DNA from: Schmidtea polychroa
Lineage: Eukaryota
Reading direction: 5' to 3'
NCBI GenBank assembly: GCA_044892525.1
Contig: CM097885.1
Span: 9,674,001-9,738,000, forward strand
Length of the DNA stretch: 64,000 nt
The translations under genes and the position numbers were made by a program. The stretch's first letter is position 1, and each line of letters starts with the position of its first letter. This document shows, in pieces, positions 1 to 64,000 of this stretch. The notes under the pieces are model-generated. The model did not search any database, had not been told where the DNA came from, and worked only from the letters and a program-made list of their open reading frames with translations.

Positions 1-329
1 GTCCAAATTTTTAAATTAAGTAATCAATGGTAAAAAATTTTAAATAAGTAAATTAAAGTAATAATTTTTAAATTAAGTAATCAATGGTAAAAAATTTTAA
101 ATAAGTAAATTAAAGTAAGATTTTAAAATTTATTAACAAAAAGTTGAAGGTGTTTGAGAATTGAAATTTTTTAATGAAAATTTTTATGGAATAATTTTTT
201 AAGTAATTTTTAATGGAAATTTTTATGAAATATTTTTCAATGATAATTTTAGATGGAAATTTTTAAGATAATTTTTAATGAAAATTTTTATGAAATATTT
301 TTCAAAGACAAATTTTAATAATAATTCAA

Positions 330-1330
330 CAACAAACCAACAACCAGTAACTTATGAACATGTATTAACAACCAGATACCTACAACTAGTTACTAACAAC
401 CAGTTACCTGATACCAGATACCTACAACTAGATACCTACAACTAGTTACCTGATACCAACTACTAACAACCACCTACCCATTAACTAGCTACAACCAGCT
501 AACAACTAGCTACCACCTACCAAGTACATACAACCAACATCAAACAGGTACTAAGCATTATTAACCAACTACCAAGTACTTACAACAAGTTACTAACAAC
601 CAGTTACCTGATACCAAGTACCTACAACTAGATACCACGTACTAAATAACTCTCAAACAACCAAGTACCTACAACTAATTACCAAATACCAAGTACTATC
701 AACCAGCTAACAACTAGCTACCAAGTACTCACAACCAGATAACAACTAACAACCAGATACCAAGTACTTACAACTAGTTACTAACAACTAGCTACCAACT
801 ACTAAGTACTAACAACCAACATCAACCAGGTACTAAGCATTATCAACCAAGTACTAACAACTAGATACCTAGTTACTAACAACCCGCTAACAACCAACAA
901 CTAGATACCAAGTACCAGTAAATTACGAACATGTATTAACAACCAGATACCTACAACTAGTTACTAACAACTAGTTACCTGATAGCAACCAACTAGCTAC
1001 CAACTACTAAGTACCTACAACCAACATCAACCAGGTACTAAGCATTAATTACCAACTACTAAGTACCTACAACCAACTAACAACCACCTACCAAGTACTA
1101 AGCATTATCAACCAACTACTAAGTACCTACAACCAACTAGCTACCACCTACCAAGTACTAACAACCAGTTACCAACTACTAAGCATTAATTACCTACAAC
1201 TAGTTACTAACAACTAGCTACCAAGTACATACAACCAGACACTAAACATTATCAACCAAGTACTAACAACCAAGTAACTTGCCTAGTACTAAGCACTGTC
1301 AACTAGATACCAAACACTTACAACCAGATG
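330..1330. repeat. Cryptic minisatellite of shuffled short words (ACAACTAG, TACCAAGTAC, TACTAACAAC, AACCAG); mirrored at ~11580-12500
   Basis: The same 6-10 nt words recur in varying order; G-poor on the + strand. Confidence 0.8.
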
Positions 1331-1642
1331 ACCACATGAAATTATTGGTTAAATATGAAAATAAGGATTATATTTAGTTAGTACGTGGTATCATGGTGTA
1401 AAATTAAGAAATAAAGAATAATTAGGTAAATTAAGGATAAGTAAATTAAAGTTAAAAATTTTAAATTAAAGAAAACAATGGTTCAAAATTTAAAATTAAG
1501 TATCCAATGGTTCAAATTTTAAATTAAAGCTAAATAAGTAAATTAAAGTAAGATTTTTAAATTTATTATCAAAAGATTGAATAACCACCAACTTTTTTGA
1601 GAAATGTAATTTATAATGAAAATTTAAATGGAAATTTAAATG

Positions 1643-1643
<1 letters not shown>

Positions 1644-1695
<52 letters not shown>
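1644..1695. repeat. (AAT)n microsatellite; longer mirror (ATT)n at 10971-11046
   Basis: Direct reading; explains the poly-Leu ORF at 1496-1726. Confidence 0.95.
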
Positions 1696-1699
<4 letters not shown>

Positions 1700-2121
1700 T
1701 ACTAATAATTCAACAGTTACCAACAATCGGTTACTGATTATTTTTTAACTAGGTGCTAACAAATACTTACACCATGATACCACGTACTAACTAACTCTCA
1801 AACAACCAGATACTTACAACTAACTACTAAATATTCTTTATTGTATTTTTTGAAATGCTTTTTAAATTAATTTTTTATCTATCTTCAAAAATATATTTAA
1901 TGACAATCATTAGAAAAACCTTTTCAAATTTAACAAAAATGTTGATTTTCATCAAAAAACCACAACTCATCACCACGTGGAATTCAAAATAATTTTAATT
2001 ACAATGAAAGACTAATGAAATCTAATTTACAAAACATTCTTCTTTTAAATGATAACTTATTATTGCAATGTAAAAATCGCATTCAATAAATACTTATTGT
2101 TGATCAGTTTTATTATATATA

Positions 2122-5021
2122 CTCTGAGTTTATCCGACAGGATGTTTTGACCCCCTAAGGGTACAGGTCGTAAGGGTACTGGTCGTAAGGGTATTAGTCG
2201 TAAGGGTACTAGTCGTAGGGGTATTGGTAACACTCAACCCCCATCTACCCATTAACCACCTAACAAGTACCAACAACCAAGTCTCAAACAACTAAATACT
2301 AAACACTAACAACCAACAACAACCAGACACTAACCATTATCAACCTACAACTATATAACAACAATCAGTAAACAACACTGTACCAACTACCAAATACAAG
2401 AAACCAACAACTTAGTACCAACAATCAACTAACAACACATAAAAATAATAGCAATTAAATAAAAAAAATTATTCTTCATCGCATACACTATTTTCTTATC
2501 AAAATCTAAAAAGTCAACCAACTACTTACAACCAACAACTATGTACTAACAAATTGATCTTTAAAAGAAAAATACTCTTCACTTGAAAAATTAGATGGAA
2601 AATTAATTGAACTCAAGACATCAATAACTTGGTAAAAATTGATTAAATAATTGTAAAAATTTAAATTATTCGAAATAAATATCATAAAAATTAAATTAAT
2701 GGACAAAAAAAAATTCTAGTCATCCAGTAAATAAAAAAAAATATTGATCATTCAAGTTATTATGAATCAACTAAGATCATAAATTAATAATATAAGATCT
2801 AGTAGATAATTGATTTAGATTGAATAAATTAATTGAAATTAAATTAATTTTAATTATTTTTTTAAAAGTAATACATGTACTCAAATTGATTGACTGATTT
2901 CTCAATATATTCAAAAGAAAATCAGTATAAATTCATTACAATTATCAAAGTCAGCAATCTACAATAAAAATAATTATCATTAAATTCCAAAAGAGACTAG
3001 ATAACTAATGATAACATCTAACAAACCAGTAAATTCATTCAAATGACAATAATTGGTATATCCAAGTGAATTCTCCAATAAAATCATCTAAAAAAGCATC
3101 ATTTCCCCTAAATATATCAATATTTAAAGATTGATATTTTAATGATAAGTACCCGTAAAGGATCATATATTCCCCTCAGACTAATAAGATTCCTTAAAAT
3201 CCCCTTTAAATGACTATAATTCTAACTTTAATTCGTATTATCACGAATATTTCCCTATAAAACATGTAAAATCATTAACCCTAAATAATTTATAAAATCT
3301 AATGATAAAACTGGTTATAATTAATTTTTTGTTAATCACTGTACTCGATATTTTAAATAAATATTACTACAATATAACTCACTAGGTTCCATTGAAAGAT
3401 TAAATTTATCCATTCAATAAAATATATTTCTTCAAATGATCATTTTTACCAATATTCAACCGATTTAATTACTAATTAAAATCAAGATTTCTTCCAATAA
3501 AGATCAATTTTATTTAGTCAATGTTTTAGGTCCATATTTCTCAACTTTTGTCGTTGTCCGTCTAAATAAAGATAAAAATAATTTAAAGTTGATATCAATC
3601 CCATTTATCTGTAAAGTTTTCATCGTCAAAACCAAGTAAATCGATCATTATCCTTACTTAATAGAACATTGTTCTAAAACATAAATCTAAATTAATATAC
3701 AATGAATTAATCACAACCTAATAAAACGATATAATTATTATTGATACATAACTGACTAATTGACATTTCCCTTAAAACAATGATATTTTACCAACATCAC
3801 CCTTAAAAAATCATATATTCCCATCGAAACCCTTCCCTCATTAAAAGCAACCGACTATATCTCCCTCACAATAATATATTCCCATCTTAACCCATCCTTC
3901 ATTAAATCTAACCGACTATATCCCCTTAAAAGATCATATTTTCCCCATCTTAACCGATCTCTCATTAAATCTAACCAACAATATCCCATCTTAACCGATC
4001 TCTCAGCAAATATTTTGATTGATCATAATTCTTCAGCTATTCAACCAATCATTTTCAAGCAATAACAGCAAACTAAATTTCTGTATATCCTACAATAATT
4101 ATCACGTAAATTTAAAGTCCCTGATAAAGTTAACTAGTTTCTTAGCTCATGTTTTTTAAAGTTCATCAATGAGTAAATATTCTTAGAAAATTATTGAAAA
4201 AATTATTTAGTGAAATATATTACAAACTTATCATTAAAAATTTATTCTATCACTTGAAATTAATTTTTATTTAAAAACTATTCAATAAAATACCACTAAT
4301 TTATCAAGAAATTAATTAAATTTATCAATTAAATTTATCACCATTAAAACTTTTAATCAGTCAACATGAAATTCTTAGAAAATTGTTCAATATCCTCATA
4401 AAAATTTATCCTACCACTTGATTATTGTACAAACTCTAATTATTAACCTCATTAAAAATTAAAAATACATCCAATTATCAAGAAATTAATTAAATTTATC
4501 TTAGTACTAACTTTGAATTATTAAATATTCATTCAATAATCATGAAATCCACAAAAATAACAGAAATTTACAAGAATCAAAGAAATTCACAAAAATGATA
4601 AAAATTCATGAAAATGATAGAAATTCACAAAAACGATAAAAATTCATAAAAATTATAGCAATTCGCAAAAATAATAGGAAATTCACAAAAATGATAGATA
4701 TCCACAAAAATTACAGATAATCAAAAAAATTACGGAAAATAATAGAAATCCGCAAAAATAATAGAAATTCACAAAAAAACAATAAAAATTCACAATAAAA
4801 AAACGATAAAAATTCACAAAAAAGATAGAAATTTACTTGAATAAAACCATCAACTCTAAAAATTATGAATACCTTAAACAACAAATTTGCCTAAATAATC
4901 ATTCAAATAAAAACATTAAATACCTTTACGACTAATACCCTTGCGACATGTTGAATGTGAGTAGTACCCTTGTGAGCAATACCCATAGGGGGACAGAATA
5001 TTTTGTCGGATAAACTCAGAG
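2122..5021. mobile_element. Non-coding TIR-bounded module in the left palindrome arm
   Basis: Starts TATATA|CTCTGAGTTTATCCGACA and ends TGTCGGATAAACTCAGAG|TATATA. Both ends carry 15-bp subterminal repeats (GGTCGTAAGGGTACT-like). Confidence 0.7.
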
Positions 5022-5639
5022 TATATATTAATTAACTCATTTATCATTGAATTAGTCAAATTATCGTAAATTTCGATAAAAATTCTAAAGTGGTAAGCAA
5101 TGTAAAGAGAATTATTCTTTAAACTTTGATAAAATTAACAATGAAGGTGGTAAGAATCTTCATTAAAGTGAGGAAATTATTCATTACTCGATTCAAATGG
5201 GTGAAAATAATTGGTAGAATAATCCATTAATGGAGGTAGATAATGAGAAGTAGTATAGATAAGATGAAGGTTGATAAGAATGGATGTATTGCAACTATTT
5301 TCTAAAAATTAACACTTTACTAAAAAAAAAAAAACTTTTAAAACAAATATTTGTGGGGATGTTTTAAGTGAATAATTAATCAAAATCGGCGGAATATAAG
5401 TAGAAAATCGGGGTGGGGGTTATAGGCGAATAATTAATGGAAATTCGAGGGGATATAAGTGAATAATTAATGGAGAATCGAGGGAATATAGGAGATAAAA
5501 TAGTGGGATAATGAGAATCGGTGGAATATAAGTGAGAAGGATATGTAATTTAAACTATTTTATTACGTAACAAGCCGCGACTAGTTTATTACATAACAAG
5601 CCGTGACTAGTTTATTACATAACAAGCTGTGTATGGTAT

Positions 5640-6550
5640 TTTATTGAGAATTATTGATTAGGTCTTTTTTTTAATTTTTGAATAGGTACTTTAATACCTT
5701 AATAATTTAAATGTTTTGATTTACACTAAATAATTTCTAAATCAATTACCCCTTTCAATCAAAATAAGTTAATATTCAAATATAAGTCTTAGAAAATATA
5801 AATTTTATAAGTAAAGCTTTTTTAAATAAATGTAAATAAGAAAAATTATTTATTACCAGTTATATACTTTAAAACTTTTTTATGGAATAAGACAAAAAAT
5901 TTGTTGTATAAGTCCTTTAATATTGTAATAATTATTTATTAATAAATTTATTATTCTACACTAAATATTTCAAAAACAATTATCATATTATTAATTATAT
6001 TTCTCCTTTCAATAAAAATAAGATAAATATTCAAATAAATGACTTATAAAATGCAATTAAAATTAAATTCTTTACACTAAATTTAAAAATATAAGTTTTA
6101 TAAGAAAATGTGAATAAGAAATTGATTTATTAACAGTTATAGACTTTTTAAACTTAATGATGGAATTAGGTAATAGAAAGTAATTTTTCTTTTTAAAAAG
6201 TCCTTTAATATTGTATTCTATTCATTATTAAATTTACTATTTTACACTAAAATATTTTAATTTAGAAAAAAAAAAATCATCATAATATTGAATATAATAC
6301 TTCAATCAAAATAAGTTAATACTCAAATATATGTCTTATAAAATACAATCAAAATTAAATATTTCACTAAATTTTAAGTAAAGTTTTTTAAATTTTCAGT
6401 TAAATGTTAACAATATATTAATTTATTAATCATTATAGACTTTTTATACTTATTATTGGTATTAAACAATAGAATGATATTGAAAATATATACAATTTAA
6501 AAATACAATTAAAATTAAAATTATATACCATGTATAATGTTGGTAAAATA
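5640..6550. repeat. Palindrome spacer made of about three diverged direct repeats (~240-290 bp)
   Basis: Motif TACACTAAA...TTCAAT(C/A)AAAATAAG(T/A)TAA recurs at ~5720, ~5957 and ~6241. Confidence 0.7.
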
Positions 6551-7137
6551 TCATTCACGGCTTGTTATGTAATAAACTAGTCGCGGCTTGTTACGCAATA
6601 AAATAGTTTAAATTACATATCCTTCTCACTTATATTCCACCGATTCTCATTATCCCACTATTTAATCTCCTATATTCCCTCGATTCTCCATTAATTATTC
6701 ACTTATATCCCCTCGAATTTCCATTAATTATTCGCCTATAACCCCCACCCCGATTTTCTACTTATATTCCGCCGATTTTGATTAATTATTCACTTAAAAC
6801 ATCCCCACAAATATTTGTTTTAAAAGTTTTTTTTTTTTATTAAAGTGTTAATTTTTAGAAAATAGTTGCAATACATCCATTCTTATCAACCTTCATCTTA
6901 TCTATACTACTTCTCATTATCTACCTCCATTAATGAATTATTCTACCAATTATTTTCACCCATTTGAATCGAGTAATGAATAATTTCCTCACTTTAATGA
7001 AGATTCTTACCACCTTCATTGTTAATTTTATCAAAGTTTAAAGAATAATTGTCTTTTCATTGCTTACCACTTTAGAATTTTTATTGAAATTATGATAATT
7101 TGACTAATTCAATGAAGAATGAGTTAATTAATATATA

Positions 7138-10100
7138 CTCAGAGTTTATCCGACAAAATATTCTGTCCCCCTATGGGTATTGCTCACAAGGGTACTACTC
7201 ACATTCAACATGTCGCAAAGGTATTAGTCGTAAAGGTATTTAATGCTTTTATTTGAATTTAAGCAAATTTGATGTTTAAGGTATTCATAATTTTTAGAGT
7301 TGATGGTTTTATTCAAGTAAATTTCTATAATTTTTGTGAATTTTTATCAATTTTGTGAATTTCCATCATGAAAACGTGAATTTCTAATATTTTCATGAAT
7401 TTCCGTAATTTTTTGTGGATATCTATCATTTTTATGAATTTCTATTATTCTTGTGGATTTTTATCATTCTTTTGAATTTCTATTATTCTTGTGGATTTTT
7501 ATCATTCTTGTGAATTTCTATCATTCCTGTGAATTTTTATTATTTTTGTGAATTTCTATCATTTTGTGGATTTTTATCATTCTTGTGAATTTCATGTTTA
7601 TTGAATGAATATTTAAAGTTAGTTCTAAGATAAATTTAATTAATTTCTTGATAATTAGTTGTATTTTATTGAATAGTTTTTAAATAAAAATTATTTTCAA
7701 TGAGGTTAATAATTAGAGTTTTTACAATAATCAAGTGATATGATAAATTTTTATGAGGATATTGAACAATTTTCTAAAACTTTCATGTTGACTGATAAAT
7801 TAAATTGATAAATTTAATTAATTTCTTGATAATTAGTTGTATTTTATTGAATAGTTTTTAAATAAAAATTAATTTCATTGACAATTAGGTTAATAATTAA
7901 GTGATTTTTGATGATAACTTTGTAATATATTTGACTAAATAATTTTTTCAATAATTTACTCATTGATGAACTTTAAAAAACATAAGCTAAGAAACCAGTT
8001 AACTTTAAATTTACTTGATAATTATTGTAGGATATACAGAAATTTAGTTTGCTGTTATTGCTTGAAAATGATTGGTTGAATAGCTGAAGAATTATGATCA
8101 AACAATATATATCATCTCCAGTATTTGATGGTAAATATTTGTAGAAAATTTAGTGAATTTTGATCTTTTAATGGGCTCTTATTATTTGTCTGGTTCTATA
8201 ACAATTAATTAAAAGTCATATTTTTGAATTTCTCTGAGGATTTTAAGAGGATTGATATATATTAAAGGGCTCAAGTGGGTGAAATCTTTAGGGAAAATAA
8301 GGGATATAATCGGATAGATGTTTAAAAGAGTAGAAATATTTGCTGAGAGATCGGATAAGATGGGATATTGTCGGTTATTAAATTTAATGAGACATGGGTT
8401 AAGATGGGAATAGATCATTGTAAGGGAGATATAGTCGATTGACTTTAATAAGAAATCGGTTAAGATGGGAATATATCATTGCAAGGGAGATATAGTCGAT
8501 TGAATTTAATGAGAGATCGGATAAGGTAGGAATATATCATTGTAAGGGAGATATAGTCGATTGAATTTAATGAAGGATGGGTTAAGATGGGAATATAGTC
8601 GGTTAAATTTAATGAGACATCGGTTAAGATGGGAATATATGATTTTTTTAATGGTGATGTTGGTAAAATATCATTGTTTTAAGGGAAATGTCAATTAGTC
8701 AGTTATGTATCAATAATAATTATATCGTTTTATTAGGTTGTGATTAATTCATTGTATATTAATTTAGATTTATGGATTATTAAGTAAGAATAATGATCGA
8801 TTTACTTGGTTTTGACGATGAAAACTTTACAGATATTTGGGATTGATATCAACTTTAAATTATTTTTATCTTTATTTAGACGGACAACGACAAAAGTTGA
8901 GAAATATGGACTTAAAACATTGACTAAATAAAATTGATCTTCATTGGAAGAAATCTTGATTTTAATTAGTAATTAAATCGGTTGAATATTGGTAAAAATG
9001 ATCATTTGAAGAAATATATTTTATTGAATGGATAAATTTAATCTTTCAATGGGACCTAGTCAGTTATATTGTAGTAATATTTATTTAAAATATCGAGTAC
9101 AGTGATTAACAAAAATTTAATTATAACCACTTTTATCATTAGATTTTATCAATTATTTAGGGTTAATGATTTTACATGTTTTATAGGGAAATATTCGTGA
9201 TAATAGGAATTAAAGTTAGAATTATAGTCATTTAAATGGGACTTTTAGCAATCTTATTAGTCTGAGGGGAATATATGATCCTTTACGGGTACTTATCATT
9301 AAAATATCAATCTTTAAATATTGATATATTTAGGGGAAATGATGCTTTTTAGATGATTTTAATGAATTATTTGTAATAATATGAATTAAGGGTAGAAATA
9401 TAGTCATTTAAGGGATTTTAAGGAATCTTGTTAGTTCGAGGTGAATATATGATCTTTAACAAGTACTTATCGATAAGATACCAATCTTTAAATATTGATA
9501 TATTTCAGGGAAAATGATTCTTTTTAGATGATTTTATTAGAGAATTCGCTTGAATATACCAATTATTTAAATGAATTTACTGGTTTGTTAGATGTTATCA
9601 TTAGTTATCTAGTCTCTTTTGGAATTTAATGATAATTATTTTTATTGTAGATTGCTGACTTTGATAATTTTAATGAATTCATACTGATTTTTTGAATATA
9701 TTGAGGAATTAGTAAATAGATTTGAGTACATGTATTACTTTTAAAAAAATACTTAAAATTAATTTTATTTCAAATAATTTATTCAATCTAAATCAATTAT
9801 CTACTAGATCTTATCTTATTAATTTATTATCTTAGTTGATTCAACTTGAATCATCAGTAGTTTTTTATTTACTGGATGACTAGAATTTTTTCTTGTCCAT
9901 TAATTAAATTTTTATGATATTTATTTCGAATAATTTAAATTTTTACAATTATTTAATCAATTTTTACCTAGTTATTGATGCCTTGAGTTCAATTAATTTT
10001 TCATCCAATTTTTCAAGTGAAGAGTATTTTTCTTTTAAAGATCAATTTGTTAGTACATAGTTGTTGGTACTTGGTATCTTGTTGTAAGTACTTGGTAGCA

Positions 10101-10524
10101 GGTATCTGATTGACTTTTTAGATTTTGATAAGAAGATATTGTATGTGATGAAGAATATTTTGTATTTAATTGCTATTATTTTTATGTGTGGTTAGTTGAT
10201 TGTTGGTATCTAGTTGTTGGTATCTTGTATTTAATAGTTGGTAGAGTGTTGTTTACTGATTGTTGTTATATAGTTGTAGGTTGATAATGCTTAGTAACAG
10301 GTTGATGTTGGTTGTATGTACTTGGTATCAGGTAACTGGTTGTTAGTACATGGTAGTTAATTAATGAGTAGGTGGTGGTTGAGTGTTACCAATAGCCTTA
10401 CGACCAGTACCTTTACGACTAATACCCTTACGACCAGTACCTTTACGACTAATACCCTTACGACCAGTACCCTTACGACCAGTACCCTTAGGGGGTCAAA
10501 ACATCCTGTCGGATAAACTCAGAG
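7138..10524. mobile_element. Mirror copy of the TIR-bounded module in the right arm, longer owing to internal duplications
   Basis: TATATA|CTCAGAGTTTATCCGACA at 7138 and GTCGGATAAACTCAGAG|TATATA ending 10524; 15-bp repeats at ~10395-10490. Confidence 0.7.
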
Positions 10525-10971
10525 TATATAAAATAAAACTGATCAACAATAAGTATTTATTGAATGTGATTTTGACTTTGCAATAATAAGTCAGTAGTTA
10601 TCATTTAAAAGAAGATGTTTTTGTAAATTAGAATTCATTAGTATTTCATTGTAATTTAAATTATTTTGAATTTCACGTGGTGTTTTAAAGTGATTGAGTT
10701 GTGGTTTTTTGATGAAAGTCAACATGTTTGTTAAATTTAGACATTTTGAAAAGGTTTTCTATTGATTGTAATTAAACATATTTTTAAAGACAGATAAAAA
10801 ATTAATTTAAAAGCATTTCATAAAATACAATAAAGAATACTTAGTTGGTTGTTAGTAACTAGTTGTAGGTATCTGGTTGTTTGAGAGTTAGTTAGTACGT
10901 GGTATCATGTTCAAAGTATTTGTTAGCATCTAGTTAAAAATATTTAGTAACCGATTGTTGGGAACTGTTGA

Positions 10972-11047
<76 letters not shown>

Positions 11048-12829
11048 CATTAAAATTTCCATTAAAAAATTAACTTAAAAAATTATTTCATTAAAATTAA
11101 CTTAAAAAATTTTACATTTAAAATTAACTTAAAAAAAATTTCCATTTAAATTTTCATTAAAAATTACATTTCTCAAAAAAGTTGGTGGTTATTCAATCTT
11201 TTGATAATAAATTTAAAAATCTTACTTTAATTTACTTATTTAGCTTTAATTTAAAATTTGAACCATTGGTTACTTAATTTTAAATTTTGAATCTTAATTT
11301 TCCTTAATTTATCCTTAATTGACCTAATTATTCTTTATTTCTTAATTTTACACCATAATTTACTAAACAACTAATTATAACCCTTATTTTCATATTTAAC
11401 TAATAATTTCATGTGGTCATTGATTAATTGACGAAGATTTGCATCTAAAATTAACATTGAAAATCCCAGAAAACTTTCATCTTAAATTGACTTTAACTTT
11501 AATATTTTAGACCATTGATTACTTAATTTTAAAATTAGACATTAATTTACTTATTTAACCAATAATTTCATGTGGTCATCTGGTTGTAAGTACTAGGTAT
11601 CTAGTTGTTATTACTTGGTTGATGATGCTTAGTACCTGGTTGTTGACGGCTGTGAGTAGTAGGTATCTGGTAACTAGTTGTTAGTATCTAGTTGTAGGTA
11701 TCTCGTTGTTGGTGGTACTTGGTAGGTGGTAGCTAGTCGGTTGTAGGTACTTAGTACTTGGTTGTATGTACTTGGTAGATGGTTGTAGGTACTTAGTAAT
11801 TGGTAATTAATGATTAGTACCTGGTTGTTGTTGGTTGTTAGTACTTGGTATCTAGTACCTAGTTGGTTGATAGTACTTAGTAACTAGTTGTAGGTACTTG
11901 GTATCTGGTAATTGGTTGTAAGTATCTGGTTGTTTGAGAGTTATTTAGTACGTGGTATCATGTTGAAAGTATTTGGTAGCAGGTAACTGATTGTAAGTAC
12001 TTGGTATCTAGTACCTAGTTGGTTGATAGTACTTAGTAACTAGTTAATGGGTAGGTGGTTGTAGGTACTTGGTATGTGGTTAATAATGCTTAGTAACAGG
12101 TTGATGTTGGTTGTATGTACTTGGTATCTAGTACCTAGTTGTTAGTATGTGGTTGTAGGTACTTGGTAGGTGGTAGTTAGTTGTTAGCTGGTTGTTGTCG
12201 GTTGTTAGTACTTGGTACCTAGTTGGTTGCTTGTTTTTGGTTGTTAGTACTTGTTAGATGGTTGTAGGTACTTAGTATCAGGTAACTAGTTGTTAGTAAC
12301 TAGTTGTAGGTACTTGGTATCTGGTAATTGGTTGTAAGTATCTGGTTGTTTGAGAGTTATTTAGTACGTGGTATCATGTTGAAAGTATTTGGTAGCAGAT
12401 AACTGATTGTAAGTACTTGGTAGCAGGTTGTTAGTAACTAGTTGTAGGTATCTGATTGTTAATACATGTTCATAAGTTACTGGTTGTTGGTACTAAGTTG
12501 TTGGTTTGTTGTTGAATTATTATTAAAATTTGTCTTTGAAAAATATTTCATAGAAATTTTCATTAAAAATTATCTTAAAAATTTCCATCTAAAATTATCA
12601 TTGAAAAATATTTCATAAAAATTTCCATTAAAAATTAACTTAAAAAATTATTCCATAAAAATTTCTATTAAAAATTACTTAAAAAATTATTTCATAAAAA
12701 TTTTCATTAAAAAATTTCAATTCTCAAACACCTATTATTTCAACTTTTTGTTAATAAATTTTAAAATCTTACTTTAATTTACTTATTACATTACTTATTT
12801 AAAAATTATTACTTTAATTTACTTATTTA

Positions 12830-13650
12830 ACTTTAATTTAAAATTTTTGACCATTGATTACTTAATTTTAAAATTTAGACCTTAATTAACTTTAATTTAA
12901 TTTTTTAGAACCTTAATTTAGTTATTTGAGCCCATTCATTACTTTAATTTAAAAATTTGAACCATAATTTACTTTAATTAAAAAATTTGGACCATTATTT
13001 ACTTTAATTGAAAAATTTGAACCTTAATTTACTTTAATTTAATTTTTTAGAACCATAATTAACTGTAATTGAAAAATTTGGACCATTATTTACTGTAATT
13101 TAATTTTTAAGAACCATAATTTACTGTAATTTAATTTTTTAGAACCATAATTTACTGTAATTCAATTTTTAGAACCATTATTTACTGTAATTCAAAAATT
13201 TGGACCATAATTTACTTTAATTGAAAAATTTGAACCTTAATTTACTTTAATTTAATTTTTTAGAACCATAATTAACTGTAATTGAAAAATTTGGACCATT
13301 ATTTACTGTAATTTAATTTTTAAGAACCATTATTTACTGTAATTCAAAAATTTGGACCATTATTTACTGTAATTCAAAAATTTGGACCATAATTTACTTT
13401 AATTGAAAAATTTGAACCTTAATTTACTTTAATTTAATTTTTTTAGAACCATAATTAACTGTAATTGAAAAATTTGGACCATTATTTTTCGTAATTTAAT
13501 TTTTAAGAACCATAATTTACTGTAATTTAATTTTTTAGAACCATTATTTACTGTAATTCAAAAATTTGGACCATTATTTACTGTAATTCAAAAATTTGAA
13601 CCATAATTTACTGTAATTTAATTTTTAGACCCATTATTTACTTTATTTTA
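12830..13650. repeat. Tandem ~30-31 bp minisatellite
   Basis: Unit resembles GAACCATAATTTACTGTAATTCAAAAATTTG, repeated more than 20 times with variants. Confidence 0.9.
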
Positions 13651-13659
13651 AAAATGTAC

Positions 13660-14570
13660 CACGCTTTTTTAGTGTAGACCACCTTTTTCTATTGAAATTC
13701 TCAGGACCAAGGAGACCCGCATTAATTTACTTTGAAAATTCCATGCTTTTTTAGTGATAATCAGATTTTTGTATTGAAAATATCCTGAGACCTTAAATTA
13801 CCATGCTTTTTTATTGAAGACCAGCTTTTTGTATTGAAAATATCCTGAGACCTTAAATTACCACTCTTTTTTATTGAAGACCACCTTTTGCTATTGAAAT
13901 TCTCAGGACCAAGGAGTCCCACCTGAATTGACCTAGAAAATTCCATGCTTTATAGTGGTAGTCGGATTTTTGTATTGAAAATATCCTGAGACCTTAAATT
14001 GCCACTCTTTTTTTATTGAGACCGCCTTTTTGTATTGAAAATCCCAGGACCATCGAGACCCCTTCACTATAGCGTGAATAATCCATGCTTTTTAGTGGTA
14101 GTCGGATTTTTGTATTGAAAATATCCTGAGACCTTAAATTACCATGCTTTTTTATTGATAGTCGGATTTTTGTATTGAAAATATCCTGAGACCTTAAATT
14201 ACCATGCTTTTTTATTGGTAGTCGAATTTTTGTATAGAAAATCTCAGGACCATCGAGACCCCCTCACTATAGTGTGAAAATTCCATGCTTTTTTATTGAG
14301 ACCACCTTTTTGTATTGAAAAAAATTTTTTGTATAGAAAATCCCAGGACCATCGAGACCCCCTCACTATAGTCTGAAAATTCCATGCTTTTTTATTGGTA
14401 GTCGGATTTTTGTATAGAAAAAAAAAATTTGTATTGAAAATCCCAGGACCATCGTTTTTGTATTGAAATTTTTTTTTGTATTGAAAATCCCAGGACCATC
14501 GTTTTTGTATAGAAAAAATTTTTTTGTATTGAAAATCCCAGGACCATCGAGACCCTCTCACTATAGTCTG
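13660..14570. repeat. Tandem ~60-bp (and variant) subterminal repeats
   Basis: CCATGCTTTTTT...GTATTGAAAATATCCTGAGACCTTAAATTA units, plus CCCAGGACCATCGAGACCC variants. Confidence 0.9.
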
Positions 14571-14710
14571 ATAAAAAAAAATTTGGACCAAAAATCCCTG
14601 AAAGCAAAAAAATGAGTTGGGAACAATTGCGTAATAAAAAGTTGGGAACAACCCCCCCCCCCGGCGGGGGGGGGGGTAATTGTTCCCGTGGGCTAGTTTC
14701 TACCTACTAA

Positions 14711-17194
14711 CGTCCTGCTTTTGAAAGACATATAGGTCTTTGTAGGAAGAATGTGGAGCGGACGACTCTATACTCAATGCCAGAGAATAAATATATCGAA
14801 TTTAAAGACTGGAGTAAAACTATAAAACAGCAGTTTGTTGTCTACGCGGACTTTGAATCAATATTACCTCTAGATGACAAGCACTTCCAAAAACATGAGC
14901 CGATTGCATCTGAATTTGTGCTTCTTCATCAAGGTTGTCCGATTCGAAATGAAACATTTGTTGGGAAAAACTGTATCATTCAGTTTATACAAGCATTGGA
15001 TGATATAGCTACAGACATAGTTTATCCGTGGTATAAAATTAATGGATCGAAGGAAATGATGGAACTCACTTGGGAACAGCAGGAAGAATTTACGAATCAA
15101 ACTCATTGCTACCTTTGTAAAAAGATTATCAATATACCTGTTCGGGATCATGATCATTTTACCGGTCAATATCTCGGAGCAGCGTGTCAAGATTGTAATT
15201 TGGCTAGAAGAATCAATCCGTCTTTACCTGTTGTATTTCATAATCTTCGTGGATATGACATTCATCATATATTAAAATATGCAATTGGAAAATTCCCCGA
15301 TTGGAATTTAATTGTTATTCCTCAATCAACAGAAAAGTTTCTCACACTTACAGCGACATCGAAAGGCAGAAGAATTAGATTCATTGATTCTTTACAATTT
15401 TTAAATAGCAGCTTGGCAAATTTATCAAAAAACTTGCCACGTCTTCCACTTACTTCAAAGATTTTCAATTCGCATTTAATAACTGGTAAAGGCATATTTC
15501 CTTATGATATGGCTACATCAATGGATGTTTTACATTCAATAACAGAATTACCACCTATTTGGGAGGGAGTTAGTCAAGAAGATTATATACATGCAAATCG
15601 AATCTGGCGACAATACAACTGTGAGGCACTGCTAGATTACATGCTAGTATATCTCAAGTTGGATGTTTTTCTGTTGGCCGATGTTTTTGAAGCTTTCAGA
15701 GAAAAAACATTTGACGAAGATGGACTTGAGGCTCTATCGTTTGTTTCCATACCCGGATTAAGTTGGGCATCAGCTATTAAACAGTTACCTGAACCAGTAG
15801 AACTTATTCAAGATCCAGAGCTTTACCGTTTATTTGAAGCTGGTATTCGTGGTGGAATGACATTTATCAACAAACATCATGTTGAAGCTGATGAATCAAC
15901 ACAAATGTCATACCTAGATGTTAATAATTTATATGGATGAGCGCTGTCGCAAAAACTTCCTGTTGGTGAATTTAGATGGATAAATGATCAGACTGAAATG
16001 AATGGTATTGTTGAAAGATGTGCAAATGGGGATAAGTTTGATGGAGATCTTGGATATGTTCTAGAGGTTGACATCGTCATTCCTGATAGTATACAAGATA
16101 AACTAGATGATTTACCTATAGCTCCTGAGCTTTGTTATCCACCTGGTAGTAAAGTTGAAAAGCTGTTGTTAACTCATGAGCCTAAGAAAAACTATGTAGT
16201 TAATGGTAGAGTTTTGACAGAGTGGTTGAGTTACGGCGCAAAAGTCACAAAAGTTAATCGTGCTGTAGAATTCAAGCAAGTGGCTATTTTCAAAGACTAT
16301 ATTGATTACAATACCAAAATGAGAGCAGCTAGTACAGATTCGTTTCAGCGAGATTATTATAAGTTAAAGAACAACAGTTTATACGGTAAAACTGTGGAAA
16401 ACTTGAAGAAACGTATAAATTTGAGATTATGCAGCAAAAGCAAAAGATTCATAACTTATTGTAGTAATCCTATGTTTCGTCGTAGCATCAAGATTGCGGA
16501 TGATCTCATTGCTGTTATACTCAATAAGGAAATTGTGTGTTTAGATAGACCAATGTATATTGGACAAACCGTACTTGATTTATCCAAACTTCGCATGTAC
16601 CAGTTTCAATATAAAGAACTACAGAGTTATAGAGAAGAATTCAATTGTCAAATTAATATCGTAGCCGGTGACACAGATTCCTTCTTTTTAGAGTGTAAAA
16701 ATGTAGATTTACGCTTACAACTATATCCAAAAATGATTGCCGATGGGCTCCTAGATACTTCAAATTATCCAGTGACTGATCCATTGTTCTCAGATAAAAT
16801 TTGTTCGGTAATCGGGAAATTCAAGGATGAGAATAAAGGAAATCAATATAAAGAATGGGTGTTTCTTCGACCCAAGTGCTACTCACTCCAAGGCGATAAA
16901 AACACTCTAAAAGCCAAAGGAATAAGACTTACAAACTCTAATCTTACACATGAAGCCTATAAAAAAGTGTATACTGATGGTGGAACAGTGAGCATCCCAC
17001 AAAAAAGAATAGGAAGTGTCAATCATCAGTTGTATACTTTCATGACAGAAAAACGAGCTCTCCAATGTTTGGACGATAAAAGGTATTGGTACAATTGTAA
17101 TGAAAGTTATGCCTACGGTCACTATAAGATTCGCCAAATGCATATTGCAACTGCTATGTCTAGAAATGAATGCAAATCGAAACAAGCACTTTAA
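14711..17194 (+). pseudogene. polB: 5'-truncated protein-primed DNA polymerase B (Polinton type) with one in-frame TGA at 15938-15940
   Basis: Motifs YADFES, DHDHFTG..GAAC..CN (EndoVII-like), FHNLRGYD, KGIFPY, GIRGG, YLDVNNLYG*ALSQKLP (usually YGWA), KLKNNSLYGKT, GDTDS, PKCY, DDKR. The two track ORFs share one frame, which is open back to 14711. Confidence 0.93.
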
Positions 17195-18849
17195 CAATTA
17201 AATTTATGTGAATAATAAAATATATATTGTGAATTGTTTGACTTAGTTAATTAAAATGTGTTTTATCATTTAATTATTCATTTGTCCAATTAATTTAGAT
17301 AATTAGTTTCAAGTAAGAAATATTATTTTTGTGTTTATTTTATTTATTTATTTATTTTTTCCGAAATATTAATATCCAGTTTATCTAAAATTAACTCAGC
17401 GTTTTATTTTATAATAAATTAAATAATTTCTAATTAAAATTTATTCAAATTGAATAATTACTAATTAAAATTTTATTCAAATTGAAATATTATCGTTATA
17501 ATTTACCTCTTGTTAGAATATAATGTAAATGTAAAATTAAAAAAATAAAAAAATAATAATAATAAATAAAAAAAAAATAAATAGAAGTAATTAAATAAAA
17601 TTAAAAAATAAATTAATTAATTAAAAAAAAAAATAAAATAAAATAAAAATAATAATAATAATAATAATAATTAAATAGCATAAGTAATTAAAATAAAATA
17701 TTAATAAACTAATAAATTAATTAAATGTAATAAATTAAAATAAAACATAATAAAATAATTAATTAATAAAATTAAAATGAAAAAAAAAAAAAAAAAAAAA
17801 TTAAAAAGAAGTAATTAAATAAAATGTTAATTTAAAAAATAAATGATTCGATTGACCTATATTTGATCTGGACATTGGGATGACCTTGAAAGTGTCCTGG
17901 AGTCCTTACTATTCACTACTGATAAATTAATGCATTTATTAATTAAGCCTAATAAAAAAATGTGGTAAGGATAATAAATTATTTTATTTATATTCTCAAC
18001 GCCAGATGTGGCAATTACAACAACATTTAATAAATCTCAACATTAACAAACAAACATTATAATAAAAATTGTTTGACTACAAAAAAGAAAACGCAAATTA
18101 ACATTACCATATTTTCTATAAAATTAAATTCTATACTATACCAAATCAAACTTAATTAAAACAAAATCCATATCACAGAGAAGAAAAGATCAAATAGTAT
18201 ATCGTATGATATTTTATGTCTATACAAATATGATACAAATGATAATTAGACAATGATAAAGATCATAGTGATAATGAATTTGTCAGAATATGTTTGGAAA
18301 GAGTGGAAAAGCAATAAACAGTTTAAAAACAGAAAGTCTTTAATAAATTAATCAATTAATGAAAACCTGAGTTCCATAAGCAACAAGAAGAGTAAACAAC
18401 GTGAATTTCAAAAACATATTATCATGACAACTTGATTAATGGAAACAAGTGGAAAAAAGATTGTCATAATAGGAACACATGGTGAGGACATTAATTATTT
18501 TTATACGAAAACATATCATAAAGCAAAGATTGTCAAACAGATGTGATTTGATTTAACAACTGTATAAAGGATGTCTAAATCGTAAACCAGTGGCATTTAG
18601 CCTTAAACAAGGAAAAAGAAAATGAGAGTACGATTAAAGTAACAAAAAATGTTTTTGAAATAAATTTACAGAAAAACAAGAGAACAGGAAGGATGTAGAT
18701 AAACAGCAACACAATTGAAATAGAAAAAAGGTTATTATTATTATAATTATTAATAAGTATTCTGAGTCAAGTCAGTTCATAGTGAAGCCCATATTTCTTT
18801 GTAAATTTTATTCGATTTTTAATATCCAAAGTGGATATAAAATACAAGT

Positions 18850-19190
18850 TGGATGTGTTATTTTTTTCCGTCCAAAATATCTAACCCGTTGCCTTTATTA
18901 CATTTACAAACATTGCTATCTTTTTATGATAGATTCTTCAGTACCATGAAGTCCTTTCTATCCTGTATTTTATTTTTATTAACATAATCAGTACTACAAA
19001 CATTCAACAAGTTTTTTACATAGTTATTATTTCTTCAGCGAATGACAAAAGAGACGGTTGATAAATGGATTTTGAATATTCATGATCCTTGCACAGGTTA
19101 ATTTGAAAGTAATGATCGAAGTAAATATCGAAGTTAATATGTTGTCAAGTTTTAAAGGTGAAAATTGAGATCTAAGTACACTGATCAAAA
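18850..19190 (-). pseudogene. Probable Penelope-like retroelement relic (region upstream of RT)
   Basis: Minus strand reads LKNLS*KDSNVCKCNKGNGLDILD, resembling the PLE motif KADKGNxxVILD. An SVL..LNF-like stretch lies upstream. Highly degraded. Confidence 0.4.
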
Positions 19191-20150
19191 ATATGTGTTG
19201 GTATTACCTTAGTCTGAAGTTTTCAGAGAATTCAATCATAACATGTAGATAAGACTATATTAGGATTGTTTCAACGTCTTGCAAAGTTGGTAGCATGTTC
19301 ACTAATAAGTCTTCAACTCCAGTTGTTTTCGATTTTCATGTAATGGGTGTAATGCCACATACATCGGAGAGACTGGCCGTCATCTCTGCGATCGAGTTCT
19401 TGAGCTTTACCGATAGAATGGATTGACCCACATTAGTGATCATTTTAGGAAGTATACCAGTAAAAAAAGGTATTGCTGATTTTATGATCTTGTCAATAAG
19501 TTTGAGTAATTACTTGGAATGAGTAATATACGAGGCGCTGTTAATTAGATCTTTAAATAATATAATTAATATTCAAAGTGCCCAGTCTTTTTAATGTATT
19601 TAAATGTATTTAAAATGTATTTAAATACTTTCACTTGTATATTTTATATTTGGGATGATGTTGTTGTTAGTTTTTGTGTAAAAATCCATTTTTAAATTTA
19701 AATTTATTTTTTATATTAATTTGAAAAAAAGATTTTGTGTATGAGAATATTCACAATTTTTGTGCGTTTTTAAAATTAAAATAAGTTTTATATGATTAAA
19801 AAAATGTTTTTTAAAATTTTATTAAAATATCTTTTTGATAAAATTTGATTACGATTATTAGTTGTTACTTTGTTTGAATATTATTATTTTCATTTAGTCA
19901 TGAATGATACGACTCTTAGCCTTAAAAAGACTGTTAAACGGTCGAAATATAAAGCTATATTATATTTTAATATACTTAGTTGCCTTCGTTTTATAATTAA
20001 TAAAAAATGTTTAAAGTTTTGCCAAAAATAAGGGGGTCGCGACTGTAAAAAGTTTCGTTTTGTTATGTATTGTTAAACTTGGAATATCTTAGAAATGTTT
20101 GTTCAATAAATTAAAAATTATTGCTATTTAAATACTTATTAATATTCTAG

Positions 20151-23100
20151 TGAGCCAGAAAGACTTATTAATATGGAACCTCATAAAATTATTTTGGAGC
20201 TAGACTTTTGGATTCTTTGGATATTAATGTTTTTCAATTCTTTCTTGATTTATATCTTTTTGCCGATGTATAAAGTAAATTTTTTTTTTCATATTATTAT
20301 TAAAGCATATCACATTTGTACGCTTAAATTAAAGGAATTGCACTTACGCTTTCATAGATGTAATATACCATTATTTATAAATTATATCAAGGGAGTCTAA
20401 TTTTGGGAAGGTTTATCATGTTTTGGGATCCTTATAACTTGTGATTAAAGATATACAATAAAATACTTTAATGAATCATTTCCATATAAAATCAAGCCGT
20501 TTTTAAGACAAATTGTAACTGGAAAGAACAAAAATACTGTGCACAATTAAGGAAACTGAAAACAATCTTATGAATTTGCCAACAGGAAAGTCACTGAATC
20601 AGAACTAGAGATCATTCTAGAGAATTCGTGACAATAACAATGCGTAAAAAGGTTCCATTCATGAAAAGTGGACATTGCTCACAGGTGTGTTTACAGCACA
20701 TATCACTGGTATAAATAATATACAATGGCATAATCTGATAAGTCAAACAATCAAGATAATCAATCAAACATTCATATACATTAATTAAAGGAGTTAACAT
20801 AATATAATATATGGGACGAGGAAATCAAATATCCAAATACAATTACACCACAACTTTCCCATAGATATCAATAGTATAAATATCTATATCTCACAATGAT
20901 TGAAAGAAAATAACTCTCATAAAATAAGTGCATCTCAAATTATAAAATTAATTTGTTTCTATAATAAAATTTTTTAAATATAAATTAAAACTAACTAAGC
21001 AATGAATTTTATTTTGTTTTTATCTAGCATAAGGTGACCAACTATGCTCATTTACTGAGTTTTGTACACTTTTTTCGCTTTTTTTGTATAATTTTATACT
21101 CATTTGTATTTCTAAAACATTTTTTAGATTATTTTATTTCAATTTTATTAATTAAATATTTAAAAATATTTTGACAGTGATTTGATTTATTATAGTTTAA
21201 TTTTCATTTTACTTAAATAATAATATTTATTTAAAATCCAAATAAAAAATATATTACTAATTATTTTATAAACAAGAAGGAAAAATTGTTTAAATGAAAA
21301 TTTAAAAAGAGTTTCCGTTCATTGTAGTTAAAAATGGAAATGATGACTCCTTGGTTAAATGCACAATCTGCAATAAGGAATTTTCAATAAACGTCTCATG
21401 ACACAGAAGTTTCAACATCCAAACTGACAACATTTTTAAAGGGAATACTTTTAGAACTAATGAAAGAAAATTGACAGTTATGGAGGGTAACTTCGCTTTT
21501 CTCACAATAATCCATAATCAAAGTTTTCGCTGCATGGACTGTATTACATCGATCGCTCCCTCGTATTCTCGTAACTCCACTGCGTAATCTTCTATATCTA
21601 CTACATAGGAAACTAAATGGCTTCCGCGAATTTTCTTTCTTTCTTCGCTTTGATACAACTTTGATATACTTTGATATAACAGTTATAAATCATTGTTAAT
21701 GGTTGTTTTCCAATCATTCACACGTCTAGATTAATGTTGCCTTGCCTATCAGGCTGACTTCGGATTGCTTTCCATTTCTACTCATCAGCGCTTCAATTTG
21801 CATCTGGAATGGGCTTGTTTCTTTTACCACTGGTAGTATGAGTGGAATTATTGCTTCCAACAAATCTACTGGTATTCTTAATACTAACATCCAGTCTAGT
21901 ATTTCCTTTATGATTTCTCCGTCTCGTGGAGATTTTTGTAATTCTAACCCTAGTCGCTGAGTTAATTGTTGAGTTTTCTCCAATCTCTCGATTTCCATCT
22001 GAGTAATCAAGAATACACTGTCTTGATCTATCACTGCCACTGGCTTCGGTGCTTTCTTTGGGAGCTTGGTCACTCTTTCTGGGAGTATCCCGTTCTGTAG
22101 AAATGTTCGGTTTGCTTCTAGTTTTATTCAACATAAGTACAAGTCATATCCTTGATTCTTTATACTTGTCAAAGTCTCTGTTAATTTGTCGGCTCGACAT
22201 CTTACATTTATATCGAAATTACTCTTTATCCTGGGGGAGTCTTATATTGAGCTGAGCATCTTGGAGATCCCACTCATGCCCCATGATTTCTCTTAATTTC
22301 CTTAGGATTTTATATGTGTCGTTATGATACTTCGGATCATCTTCGACCTGTTTCAATTTCATCAATTTGAATCTCTGTTTCCCCCAATTTTTCTAATTTC
22401 TAGCCAGTTTCTGCTAGTACTCATATCTGGAATCCACCAGTTTCAAACATTTTGTTAGGGTATCTGTCCCTTCTTTTTCCTTTGCTTTCCCTGGCAAGGT
22501 TATATCGAACTCGCTTAGTATGGTAGCCATACTAGGTTCATTATCAGAACTTTCCTCTGATTCCGTTTTCTCAAGGTCTTCTCTAACGGAATCCTTTTTT
22601 CTAAGATATTTTACTTCGTCTCTTCCAACTTGTACTATAAAGATGATGCTTGTTTGGTCGGTCAATCTAGCCAACCTATTCTTTTCCTCCTGGATTTCCA
22701 TTTCTAGTTGTTGCAAATAAGTTAACCCTTGATCCTGGTTAACCATAATTGTCGTTTTAGGCTTGTTCACATTACCCTTATTAGTATTTTTATTGAACTG
22801 GCCTGTGTTACTACTCTAATTTTGAGGACATGACCTCATCATATGTCCAAATTTCTCACATCCGTGACATTTTATCTTTCCGGATGAATTTACATCATCT
22901 CGTTTAATTGTACCCAAATTATTGCTGTTCTGAAGACTTCTAGTCTTACAGACTGCAGCAACATGTCCCTTTCGTTTACATTTTTCGCATTGCAAATTCT
23001 GTACTCTACAATTTTCCGCACTGTTGTTATTCCCTCCACAATTAGTGCATTGAATACTTTTACGATTGTCCACCGTTTTCCTACAACTCTTTGCTATATG

Positions 23101-26100
23101 CCCTTTTCTATGGCAATTGAAACACTCTTCAGGTGTCCTCTCGCTGTTCACTATGAACATAGTCGATTTTTCCAAGCTGCTTTCGATTACTACCGCGTTC
23201 CGGGTCAATTCATCAAAATCATCACTAGCATGCAGCATTAAGGCGTTTCTCATTGTAGGGTTAAGTCCTGCCCACAACTGATCTTTGACCAACAATTCTT
23301 TTGGCTTTGCCCATGTGGTGTTAGGACCAAATGCTCTTTCAGCAATTAATGATAGCTGGTGTGCAAATTCTCCCACATGTTCATTGACATTCTGTTTCCG
23401 ATGATAAAATTGTTGCCTAAATATTCTTCCGGGCAATATTCGAGCAGTCATTGCTTCTCTCATTTCGGCCAATGTTTTCGGTGCTTGAGCAGCTGGTAAT
23501 GCTATTATATCATTATATTTTTTCCCTAGCAAGCCCCTTCAAATATATGGGTAATCTCTGAATCATGATATTATCTGGATAAGCATAAGCATTTGCCATC
23601 TGATAATACTCCGACATAAACTCGAGGAATTCTCCTGAGTCGCCGTTGAATGCCTTAACGGACAGAGCTGGATATCTGGCAAATGCATTTGCATTGGGTT
23701 CTTCTACCATTTGATTATCAAGTTTTACTCTCGCTCTAGTTCCTAACGCTATCTTGTTTATTTCAAATTCTTCCCGCTGATAATTTTATCACGTCGGGCT
23801 CACCAAAATGTTAGGTTTGATGCGGTATTCGTTCTAATACAAAAAGGTTTGACTCCACAGTTGTTTAATAGGTTGCGCGTGTAATATATGGTTATTAAAT
23901 GAATAAATAATAATATGACTTTTGCAAGTATTTATTTAAACTAATTAAATTACAAAGACTTATTAAATAATAAAACAACACTGGCTGCGCTCAAAGTTCA
24001 GAAAATCGGTTATTCAAACAGACCTGAAGGTTATTACAAAGTATCAAGGTTGGCCTAAATGCGCGAACAACCCGATATAGGTGCTAAAGACAAAGACGAG
24101 GGTGAATCCCGTTAATTTAACGATATAGTCTTAATCCCAGAAATGGATAAGACTTAAATTCAAAAAGCGAAACAGTAACAAAAGGCGTACTGACACTTTG
24201 ACCCCTTTAAATTTAAATATGTGTTGACACCCGTAAAGGTGTCAATAAAATTACAAGATCTTCTGAAACGAAATATTTTGGGAATTGGTTGTAATGCTCA
24301 CATTATATCAAATGCCATCAATACAGCATCAAGTTCAATGTCAATAGATGTGAAAGTAATCATTACAAATATATATTTATATTTCAATCGGTTTACAGTA
24401 CGGGTAGCAAGTTTGAAAGAATTTTGTGAAGAGGCTGGTGTTCAATACAAAATCTGCTTGGTTATTCCAAAGTCAGATGGCTTGCTTTAACTCCAGCATT
24501 AGAACGCGTTTTGCAGTTATATGATCCACTACGTTCATAATTTTTAAGCCTTGACAAATTTCCTTACATTTTGAAGAAATTCTTTCAAAACGATATGTCA
24601 GAACCTATGCTTTATTTTATTCACAGTCAGGCGTCGTTGTTTCATAAAATTACTCTACAAATTGAAGGAGATATAATTTCAGCAGGAGAAGTTTGTATTA
24701 TATTAAACGATTTCAAAATGCAATGTAAATCAAGATTTAATGATCGATTTTTACCACTAATTCTAAAGAATAAACTGACCGTTTTGGAAGATTCCAATCC
24801 CGGAATAAAAAATGAATTTTTAAAAGAAGTTAAAAATTTTTATAAAATTTGCTATGAATATATCGAAGAATGGATATTGAACTTTAGAGCATTAAATTGT
24901 TTCAAATGGACCCTTCTAAATAGTAAAATTGAATCGAAAGAAGTTTCTTCAGCAGTCGAATTTGTAATGAAGGAAGTAAAAGATATTGTTATTAATGACA
25001 ATTTTCTCTTTGAAGAAATTGGAGGAGTAAATTTATATTTAAATGAAGAAAAATTGAAGCAATGGAACGAATAGAAAATAGAACTTGACAAAAGATAGGT
25101 AGAAATCTTTCGGCATTTTAGAGTAGAACATATTCCACATGAAAATTTAAAATTTTAATAGAAATTTCCTTATCTTGTCCAGGCACTAATGACGCTGTTG
25201 AAAGGGTATTTTCACTAGGGAATGATTACTAGAGCAGTGAGAAGTCGCAACTTTCTGTAAAAAAACATTATCTACCGTTTAACTGTCAAATTTAATATGA
25301 AAAATGAAAGTTGTTCGGAGGTGGCTACATTATTTGATGAACATCCTCATTTAGCGAAAAAATCCACTCCGAAGAAAAATATGTTTTTAAAAGAAAATAA
25401 ATTTTTTATCGTTTTTTCTTCTTTTTTTGTCACCTATGAAATACTTGCAAAGTGTACTCTTTTTTAACAAAAAATAGTTGGTCAACTTAATTTAGTATAT
25501 AATAAGTATATATTAAGGTAAAGAGTAATATTAACCCAAATATGCCTACCATCCTTTACAAGAAAATATTTTCAGAAAGAAAATATTTAGTCTAGCACCA
25601 TTTTTACAGCGCCCGCAAATAAATCCCAAGAGCGCTGTAAATATCGCTGAAAATATTTTTTTGTAAAGGATTATAAAATAAATTATAAATTTATAATATT
25701 ATTATAAGAACTTTTATTTCTTCTAATTTCACCAGACTATAAATCAGTAATATATCGATGTTTGTTGATACTCACGAATTTTTGGCACTGCCTTTTTCAA
25801 TTGAATTTGATCATTATTACATTAAATAATTATTGTTGGGGGATAATAAATTTATTTCGTATTTTATTATCCCTCAGCAATAATTATTTAATGTAATAAT
25901 GATCAAATTCACTTGAAAAAGGCAGTGCCGAAAATTCATGAGTATCAACAAACATCAAACTCTCTTTTTAATTCTATAAATTTATATTCTAGAGATATGA
26001 AAAATATCTCATCAAACCGAATGAAAGTTTGAGTGATTATTTTAAAACATTGTCAATTATTTCTTCACTATTTAACTTTGCTGGGAGGATAATTTGGGGC

Positions 26101-29100
26101 ATTTTAACGGATAAAATCGCATTTAAAGTACTTTTCTAATAATGTTTGGTACGTTTATTTATTATATATACATATCTCGTCATTGCAGAAAGTGATGCTT
26201 ATAAATACTTTATCAAGCTGCGTCCTTTATGGAACCTTATCAATATGTCTCCATTATATCAATTTTCATATGATATATATATTTACAACCTTTCAAGTCC
26301 TCATTAACTTGATACAATCTGGAAACTCTTTATTCTTTACAACAATGTGCGCAAAGTTATTTGGAATGAAGAATTTTGTATGTAATTATGGAATGTTATT
26401 CACATCATTTGTAAGTATATTTTGTAATAAACATGATCTAAATAAGTCAAAATATAACATAAATATATTTTCAATGCCAATTATATATTCGGTTGGTCTC
26501 TAAAAATTGCTTTCCTGACGAATTTAGGAAAATGCAGTTTTTTGTTTTAACCGCTTGACGATCTCACCCGAGTATTATCAGTAGTGCTTTTTTCTGGAAA
26601 AAAGGTGCCAGTGCGTATCTGTAGTAAATTTATTTTATAATTCAATTCTTTGAAATTTTAAATATATTGATTATTTTACAATGTGAATTTACAACGCCGA
26701 CAACATGAAACGATTTTAATGACGTAGTATATTAATGGCGTATATTTACCGTGAGCGTGTTTTATATAATAGTAATAACACATAGGAACCACGGAGTTAG
26801 GATTCACTCGCTTTGGCGTACGACTACTACTTTTAATTTGATTGCAATTGACTATTTGAAATGTCAGAAATATAAATATGACAAAAAACCAAAACATATA
26901 TATCAATTTTTTAAAATCATTCAGCAAAAATAGGTGCCGGAATTCCGTTCATGACCGTTCCGTCAGAAAGAAAGCAGTGATTATCAGGCAATAAAAAAGC
27001 CAAATTTGGTATATCCCGAGAATAAATATAATGGAGTTCTGCGCAGTCGTATACTCGTTTACAGTTTATATACGCCCAGAAAATATTTCAGCCAAGTTAC
27101 AATATTTTATTATTATATTTTCCAAAATTTTATTGTTCACCCGAGTATACTCGGGCAAATCCATTGAGAAATTCAATTGTCACAAAACTTTTTTTTCCAG
27201 TAAATAAAAATTTTGATGAAATTTTCTTATCACTTACATCCAAATAATTTATTCTTTCATAAAATAAAATTTAAAAAATATGGTTTTTTGACCGGTTTTT
27301 CAGGAATTAATTCGACCGTTAAGAGGTTAAGGTTTCAATTTCGCCTCGGTTCGTAATTTTCTTTTGTTTGTTCATATTCAGATTAATTTTCGATTTTTTT
27401 AGTTCATTTTATAAACCAATTTAATTAATTTTGTTTTGATTAAAGTATTTTCACTAATTAAAATTATTTTAATTAATTCAGTAGGGCAAAATTTAATATG
27501 GGACTCCTTATGTATTTTTAACTCATAAATTTTAATTAATTTTAATTACTTTAATTACTTGCGAAGAAATTGACAACGCTAAAAGAAAAGTTGAATTGAA
27601 CAAATGTGACTTATACTCAAAAATTGACTGGGCTATGGTTCATAATTTGACCAACAAGCTGGTGGCAGGTCTAGATAAAGCTGCTGTTCTTTCTCTTACA
27701 AAAGGATATAAGTTCAAAGGAAAATATAATATAATATACAAATATAATATACCGGTTGAATGATCATAGTTGGGAATTTATCGAATGGGCGAATACTCGC
27801 GAAAAGTGAGGTACCTTTGTACACTATAATCGTCAAGTATTTGGTGGGGTCACGGACTACCGTTAGAAGGCATTTGTCCGTTTTTACTTTCAGTCCCACA
27901 CAAATTTCCAATACTTTGAGCATAATAATAACTAACTAAAATTTATTTCTAGATAACAACATGTTACACGAAAATCCTATCTCTATCCCTAGTGTTGAAT
28001 GCGACGGACCCCATATACCCTTCCTAGTTCAGTAACCACCTCCATTGCTAATGACCTGGTGTCTAGTAATTTCCGTCGCAGCGTCTGGATTCTCTGTTCC
28101 ACTGAAAAAAATTAATTAAGCTAGATTTATTTACCATATAGTTTGGGTAGCATCACGCGTGTAAGATTTCTTAATGGTCTCTTAGTTATAATTAAATGAA
28201 TCACAAAGACTTTTTCATAGTCATTAAAGCACAATATGAGTGACCGATAAGACGAACACGCTCCATTTTTTCCAGCTTGCAATTCTTTTGCGGTCGAGTT
28301 CTAAGCAGTTTGGATTTGGTCATTTTTGAGTTAGATCTTTCAGCGTAGAAAAGCTCGTGAATTTTTTATGGACGTACTGATCTACCACGCTCTGTTTGTT
28401 CTGCATCTCCAACTGGCGTATTCGAATTTTGTGTCTTTATCTCCACCTGATTTTGTGTGGCTTATAACTGAAGCTGTTCGATTACCTTATATTTTTGTTA
28501 TATAGGGTCAGAAACAAACCAGGTGCCTTCCAGAGTTTGGTACCGGCTCTTGAGTCTTTCGATTCTCCTTCAGTAACTTTCCATCAACAGGATAAACGCT
28601 ATCTCGATCCGCACGCATATTTTCCGCCAATCAAACCACTAAAAATAAAATAATTGTACAGACCACAGAAAACAGTCATTAATAATTATGTCGTATTTGG
28701 TTCAAGACTAATACGTTGTAATAATAAATATTTAGGATAGGTACCCGATTACTCCTTATGTTGTTTGATAGATTGCGATTTTTCCATTTCATTATGACTA
28801 ATTTGATTCATTTCCAACATCTTTCCTCCGGAATCCATTACATTTTAACCCATACATCAGTCAAATCAATCACGCAACAATATATCAACATCGCAGAACA
28901 CTTAACTAATTTATTAATACACAAATAGACATATCACTCTGAGATATGCTTATCTCTCCCATGTTACTCCTACACCACTTCAATGCCATCCATTCCACTG
29001 GAAGTTTCGTGCTCGCGAGTAAGATTGTGGTGTTTCGGTTTGTGATCAAAAGATTTCTTCAGGGATCTTTACTTCACAATCGAGGTATCATCTGAGATTG

Positions 29101-30102
29101 GTCTTACACTCGAGACCTTTGATGTATCAGTGGATTTGATTAATAGACATGTGTCGAGCATCAGATTTTCATCAATGAATATTAATGAAGACATGATAGA
29201 CAGTTGCTCTTCCGATGAAAGTAGGAGTAATTTTTCATTTCCAGATGCAAGAATGCTTGATTCTGGAAATCATGAGATGAGCTTGACGGACCGATTTTGA
29301 AGATCTCTAAACTGGCTGGAAAACTGCGTTCGAGCTTGATCTCAAGCTGAGGTGTAATTTCTGCATAAGAATTAATGTTTTTTGAACAATTGGACTTGAT
29401 CAAAGAGGATGTTTTGACAATAATGTCCAAGCATCGCAATGAATGTTCCAGGTAACTCTTTTGCCCCAATATTTCCATATCAAGGTATTCCATATTGTCT
29501 TTATTACCATCCTTTTGCATTGTTTCAATTTCTAAATTTTGGTGATTTTAAAAGTTTTGAGCAAAATATTTGTCATACGTCAAACCAACAGTACACTTAT
29601 CCCCCGATTTAATCGGTAGATACGTTCTTTAGAAATCCCGCGTAAATAGAAACTGCATAAAAAAGGTAACGAATTCATACAAAAATATAAAATAGGTGCC
29701 ATCATATAAAAATTGGGAAAATAAACTCTTTGATTTGATATTAAATTTGAAGATTCGTTCCACAGTTTTAAAAGTTTTTTTTCATAATTATATTTTCGAA
29801 ATTGTTCATGTGAAAACGCGCAAAAAAGTACCGCGTAAATCGGAGTGCGTCTTATACTTTGGACACGAGAATACAAACTTGATATAACTTTAAGTTTTTA
29901 AATAAATATAGCCACCTTACACCTAAACACATTTTGTGTTATTTATTTTATTTATTTTTAAAATTATTATGATTCTTATAAATTTAGTCAACTGCGGCAA
30001 TATTTGCAGTAATACTGACTAGTGCCATAAATCCCGTTGGCACTCACAATTCAGTAATTTTTGAAATAATGTGCTCTGTTGGGGCGGCAGTTTCATTTTT
30101 AA
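20151..30102 (+). CDS. Host MFS transporter (oxalate:formate antiporter/MCT-like), paralog 1, 3' exons: 20151-20274, 25993-26127, 26189-26410, 29988-30102
   Basis: AG/GT-bounded, phase-compatible exons encode PHKIILELDFWILW, SSLFNFAGRIIWGILTDKIAFK, KLFGMKNFVCNYGMLFTSF and a further hydrophobic segment. The 5' exons and last exon were not located. Confidence 0.75.
22816..23710 (-). pseudogene. gag: Gag with four Zn-knuckles (second one degenerate); frameshift near 23530
   Basis: FNGDSGEFLEF..., RKQNVNEHVGEF (major homology region-like), CFNCHRKGHIAKSC, CTNCGGNNNSAENC, CEKCKRKGHVAAVC, CHGCEKFGHMMRSC. Confidence 0.88.
23788..23805 (-). promoter_or_regulatory. Primer binding site, tRNA-Trp
   Basis: TGGTGAGCCCGACGTGAT lies 3 nt after the LTR end. 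Its complement ATCACGTCGGGCTCACCA matches the recalled animal tRNA-Trp 3' end ATCACGTCGGGGTCACCA at 17/18. Confidence 0.8.
23809..24180 (-). repeat. 5' LTR (~372 bp)
   Basis: TG...CA ends with short inverted termini, AATAAA on the minus strand near 23930, adjacent to the PBS. Confidence 0.7.
25551..25671. mobile_element. Small MITE-like inverted repeat
   Basis: ATCCTTTACAAGAAAATATTTTCAG ... CTGAAAATATTTTTTTGTAAAGGAT. Confidence 0.55.
25757..25956. mobile_element. 200-bp foldback hairpin element; related partial copies near 38510-38650 and 63470-63560
   Basis: About 95-bp arms GATGTTTGTTGATACTCA... / ...TGAGTATCAACAAACATC around a short loop. Confidence 0.75.
26551..27326. mobile_element. 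piggyBac-like MITE
   Basis: TTAA|CCGCTTGACG ... CGTTAAGAGG|TTAA; internal CCCGAGTATACTCGGG palindrome motif. Confidence 0.65.
26582..26979. mobile_element. hAT-type MITE nested in the piggyBac-like MITE
   Basis: TIRs TAGTGCTTTTTTCTG / CAGAAAGAAAGCAGTG; perfect 8-bp TSD ATTATCAG at 26574-26581 and 26980-26987. Confidence 0.8.
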
Positions 30103-30609
30103 GTAATATTGTTTTTAATTTTTTTAAATATTTTTGCATTTGATTGGTGTGATAATTGCGCTCTTTAATTTATATTTAATTTAATTAATTTCTATATAAT
30201 ACGATTTACCATGATTAGGGCAGGAGTATTAGTGGCGTAGCTTGGGATGCGGCAGGGCTCCAATTTCATAGTTCGCCTCCGAGCGCAAAATATCATAGCT
30301 ATGCATTTGAGGAGTATTCAACCTTTTCAGATCTTTCGAACTCTAATAATCTCTAAAATTACTTATGGAACTTTAATTTTTAAAAATAAGCTTTTCGTTT
30401 CCTAATGTAACAATTTTAGACATTCGTTTTCAATGGAAAATTATAGAGTCTACTTTGACTTAGAATAAAACGAGGCCTTATAAAAACCAAATTTTTATAA
30501 AGATCGGTTTATATTAAGGTCTTACATTAGGAAAAATTTCATGCAAGAAAACTAACTTTTATTAACACGGCACGATTGTAAAAGAATTAAAATAGATATT
30601 ACTTTTATA

Positions 30610-31087
30610 GAGGGACGTAACCAGGATTTCAGCTTGGGGGGGGGGGACAAAATAGAAAAAATATTTTAAAATAATTAACAAATTTATTATTAATTATTAA
30701 CGATTACATAGAATATATTACAATATAATATTAATTCGTCTTTATCCCTTCATTAATTCAGAAAGTATTTCATCTGGACTTATTTTAATGTCTTGATGAA
30801 TATAAAACAAGCCCAAACCGTTTAACCTTTTTTCCATCCTTGGTATTTCTTAAATATGACTTCAGGTATTTAAGTGATGAAAAATACGCTCCGCTGTACA
30901 AGTTGATACCGGCAAAGTAGCAAATATTGTGAGAATAATATAAATATTTTTATAAAAAATTGGATCACAGCAATAGTCGGTTTGATTTTAATTTCTTCAA
31001 ATTTTTTGTACCTTAATTTATATTTAATAATCTATAACTTATTTGGGGGTAGGGAAATGCCCCCTATGCCCCCTAGCTACTTCCCTG
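30610..31087 (-). mobile_element. Internally deleted hAT element retaining a dimerisation-domain relic
   Basis: Ends GAGGGACGTAACCAGG / CCTAGCTACTTCCCTG; flanks CTTTTATA / CTTTTATT. Minus strand reads FATLPVSTCTAER.FSSLKYLKSYLRNT. Confidence 0.75.
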
Positions 31088-32019
31088 CTTTTATTATTTG
31101 AAAATATTTTTCTGTTGAGATTAAATTCATTGAATAGTTAGAATATTAAATAAAACAAGTACGGATTGTTCATAGAAAATTCTCCCTTCTTCCAAATAAA
31201 AAAATTCTTATTCCTAAATCCGCTGTTTTGTATAAAATAATGATGATAATTAAACATTAAATGAACATCAAATGAAAAACCTTTATATTTCCCCGCTCAA
31301 ATATCATTGGTTGATTTATTCAACTGATATCGCGGTTGTTTATAATAATTATGGAAATATGATTTTTATACTCTCATAGATTTGAATTTTATTCATATGA
31401 ATTTTTTATTATTCCATTTGATTATTAATTAAGTCGTTCTAATTTATGTCTAATTTTTCTAATGCATGTCAATGTTTATATTTAATGTAAACTTTAAACT
31501 TCACCCTTTGATAAAGTGATTCATATTAATTTGATATCATAATAATTCAGCTGCATTGATAACACTGACGTACCGAGGCAGATCACTTATATACCAATCT
31601 TGACATCAAGCTCCCCCTTATTCAGTTATTGGAAATTGATTTATTTGCACATTATTTCTATCGATTTTATTGTTCATTATTTTTATTTAATAAATATATT
31701 TTTTCTCAGATTCCAAATGACTTTCCTGAGAGGCGTGTTAAATAATTTAACTAATTTTAGATTTTAGAAATAACAATATTATGACTTTAAATAAAGTCCG
31801 ATGGCTCAACATTTTTGTGCCATTTTTGCGCAAATGAAATTTTTTTTCATAAAAGAAATTGATGGCCCAGGCGATGTTCATCCGGATAACCGCGCAGCCT
31901 TTTTTAAATATGTCTTTGTTAATTGCAATAGACTTACACCCATTTTGCTTTTCACTCATATTTAAATTATTAATAAAACATATTTCAATTTTCTGATAAT
32001 TAATTTTCAACCTGTATTT

Positions 32020-32930
32020 CAAGGCCGGCCCTAGGACAAGACGAACAAGACAACCGGCTTGGGCCCCGCACTTTGACTTAACATTATTTTTACTGTATAA
32101 AAAAAACGAAAATTCACTTTTTTGTATAAGAAAACTGAACCATCTGAAAACATCTACAAATAATTTCCAAACGAATTGAAACTATAAATCAGACTTATTT
32201 TTATCTTTTTAACAGCTCTAGAAACCAAAATAGTTTTTTGCTTCAGTAGCAGGATAGGCTTTCAGTATGGTCCAATGACAATTTATGGCACATAATGGAA
32301 AATGTAAACTTTACATTAATTAACTTTATTTAACTTTAAATAAGATTTGTTATTTAAATTTAAAAATTTCCATTAATTGATTTTTTAGTTGAGCGGATAT
32401 GCCACCAAAACGAGATCGCGATTTTGGCAGAAAATATAAAAGTGGCAATGAAAAGAAAAAACAAAAAGAGACACAAGAAAGCCAAATTAAGGAATTAACA
32501 CAATCTCTCAATAAATCTATTGTACAAGGATTGCCAAGGACTTAGAAGTTGAACCCCTTTTCAAGGAGAGGAGAGTGTGAAAAAAAAACAATTTAAATAT
32601 GAAGTAGAAGATGAAGGATTTGTAAATCCACAAGAAAGGTTTCGCACTGATTTTGTCACTAGATTGTTGATCTTGCAATCATATTGATGGACATTCGATT
32701 TGAACAACTACGAATGCATCATATCTCGTTTGGAATTTTTTATAAATTTCATCAATTACAAAAAAATGATCTACTAAATTGCAATATGAATCTGGAGAAA
32801 AAGCTCACAGCCTGCGAAAGTAAAGATCTTGATGGTTTTATGCTTACTGAAGAGTTGCAATCATTGAGTTCCATAATTCCTGCAGCCACCTACAACGATC
32901 CTGTTAAGATTTTGCAGTTTCTGTTAGTAA
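32020..32930 (+). mobile_element. Truncated hAT (Tip100/ZMYM-like) relic
   Basis: Left end CAAGGCCGGCCCTAGG; fragments MPPKRDRDFGRKYKSGNEKKK and RFEQL...NLEKKL...DLDGFMLTEEL. Right end absent. Confidence 0.6.
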
Positions 32931-33208
32931 ACAAGTGTACTGTTAGTAAACAAGTACTAACTAACTCTCAAATAATTAGATACATACAACTAACTACTTA
33001 CAATCAACTAAATATTTTATCAAATGCTTTTTAAATTAATTTTTTATTAGTCTTCAAAAATATTTTTAATTACAATCAGTAAAAAAACCTTTTTTAAGTG
33101 ATGATTTTTATCAAAAATTGAATAATTGTCAACTCAACACCACATGGAATTAAAGATAAAATTTTCATATTTAACCAATAATTTCATGTGGTCATCTGGT
33201 TGTAAGTA

Positions 33209-35558
33209 CCGTATTTTAGCGGATATAGCGCGCCCCCGCGTATAACGCGTATCCCTGTATACCGCGCGGATTTTATTGTATGTGTAAATACAAATTTGTA
33301 TAACGCGCCCTGGCCTATAGCGCGCACCTACCTGATGCTGGTAAATTTCCAAAAATGCGGTTTAGTATACTTATTAATTATTCTCCATAAATTTTGTTTG
33401 TAAAATAATTCATAATCTCAATATTAAACAGCGTTACATTCCGTGTTTGTTTATTGTTGCTGTTTGCATCACGTATTATTAATCACGAGACTCCGCGACA
33501 AAACAAGCTGAGTCATAAATTTAAAGTTCAGCGATGTAACAAACCACGTGTGAAATTCGTTTAATTTTATTGGCTGGGTTGTCGGCGTGTGATGACGTGG
33601 TCAGCCTGATAAATTGCCACGTGGTTAGATCCGTTTAAAACTATTGGTCTTACTCCAACGGCTGACAAAATAAAACAACGAATTCTCTGTTCTCATAGCA
33701 CAATATAAACTCATGATATTTTAAAATCCATCATAAATTATTCGATATGCCTAAAAGAAAGTCTTACACAGCTGATTTTAAGCTTCAGGTGATTAAGTAT
33801 GCGAAGGAGAAGGGAAATAGAGCGGCGGGTCGGGAGTTTGGTGTTGGTGAGACGTCGGTTCGAGAGTGGAGGAAGGACGAGACAGAGCTGGAAAGTATGA
33901 ATCCGAGAAAAAGAGCAAGGCGTGGCGGCAAGGCGAGATGGCCACATCTGGAGGCGAATTTGGTGAAGTGGATTTTGGCTCAGAGAGAGAATAATCGAGC
34001 TGTATCGACGGTGGCAATTAAGGCAAAAGCAAGATTGTTGGCCGTTGAAATGAAGTTAGATGATTTCAAAGGTGGCTCGTACAATTGGGTTTACAAATTT
34101 ATGCGGCGCAATAATTTGTCGATGCGTGCTCGAACAACAGTCGGCCAGCGACTTCCGGATGATTGGGAAAAGAAGTTGGATGATTTCAGAGAATTTGTTC
34201 ATAAGGAAATCAGCCAACACGATCTCTCACCAAATGACGTCATCAACATGGACGAAGTGCCCATGGTCTTTGATATCCCTCCAACGCGATCAGTTGCTGA
34301 AGTCGGGGTTAAGACGGTCGCTGTTGCTACGACAGGACATGAAAGAACTTCGTTTACCGTCGTCTTAGCCTGCACCGCTCGAGGCCAGAAACTCAAGCCA
34401 ATGCTTATCTTCAAACGTGCGACAATGCCACGTGAACAGCTTCCAAGTGGTGTTGTCGTTACATGCAATAAAAAGGGTTGGATGAACACGGACGTCATGG
34501 GGATCTGGACAGACAAATGCTTCCGCACCTTCCTCTCCTTGTTTTTGATGCCATGACAGCTCACAAAGAGTCATCTGTTCAAAAGAAGATAAACGCAGCG
34601 GGCGCCCATATCACCGTCATCCCGGGTGGCCTCACTTGCAAGCTTCAGCCACTGGATGTCGCTGTAAATCGACCATTCAAGACGTTTGTTCGTGAGGAGT
34701 GGGACAAGTGGATTTCAAATGGGTCCCACACATACACACCAGCTGGTAGACAACGCCGTGCCACATACGTTGAAGTATGCAAGTGGGTCATAACTGCATG
34801 GGAGAAAGTGAAGGTGACAACAATCACAAATGGATTCAAGAAGTGTGGAATTATGCCCAGTAACGTTCCCGATGTTGGCGCCGATGACTCGACAGATGGA
34901 GAGGGAGACAGTGAAGCATCAAAAGCAGAGGGAAATGATGTGGCAATCGAAGAAGAGCGCCTACAGCGAGTCATGGACATGTTTCAGGCCAGTTCAGATG
35001 ACGAGAGCTTCGAAGGTTTCCAGGAGAGTGATGGCGAAGAAGAGCTTGAGGATGGCGGAGATTAAAACAGCAACAAGTTACTGAAATGACATGTGGGATC
35101 AAAAATAAATAAAAAAACATCGAAATTTTATTTATTATATCTATAAAAAAAATTTAATATAAGATAACGTGAACATTAAAATTTATAATTTCTTTATTTC
35201 TATTTGTTTTCCTGACATGTCAATACGAACAATGCAACTCCGGCTGGCGCCATTCGATCCATATTAAACACAAACTCGGTATCTGAAACATTGCTACATA
35301 ACAGAAATAAATAGCAAATTATTATTTAATATTATAAAAATAAAATAATTTGTTTAACTAAAAGTAAATCTGGTTGCAATCAAACGTAACATTAAAACCG
35401 ATGGTAGGGTTACTGTCACATCATAAAAATATTTCCACTGGCAATGCCGCCACGTGCAAAATATAAATCATAAAGCGCGCACCCACAGATACCGCGTATG
35501 GGGGGTGCGCGGTTTGTAAAAATGCGTATAACGCGCGCGTTATATGCGCTAAATACGG
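33209..35558 (+). mobile_element. pogo-superfamily DNA transposon (POGK/Passer-like)
   Basis: TA|CCGTATTTTAGCGGATATAGCGCGC ... GCGCGTTATATGCGCTAAATACGG|TA, i.e. imperfect TIRs with a TA TSD. Confidence 0.92.
33747..35065 (+). pseudogene. pogo transposase (Brinker-type DBD, CENP-B HTH, DD35D) with one frameshift near 34530
   Basis: MPKRKSYTADFKLQVI...AAGREFGV, NMDEVP, LLVFDAMTAH and QPLDV, with 35 residues between D2 and D3; acidic tail. Confidence 0.92.
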
Positions 35559-36199
35559 TACATGGTATCTAGTTGACAGTGCTTAGTACTTGGTATATTT
35601 TACTTGGTTGTTAGTATCTGGTAGCAGGTTGCAAATACTTGGTTGATAATGCTTAGTGAGGACACTTTTTTCTATTGAAATTCCCAGGTTCCATCGTGAG
35701 GTGCTCAATTGTCAGAGAAATCCTGGCCATTTTTCTATAGACACCTTTATTTGTATTGAAAAAAATAAAATATGAGTAGCCCCATGCGGCAATTATTTAA
35801 TCAAAAAAGCAAAAAAAACGAGTTGCTGTAAAAATTTTACTACTAACTACCTACTATTAGAATCCCAAAATGATTTCATGACAGAAAACTTAAAATCATT
35901 AAAATCGTATGTCATCTTCACTCAAAGAATTCGGAAAATAGCAGATTAAAATTTTCGACTATAAGATAATCCTTGTCAATCTTAATTAGTAATAATCAGT
36001 AATAAAATTTAAGATGCATTATTTGAAAAATATTTATTTTAAGAATTTAAAATAATATTTTAATTAAAAGTTTCTTTAAATACATCAATTTAATCATTAA
36101 TTTTAGTGTAGATTTTTCATTAATTTTTTATTGTTATTAAAAATTTAAAGTTTTTTTAATTTTTAATTTTTTAATTTTAAACTTTTCTTTTCATAACTC

Positions 36200-39100
36200 A
36201 TGTCGATTACGCAATGGAAATGTATTATTCTTTTCGGTGCATTTGTTGCCCAATTGGGTATTGGAGGTTTCTATACGACAGGTTGTATTAATTTGTATTT
36301 AATGTAACATTCATATGGACAGCAACGATTTATAGGATATATAGAGGGGAAATTAGTTGATTATATATCTAATCGCACTAATGTAAGTTTAATTGTGACC
36401 ATGGAAACTTCAACTTGGATTTTTGGGGCCATGTCATTGGGAGTGGGCTCATCTATGTCATTAGGAGGATTTTTGGACAATAAAATTGGCACAGTCTCTA
36501 CTATCCTAATTGGTGGTGGTTTGACTTGGTACTTTCTTATTGAAGGTTTTTAAGAAGTAGATGATAATTGTTTAAGTTTAACTACTGGTCTAATGGCGAT
36601 AATGATAGAAAAGGGCTTGTGGCTTATCATCGTCATATATGGGTTTCTTGGTGGAGTTGGCGTTGGCATTGCATATGGAGTCATTCTGGGCACTGTATCT
36701 AAAGTTATTTATTATTCATAAATAATAATAATGTTGGGGTTGTCGGTGAAATGTGAAATTAATAATAATTGATCTAATTCCAAGCGTGATTTATCTGGTA
36801 ACAATAACAACGAATTCCGGGTTTTACACACGTATTGATTAGTACAAATAATTATAACAAATACAACGATACCAATTATTCAATACCAAAACCAATTGTT
36901 ATCGAGTGCTTATTGTAATACTCCGTGAGAAATTGCACTTATCGTAACAAATTCAAATATACAAGAACTCAACGACCGGTGTGGAACTGATTACTTTGTA
37001 ATATCATTCTGATTGCCTTTCCGCTTTGACTCCATTACCTTAACATTATTATTTATTTGATCCACACTGCTTCTTGTTTCAAATTCTAAGTTTCATCGCT
37101 TGTCCGATTGAATTTGTGTTTCTGATTTTCATATGTAGTCGTTTGCTGGCGCTTTTTGGTCATCTAATGTTGTTTTCGTTTTTTTCAAGTTTTACCTAGA
37201 AGAAATCTCCTAACTTTCCTATGGTATCTCTGACACCTATAGAAATATGAAAATTTAATTTCAGTTTTGATTTTGGAATTCTTTTCTCCTTCTTTTAATT
37301 ATTAATTAATCACTAACGACCTTGTTATATTTCACTATTTGACTATTTGCTTTTCAATTTCCATTTCTTCTCACTCCTGATTCTTAGAATGCTGGAACAA
37401 CATACCTTTATTTTACACATATCTCCTAACCTTCATTTTGTTCACTCTAATATTTGTTTAACTTTATTATTGAGATGTCATCAACAATAATAATAGTAAT
37501 AAATGATAAGGTAAGCCTTTGCTGAAAAAATATGTATAAGTGAGAAAACTTTTGACTATAAGATAGCCGTTTTAGATCTCTTAGATATTAGCTAAATGTT
37601 CATATGCTTCCTGGTTTTACTTTTTATTCACTGACTTCCTTTTCAAAGGTTTATATATTTTGATTACCACTAAAACCGCCAAGAGACGTCATTTTGACAT
37701 CTACTTTTAACACCACGCTACACGTCAATTCAGTGTAGAATATCACATGTAATAAATGCAGTTTACAAGTTATCAATCTTTTACAATATGATAAGGGAAC
37801 CTAATTCTGCCTTTTAAAGTGGAAAATCCCGAGCAATATTATTGTAACGCAAAACTTTGTAGAACAATAGTTGATCTTTCTTTTTATCTAACCGTGTATC
37901 TCAATATGAAATACTGTTTTTAAGTTCAGATTTTCTCATGATGACGGAAAGGGATACTTGATGGAAATAAGTTCATTTACCTTAGAAAATAAATCAAAAA
38001 CCGGCTGGATAGTTTTATTAATCATCATAAATTTTGCATGTGATTACCATCATTTTTGTTCCAACACTCTGATCACAACAAAATTTATTAAAACTTGATC
38101 AGATGCTGTTTGTTTTGTTGTGGTGAATGCTAATCTGGGAGTTTTCTTGTTTTTTGGAGACAGGCGTGTGCTGGTTAGACGTTTCACTGACCATGCATGG
38201 ACTTTGCGACATAATCCTTCTACGACTTTCGAAATGAAGTTTCTTCGTGAAATTTTCTTATTTGTGACTTTTATAAATAATTCAAGAGTTCAAATTCTAT
38301 ATATTCAGCAAGTTGTAAAATAAATGCATGGTCCATCGTGGCTTCCCGCTTTGACAATAAGCTTCCTAACCATTAATTTTTTCATTTGTATTAAATATAT
38401 TATTTGCAGCAAAAGGCTTTAAATATCATTTAATTGTTTTAAAATTTTATTAAAGCTGCTACCAAGTAATCATCACTTAATAATAATAATAATATATAAT
38501 AATAATATAAGAACTTTTTTTTTCCAATTTCACCACTGATTTCTTTTCCGTTGTAATTATTGAAAAGCTTGAAGACTGAATCAGTGAATACATCGATGTT
38601 TTTAATATTCACGATATTTCGGCACTGTATTTTTCAGAAATTCACTTGAAATATTGTAATATAATATAAAAATTTACAAACCGGAGGCACTACAATTATC
38701 AGTTTAATTATCAATTTAACTATTAATTTAGTAGAAAATGTTGAAAAATTTTAGTAGAAAGTGGTGATTTCTTGGTAGCAGCATTAATTAAATGTTAAAC
38801 AATTAAAAGAATTTTCTACTAAAAGAGTCTCTTTCCAATTTCAAAGGAAATTGACAAGGACTATCTTATAGTTGATTTTTTTCATTTGTATCAAATATAT
38901 AATTTGTAACAAAAGGCTTAAATTATCATTTAATTGTTTAAAATTATTAATTTATTTATCAATTTAATCATTACTTAATCATTATTAAATGAGATATAAT
39001 ATTACACCAAATCTTTTTTTTTCATAGGTTTCCAGTGAAAGAAAAGGACTGATATTTGGGGTAACCCTTTCAGGTTACGCTTTATCGACGCTGTTGCAAA

Positions 39101-40122
39101 ATATCATACAGCATTATTTGATTAATATGAAATTGTGAGTTATTTTGGTTTTCTTTGAATTTATATTGTAAGGAAGGTAATTTAATTTTTCAGTTTTTTC
39201 CTAGCTTCATTCTTGTATCTCCTTGATCACATGAGTTGAAATCCGTGCATTGCGGTTGTATTTTAAACATTCCATAGAAAGATGTTTGTTTTGAACTGCA
39301 CCGACTTTAAAATATTTTTAAGAGAGACAAGTGACAGATCATTACTTGAATATTTAGAACCATTTTAGGACTCGATTTCCCAAAAATATTTACTTACTGC
39401 ACGCCACCATATTGTACTCTACTTGTAGTTACACCATCTTAAAAAGATTAGAAACATCTTTCATTCTTCAAATTGCGTTAATGTTAAGATTCATGGTATA
39501 GAAGAAATCAAAAATATAAAGTTTTACTTTGTTGAGGAAATGCAACCAAAAATGGTCGAGGGAATGAATAAGACGAAAAAGGCCAAAAATATTATGACTT
39601 TTATGTATATTAAAATATCAGAAGTATCATATGAAGCCCAGGTAATTATTAAATTAATCCAACTGATAAATTGTCATCAAATATTTTTGCAAATCCGTTC
39701 GCAAAGATACCTCTAAATCGTTGTAAATAAATATGAGAGCATTTGATAATGATGATATGCTTTTTGAATACTGTGGGCTTTAAATCTACACCATAGTTCT
39801 CCGAAAAGGATGATAAATTGTCATTGTAACTCGATCAGCTTTGCAAATTCCCTCGTTTGTCCCTCACTTATTTCCCACATTCCAAAAAAAAATACCTTGT
39901 TACTTTACATTAGACCTTGTATTTCTTTCCCAAAAACTCTTAAAAGTCGTTTGTGGTCTAAAGCTCTTTTTCACCAAATGATGACAGTGAATCCCCGCGT
40001 GGCCACTGAAATATTCACTTCATATAACCAGCAAATCTTCCACTTTTTCTTATAATCGCTGTGACATCGTTAGAGGAAAATAATATATTATTTTTAATTG
40101 AAACCCTTATTATTATTATTAA

Positions 40123-40187
<65 letters not shown>

Positions 40188-43100
40188 GTATTAGTATTAT
40201 TTCAGTTCTCTCATATGGATTTATAGTTATATGGCAATCTCTAGTACGGTTATATTGTTGACTGGAGTCCTGTTGTTAGGATTTAAAAATAAAATCAAGG
40301 TAAAGTTATTTTTGATTTTCAATATTTTCCTAGGTTTATCTAAATTAAAGTCATAGATCACTGAATTTTGATTTTATATTTAATTAAAAAATTTGTGAAA
40401 TTTGACACTTCTGAAATATATTTGAATAACATTGTATAGTGGTATTGCTTTTATTCTCTCTATATTTACTTCGCTGATGTTTGTATGTGACACGCAGATT
40501 TTGTGAGGCAAAATTAATCTACTTTTTCTAACCATCAAAATTTCAGATCGATCCAATCACGGAAAGTGGGTTAATTTAAAAAATATTGATATGTCAATTC
40601 TAGATTTATTTCTTTATTACAATATAAATTCTTATCTATTCATTAACTTCAGATTAAAGAGAAGACGTAATAATATCTAAGATATGTTGAGTTAAGAGAA
40701 TGAAATATAGAGTTTTAAAAACCATGTATTTTATAGTTGATTATTTGTTTAAATAATCGCGTTGTGTGAAAAATAAAATGTTTGAATTTAAATTGTTATT
40801 ATTATTTTTAGTTTTGATGCTAGATGAAAATTAATGAAATGTGATTGCAACTAACAATTAGCAATACCTGTTTGTAGATGAACTCAAAATTCCATTTTCT
40901 TTAGGAGAAAATTGAAATAAAAATTTTTTTTTTAATATTTATTTATTATTTAAAGAAATGAACTTTAGTGCGACACAGAAGATGAGTAATAAAATAATTG
41001 AATGAAGTTCCATTCTGAATTCTTTAAATACTTTCTTTTTTTCTCTTTGTACTCACTGACAAATTCTATTTACAAATATTTTACTTTGTAAACCAGTGGT
41101 TCTCAACGCGGGTTCCGCGAAAAAAATGACATTTTATCTTTAAATTTGCATTTACGATACATATCATCAAAAACCTCAATTAATTTTTTTTATAAGGTGA
41201 TTCAATAAGAAAGCCGTTACACATATATAAACATACAAATATGTGTTTTTATTGCTTGTTATTGTTGCGCGTGGTATTTTCTTTGCTTATAAGAAAGCAT
41301 TGTTTATGTTTACGACAGATTTATAGTAATTTGTGATTGGTCACCATTGTGGGCAAGTATTTTTTGTCAGTGTTCCGCGTAAAAAATTCATGTGAATGGT
41401 GTTACGCGCTTTTATATTAATTGAGAACCACTGTTGAAGACAATCGGGCTTTTTATATTATTTTTCTAATTTCGTCAGTCGTTATGTTTAGTGAATAATA
41501 AAACTTTCAAACATATCTCGACCTCACTAAATTTATTCTCAAAAATGGTACAAATATTATATAAAGTTTATCATTAAATCATTTAAAATTAATTTAATTA
41601 AATTATCTGAAATATTATCTGAGTTCTATACTCTAAAGTTATTTAATTTGTATCTTATTATCTTATTATTTAAATAAAAATTAATTAATTTATTTATTCT
41701 CAATAAGTGCCACACTCAATGGGTGTTTTACTGGTTTAAACAAACCTCCAAAAATAAATCAAAATTTGATATTTATCACTCCTTAAATTTATAGGTTTTA
41801 TAAATAATTGATTCACCCCTGTGACACTTATCTAGAATTTACTATATAAATGTTAATAAATTTTTCATTAGAAATATTTATTAAATTAATCATTTCCAGA
41901 TTGAAGAAAATCATTCATTAAATGACAGCACAGACTACAACATATTCAAATATCAACAACGGTAAGAGTCTTTTATATATTTTAAATTGATACCGTAGAG
42001 TGCCGAATAGTATACCTCCCCAAATAGTGTACCAGTGGTATACTATTTTTAAAAAAGTGCTAAATATTATATCATGGTACACTAAACCATGGTATAATAA
42101 ACCAAATAGTGTATCTGGTATAATATTTGGATTTTAAAGTAAATCAAAATTTTGGCGTTTTCCATATAGTGTACCATGGTATTAAAATCGGACCTCTACG
42201 GTTTAATTAATTGTTAATTAGTTACCAGGTACTATTTATGTCTCGTTTTCAGTATACGGAATGATAAGATAATTTAAGTGTTTTGAATATAGAATAAAAA
42301 TAAAGAATAACAGAATTCACTAATTTTCATATTAATATTTGTAAGACAATAGATTAAAACAATATATAAGGTACACGATATTTTGACACAGTCTTTATCA
42401 AGTGTGTAAAAGTGAAGAGACATACAAAGGATTGTTTTAATTTTCAATTGTTTAAATATACCAAAATCAGAATTAGAAAATATTTTTTGTTTAAATAATC
42501 TTAAAAAAGTAGTGAGGAATCTATGCACCCCAGCACCCCCACCCTAAAAAAAAACAGCGCTATTAACCCATATTTTCCACATTTATATGCTTTTTTACCC
42601 CATATTCTTCACTTTTTTTAACTTTTAAACTTTGTCCCCTATTGCCATTAACCCTTAATTTCTTCCCTTAAAAGTAAAAAAGTTCGGAATAGATGTATTT
42701 ATAGATTAGTAATTCCGAGAAAAGGTAACGGGGTGCATAGATTCCTCACTACTTGGTCTTAAGGATTTAATGTTATAAGGATTTAATGTTATAAGAATAT
42801 CAGATTACCTAATTCCTAATGATCTAGGTCGCCTGATCACCTTAAGGTTTTGAAAGTTTTAAAAATAAAAAATTTTATGAAAATAGTAAAACTGCTCTGA
42901 GGGGACAGTGGTATTTTTTTTTTTTTTTTTTTTTTTCACTGTCCCCTCAACAGTTTTTTTTGATCCGGATCATTTTTTTTTTATTTATCAACCTCTTTCG
43001 TTTATCAAATCTCTTCCAATATACAAGCTGGCCAGACTCATACATCAGAATCAATTCGATAATAGCAGCACACCTTATTATTCGCTTCTCGCTCGAATAC

Positions 43101-46100
43101 GATTTCAACGGCGTTTTAAGCGTGCTGCTCGAAAGTTCAAATGAATTCGAAAGCGAATCCGAAAGAGGTCCGAAAACAACCAAGAAATAAATGTGCAAAT
43201 TACCGGGATCGATCCGGGGGTGTTCGAAAGACAGGTGGCGATAATTACCGGTTCGCCACCATCACCCGTTTCAATATTTTTTTTTTCATATTTATGTTTA
43301 AAAAATAATTAATTAATAAAAAAATAAAATAAAATAAAATAAATAAAATAAAATATACAAGTACTTTATAAATATAAGATACCCACACTATTATTTTCAA
43401 ATTTTTAATATTATTTTATGTTGAAAAAAAACTAACCACAGTTAGGATTTGAACCGCTATCTATTTGAACCACTGTGCCGGTCTAGCCCACTGCGCCATC
43501 AAGGTTTGAATTTTTGTCATTTTTTAGACTATAAATAATCGATTCAAGTTAAAACGTTTTTGATCTTAAATTTCCAAGAGTTGCCGTTGACCAATCACCT
43601 TAAAAATTTGTACAAGTACTAAATCGAGTATGCTGATCAATATTTCGTTAAAAAAAATTTGAAAAAAAATGACCGAAATGGGATTTGAACCCATTGGTAT
43701 TGGCAATGCAGTCGAGTGCTATTACCACTAAGCTATACTCAATATAAAATAAGTTGTTAATGTGTGACTATTTATTGATGAAATTAATAATTAATTATTC
43801 ATTTTCTCGACAACTACCACTCAGATCCATCTGAAAATTTAAATATATACTAAAATCAGTACGCTGAATCAGATTCCGTTGAAAAAAAAATATCGAAAAA
43901 AATTGACCAAAATCGAAAATTGAACCCGGTACTCCCGGTGATAAAATTGAAGCCTATTCCCACTCCGCTATAATGGCTTACATAATATATTTAATTAATC
44001 CTATTTTGTGTGTGTAAATTTTAATATATAAAAATGAATAATATAAATCTTAAAATTCAAGAAAAAAATAAATTAAATCTTGATTATAATAAAGAATTTA
44101 CTCATGAAATCAAGAAAAACGATGTACTTAAAATCTCCCCAACTTCAGGATCTATTGCAAACTTAAATCGTAGGGGTGATATAGTTTTTCAATCTCTTCA
44201 AACATCAAACCCTATAGATATTTGTAATGCCAAATTATATTATAAAATCGAATTAGAAATTGAAGCAAACAAAGATATAACCCTAGAAAATAATTTCTTT
44301 CCAAATTTATTCTCCAACATGAGATTAAAACTAGGATCATCAGAAATTGAAACTGTTTTGCATCCGGGAGTATATTCTACAATGTTAAATTTTATTTTGA
44401 CTGGTTGTGATTATAAAAACGAATATGGTGAATTAACAGGTTGGATTCCTGATGTTAATAAAGGGGATTTAGATAAAGATGGTTTAGATGTAAACCATGG
44501 TTACCATAAAAGAGCTGAACTTTATAAATCTAAAAAATTTGAAGGTTATTTTGAATTAAAACACTAGTTTGGATTCCTTCAAAACTATAATCGTATACTT
44601 CATAATGTTTTTATAGAATTCATCTGTAATAGAGTAGAAGGTGATAAAAGATTGTTCTATGGAGCTGTAGATACAAAAGCTAAATTAAAATTATCAACAC
44701 TTGAATTAAATATACCTGAATGGACATTAAACCCACATTCTGAGATTAAACTCCTTGAAAGATTAAATTCCAACAAGTCTATAAATGTAAATTATTTAAA
44801 TAGAATCTGTAGTGAATTTAGTATGACAGAGGGTTCAACATATTCTATAAAGGTAGCAAATTTAGCATACCGACCAAGATATATCTTGATTGGATTCAAA
44901 GAAGTAGATTCATCTTTCCAAAAAAATAACAACTTGTTTATTCAAAAGATTGGAGTTGATAATTTAAAAACAATCCAAATTCAATTAAATAGTTCTTATT
45001 ATCCAATAAATAGAATGGAATTTAATATTGAAAATAATGAAAACATATTCCCATATCTAAATTATATTGAAACATGTTATGATTTCAAAGTTGAACCGCA
45101 ATTAAGTTTAGAAGATTTCAAAAATTTATATTCTATATTTTGTATAAATGTTTCAGACCAAGATGATCGCCTAGCTATAAATAATGTTGATGTTACACTT
45201 CATGTAACAAAGGATTCTAATTTTAAAGCTAAAGTATATACATTAATATTAGAAAGAAAGAAAATAGAAATGAAATTATATGGTGGAAAGATTTCAATAA
45301 TCGAAAATGTTAGGGGAGATTCTTGATATAATCCCTGATATTTTAACATTTTAAAATGTCTCTAAATAAATATTGGAGATGTGAAAGTTGTAATTGTCAA
45401 GTTACAAGACATCATAAAGCAAGTCATTTAAAAACTAAAAAACATACAGGAGGTGATCTAATTCCACGAGCTGGAGGCGATTTGCAATCTTCAAAAACAA
45501 CATCTTCAATATTAAAACCTTTTACTACAGAAAAATATCCAGGTGAAAGACATTTATTTAAACACAACTATACTGGACCAGGAACACGTCTAGATATTAG
45601 ATTAGATGAAAATAATAATCCCAAACAAGGAGAAGAACCAATAAATAGAATTGATCAAGCAGCTTTAAAACATGACATTGCATACAATTCAACAAATCTT
45701 AGAGATAGACATGTTGCAGATGTGAATTTAATACATGATTTAAATAGTATCCAAAATCCATCAACCCAAGAAAAGATTCAAAGAGCTCTAGTTAAATTAG
45801 CAATGAAAGGTAAGATTTTCATAGGCTTAGGACACAGTCCGATCACCATGGGTGCAAGACTTCCTAGGAAAGCAAAAGATGTTGCTTATAAAAAGATTAT
45901 CGAACAAGCAGAGATTGAAAGATCCCTCGAGAGTACAGCCAAGACTAGTTTACAAACCCCAACAGAATCAGAAATAAAATATGCAAAGGAATTACACCAT
46001 GAATTTAGAAAAAATAAAAAATATTTAAAAGTTCAAGTACATGAAAAAGATCAAACATGGTCTGCAGATTTAGTCTTTATGCCCAAATCATCAGACCCTG

Positions 46101-49100
46101 AAAAATATAAAATAATTTTAACTGTAATAGATTTATATACAAGATTTGCTTTTGCAAGATGTTTAGAAAATAAAACAGGATATTCTATTACAGAAGCATT
46201 TGAAAATATATTTGAAGAAAATCAAAGAATCCCAAAATATTTATGGTGTGATAAAGGAACAGAATTTTATAACAAAGTTTTTACAAAGTTTTTAAATGAA
46301 AATGATATTAAATTATATTCAACAGAAAACGAAGGAAAAGCAGTCGTAGTTGAAAGATTAAATAGAACATTAAAAAATAAAATGTGGAAATATTTTACTG
46401 CTATTGGAAAACAAAAATGGAACAATGAGTTGTTACAAAAGATTGTAAATGAATATAATAATGATGTACATAGTTCTATAAAATCAACACCTTTAAATGC
46501 TTCCATGAATCCTGAAACCATTAAAGTGGTAAATATTGTTGATACAACCCCTATAAAACCAAAGTTTAAAATTGGTGACCGAGTAAGAATATTTAAATAT
46601 AAAAATAAATTTGAAAAAGGATTCACAGCAAAATGGACAAATGAAATTTTTATTATAAATAAAATACATTATACAACTCCAATAACATATAGCATCATTG
46701 ATTTAAATAATGAAAAAATATTAGGTAGATTTTATAATAATGAGTTACAGAAAACAGATTTTTAAGTCGACAAGCCCTAAAATAAACTTTTCCATATTTC
46801 AGCTTCTTCTCTATCCAAATAAATATAATTATATTTTTCTCTCCAATGATTATCAACAAACATATCAAACATATTCTTATCAGGTTCAACATTTGAAAAT
46901 AAATCATTATAAATCATATTCTTATCACGGCGATCTAATTTAAAAAATATAAAACAATTAGAATTATTTCTTATAGAGTTTTTATCTAAAGCATAATAAG
47001 TTTGAGATATATAAATAACATTACAATTATTATGTCGACCTCGTGTAAAGTAACTCTTTTGAATCTCTTGATTTTTCATATTAACAACATCATCAAATAT
47101 AACTAGATTCTTTTTATCTTTAGGAAGTAAATCACAATGTAAAACATCTTCAGGTTTATTAGAGAATAAAACTTGAATTGCCTCCTGCCCTTCTTCACAA
47201 ATATAATCATTTTTATTACTAATATCTGATTCTAAAATCTTTTCCTTATACCAATCAACCATATCACAAGGTTGAAAAACTTCTTCAGGACACCTATGTT
47301 GATTTTTAAAAATATCAATTATTGCTTTTTTAGTTAATTTATTTTCAAATCCACATTTCAAAAGTTGTAATTCTGGTTGATTTATGGTTGTAGAATAAAA
47401 GATTAAATTATTATAATCTAAAAAATCATCTTCAAGTAACATTCTCAAAACAAGTACATTCTTTCCACATCCAGAAGAACCAACAATTAATAATCTAAAA
47501 TTATCAGGAAATACTTTATTATTGAATTTACTCTTATGTCTATTTAAAATTGGTTTCCAAATTATTGGACTTCGTACATCCATTTTGTTTATTATAAAAT
47601 GACCTCGAAGAGTTCCTCTACTGAAGAATCTTTGCAAGAATTAATAAATTCAAATAAAAGTAAATCAGTAGTAATTGATGGTAAAAAATATTTTATTGGA
47701 AAACATGTAAAAGAACAAGTTAGAGCGAAGCTCCACGAAGCTAAAGAAGGTGGCATTCTTCCATTAGCTGCTTTAATACCTGCAATCATTGCTGGTTTAT
47801 CAGGTGCTGCTGGAATAGCTGGAGGAATTGCAACTACAGTTCAAAAAGCTAAAGAATCTCAAAAGACAGACCTAGAAAAAGAAAAACTACAAACTGAAAT
47901 CGATTCAATGAAGAAGGTAGGGCAAGCTAAAGGGGGAGTGTCCGTTGGAAAGGGTCTCTATCTTAATCCATATGAGGGGAGTCGGCAAAAGTCTCAGGGC
48001 AAAGGTCTCTATCTTGATCCTTATAAAGGTAGAGGTTTAAATGATTTTTTAAAAAATCAAATTTCTACATCTGAATCTTTATCTTCAAAAGATAAAGAAG
48101 ATTTAAAAAAAATATGTAAATCTTTAAAGAATGGATGCCTTTGTAAAACTAAAAATGGTAAAGGATTATACTTGAAGCCCTTTCCAACGGATCCTTTACC
48201 AAAATGATACCATTTTTAATACCATAAAAATGGTATATGAAGAAAGATTAGCACTTTTAAAAAAATTACAATCAGAACAAGATAAATATAATAAAAAAGA
48301 TACAAGTCAACATGCTGAATCTATAATATTAAATGAGGTAATAACACAACAACAGGGGCCAACAATTAAAGCTATAAAAGGATTAAATGAGCAAGCAAAA
48401 TTTAAAGAGTTAGAAGATGGAGGAAGTCCCCATGAACAAAAAATAAAAAAACTAGAGTGGAAGAAAGAATCCAGTGAAAGTCATCCTGAAAGAAATCAAA
48501 GAAAACGCAGAAGAATTTCTAATGCGGAAGAAGAAGAAGAAATGTTTTTAAAAACAAAACCTCTTAAAGTTGATCCTAAAATTAGAGATGATTTACCTCC
48601 TTCAATTAGACCCACATTTAATACTAATACTGAAGGATATCAAATAATAACAATTAATAAACAAAACTTTACTTTATATTCAAATTCAGAAAATAAATCA
48701 CGTATTCATTCACAAAATGTTTATAATAATGAATATTTAGACTTTGAATTTACAGATGATTTTTATAGATTACTTTGTGGATATTCTTCAGATGATGTTG
48801 ATGAAATTAAAAAATATTTAAATTTAATAAGATTAATAAGAGCTAGTTCTAAAGCAAAATATATTCAAGATTTAAAGAATTATTTAGATAAAAATGAAAA
48901 GGGTTATGTTGTTACAGAGGGAGAGGGATTAATTAGTGAAGGAAATCCCATCAATCTTTTTATTGAATTAAGAAAACTATTAGCTGCAAGGAAAGCAGGA
49001 CATAATAATTTAGATTCTGATATTTTAAAGATTTCTAAAGATTTGTTAAAACAAGGAATAATTTCAAAAGATAAATTTAATAAGTATACGAAGTTTTAAA

Positions 49101-52100
49101 ATACAAAATGACTCCTTCAATATTAGATTTTTTAAAAACATTTGGAATAAATGCAAAAACAAATTTTGATTTAAAAGATTATGCAAATTATTTAAATTTA
49201 AAAATTAAAATATTAATGAATGATGAATTATCAAGTCTGGAGAGTCCCCTGAATATAATAATCAATTATCAAAATTCAAATGAAAAAGGATCTCATTGGG
49301 TTTGTATATATAAGAATTTAACTAGTAAGAAATCTATCTACTTTGATTCTTTTGGGATTAAACCTACTAAAGAAGTTGAAGATTATCTCTTGAGGGGTTC
49401 TCCGATTGATTCCCCAAATGGTTATACTTTTAACTCTTTACAAGTTCAACCTTTGAATACTAAAATATGTGGTATTTTAAGTTTATATGTTTTGTATAGA
49501 TTGAATATGGGGCATACGCAGGATTTTGAATCTATAATTCAAGAAATTTATAATGATCTAGAATCTCTACTATAAGGATTTTTACTATAAGGATTTTTAC
49601 TATATGAATTTACTACTAAAGAAATGGAGCTTCACAACCCTCCGGAAGATAATTTAAAAAAAATGGTAAACATAATGTCAGATAAATATTCAAGAACTTT
49701 ATCTATAAATTCAAAAGAATCAGAGTTTACTATAAACTTTCAAGATTCAATTAAATTAGATCAAAATTTAAATTATGAATTGGGGCTATTATGGTTTTGT
49801 GCTTATAATACTATTTTTAATATAACTAAAGATAATAATAAATTTACTATTCAAACTCGTGATGGGCATAAACCAGAAATTATAACAATAGAACCTGGGG
49901 CATATGAGATAAAAGATTTAAATGATATACTTTCTAAAAAAACAAATGAAGGTATTAAAATTAAAATGGATATACCAACTTCAAAATGTGTAATGACTTT
50001 GAAGAATATAAAAATTAGTTTTTTAGATAATTGTTTCTTTCACACAGTTTTAGGATTTAAACCTATGGATATAACAATAAAAGATGATAAAATAATAACA
50101 TCAGAACATATTATAAAAATAATAAATACAAACACAATAAATATTCATTGCGATTGTATAACAGGTTCTTATAATAATGGTAAACAAACAAATGTTTTAT
50201 ATTCCTTTCCCTCAAACACAGTTCCTATGGGATATAAAATAGTTGAAAGAATGAATCCTCCAAATTATTTACCTTTATGTAGAAAATATATAATGGATAT
50301 TAATTTTAAAATTCTTAATCAAGAAGGAGAATTGATTGATTTTAATGGAGAAGAGATTTCAATGTATTTACATTTGAAACAGGTTTGAAGATTCATTTTA
50401 AATTATTAATAAATGAGTTCTTATATTCCATGTAATAGAGGTGGTGGAACAATAAAAACAGGGTTTAATACAGAAGAAATATTAACTTTAACAGAAAATA
50501 AATATATTAATGAAAGAGGTGATTCAATGAAGGGTGATTTAATTTTAAATGGACACAAGATAAAAGAATTATCTTTTCCAACTGATGAAGCTGATGCAGT
50601 TAATAAGAAATATGTAGATGGTGTTAAAAAATATACTGATTTAACAACAACAAGAATTGAAAGTTCATTAACAACAAAAATTGATTCAATGGAATCAAAG
50701 CTTAATAATATCGAACAACGATTTAATGATAAATTTGACAAGTTACAAAGTTTGTTAACTGAACAAGTTGTAAAGTTAAATACTAGCATATTAAATTCTA
50801 AAGATAAACAAATTATGAATACTAAATTTAATGCAATATATAATATAATAAATGAGATGATTACATCATTTAATAAAAGAATTTCAAATTTAGAGTCTCA
50901 TGGAACACACATTAACACCACACATAGTATTAGAAAAAGAGCTGCTGAATTAGAACAGAATAAAACATTATTACCCCATACATATAAACATTTTATAGAA
51001 CCAAGTTTAATAACAACAAACCGTAAAGAATGGGGTGTTTTTATGGTTGTAAAAATTATTGATCCTTATTTCTTTTTGTTTGATGATGATAATGAAAGAA
51101 TGAAATGGTTTGTGAAATGTGATTATAATAGTAAGCTTGAAAAGGGTGATGTTATAATGACTAGTTATGATTTACCACACGGAGATTGGTATGTTAATAC
51201 TCATTCACATGGACTACATAAAGTTAAAAGTAAGAATATTCATTTTTCTAGTTCACTTGTACAATATATAGATTTAATATTTTATGAAAAAAAGGTTGAT
51301 GTTGATGAAGTTCGTAAAGCATTGAGAGAATTGTATAAAGACATCCTCTCAACAAGAGTTTCTTTTGATATCCGAGTATTGGTACCAGATGGTGCTCAGA
51401 AGAATAAAGTCTTATTTTTTTAATTATTAAAATGGAAGAAGTAAGAGAAGAAAAAATTTACCCAGAATTGAGATCATCAGGATATTATTCTTCCAAGGCC
51501 TCGGCTCCCACAGAACTTGAAATTATGAGAGTAAAAGAATTTAAATCAGAAAGATTACATTTACAAGATTTACTTCAACATTATAAAAAAATTAAAAGCA
51601 GATGGAATAAAGGGAATACAGTTTTAAAAGTTATAGGTTATTCTTTAGGATTTGCATCTGCAATATTAACAGTTATTTTACCCATAACTTTACCAGTTGT
51701 TACTCTTGCACCTGTAATACTTGGAAGTATTTCTGTGGCTGATGGTTTCTTAACTGAAATAGTTTCATTATCTTATACTTCTAAAAAGAAAAGTTTATAT
51801 AGAGAAGTTTGTTTATCAATAGAATTAGGAATCTCTAAATTATTTTTATTTCAATTAAAAGCTTTGGAAGATGGAATCCTGACAGACGAAGAAATAATGA
51901 AATCAAATCAAATAATACAAGATATTAAAAATGAAATTATAAAATTAAAAAGTGCAAATATTATAACTAATGAATATTCTAAAAAAATTAAACGAGACAA
52001 GTGGTTAAAGAATTCTTACTTATAAAATGGATGAATTTTTAAAAAAGTAGATCAAGTTGCTATAGTTGCTTAAATTAATTGTCGACATTTTATTATTAAA

Positions 52101-55100
52101 AAATTAAATATCGTTGAAAGCCAACCTATGAATCATTAATTTATGATCTTTAAATTCTTTATCACTTAGACCTTTTATATATTCAGGATCAGTATTAAAA
52201 TATTTAAGTTCTAAACATATAGGATTATAAACTTGAGAATATAAAGGTTTCTCGATTTCTCTCTCGGGATAAATAATTTCAAGATCAGTAATCTTTGTAT
52301 CATATAACTTATTCAACTTTTCTAGATTTTTTATTATAGGGATTAAATTATTTCCAATAGGTAGAGTTGTCTTTAAATCACTTAGTATGAATCTCTTATC
52401 ATCATATTTTGATAATGATACTTTTTGAGATTCTATCAAGTGAATATCATGGTTTTCACTTTTAAGTTGATGTATTTCATCAATTTTATCTTTATGATTT
52501 GGATTCAATGTATCTATATAATCTTGATGAGAAAGATTCTTTGCCACCACTCTCTGTATTCCTTTACATCTGTTATCCTTTAAATTAGTAATATTTTTTA
52601 TAATTTCAAAAATGTTATTTTCTTGATTTTTAGTTTCCATCATTTTATAGTGTTAAAATTCTAATTCTTAGACCAGTCGTAATTGATTTATAATTATTTC
52701 TGCAGTAATGCTTTTTAACATTAATTTATGTGATTTAAAGTCTTCTGGTGTTAGTCCTTGGATATATTCAGGATCAGTATTAAAATATTTAAGTTCTATA
52801 GGTTTTATATTTTGAACTTGATTATATAAAGGTTTAGGAATTAATATTTCAGGATATTGGATTTCTACTTTAGCAAGTTGAAGGTCTGTAATCTCTAGGT
52901 TATAAATTTCATTTATTTTATCAAGATTTTTTATTATAGGGATTAAATCATTTCCAATAGGTAATGTTGTCTTCAAGTCAGAAAGTATAAATCTTTTATC
53001 ATCATAATTTGTTATAGCAATCTTGTTACACTCTTCAAGATATATATTATGTTTCTCTGATTTAAGATGATGGGTTTTAGCAATTTTATTTTTATAATTT
53101 ATATTTAATGAATCTTTATACTCTTGATGTGTGAAGGTTTTTGACACTGATTTTTGAATTCCTTTACTTTTATTTTCTTTATAGCTTTTCGGGTTTTCAG
53201 GGAATGAAGGATATTCAAATGTGTGATCTATTTCAACAGATCCTTCTATTATAAATTTTATTGTATGCTCTTTCATAATTGGTTTGTCTTTCATTTCAAG
53301 AGAATATTGTTTAGGTCTAATAAACACTCCTCCACTTATTAGTGTATTTGGTTTTTCATCTTTAAAAGTAAATAATTCTCCAGAGTTGTTTATTAATTTA
53401 TTTAAGGTTTCGTTTTCACTTATTTCCTTTTTTAAATCTTTACTATGACCTTTTAAAAACATACTATCAGTGTCCATAGCATGCATGGATATTCGATCTC
53501 CAAAATGGGGTACTAGAACATCATAGTAGGTCTCATACATTTGAAGCTTTGAAAGTTCTAAAATTGAAAAACCTATAAAGATTGGTTTATTATAAGTTTT
53601 TATAGAGTTTTTAATCTCTATAGCTATAAGGTTACTAGAGAATATCTCGGCATTTTTAAATGTGGGCTTTCCAATTATCCGGTTGTACCTATTAAGGTCT
53701 TTTGATGTATTGGTCAAAAGCTCTACACGTGTGTACTTGTCTATATTCTCCATGGTCTTTCCAAAGACCGCATTGTTCAGGAGTTTGTAAATCATATCAA
53801 GAAATGCATTTCCAGCTCTCTTTGCTGCATTTCTTTTCAAAATATTTCCCTCTATGAATTTTTTCATAAAAGGGGCTTGTCGAAATTTAATAATGGAATG
53901 TACTTTTTTTAAAACCATTCCATGGGAGAGATAAAACTGAAGGAGTCTATAATGACAAAGGTAATCAGTTTTATCGGTCTGATCGCATAAAAGTTTTATA
54001 CAGGGCGATCTATCCTGAGCCATCTGCCAATCTGATAGTTCTTCAGGAGAGATCTTTCTTCTTACAGGAGCAAATGGAAAATATCTAGTTCTGGATTTTA
54101 TTTCATTGGGATATTCAAGATCGCATTCTATGACATATCCAAATTGAGAATCTTTTGGTGTTTTTAGAATTTCTTGTATTAATGCCTCAGTGGGTTCTTT
54201 CCAGGTGAACTTGCCAATTGGAAGGTATTGAGTCATTACTCCCGCATATAAAGCTGTTGCATCTATATACATTATTTCAGAAGGATTAGAAAGACCTTCC
54301 ATTATTTCCTTACGATCTTCTGGGTTTGTTATTTCTACATATAGAGCATTAGGATCTTTGAAAAATTTAGGATAAAGAGTTGTAAAATTATTAGCATTTA
54401 TTTCTCTATTCCCTTGTACTGAAGAAATACCTCCTCTAATATTATGTTTATATACATTAAACATATCAAGCTCAACTAATAATTCAATAGTTTTATTTCT
54501 TACTGCTACATCTTCATCAGTCCATATGGTATATAATAATATATCCCAAGCTAGAGAGGGAGCGGTTATATAATTATAAGGTTTTAATTCAAAAGCTTTT
54601 GAAAATGTCTCGAAGCAATCAGCTAAGATATAAACATCCAAGGAAAGATACATGTCAGTATATTCTCCAAGGTTTCTACAGTTGAATAGATTCCACATTT
54701 TAACTGCACGGGAATATTCCTGATCAGAAATCCCTGATTGTGTTAAAACAGAAAAGAAATCTTCTTGGGGTGGGAGTAATTCATTATATTTTTCAAAGGA
54801 GTCTATATAATCATATGGATAGATTCCTTTTGCTAGACAGGTATTATATTCCTCTAATGGAATATTGTTTTTTAATAACACATGTTCTTTTGTATATTTA
54901 AAATCCTCAGGGTTCATAGTTTTAGCAATCCCATCCAAAGACATCCCTAAGAAATTTAACGAGTCCAAAAACTTAAAGCATCCATATTGAATGCTTTTAT
55001 ATTTTTCTTTTGTAAGTCCAATAACCTTGAAAGAGTTTTTAGCATTTGCGGCCAGATGCTTAATGAATAGGTGAATATCATAGCCAAAAAGATTGTGAAA

Positions 55101-58100
55101 TATAAATGGTATGTGTGTTGGTTTTTTACAATTGAGATTACATTTTTTATGGGCTGCTCCTCTGTAATTATTTTCTCTTTTAAAATGATCATGGTCTGCA
55201 ACCTTTGGCTCCTCATCCTCCTCCTCCTGAATATCAAACTCTTGTTTACACATCCAGCAGTGTGTTGCATTTTTATATTCTTCCTCTTGTTCTTCTGAAA
55301 AATTCATAGGAAAGTTGGATTTTAATATTATATATAATTCATGTTCTAGATTATTTAAAGTTTTAACAAAATGATCTAGAGTCTCTTTGTCAGAAGTTCC
55401 TCTAAATGAATATTCTCTAGATTCTACAAGTTCTGGATAATTACTTTTAAAAAACATTTTATAAGCAGAGGGTAATTGTTTTGTTAGTTTTACAGTATTA
55501 GTTTTTGTTCGTCTTAGTTTTACATTTATAGCTTCAAAATCACAATAAACCACTCCCAATGCTTCTAATAGATTGGAATAGTTTTTAAACCTCATATTAG
55601 CATTTTTCTTGTGTGGCATTTTTATTAAAGCAGGTTGATTCTTACAACAGAGTCTCTCATGTTTAATAGCAGCAAGTTTTGAACTTGAATGATATAAACA
55701 TCTTTAACAACATATGCCTCCACGAATGAGTGTGTTTCCTTTCATAAAACTTTGAAAATTCTTTATTAAGATATAATGAAGTTTTTTATCTAACATACTG
55801 CTTTCTGCTTCTGGTTCTAATGAAATGCCTTCTTCTGCTTCTCTCCTCGGGTGAACGCTTTGAACCTCTTCACCATATTCTTCTCCATCAAAGTCTTCAT
55901 CTGGTTTACCTTCTTCTAATATTAAAAGATCTACTTCTCTCTTTTCATCTGAGATTTCCATGTTAGAAATGTAAATAGGAATAATGTGTTTATAATTTTT
56001 ATTTTTTCTAGTTTTTGTAATTTTGGTTGGAATGAATTGATAAATATTAATTTTAAGATTATTTAATTTTTCAAATGCTGGAACATCTTCAATTTTCATT
56101 GGGTGGGAAAAATCTTTTGGATAAATTAATTCAGATTCATATTCTTCATATTTTTGAACTCTCTGTGGGTTAGTTGCTTGAGGATGTAAGTGTGCAAGTA
56201 TTGACCATTGAAAACATTTATTATCTTTATTCTGTACATTTATAACATGGTTGGAGGTGAATGGTGTGTGAATAAAAGATTTAGGATTTGGTGGTGCGCC
56301 TCTCCAGTATTCAATCTCTATATTTTGAAAAGAGTGGAATCTTAAATTAGATTCTCCTAGTTCTTGTTCCACCTGTTCTTGTTTTTCTTCCAATTCTTTA
56401 GCTATATCATTAACAAGTTTATTTCCTGCTTTTGTAGAAAATAAATATTTATATGAGGTTTCAATTTTTACATCTAGAGGCATTGCGATCGAATCATCTC
56501 CTCTCCAGTATTTTGCATTTCCTGTAAATTTAACTTTTATAACATTAAATCTTGATCTACCAAATTTTTTTATAGCATCATCCATTGATGATATTATTTT
56601 TTTTTTATTTTCTCTTATATATTGCATGATTGATCTGGGTCCTCGTTTTACTTCTGCAATTACATCGGTGTGATTGAAGTCATCCCAATTAAACTCTAGT
56701 TTTTCAGCTTTTTCAGTCATTGAGTTTGAATCAGAATCTTTTGCTTCAAGACCACAATCTTCTATGTGTCTTAAGTAAAAAGATTTTATCCTCATCGTTT
56801 TTCCACATGCTGAACATTCGAATATTTCTCTGTTTTTAGGAACTCCAATACAATTTTTAAAATGCTTCTTATAACCTGAAAATAAATATCTATCCTTACA
56901 TTTAGTACAGATTTTGGAATTAGTGTCATCTAGTGTGTTAGCTTTTATTAAATGGTCTTTTGATTTTTTATGAGATGTTAAAGCAGTTTTATTTTTAAAA
57001 TTTTTTTCACAAATTTCACAATTGAAAATAGCTTCCATTTTTAAAAGAATCTTTTGGTTGGATACGATGTTTTGGTTTTGATATTAATTTTTATTTTTTT
57101 TAAATCTAAAAGTGATCAGGCGACCTAGATCATTATGAATTAGGTAATCTGATATTCTTATAACATTAAATGCTTATAACATTAAATCCTTAAGACCAAG
57201 TAGTGAGGAATCTATGCACCCCGTTACCTTTTCTCGGAATTACTAATCTATAAATACATCTATTCCGAACTTTTTTACTTTTAAGGGAAGAAATTAAGGG
57301 TTAATGGCAATAGGGGACAAAGTTTAAAAGTTAAAAAAAGTGAAGAATATGGGGTAAAAAAGCATATAAATGTGGAAAATATGGGTTAATAGCGCTGTTT
57401 TTTTTTAGGGTGGGGGTGCTGGGGTGCATAGATTCCTCACTACTTAAAAATTATGCCCTCAAATCGTCTGGTCCACTGTCAAATCAGTTATCTCGCAAGG
57501 GGATAGTGGATTACAAAAAATTTGAAAATGTCATTTTTATTATAGTCATATTTTGTATTGAAAATCCCAGGTTCAATCGAGACCCCTCTTTATAGTCAGA
57601 AATCATTGGCTTTTTTAGCGAGAGTCTAATTTTGTATTGAAAATCCCAGACAAATAAACGTAGGTCTTTGCAGCAATTACGTAGCCGTTAAGCAAAAAAA
57701 ATGGTGCAGCAATGTCCTTTCTATCGAGGGAGGGTAAACCGGATGGTCGTGCTGCCATGGGCTACTAACTATCTACTTTCCAAAGCTACCTGCATACACA
57801 TAAATAGAAATAAATTAGTTTTTATTCTGACAACTATTGTTACAAATTCTGTAAAAATCAAATGGATTGATAGATCGCGCTATTACGGTCTGTATTTGCA
57901 CTGAAAATTAAGACCAAAGAAGTTTTTCTCCTTTAAGTCAACACCAGTTTTCTGTCCTAGTTGAACTTCCATTGGGACATCTATGTTACCATTTGACTTC
58001 CTATTTCACAATATTGATTTCACAATATCCTGTACAAACTTTTATACGATCAAATTTCCACTTTAAAAGAAACCTACTTAAAATGATTATGGGAGTAGTT

Positions 58101-58616
58101 CAATTTGATCTGCCGATAGAAAAAGTCATGTCGCCAAATCGAGCCAATAATTGCACTTGCTAGCCATTTTCTATATACTATTAATCTCCAATCCTGAATT
58201 TATTTTTTATTAAGAAAGTACTTTTTTAAAATTAGTTTATTCAGAGCCATAAAGAATGAGGAAAATCTTTTTTTTGTATTTTTAAGACTTTTTTCAATGT
58301 ACAAGAGAACTCAATACAATTAAACTTAAAATTAATGAAAACGTTCAAAACATAGACAAAAATATTGTACATTGTAATGTACACAGGGTGTGAGGAGGCT
58401 AAATAGGTCTCTATTATTTACCTCTATTATCTCTACTTTTTAAACTATTGAATGTAAAAACTAAATATATTTTACTGTCATTTAAATATTTACAAATCTA
58501 GACAGCCAAAAGAATTTAAACCTCATCAAATCATTTATGAATTTGATTTTTGGATTTTATGGCTAATAATGTTAGCAACAAGTGCGGTAGACAATATTAT
58601 AACAGCTTTATATAAT
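36200..58616 (+). CDS. Host MFS transporter paralog 2, exons 36200-36281, 36336-36528, 36577-36703, 39028-39134, 40206-40299, 41900-41961, 58502-58616 (gene continues; small exons may be missed)
   Basis: Phase-compatible GT-AG exons encode MSITQWKCIILFGAFVAQLGIGGFYTTG, LGGFLDNKIG (motif A-like), YGFLGGVGVGIAY, ERKGLIFGVTLSGY and PHQIIYEFDFWILW (paralogous to the exon at 20151). Confidence 0.8.
40089..40187. repeat. (ATT)n microsatellite just upstream of an exon
   Basis: Direct reading. Confidence 0.95.
41094..41433. mobile_element. hAT (Charlie/Buster-like) MITE
   Basis: CAGTGGTTCTCAA / TTGAGAACCACTG; 8-bp flanks TTGTAAAC / TTGAAGAC. Confidence 0.75.
41993..42201. mobile_element. pogo-like MITE
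   Basis: TA|CCGTAGAGTGCCGA ... TCGGACCTCTACGG; internal AATAGTGTACC repeats in both orientations. Confidence 0.65.
42508..42840 (+). repeat. Left TIR (333 bp)
   Basis: Reverse complement of 57112-57444; only about two mismatches seen. Confidence 0.95.
43424..43505 (-). ncRNA. tRNA-like Pol III mini-gene 1
   Basis: Minus strand: A-box TGGCGCAGTGG (43498-43488), B-box GGTTCAAATCC (43455-43445), T8 terminator (43431-43424). Confidence 0.7.
43662..43742 (-). ncRNA. tRNA-like Pol III mini-gene 2 (tRNA-Cys-derived 5' half)
   Basis: GTATAGCTTAGTGGTAATAGCACTCGACTGCA resembles animal tRNA-Cys GTATAGCTCAGTGGTAGAGCATTTGACTGCA. Perfect T-arm ATGGG-TTCAAAT-CCCAT; T8 terminator. Confidence 0.75.
43896..43977 (-). 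ncRNA. tRNA-like Pol III mini-gene 3 (degenerate B-box)
   Basis: A-box TAGCGGAGTGG (43970-43960), GGGTTCAATTTT, and a 3' end TTTTGGTCA resembling copy 2, followed by a T7 run. Confidence 0.6.
44034..45326 (+). pseudogene. Polinton major capsid protein (double jelly-roll), ~430 codons, with in-frame TAG at 44565-44567
   Basis: The two track ORFs are in one frame. ELKH*FGFLQNYNRIL matches the recalled MCP motif PLxHLFGFxxDYxK. Also NNFFPNLFS, RPRYILIGF, LNSSYYP and IFCINVS. Confidence 0.85.
45356..46765 (+). CDS. Retroviral-like (rve) integrase with N-terminal C2H2 finger and PLA2-like domain
   Basis: DDE core WSADLV / WCDKGTEF / VVERLNRTLK and C-terminal FKIGDRVRI..FEKG..WT.E. N-terminus has CESC..H..H, YTGPG and HDIAY. 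Confidence 0.93.
   Translation: MSLNKYWRCESCNCQVTRHHKASHLKTKKHTGGDLIPRAGGDLQSSKTTSSILKPFTTEKYPGERHLFKHNYTGPGTRLDIRLDENNNPKQGEEPINRIDQAALKHDIAYNSTNLRDRHVADVNLIHDLNSIQNPSTQEKIQRALVKLAMKGKIFIGLGHSPITMGARLPRKAKDVAYKKIIEQAEIERSLESTAKTSLQTPTESEIKYAKELHHEFRKNKKYLKVQVHEKDQTWSADLVFMPKSSDPEKYKIILTVIDLYTRFAFARCLENKTGYSITEAFENIFEENQRIPKYLWCDKGTEFYNKVFTKFLNENDIKLYSTENEGKAVVVERLNRTLKNKMWKYFTAIGKQKWNNELLQKIVNEYNNDVHSSIKSTPLNASMNPETIKVVNIVDTTPIKPKFKIGDRVRIFKYKNKFEKGFTAKWTNEIFIINKIHYTTPITYSIIDLNNEKILGRFYNNELQKTDF
46777..47583 (-). CDS. A32/FtsK-like genome-packaging ATPase
   Basis: Walker A GSSGCGKN, Walker B LVIFDD, RGRH and ISQ motifs. Start placed at ATG 47583 (AAAATG context) rather than the track's upstream non-ATG start. 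Confidence 0.93.
   Translation of the reverse strand: MDVRSPIIWKPILNRHKSKFNNKVFPDNFRLLIVGSSGCGKNVLVLRMLLEDDFLDYNNLIFYSTTINQPELQLLKCGFENKLTKKAIIDIFKNQHRCPEEVFQPCDMVDWYKEKILESDISNKNDYICEEGQEAIQVLFSNKPEDVLHCDLLPKDKKNLVIFDDVVNMKNQEIQKSYFTRGRHNNCNVIYISQTYYALDKNSIRNNSNCFIFFKLDRRDKNMIYNDLFSNVEPDKNMFDMFVDNHWREKYNYIYLDREEAEIWKSLF
47599..48207 (+). CDS. Polinton virion core/membrane-active protein with repeated GKGLYL motifs
   Basis: EGGILPLAALIPAIIAGLSGAAGIAGGIAT hydrophobic helix after a GG site; three GKGLYLxP repeats. Confidence 0.75.
   Translation: MTSKSSSTEESLQELINSNKSKSVVIDGKKYFIGKHVKEQVRAKLHEAKEGGILPLAALIPAIIAGLSGAAGIAGGIATTVQKAKESQKTDLEKEKLQTEIDSMKKVGQAKGGVSVGKGLYLNPYEGSRQKSQGKGLYLDPYKGRGLNDFLKNQISTSESLSSKDKEDLKKICKSLKNGCLCKTKNGKGLYLKPFPTDPLPK
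48230..49099 (+). CDS. Conserved Polinton protein of unknown function (putative core protein)
   Basis: C-terminal GEGL...NPINLFIELRKLLAARKAGHN...LLKQGII resembles a recurrent Maverick C-terminal motif; basic NLS-like RKRRR. Confidence 0.7.
   Translation: MVYEERLALLKKLQSEQDKYNKKDTSQHAESIILNEVITQQQGPTIKAIKGLNEQAKFKELEDGGSPHEQKIKKLEWKKESSESHPERNQRKRRRISNAEEEEEMFLKTKPLKVDPKIRDDLPPSIRPTFNTNTEGYQIITINKQNFTLYSNSENKSRIHSQNVYNNEYLDFEFTDDFYRLLCGYSSDDVDEIKKYLNLIRLIRASSKAKYIQDLKNYLDKNEKGYVVTEGEGLISEGNPINLFIELRKLLAARKAGHNNLDSDILKISKDLLKQGIISKDKFNKYTKF
49108..49575 (+). CDS. Adenain-like cysteine protease
   Basis: GSHWVC (His), YFDSFG (Asp), Q and ICG (Cys) in clan-CE order. Confidence 0.92.
   Translation: MTPSILDFLKTFGINAKTNFDLKDYANYLNLKIKILMNDELSSLESPLNIIINYQNSNEKGSHWVCIYKNLTSKKSIYFDSFGIKPTKEVEDYLLRGSPIDSPNGYTFNSLQVQPLNTKICGILSLYVLYRLNMGHTQDFESIIQEIYNDLESLL
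49624..50388 (+). CDS. Minor capsid protein (penton, single jelly-roll)
   Basis: YNTIFNI..NN, IEPGAYEI, LGF, INIHCDCITGSY.NG, ILNQEGELIDFNGE. Confidence 0.85.
   Translation: MELHNPPEDNLKKMVNIMSDKYSRTLSINSKESEFTINFQDSIKLDQNLNYELGLLWFCAYNTIFNITKDNNKFTIQTRDGHKPEIITIEPGAYEIKDLNDILSKKTNEGIKIKMDIPTSKCVMTLKNIKISFLDNCFFHTVLGFKPMDITIKDDKIITSEHIIKIINTNTINIHCDCITGSYNNGKQTNVLYSFPSNTVPMGYKIVERMNPPNYLPLCRKYIMDINFKILNQEGELIDFNGEEISMYLHLKQV
50413..51423 (+). CDS. Putative fibre/spike protein
   Basis: GDSMKGDLILNGHKIKELSFPTDEADAVNKKYVD (trimeric fibre/neck-like motif), then a long heptad coiled coil and a globular C-terminal domain; follows the penton gene. Confidence 0.6.
   Translation: MSSYIPCNRGGGTIKTGFNTEEILTLTENKYINERGDSMKGDLILNGHKIKELSFPTDEADAVNKKYVDGVKKYTDLTTTRIESSLTTKIDSMESKLNNIEQRFNDKFDKLQSLLTEQVVKLNTSILNSKDKQIMNTKFNAIYNIINEMITSFNKRISNLESHGTHINTTHSIRKRAAELEQNKTLLPHTYKHFIEPSLITTNRKEWGVFMVVKIIDPYFFLFDDDNERMKWFVKCDYNSKLEKGDVIMTSYDLPHGDWYVNTHSHGLHKVKSKNIHFSSSLVQYIDLIFYEKKVDVDEVRKALRELYKDILSTRVSFDIRVLVPDGAQKNKVLFF
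51432..52025 (+). CDS. Two-TM membrane protein with flanking coiled coils
   Basis: Hydrophobic segments VIGYSLGFASAILTVILPI and LPVVTLAPVILGSISVA; N-terminal IYPEL and ASAP. Confidence 0.7.
   Translation: MEEVREEKIYPELRSSGYYSSKASAPTELEIMRVKEFKSERLHLQDLLQHYKKIKSRWNKGNTVLKVIGYSLGFASAILTVILPITLPVVTLAPVILGSISVADGFLTEIVSLSYTSKKKSLYREVCLSIELGISKLFLFQLKALEDGILTDEEIMKSNQIIQDIKNEIIKLKSANIITNEYSKKIKRDKWLKNSYL
52104..52643 (-). CDS. Stand-alone paralog of the pPolB C-terminal region
   Basis: Shares KGIQ, HxLKSExH, YDDKRFILSDLKTTLPIGN.LIPIIKNL and ELKYFNTDPEYI.GL with the C-terminus of the adjacent PolB. Confidence 0.85.
   Translation of the reverse strand: MMETKNQENNIFEIIKNITNLKDNRCKGIQRVVAKNLSHQDYIDTLNPNHKDKIDEIHQLKSENHDIHLIESQKVSLSKYDDKRFILSDLKTTLPIGNNLIPIIKNLEKLNKLYDTKITDLEIIYPEREIEKPLYSQVYNPICLELKYFNTDPEYIKGLSDKEFKDHKLMIHRLAFNDI
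52668..57038 (-). pseudogene. polB: Protein-primed DNA polymerase B (~1456 codons) with N-terminal Zn fingers; single in-frame TAA at 55706-55704
   Basis: The two track ORFs are in one frame, joined by ICC*RCLYHSSSKLAAIKHERLC. Motifs YCDFEA, DHDH..RGAAH..CN, FHNLFGYD, KGIYPY, IRGG, YIDATALY, KLLNNAVFGKT, MDTDS, RPKQY, DDKR. Confidence 0.95.
57112..57444 (-). repeat. Right TIR (333 bp)
   Basis: Reverse complement of the left TIR. Confidence 0.95.
57540..57777. repeat. Third, diverged end of the giant-palindrome family
   Basis: GTATTGAAAATCCCAGG..TCGAGACCCCT, AAGCAAAAAAAATG and CCATGGGCTACTAACTATCTACT parallel 14500-14708. Confidence 0.6.
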
Positions 58617-59499
58617 GTAAGATTTTTTTTTACTATATAATTTATATTCCGTTAGAGTTTAAAATCATTTTACTTTAAAATTTTAACTTTAAGTGAATAT
58701 TATTGAACACTATGACAAATTGTAATACTCATCATTTACTGGGATCAGTGGCAGATTATGTTGCTTAAGGCCAGTGCCGGCTTAAGGTCGCTTAATGTCC
58801 TTGGCTTAGAAGTAATGGAGCGCCCTTTTTATATTGTTTATCTTCAGGAGATGGAAGTTTCATCGTTGGATCACTCCCTCCTGGAAAATATCTAGGTCGA
58901 CTCAAGATTTTATGTAGGTTACTAATATATATGGTGTTTATATACAAAAAATGCTTAGTTTCCATGGAAATGAGCTCCAAAGTCTCTAAATTAAAATTTA
59001 GGTCACACCATAATATAACATTGTTTATATATTATGAAACTAAGACAAACTTATATTATAGAATTAAAATCGTATGCTTTAACACATGACGAGAGAGTGA
59101 ATAACATCATCATCAAATGCCATAATATAACAACTTTCTTATATTATCAAAAATAGATAAATTTATATTCGTATTCTATAAAAGATGGAGAGATTATGAA
59201 CAAAAGCATTAAAAATAGAGTTAATTAACGAAAAATATTTATTTAATATAAAAATACTTCGAAAATATTTGAAAAATATGTTGGTAAAAAAAATACTTGG
59301 AATTCTTTTTTTATTTGATTTACCATATAGGCTCTTATTAAATAATTTATACAAATCTCTGTACAGCTCACATGACGAATTTGAGTGCAAATGTGTATTT
59401 TTATGATGTATGATTTAAATATAGGTGCATGCTTGAATTTAATTGGTCTATGTATTATTAGTTTCAATTACATTCAGTTTAAGAAACCTCCAAAGAAGA

Positions 59500-60360
59500 C
59501 CATGGTTCTTCTTGGGCTAATGCGTGAGCATCAGCTTATCAATTTCGAACCAGGTGGGCACATTTTCTCTGGAGCAAGAAGAAAGTCGTTCAAAGAATCA
59601 TGCATACAAACCTGAATAATGTAACCATATAGATAGATTTCAATATTCGCATTCACACATTCGCTCAGCACATCATTCAGATTTGCATGCACCCAAACAA
59701 AGTCACCATACGGAAGATTTTGTCTAATAGCCCAACTATATAAATTATTTATATCTATATACATGAGTTATGTATCTTCAGAACTTGTGACGTAATGTTT
59801 GTTAACAAATGTTAACCCACCCCGTATTCCTTCCTCGTAGAAATTAAACATTTCCATGTCCTACAAAGATTTTATAAGTTTCATTTATGTCATAAGCACA
59901 TAGGCCCATGACAGGTCGGGAATGCCATAGTAATTAAATGGGTCAAGATCATTATATCAAATGGTCTTTGCATTGATATATTGAAAATAATCCACAAGGA
60001 AGAAAACGTCAAATATTAAGTAGATTACCATGTTATCTCTCAATATTCTCGCAATTTTGCTGAATTTAAATTTGTTGGGAAGTAGCATATTCATCATCAG
60101 ATACAGAATTCCAGATAGGAGCCAATTCAAAAGACGATTCAATACCTCAAACGATGTAGCAAAGTCATTTTTGCTCTAACAATTGTGCCATCAAAAACAG
60201 AAATAGGAAAGAGTCTTAAAGCTTTTGGAAGAGATGTATTGAAAAACTGCATGCTGTCGATAAAACGAACAGGCAATTTATCAATTTACGCGATGAGGGA
60301 GATAAAGTTTTCAGAAGTAGTCGGAGTAATATTTAATTATTCGTCATTTTTAGTGAAATA
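59500..60360 (-). pseudogene. Degraded third pPolB fragment
   Basis: Minus-strand pieces FIDSMQF, GIPDLSWA, EEGIRGGLTFVNKH, MYIDINNLYSWAIRQNLPYGDF and LAPEKMCPPGSK; many stops and frameshifts. Confidence 0.85.
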
Positions 60361-60789
60361 TTTGGAAATATGAAATTTATAAGTACAAAAAACAAAATTC
60401 TGAGCGAAGCCGAATTATAAATCTAATTATAATAATTAATAAATATAATTAGATATTTATCCAATCATGTTTATCTGAGATTAATTAATGAAATTTAATA
60501 AATTAATAAAAGATAATTATATAATTTAATTTTTAAAAATTTTAATTAACTATTATTTTAGTTAAATTAAAAAATATTTAATGACACATTTTAATTTAAT
60601 TTAACAAAATTTGAATTCAAGATTTAGTTAGTGTTAATATTTCGACACTTTTTATTAATAATTTCAGGTCTTAGACAACTGGAGACACGATTTGGGAAAT
60701 GGAACGATTCATATGTTATTCGATATGAACCGTAACGTATACAGAAAAATTTACTAGCTTTTCCCCGAGTCGGCCACTTACTAAGAAAT

Positions 60790-61240
60790 GCCCTTGCTAG
60801 TAAATCCCCTTGTTATAAATTCCCCTGCTAGGAAAAAAAATTTCATAATTTATCCTATTATAATAAATATTTCATTATACAAAAAGTATAATTTAAATTT
60901 ACAAAAAAAATAATTTAAATAGAAAAAATTATAAATTAAATAAATTCCAAGTCTCTTATAATTGCAGTTACTTTGCAGTCATCCTTAGCTCATCTAAAAT
61001 AGTTAACTCCGTTTCTTGAAGAAAGGAATGCATATTCCGCGCTCTGATACTAACCACGATATTCTCATTGAGCATAGAAAATAAAATTTGATAAATAAAA
61101 CGATTTTTTATTTAAAAACTTTTAAATCAAGAAATAAATATAAATCGTTTATTTTATGCTATTTTTAGTGATTAATTTAAAATTTATTTAAAATTATAGA
61201 AAGAAAATTTTTTTCCTAGCAAGGGGATTTCCTAAAAAGG
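60790..61240. mobile_element. MITE-like element with inverted subterminal repeats
   Basis: CCCTTGCTAG / CCCCTGCTAGGAAAAAAA at left and TTTTTCCTAGCAAGGGGATTT at right; exact ends unclear. Confidence 0.5.
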
Positions 61241-61315
61241 GACCTGAATCGCATTTCCCAATATTATCATTGTGCGTCTCGTTTATTAATTATTATTCAA
61301 CAAGCTATCGCAGCA

Positions 61316-62950
61316 ATGGATTTTAAAAAATTTATAAAGCTCTATGATGGAATAAGTGAATTCTCGACGTGGTGGAAGAAATTCAAATTGGTGGCTACTC
61401 ATCAGAAAATAGAATATATATCGCTCGAACTACCGTTGCTGTTAGAAGGACCTGCTTTCTTGGTCTACGATCGTCTGACGGAAATAGATAAGCGTTGATG
61501 CAACACAATCGAAAGGGCGCTGCTAAACACATTTTCAATGGATTTTCAGGCCTATGTCAAATTTCGAACCAGGTCATGGAACGGGAAACCAGTGGACGTC
61601 TACCTCGCAGATCTAAGGCAATTGGCCACGCTGGCTGGTATCGAAGAAGATAATCTGCTCAACAGAGCATTCGTAACAGGTTTGCCATCACCAGTATCCC
61701 AGCAGATGCGAGCCTCTGCAAAAATTCACGAAATGAGTCTTACAAAAATAGTTCGTCAAGCTCGTGCTGTTATCAGAACATTCCGAGTCAGCCGGAATAC
61801 CAGAATGGAAAGTAGAATATGTTACGGCTGTGGAAGACCAGGTCACTAAGTGAACAAATGTCATATGGACAAGCGGGAACAGGGCACTCATCCAGACAAT
61901 ATCCATAAAGATCACAGGATAGTCAAGCTCAAGGTGAACGAAAAGCAGTGAGTTGGATTAGTCGATTCTGGATGCTTCCAAACGATTGCATCCAGACGGC
62001 TTGCAAGACTTAATTGGAAAAGAATGCGAATCAAAGCTGGCAGAAGTGATCACTCGTGTTAAAACAAGCGACCCGGTCAAGGGAAGGTGGACGGTAACTA
62101 ATAGTGATTGCGGGATTCTGTGGTGTGATGCAAGTAGTCTTGCCCTAAGGGTTATGCTAATAATAAATGATGATGTTGTTGAGGAAGCTTCCTGGCTCAG
62201 AAAAGCCGATGACCACTCTCATATAAATGTTGCAGAACTTGACGCAGTGCTTAAGGGAATCAACTTGGCGATGGGGAGTTAAAAGAATGGAGTTGATGGT
62301 GGAAGGGTAGCAAGTTGTTTACGAACAGTGCTGAATAATGATAGCCGAATACGGGTGCATGGAATTTCCGAAACGCTTGTTAGACGCCTCTGGGAATCGT
62401 CAAGGAACTCACCGCCGACGGAAGTTTAACTATTTCTGTATGTTTAGTGAAGTCAGCAGAGAACAGAGCAGATGTCCTTACGCGTGTTCTAGCGAAATGG
62501 CTGAAGTCTGGGAATTATTTCGGATGTGTAGAACTGTCAACAGAGCAAATAAAGGACCACCATCGCAAACATCATTTCGGCCTGGAAAAATCAATATACT
62601 TCATTCAATCGGAAAATTCGGAAACCGATCGAGATAGCATAAAAGACGTCTTGAGAAACTGCACAGAATGTAGGTCGATTGACCCATCACCGATTAAATG
62701 GAAGCGTGGTACACTGGAAGTCACGGGAAACTGGAAGAGACTGACGGTTGACGTCACGCTTTACAAGGAATTTATGACCAATTTGCAATCTGGAGGAAAA
62801 TAGACCAGGAGCCGCACCGAACATTGTAAGAAATTTCGAGGAAGTATTGCGTGAGAGAGGCCCAGTATCAGAACTATTGATGGATAATGGGGCAAGTTTT
62901 CAATCTAATCCCCTCAGAGAGCTATGTTGTAGATAGAATGTTAAACCAAC
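61316..62950 (+). pseudogene. Degenerate, internally deleted Gypsy-like gag-pol
   Basis: Gag (YDG..FSTW.KKF; VDVYLADLRQLA; CYGCGRPGH), protease LVDSG, RNase H WCDAS...HINVAEL, integrase H..H..C..C, VDVT and MDNG. No RT seen. Confidence 0.8.
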
Positions 62951-64000
62951 CTACTAATCATATATAAATGTAATGCTAACAAGCTATGTATCAGTTTCAG
63001 TTAAACATGTAATTCCAGCTGAACATTGAAACTGTTTGGTTAAGAAATAAAATCAATAACCTAGAAAACAATATAAATAATTTCATAATACTTGTTTATT
63101 CAATTTATTATAAGAATAAAAATATTAATGAAACGTAATTCCAAACCCCACCCCTTTCTTGTGAAATACTTGATGTTACAAATTTTTATAATTTCCTGTC
63201 GAAACCTGAGATGCTGATGCTCAAGCATTGGGTATAGATTGTTTAATAACAGCCTATATCTGAAAAAAATGGATGAATTTGAGGTTATGCAATTCAACTG
63301 AAAAGATGATTGTATATGACTCAAAACCAACTTCCAGAAAATCTAGCAAAATTGATGATGACCTTATTGCTGCTCATCTGAATAAGGATTCGATTGTTTA
63401 AACAGGCCTAGCTATATTTATATATAATATTTTTCCCCATATTATACAACAGTTTTAATTTATTAATTTATTATAACTTTTTTCAATTTTCACTACTGGT
63501 TTCTTTTCATTTGACATTGTATTTATTAAAAACTTGACTATGAATCAATAAATATCGATGTTTTTTTTTATATCTTGACTGACTCCATAGTCAAGCTTTT
63601 TTATAAATACAATTATTAATTTAAATTAAAAATATTTTTTCTTCAGTTTTTAGAATCAGATCAAAATGTTTTATTAATGTGAGAATTTATTGTTTAATAT
63701 TTTTATATAAAAATGAAGGAAAAATGATTAAATAACGGCACTATTCTAGGAATAATTCAATGAATCCGAAATTAAATGTGACATCACGTGATTATTGAAA
63801 GTGCTAAATGCAATTATTCATTGTGCAAATTTGAATCTGTGCTAAATTTTATTTGATCGGTTAACAGTGAATTAAAAATAGAATAAAATTTTAATTATTT
63901 CATTATAATGTAATGGTAGTACTTACCCCCTCCCCCGCACTATTTTTATGAAGATCCTTAATCCACGGACCCTTGAGTATGGCGTTTTGAATAGACTGGC

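Follow-up and report, generated by a model that had tools for sequence, protein, structure and literature searches.

A tRNA-derived pseudo-gene array with Pol III promoter boxes in the left arm of a Schmidtea polychroa Polinton

A Polinton/Maverick of 14.9 kb in Schmidtea polychroa carries, between its left terminal inverted repeat (TIR) and its capsid gene, three tRNA-derived units of about 80 nt on the minus strand (43424-43977), in each of which an A box is followed 43-44 nt further on by a B box and then by a T7-T8 run. Positions are those of the window, the whole 64,000-nt stretch of DNA that was analysed. Our preferred reading, held tentatively, is that this cassette is an array of tRNA-derived pseudo-genes in which two units, T1 and T2, would be competent for Pol III, and that the element may gain from TFIIIC and Pol III bound to its DNA. 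Polintons, or Mavericks, are the relatives of adenoviruses found in animal genomes.

The carrier element and the architecture of the units

We took as marks of a Polinton/Maverick the TIRs, a protein-primed PolB, an rve integrase, a double-jelly-roll (DJR) capsid protein, an A32-type ATPase and a cysteine protease. The carrier has TIRs and, in addition to the capsid match listed in Table 1, matches to PF03175 (E 2.6e-17), rve (E 5.9e-12) and Pox_A32 (E 1.2e-8); the protease match, to Peptidase_C5, is weak (17.7 bits, below the cut-off of 21.3). The family is a young, adintovirus-like Polinton/Maverick family of thousands of copies. Its major capsid protein (MCP) gene is oriented away from the units; it is split into two ORFs in the window copy and intact, at 428-430 aa, in 28 of the 30 copies examined. 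Alignments of 29 other copies to the window start at 42500-42508 in 25 cases and at 42844 or 42936 in the remaining 4, and all 29 cassette-bearing copies have the units in an identical TIR-to-MCP context. The units belong to the Polinton and are not a separate SINE.

Both strands of the window were scanned for an A box (TRGCNNAGTGG, at most one mismatch), a B box (GGTTCRANNCC, at most two mismatches) and a run of at least five T, the two motifs being the consensus A-box and B-box motifs. The matches were the three units and one overlapping match that comes from a second B-box-like word in T1, about 25 nt past the A-box start and ahead of the B box proper. The same scan gave no match in 20 block shuffles of the window, in 100 kb of Polinton-rich DNA or in 78,923 nt of other Polinton DNA. 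The architecture is beyond chance. Three such units had been placed between the left TIR and the MCP gene in a preliminary description of this DNA, and their coordinates, boxes, T7-T8 runs and A-box spacing of 235 and 237 bp were all reproduced. The flanks of T2 and T3 are homologous, as had been claimed (73% over 93-94 nt, E about 1e-9 to 1e-10), and the flank of T1 shows a weak likeness to the other unit flanks. TATA-like elements reported upstream of T1 and T2 are present but carry no weight, because the surrounding DNA is about 27% G+C; the stretch upstream of T1 is the least conserved part across subfamilies. By direct reading, the unit bodies are much higher in G+C than their surroundings.

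Table 1. Features of the Polinton left arm, with the right TIR. Distances within units run from the A-box start to the B box and from the B box to the T run.
Feature	Position	Strand	Description
Left TIR	42507..42868		362-nt arm, 97% complementary to 57084-57445
Non-coding TIR-proximal arm	42869..43423		hairpin with A23 loop at ~42895-42957; run of TTTCG words at ~43100-43260
Unit T1 (copy 1 of the preliminary description)	43424..43505	-	A box 43498-43488 (TGGCGCAGTGG); 43 nt to B box 43455-43445 (GGTTCAAATCC); 13 nt to T8 43431-43424
T2-T1 spacer	43506..43661	-	38-mer found 1,151 times in the assembly (exact word); 238-nt insert here in sister copies
Unit T2 (copy 2)	43662..43742	-	A box 43735-43725 (TAGCTTAGTGG); GCA at the anticodon place; perfect T arm; 44 nt to B box 43691-43681 (GGTTCAAATCC); 11 nt to T8 43669-43662
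T3-T2 spacer	43743..43895	-	homologue of the T2-T1 spacer; also serves as the spacer of T2 tandem arrays
Unit T3 (copy 3)	43896..43977	-	A box 43970-43960 (TAGCGGAGTGG); 44 nt to decayed, degenerate B box 43926-43916 (GGTTCAATTTT; 7/9 constrained positions); 13 nt to T7 43902-43896
DJR MCP gene	44034..45326	+	PF21738, E 1.5e-10
Right TIR	57084..57445		pairs with the left arm

Origin of the units and their variation among copies

The units derive from tRNA genes, as judged from their sequence. T2 scores 26.7 bits against the Rfam tRNA model at 43670-43740, below the gathering score of 29, and a sister T2 in another copy of the element (L051) scores 32.4 bits, above it, with the broken anticodon stem retained. 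The 5' half of T2 is 87.5% identical over 32 nt to a host tRNA-Cys-GCA gene (E 2.5e-6). These values agree with the earlier account of T2 as the 5' half of tRNA-Cys up to the GCA with a perfect T arm and broken stems, and by its sequence T2 is a chimera, with a 5' half from host tRNA-Cys-GCA and a 3' end, terminator and spacer common to the other units. Pseudo-tRNA matches had been expected from a covariance search; T2 provided one, but T1 and T3 had no Rfam match at E up to 10. A possible resemblance of the 3' part of T1 to a tRNA-Trp T arm was checked with one pattern, which had a single match, not in a tRNA.

No unit is a tRNA: the anticodon and acceptor stems are broken, and T1 is without an anticodon arm. 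Rfam at gathering score finds no tRNA in the window, and ARAGORN finds none there or in 49 other copies, with a host tRNA-Cys gene detected in L093 as the positive control. The host tRNA-Cys-GCA pattern has 997 matches, mostly in tandem arrays with a 281-bp period. One such array lies on C1 at about 269.25 Mb. As the source of the T2 5' half, and as a tandem repeat of a tRNA unit plus a spacer, the host array resembles the cassette, with a period of 281 as against 235-243 bp; it differs in that its tRNA genes are intact, its terminator is weaker and its spacers are unrelated, showing no homology to the cassette spacers outside the tRNA part and the B box.

The units had been described as a diverged tandem triplication, and as a fixed arrangement this does not hold. 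With three diverged unit types and a repeat period of 235-243 bp, the copies have T1 alone, T1 twice, T3-T2-T1 or T3-(T2)n, and one copy is without any unit. T1 is present in 20 of 21 sampled copies, and 19 of 20 copies found through the MCP protein have one or more units whose boxes are intact. Where the array is simplest, just 45-46 nt separate the T1 A box from the MCP ATG; in L059, whose MCP is about 89% identical, a 181-aa ORF stands upstream in place of the units. There are smaller differences also: the A-box start is doubled in some T2 copies, AGTGGTTCAAAT of T1 is present twice in sister copies, and the A box of one array copy is mutated from AGTGG to ACTGG. Unequal crossing-over may make the array grow and shrink, and would yield the four arrangements. 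One T3-(T2)n array, in L094, has a 243-bp period and is built from the element's own T3-T2 interval. In the assembly there are 2,897 exact matches to the T2 39-mer core and 1,891 to the T3 35-mer core; the T2 count exceeds the prediction from one-per-element density, and arrays like that in L094 explain part of this excess.

This excess of T2 cores, the 243-bp tandem runs that T2 can form and the existence of the 281-bp host tRNA-Cys repeat are what an independent host SINE or satellite, inserted in the window copy, might produce. A tRNA-derived SINE consists of a tRNA-related head, a body and a tail and is dispersed independently with target-site duplications, whereas here the T run comes directly past the tRNA-like head and all sampled units lie in a Polinton left arm, in the same context in 29/29 copies found by the cassette and 19/20 found by the MCP. 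No homology links the spacers of host tRNA-Cys to those of the cassette, and the single tandem run seen is the element's own interval, so that a SINE or satellite is hardly credible.

No such unit was found at 31 metagenome loci with relatives of the MCP (24-52% identity), where gene orders around the MCP differ and the absence is not a position-for-position comparison; upstream DNA was available for L062 (3.2 kb), L063 (6 kb), L075 (2 kb), L064 (0.8 kb) and L080 (0.4 kb). Nor was one found in 100 kb of divergent Polintons from the same genome. The module is absent from the sampled relatives, and therefore Polintons in general do not need it. The best match in the host genome to the MCP relatives P0002 and P0003 (73-74% identical MCP) is the Polinton family of the window, at 75-76%, with 58-59% to P0004; a search of viral contigs for closer relatives of the MCP found none. 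A different Polinton-type element of this genome (L092) carries a fragment of a second Pol III gene, a 7SL head (Rfam RF00017, 30.4 bits, E 1.5e-4); it has no sequence in common with the cassette family except one 39-nt match at 85% identity.

Box conservation and competence for Pol III

An alignment of T1, T2 and T3 is invariant at 21 of the 25 constrained columns of boxes and terminators and at 15 of the 57 remaining body columns (Fisher p 1.7e-6). Compared in pairs, the units are 84-92% identical in the boxes, and identity falls to 41-55% over the remaining body and 37-53% over the spacers. The boxes are thus conserved and the middles diverged, as previously proposed, but this is due in part to a patchwork of different tRNA genes, since the 5' half of T2 is host tRNA-Cys; repeated copying of segments from different host tRNA genes could, to go by the sequences, give box conservation without selection. 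Across 18 distinct T1 variants, variation affects 4 of 30 box columns and 21 of 53 others (p 0.014, or p 0.07 under a stricter box definition), and the A box has no mismatch in 37 of the 38 units found. Across subfamilies T1 is no better kept than its flanks: mean column identity is 0.85 for T1 and 0.85 for the flank 43001-43266, in a profile that included L059, a non-homologous row that depresses every value equally. The non-coding arm next to the TIR is conserved across subfamilies about as well as T1. Conservation among copies has little power, because the family is very young (copies 96-99% alike).

These results bear on a quite possible alternative, in which the units are neutral passengers, fragments of host tRNA genes recombined into a non-essential leader and there tolerated, decaying and reshuffled, with any Pol III activity incidental. 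The number and type of units vary among young copies, one of which has none and another of which has the mutated A box; T3 combines a decayed B box with three internal T4 runs; the module is missing from every sampled relative; T1 is conserved across subfamilies no more than its flanks; about 1,000 host tRNA-Cys copies are at hand as recombination partners; and the 7SL head shows a Pol III gene fragment in another Polinton-type element. Passengers would be less expected to keep box and terminator positions far better than the rest of the units (p 1.7e-6), which has diverged as much as the spacers, or to show T1 variation that avoids the boxes at the p values above. At least one unit with intact boxes persists in 19 of the 20 MCP-sampled copies, and the unit bodies are much richer in G+C than their ~27% surroundings.

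We took as the requirements of a type-2 Pol III gene an A box near +8, a B box about 30-60 nt downstream, a T-run terminator and no internal T4, with textbook consensus motifs. T1 and T2 have all of these: no A-box mismatch, 0-1 B-box mismatches, an A-to-B distance of 42-44 nt and a T7-T15 run, with bodies of 73-75 nt (T1) and 73 nt (T2) that are free of internal T4 in 18/18 distinct T1 and 3/3 distinct T2 bodies. T1 and T2 look competent for Pol III on this evidence. T3 has them only in part and is probably a dead copy, because of its three internal T4 runs and its B box at 7/9 positions.

TFIIIC binding and Pol III transcription are expected because T1 and T2 have everything that a type-2 Pol III gene needs. 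With the A box at +8, the B box 43-44 nt on and a T7-T15 run 11-13 nt later, TFIIIC would bind T1 and T2, and Pol III would transcribe them into ~80-nt RNAs that begin with a 5' triphosphate and end in oligo-U, running from the capsid gene side toward the TIR. Such RNAs would not be tRNAs and would be without a conserved fold. No run recorded as RNA contains the stretch. Contigs were compared from three runs guessed to be RNA (X1, X2 and X7) and from a further run, X3: those of the three guessed runs cover 42953-43264 and the T1 region, one of them (X7, record 26) spanning 43389-43526 at about 90% likeness, with little on T2 or T3 and no joints, and they speak neither for nor against transcription. 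A splice-leader reading of the region was set aside: by direct reading the ~70 nt leading up to the MCP ATG contain no AG, and the contigs have no joints.

Trans-acting viral small RNAs, as VA-RNA- or TMER-like decoys or as small-RNA precursors against host silencing, are improbable. T1 and T2 retain an intact type-2 promoter and strong terminators, and there are precedents in the Pol III tRNA-like RNAs of MHV68 and the canonical type-2 promoter of the adenovirus VA genes (PMC8223928). Against this, T1 and T3 fold no better than shuffles (MFE z +1.1 and +0.3; mean z 0.08 for T1 and 0.61 for T3), the acceptor-stem positions of T1 vary without compensation, and the RNA body is wholly different among T1, T2 and T3. 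Because the T run begins 11-13 nt past the B box, where the tRNA 3' end falls, the transcript has no space for a hairpin, and the pre-miRNA hairpins that follow the tRNA-like fold of a TMER in one Pol III transcript have no place in the units. In the Rfam search of the units tRNA, for T2, was the sole family matched. The VA-RNA-like decoy put forward in the preliminary description is therefore unsupported: a stable fold is missing from T1 and T3, and the VA RNA model has no match among the units.

The repeated organisation of the units, and their place just ahead of the first gene on the side of the left TIR, also recall a cis element for genome packaging or protein-primed replication, by analogy with the packaging repeats at the adenovirus left end. 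But the conserved part is exactly the Pol III box set and not another common word, the unit number ranges from 0 to at least 3, and relatives are without units, which makes such a role very improbable. Under the Pol III-competent array that we prefer, the element's gain, if any, would come from a TFIIIC/Pol III complex on the DNA beside the start of the capsid gene, through an open-chromatin or boundary effect, and not from a VA-like RNA.

Comparison with known Pol III genes and significance

VA RNAs are about 160 nt, long and highly base-paired. The cassette units share with the adenovirus VA genes a type-2 promoter of A and B boxes and a virus lineage related to Polintons, but they measure about 80 nt, T1 and T3 lack structure, and none has an Rfam VA match. 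Boundary elements of chromatin made by tDNA or TFIIIC alone ('extra TFIIIC') are known from yeast and mammals; as a working analogy, the cassette may resemble them in placing intact A and B boxes at a border, that of the terminal repeat with the first gene, with an effect that would be independent of RNA. The MHV68 TMERs, too, are tRNA-like Pol III units that cannot be aminoacylated, carry A and B boxes and lie in clusters in a DNA virus. The TMERs have a triplicated A box, where the cassette has a doubled B-box word in T1 and a doubled A-box start in some T2, and they have a tRNA-like fold with miRNA hairpins before the terminator, where the cassette has a terminator directly after a tRNA-length body and no stable fold in T1 or T3 (PMC8223928).

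The preliminary description knew of no Pol III cassette in Polintons. This needs qualifying, because published work already describes tRNA genes in polinton-like viruses, virophages and MELD viruses. Like the units, these are tRNA-type Pol III genes in elements of the Polinton/virophage realm and probably came from hosts, but they are predicted bona fide tRNAs, discussed as codon compensation (PMC12220804, PMC8502044). The cassette units, with no ARAGORN call, differ from these tRNAs in their broken anticodon and acceptor stems, the missing anticodon arm of T1, the recombining tandem array and the animal host genome.

A stronger version of the preferred reading, and a doubtful one, is that T1, found in nearly every copy with a standard left arm, is a virus-maintained Pol III/TFIIIC module, resupplied through recombination with host tRNA genes, that would shield the late (capsid) promoter from silencing or supply abundant 5'-triphosphate oligo-U RNA. 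If this were true, T1 would be the first maintained Pol III/TFIIIC module in a Polinton/adintovirus-type element, and Polintons would have in it, as a module maintained next to the capsid gene, an accessory part of a new kind. The context is how thousands of young Polinton copies evade or tolerate host silencing. Even if neutral, the cassette documents an exchange between a virus-like transposon and host tRNA gene arrays, and indicates that pseudo-tRNA tandem repeats can spread genome-wide on a DNA element.

Architecture of the units and their carrier element

We confirmed by direct reading the three tRNA-length units (T1, T2 and T3, together the cassette) that the preliminary description placed on the minus strand at 43424-43977, with their boxes and T runs present. 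Judged by the textbook consensus motifs for the A box (TRGCNNAGTGG) and the B box, all three A boxes have 0 mismatches, the B box lies 44 nt (T3 and T2) or 43 nt (T1) from the A-box start, and a terminator of 7-8 T begins 11-13 nt after each B box, a layout that is tRNA-gene geometry with a terminator at the 3' end. A scan for A box, B box and T run over both strands of the 64-kb window returned only these units plus one overlapping match, which arises because a second B-box-like word sits within T1. The same three-part architecture was absent from all 20 shuffled versions of the window and from another 100 kb of Polinton-rich DNA from the same genome.

The carrier is a 14.9-kb Polinton/Maverick with terminal inverted repeats (TIRs) that are 97% complementary, and its TIRs and gene content agree with the earlier placement of the cassette inside a Polinton, between the left TIR and the gene for the major capsid protein (MCP); the units point away from that gene. 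The capsid ORF is uninterrupted, at 428-430 aa, in 28 of 30 copies, and the family is therefore very young. The TIRs also contain short tandem words (TAAGGATTTAATGTTATAAG).

Features of the window copy of the element
Feature	Position	Strand	Details
Left TIR	42507-42868		362 nt; 25-nt perfect inverted repeat 42507-42531/42730-42754, arms 198 nt apart
Hairpin just inside left TIR	42895-42957		perfect-looking; arms ~18 nt, loop a 23-nt A/T run; weak miRNA-like Rfam matches only
Non-coding block	~42953-43264		higher G+C, repeated TTTCG words; kept across subfamilies
T1	43505-43424	minus	A box TGGCGCAGTGG at 43498; B box GGTTCAAATCC
T2	43742-43662	minus	A box TAGCTTAGTGG at 43735; B box GGTTCAAATCC
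T3	43977-43896	minus	A box TAGCGGAGTGG at 43970; B box GGTTCAATTTT
Double-jelly-roll capsid gene	44034-45326	plus	two ORFs: 44034-44567, 44823-45326
rve integrase with N-terminal PLA2-like domain	45356-46765	plus	PF08398 E 4.4e-9; rve core E 5.9e-12; fused domain parvovirus-type phospholipase A2-like
179-aa ORF	52104-52643	minus	diverged duplicate of C-terminal part (52668-53174) of adjoining PolB gene; 72-73% DNA identity over ~450 nt
A32-type ATPase
Adenain/Ulp1-like protease			weak match
Protein-primed PolB
Right TIR	57084-57445		362 nt; 25-nt perfect inverted repeat 57198-57222/57421-57445, arms 198 nt apart

In three sequencing runs whose identity as RNA is only a guess, contigs over the non-coding block are much deeper than those over the genes; the block could serve as a leader or promoter or encode another RNA.

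tRNA origin and predicted Pol III competence

ARAGORN called no tRNA in the window and Rfam gave no match there at gathering scores. Pseudo-tRNA matches had been expected from such searches, and this was borne out for T2 only, which the Rfam tRNA model matched under relaxed thresholds at 26.7 bits (gathering score 29); the T2 of sister copy L051 reaches 32.4 bits owing to better pairing of its 5' flank. The host genome holds 997 matches to a tRNA-Cys-GCA pattern, most of them repeated in tandem every 281 bp towards one end of contig C1, and ARAGORN calls tRNA-Cys in one fetched unit of this array, a positive control for the program. The array of intact genes lies at G000:C1 ~269,250,000-269,286,000 and was sampled at 269250301-269250900 (L093). 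Over 32 nt the 5' half of T2, spanning A box to GCA, shares 87.5% identity with the host tRNA-Cys gene (E 2.5e-6); the 3' half of T2 and all cassette spacers have no relation to the host tRNA-Cys repeat, and T2 is therefore a chimera, in part host tRNA-Cys and in part of other origin. The earlier assignment of its 5' half to tRNA-Cys thus stands. T1 has no anticodon arm; a second T-arm word occupies that place, which is why AGTGGTTCAAAT is present twice in T1 of sister copies. tRNA-Trp, considered as a candidate parent of T1, failed its test.

The 18 distinct T1 bodies (73-75 nt) and 3 distinct T2 bodies (73 nt) are free of internal T4 and terminate in T7-T15, and both units keep every promoter element of a type-2 Pol III gene as well as its terminator. 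A run of T4 is able to stop Pol III, and early termination is therefore expected for T3, all three variants of which have T4 at three internal places and match the B box at 7 of 9 constrained positions. In folding comparisons T1 (z +1.1 in one test, mean 0.08 over variants) and T3 (z +0.3, mean 0.61) were no more stable than shuffled controls; T2 shows moderate structure (z -2.9 and -2.2 in two tests), mainly through its T arm.

These results bear on the earlier proposal of VA-RNA-like small RNAs. According to PMC8223928, the VA genes of adenoviruses are driven by canonical type-2 promoters, and the TMERs of MHV68 are tRNA-like Pol III units that carry hairpins. Predicted tRNA genes are also known in polinton-like viruses and virophages (558 tRNAs in one collection scan; PMC12220804, section 16) and are flagged for MELD viruses in the legend of Figure 6 of PMC8502044. 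The cassette is unlike those viral systems: its units are pseudo-tRNAs without a cloverleaf, they stand in a tandem array that recombines, part of their sequence comes from a host tRNA array, and the carrier is an animal Polinton. A trans-acting VA- or TMER-like RNA, being without any structural support, is improbable.

Variation of the array among family copies

In the 781-Mb assembly a 634-nt cassette query gave 40 scored matches at 99-100% identity from 2,481 first-look candidates. In all 29 other loci fetched through the cassette the alignment to the window begins in the TIR region and reaches the capsid gene, its start lying at window positions 42500-42508 in 25 and at 42844 or 42936 in the remaining 4. 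An independent SINE or satellite fits the data poorly, and we consider it the least probable origin.

A second sample comprised 20 loci found through the capsid protein as top matches to two foreign relatives, hence not random, to which the window was added (n=21). The window arrangement, T3-T2-T1, was present in 3 copies, T3-T2 followed by a 238-nt insert and T1 in 4, T1 alone in 9, T1 twice in 4, and zero units in 1 (L059). T1, in 20 of the 21 copies of this small non-random sample, is therefore the general unit; its A box lies 45-46 nt from the capsid ATG in five copies. L059, from a more divergent subfamily with an MCP ~89% identical, has no tRNA-like unit within 1.47 kb and instead carries, directly upstream of the capsid gene, a 181-aa ORF (770-1315, plus strand) with a zinc-finger-like CxxC...H motif. 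The insert at the T2/T1 junction occurs in L051, L053, L054 and L056 and is absent from the window copy; it lies ~500-735 from the MCP ATG (minus orientation) in L051 and holds a short lysine/glutamate-rich ORF on the unit strand, starting MDELKERMRNEL.

At a further locus (L094, G000:C1:12701-13220, 12.7 kb from the start of the contig) T2 bodies recur every 243 bp through 520 nt, each followed by a T3-type spacer, and one has a mutated A box (AGTGG to ACTGG). The array therefore changes by unequal crossing-over at homologous unit 3' ends, giving T3-(T2)n-T1, and the tandem triplication first described gives way to copies ranging from zero units through doubled T1 and T3-T2-T1 to T2 arrays. 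The T2 5' ends at this locus show a doubled A-box start (ATAGCTCTAATAGCTT...). Exact-word counts in the assembly were 2,897 for the T2 core, 1,891 for the T3 core, 791 for a T1 word covering some variants only, 1,890 for the best-kept capsid 34-mer, 1,151 for the spacer after T2, and 635 and 588 for the two T2 5' junction types; T2 arrays explain the excess of T2 cores only partly.

Conservation, relatives and possible function

Among T1, T2 and T3, 21 of 25 constrained box and terminator columns are invariant versus 15 of 57 in the other body (Fisher p 1.7e-6), and the units share 84-92% pairwise identity over the boxes, 41-55% over the remaining body and 37-53% over the spacers, so that unit bodies have diverged as far as spacers and the promoter and terminator have not. 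Variation across the 18 distinct T1 variants touches 4 of 30 box columns and 21 of 53 other columns (p 0.014, or p 0.07 under a stricter box definition), and acceptor-stem positions vary without compensation. Thirty copies selected by cassette identity gave minor-allele counts of 5 in 245 nt of units versus 39 in 309 nt of spacers. Across subfamilies T1 and its flanks are equally conserved (0.85 vs 0.85), a point against selection. Since T2 took its 5' half from a host tRNA gene, some box conservation may reflect repeated patching with tRNA genes, all of which carry these boxes, and not selection in the element. The earlier observation that boxes are kept while middles diverge holds for the columns; the tests as a whole point both ways, and the family is too young for them to have much power.

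Our tentative preference is that TFIIIC and Pol III would load on T1 and T2, and that any benefit to the element would come from the DNA-bound complex beside the start of the capsid gene; the benefit is placed there because the RNA bodies are neither fold-conserved nor alike among units. Nearly as likely, the cassette is purely a neutral passenger. A packaging or replication signal, a poor fit to the data, is very unlikely.

Capsid homologues fall at 97%, 73-74% and at most 56% identity, and this family is the closest in its own genome to the 74% and 56% relatives. The metagenome loci that encode capsid relatives (31 loci, 78,923 nt, capsid 24-52% identical) yielded neither tRNA nor A/B/T architecture, but their gene order around the capsid gene differs from that of the window element. 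The 100 kb of Polinton-rich DNA scanned above, G000:C1:330001-430000 (L031-L040), is crowded with pieces of numerous very divergent Polinton lineages, whose PolB is 27-30% and integrase 27-36% identical to that of this family, and has no A/B/T architecture either. Within this comparison the cassette is therefore lineage-specific, and a literature search, mostly of titles and abstracts, found no report of such a cassette in Polintons or Mavericks.

The safest statement is that the cassette is a recombining array of pseudo-genes that descend from tRNA genes and in part are chimeras with host sequence, and that it belongs to this Polinton family as an integral but variable component. Another Polinton-type element of the same genome contains a 7SL-RNA head (Rfam match) and has no meaningful sequence relation to this family (a single 39-nt match). 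Together with the tRNA-derived cassette, this suggests that Polinton-type elements of this genome have repeatedly picked up Pol III gene fragments.
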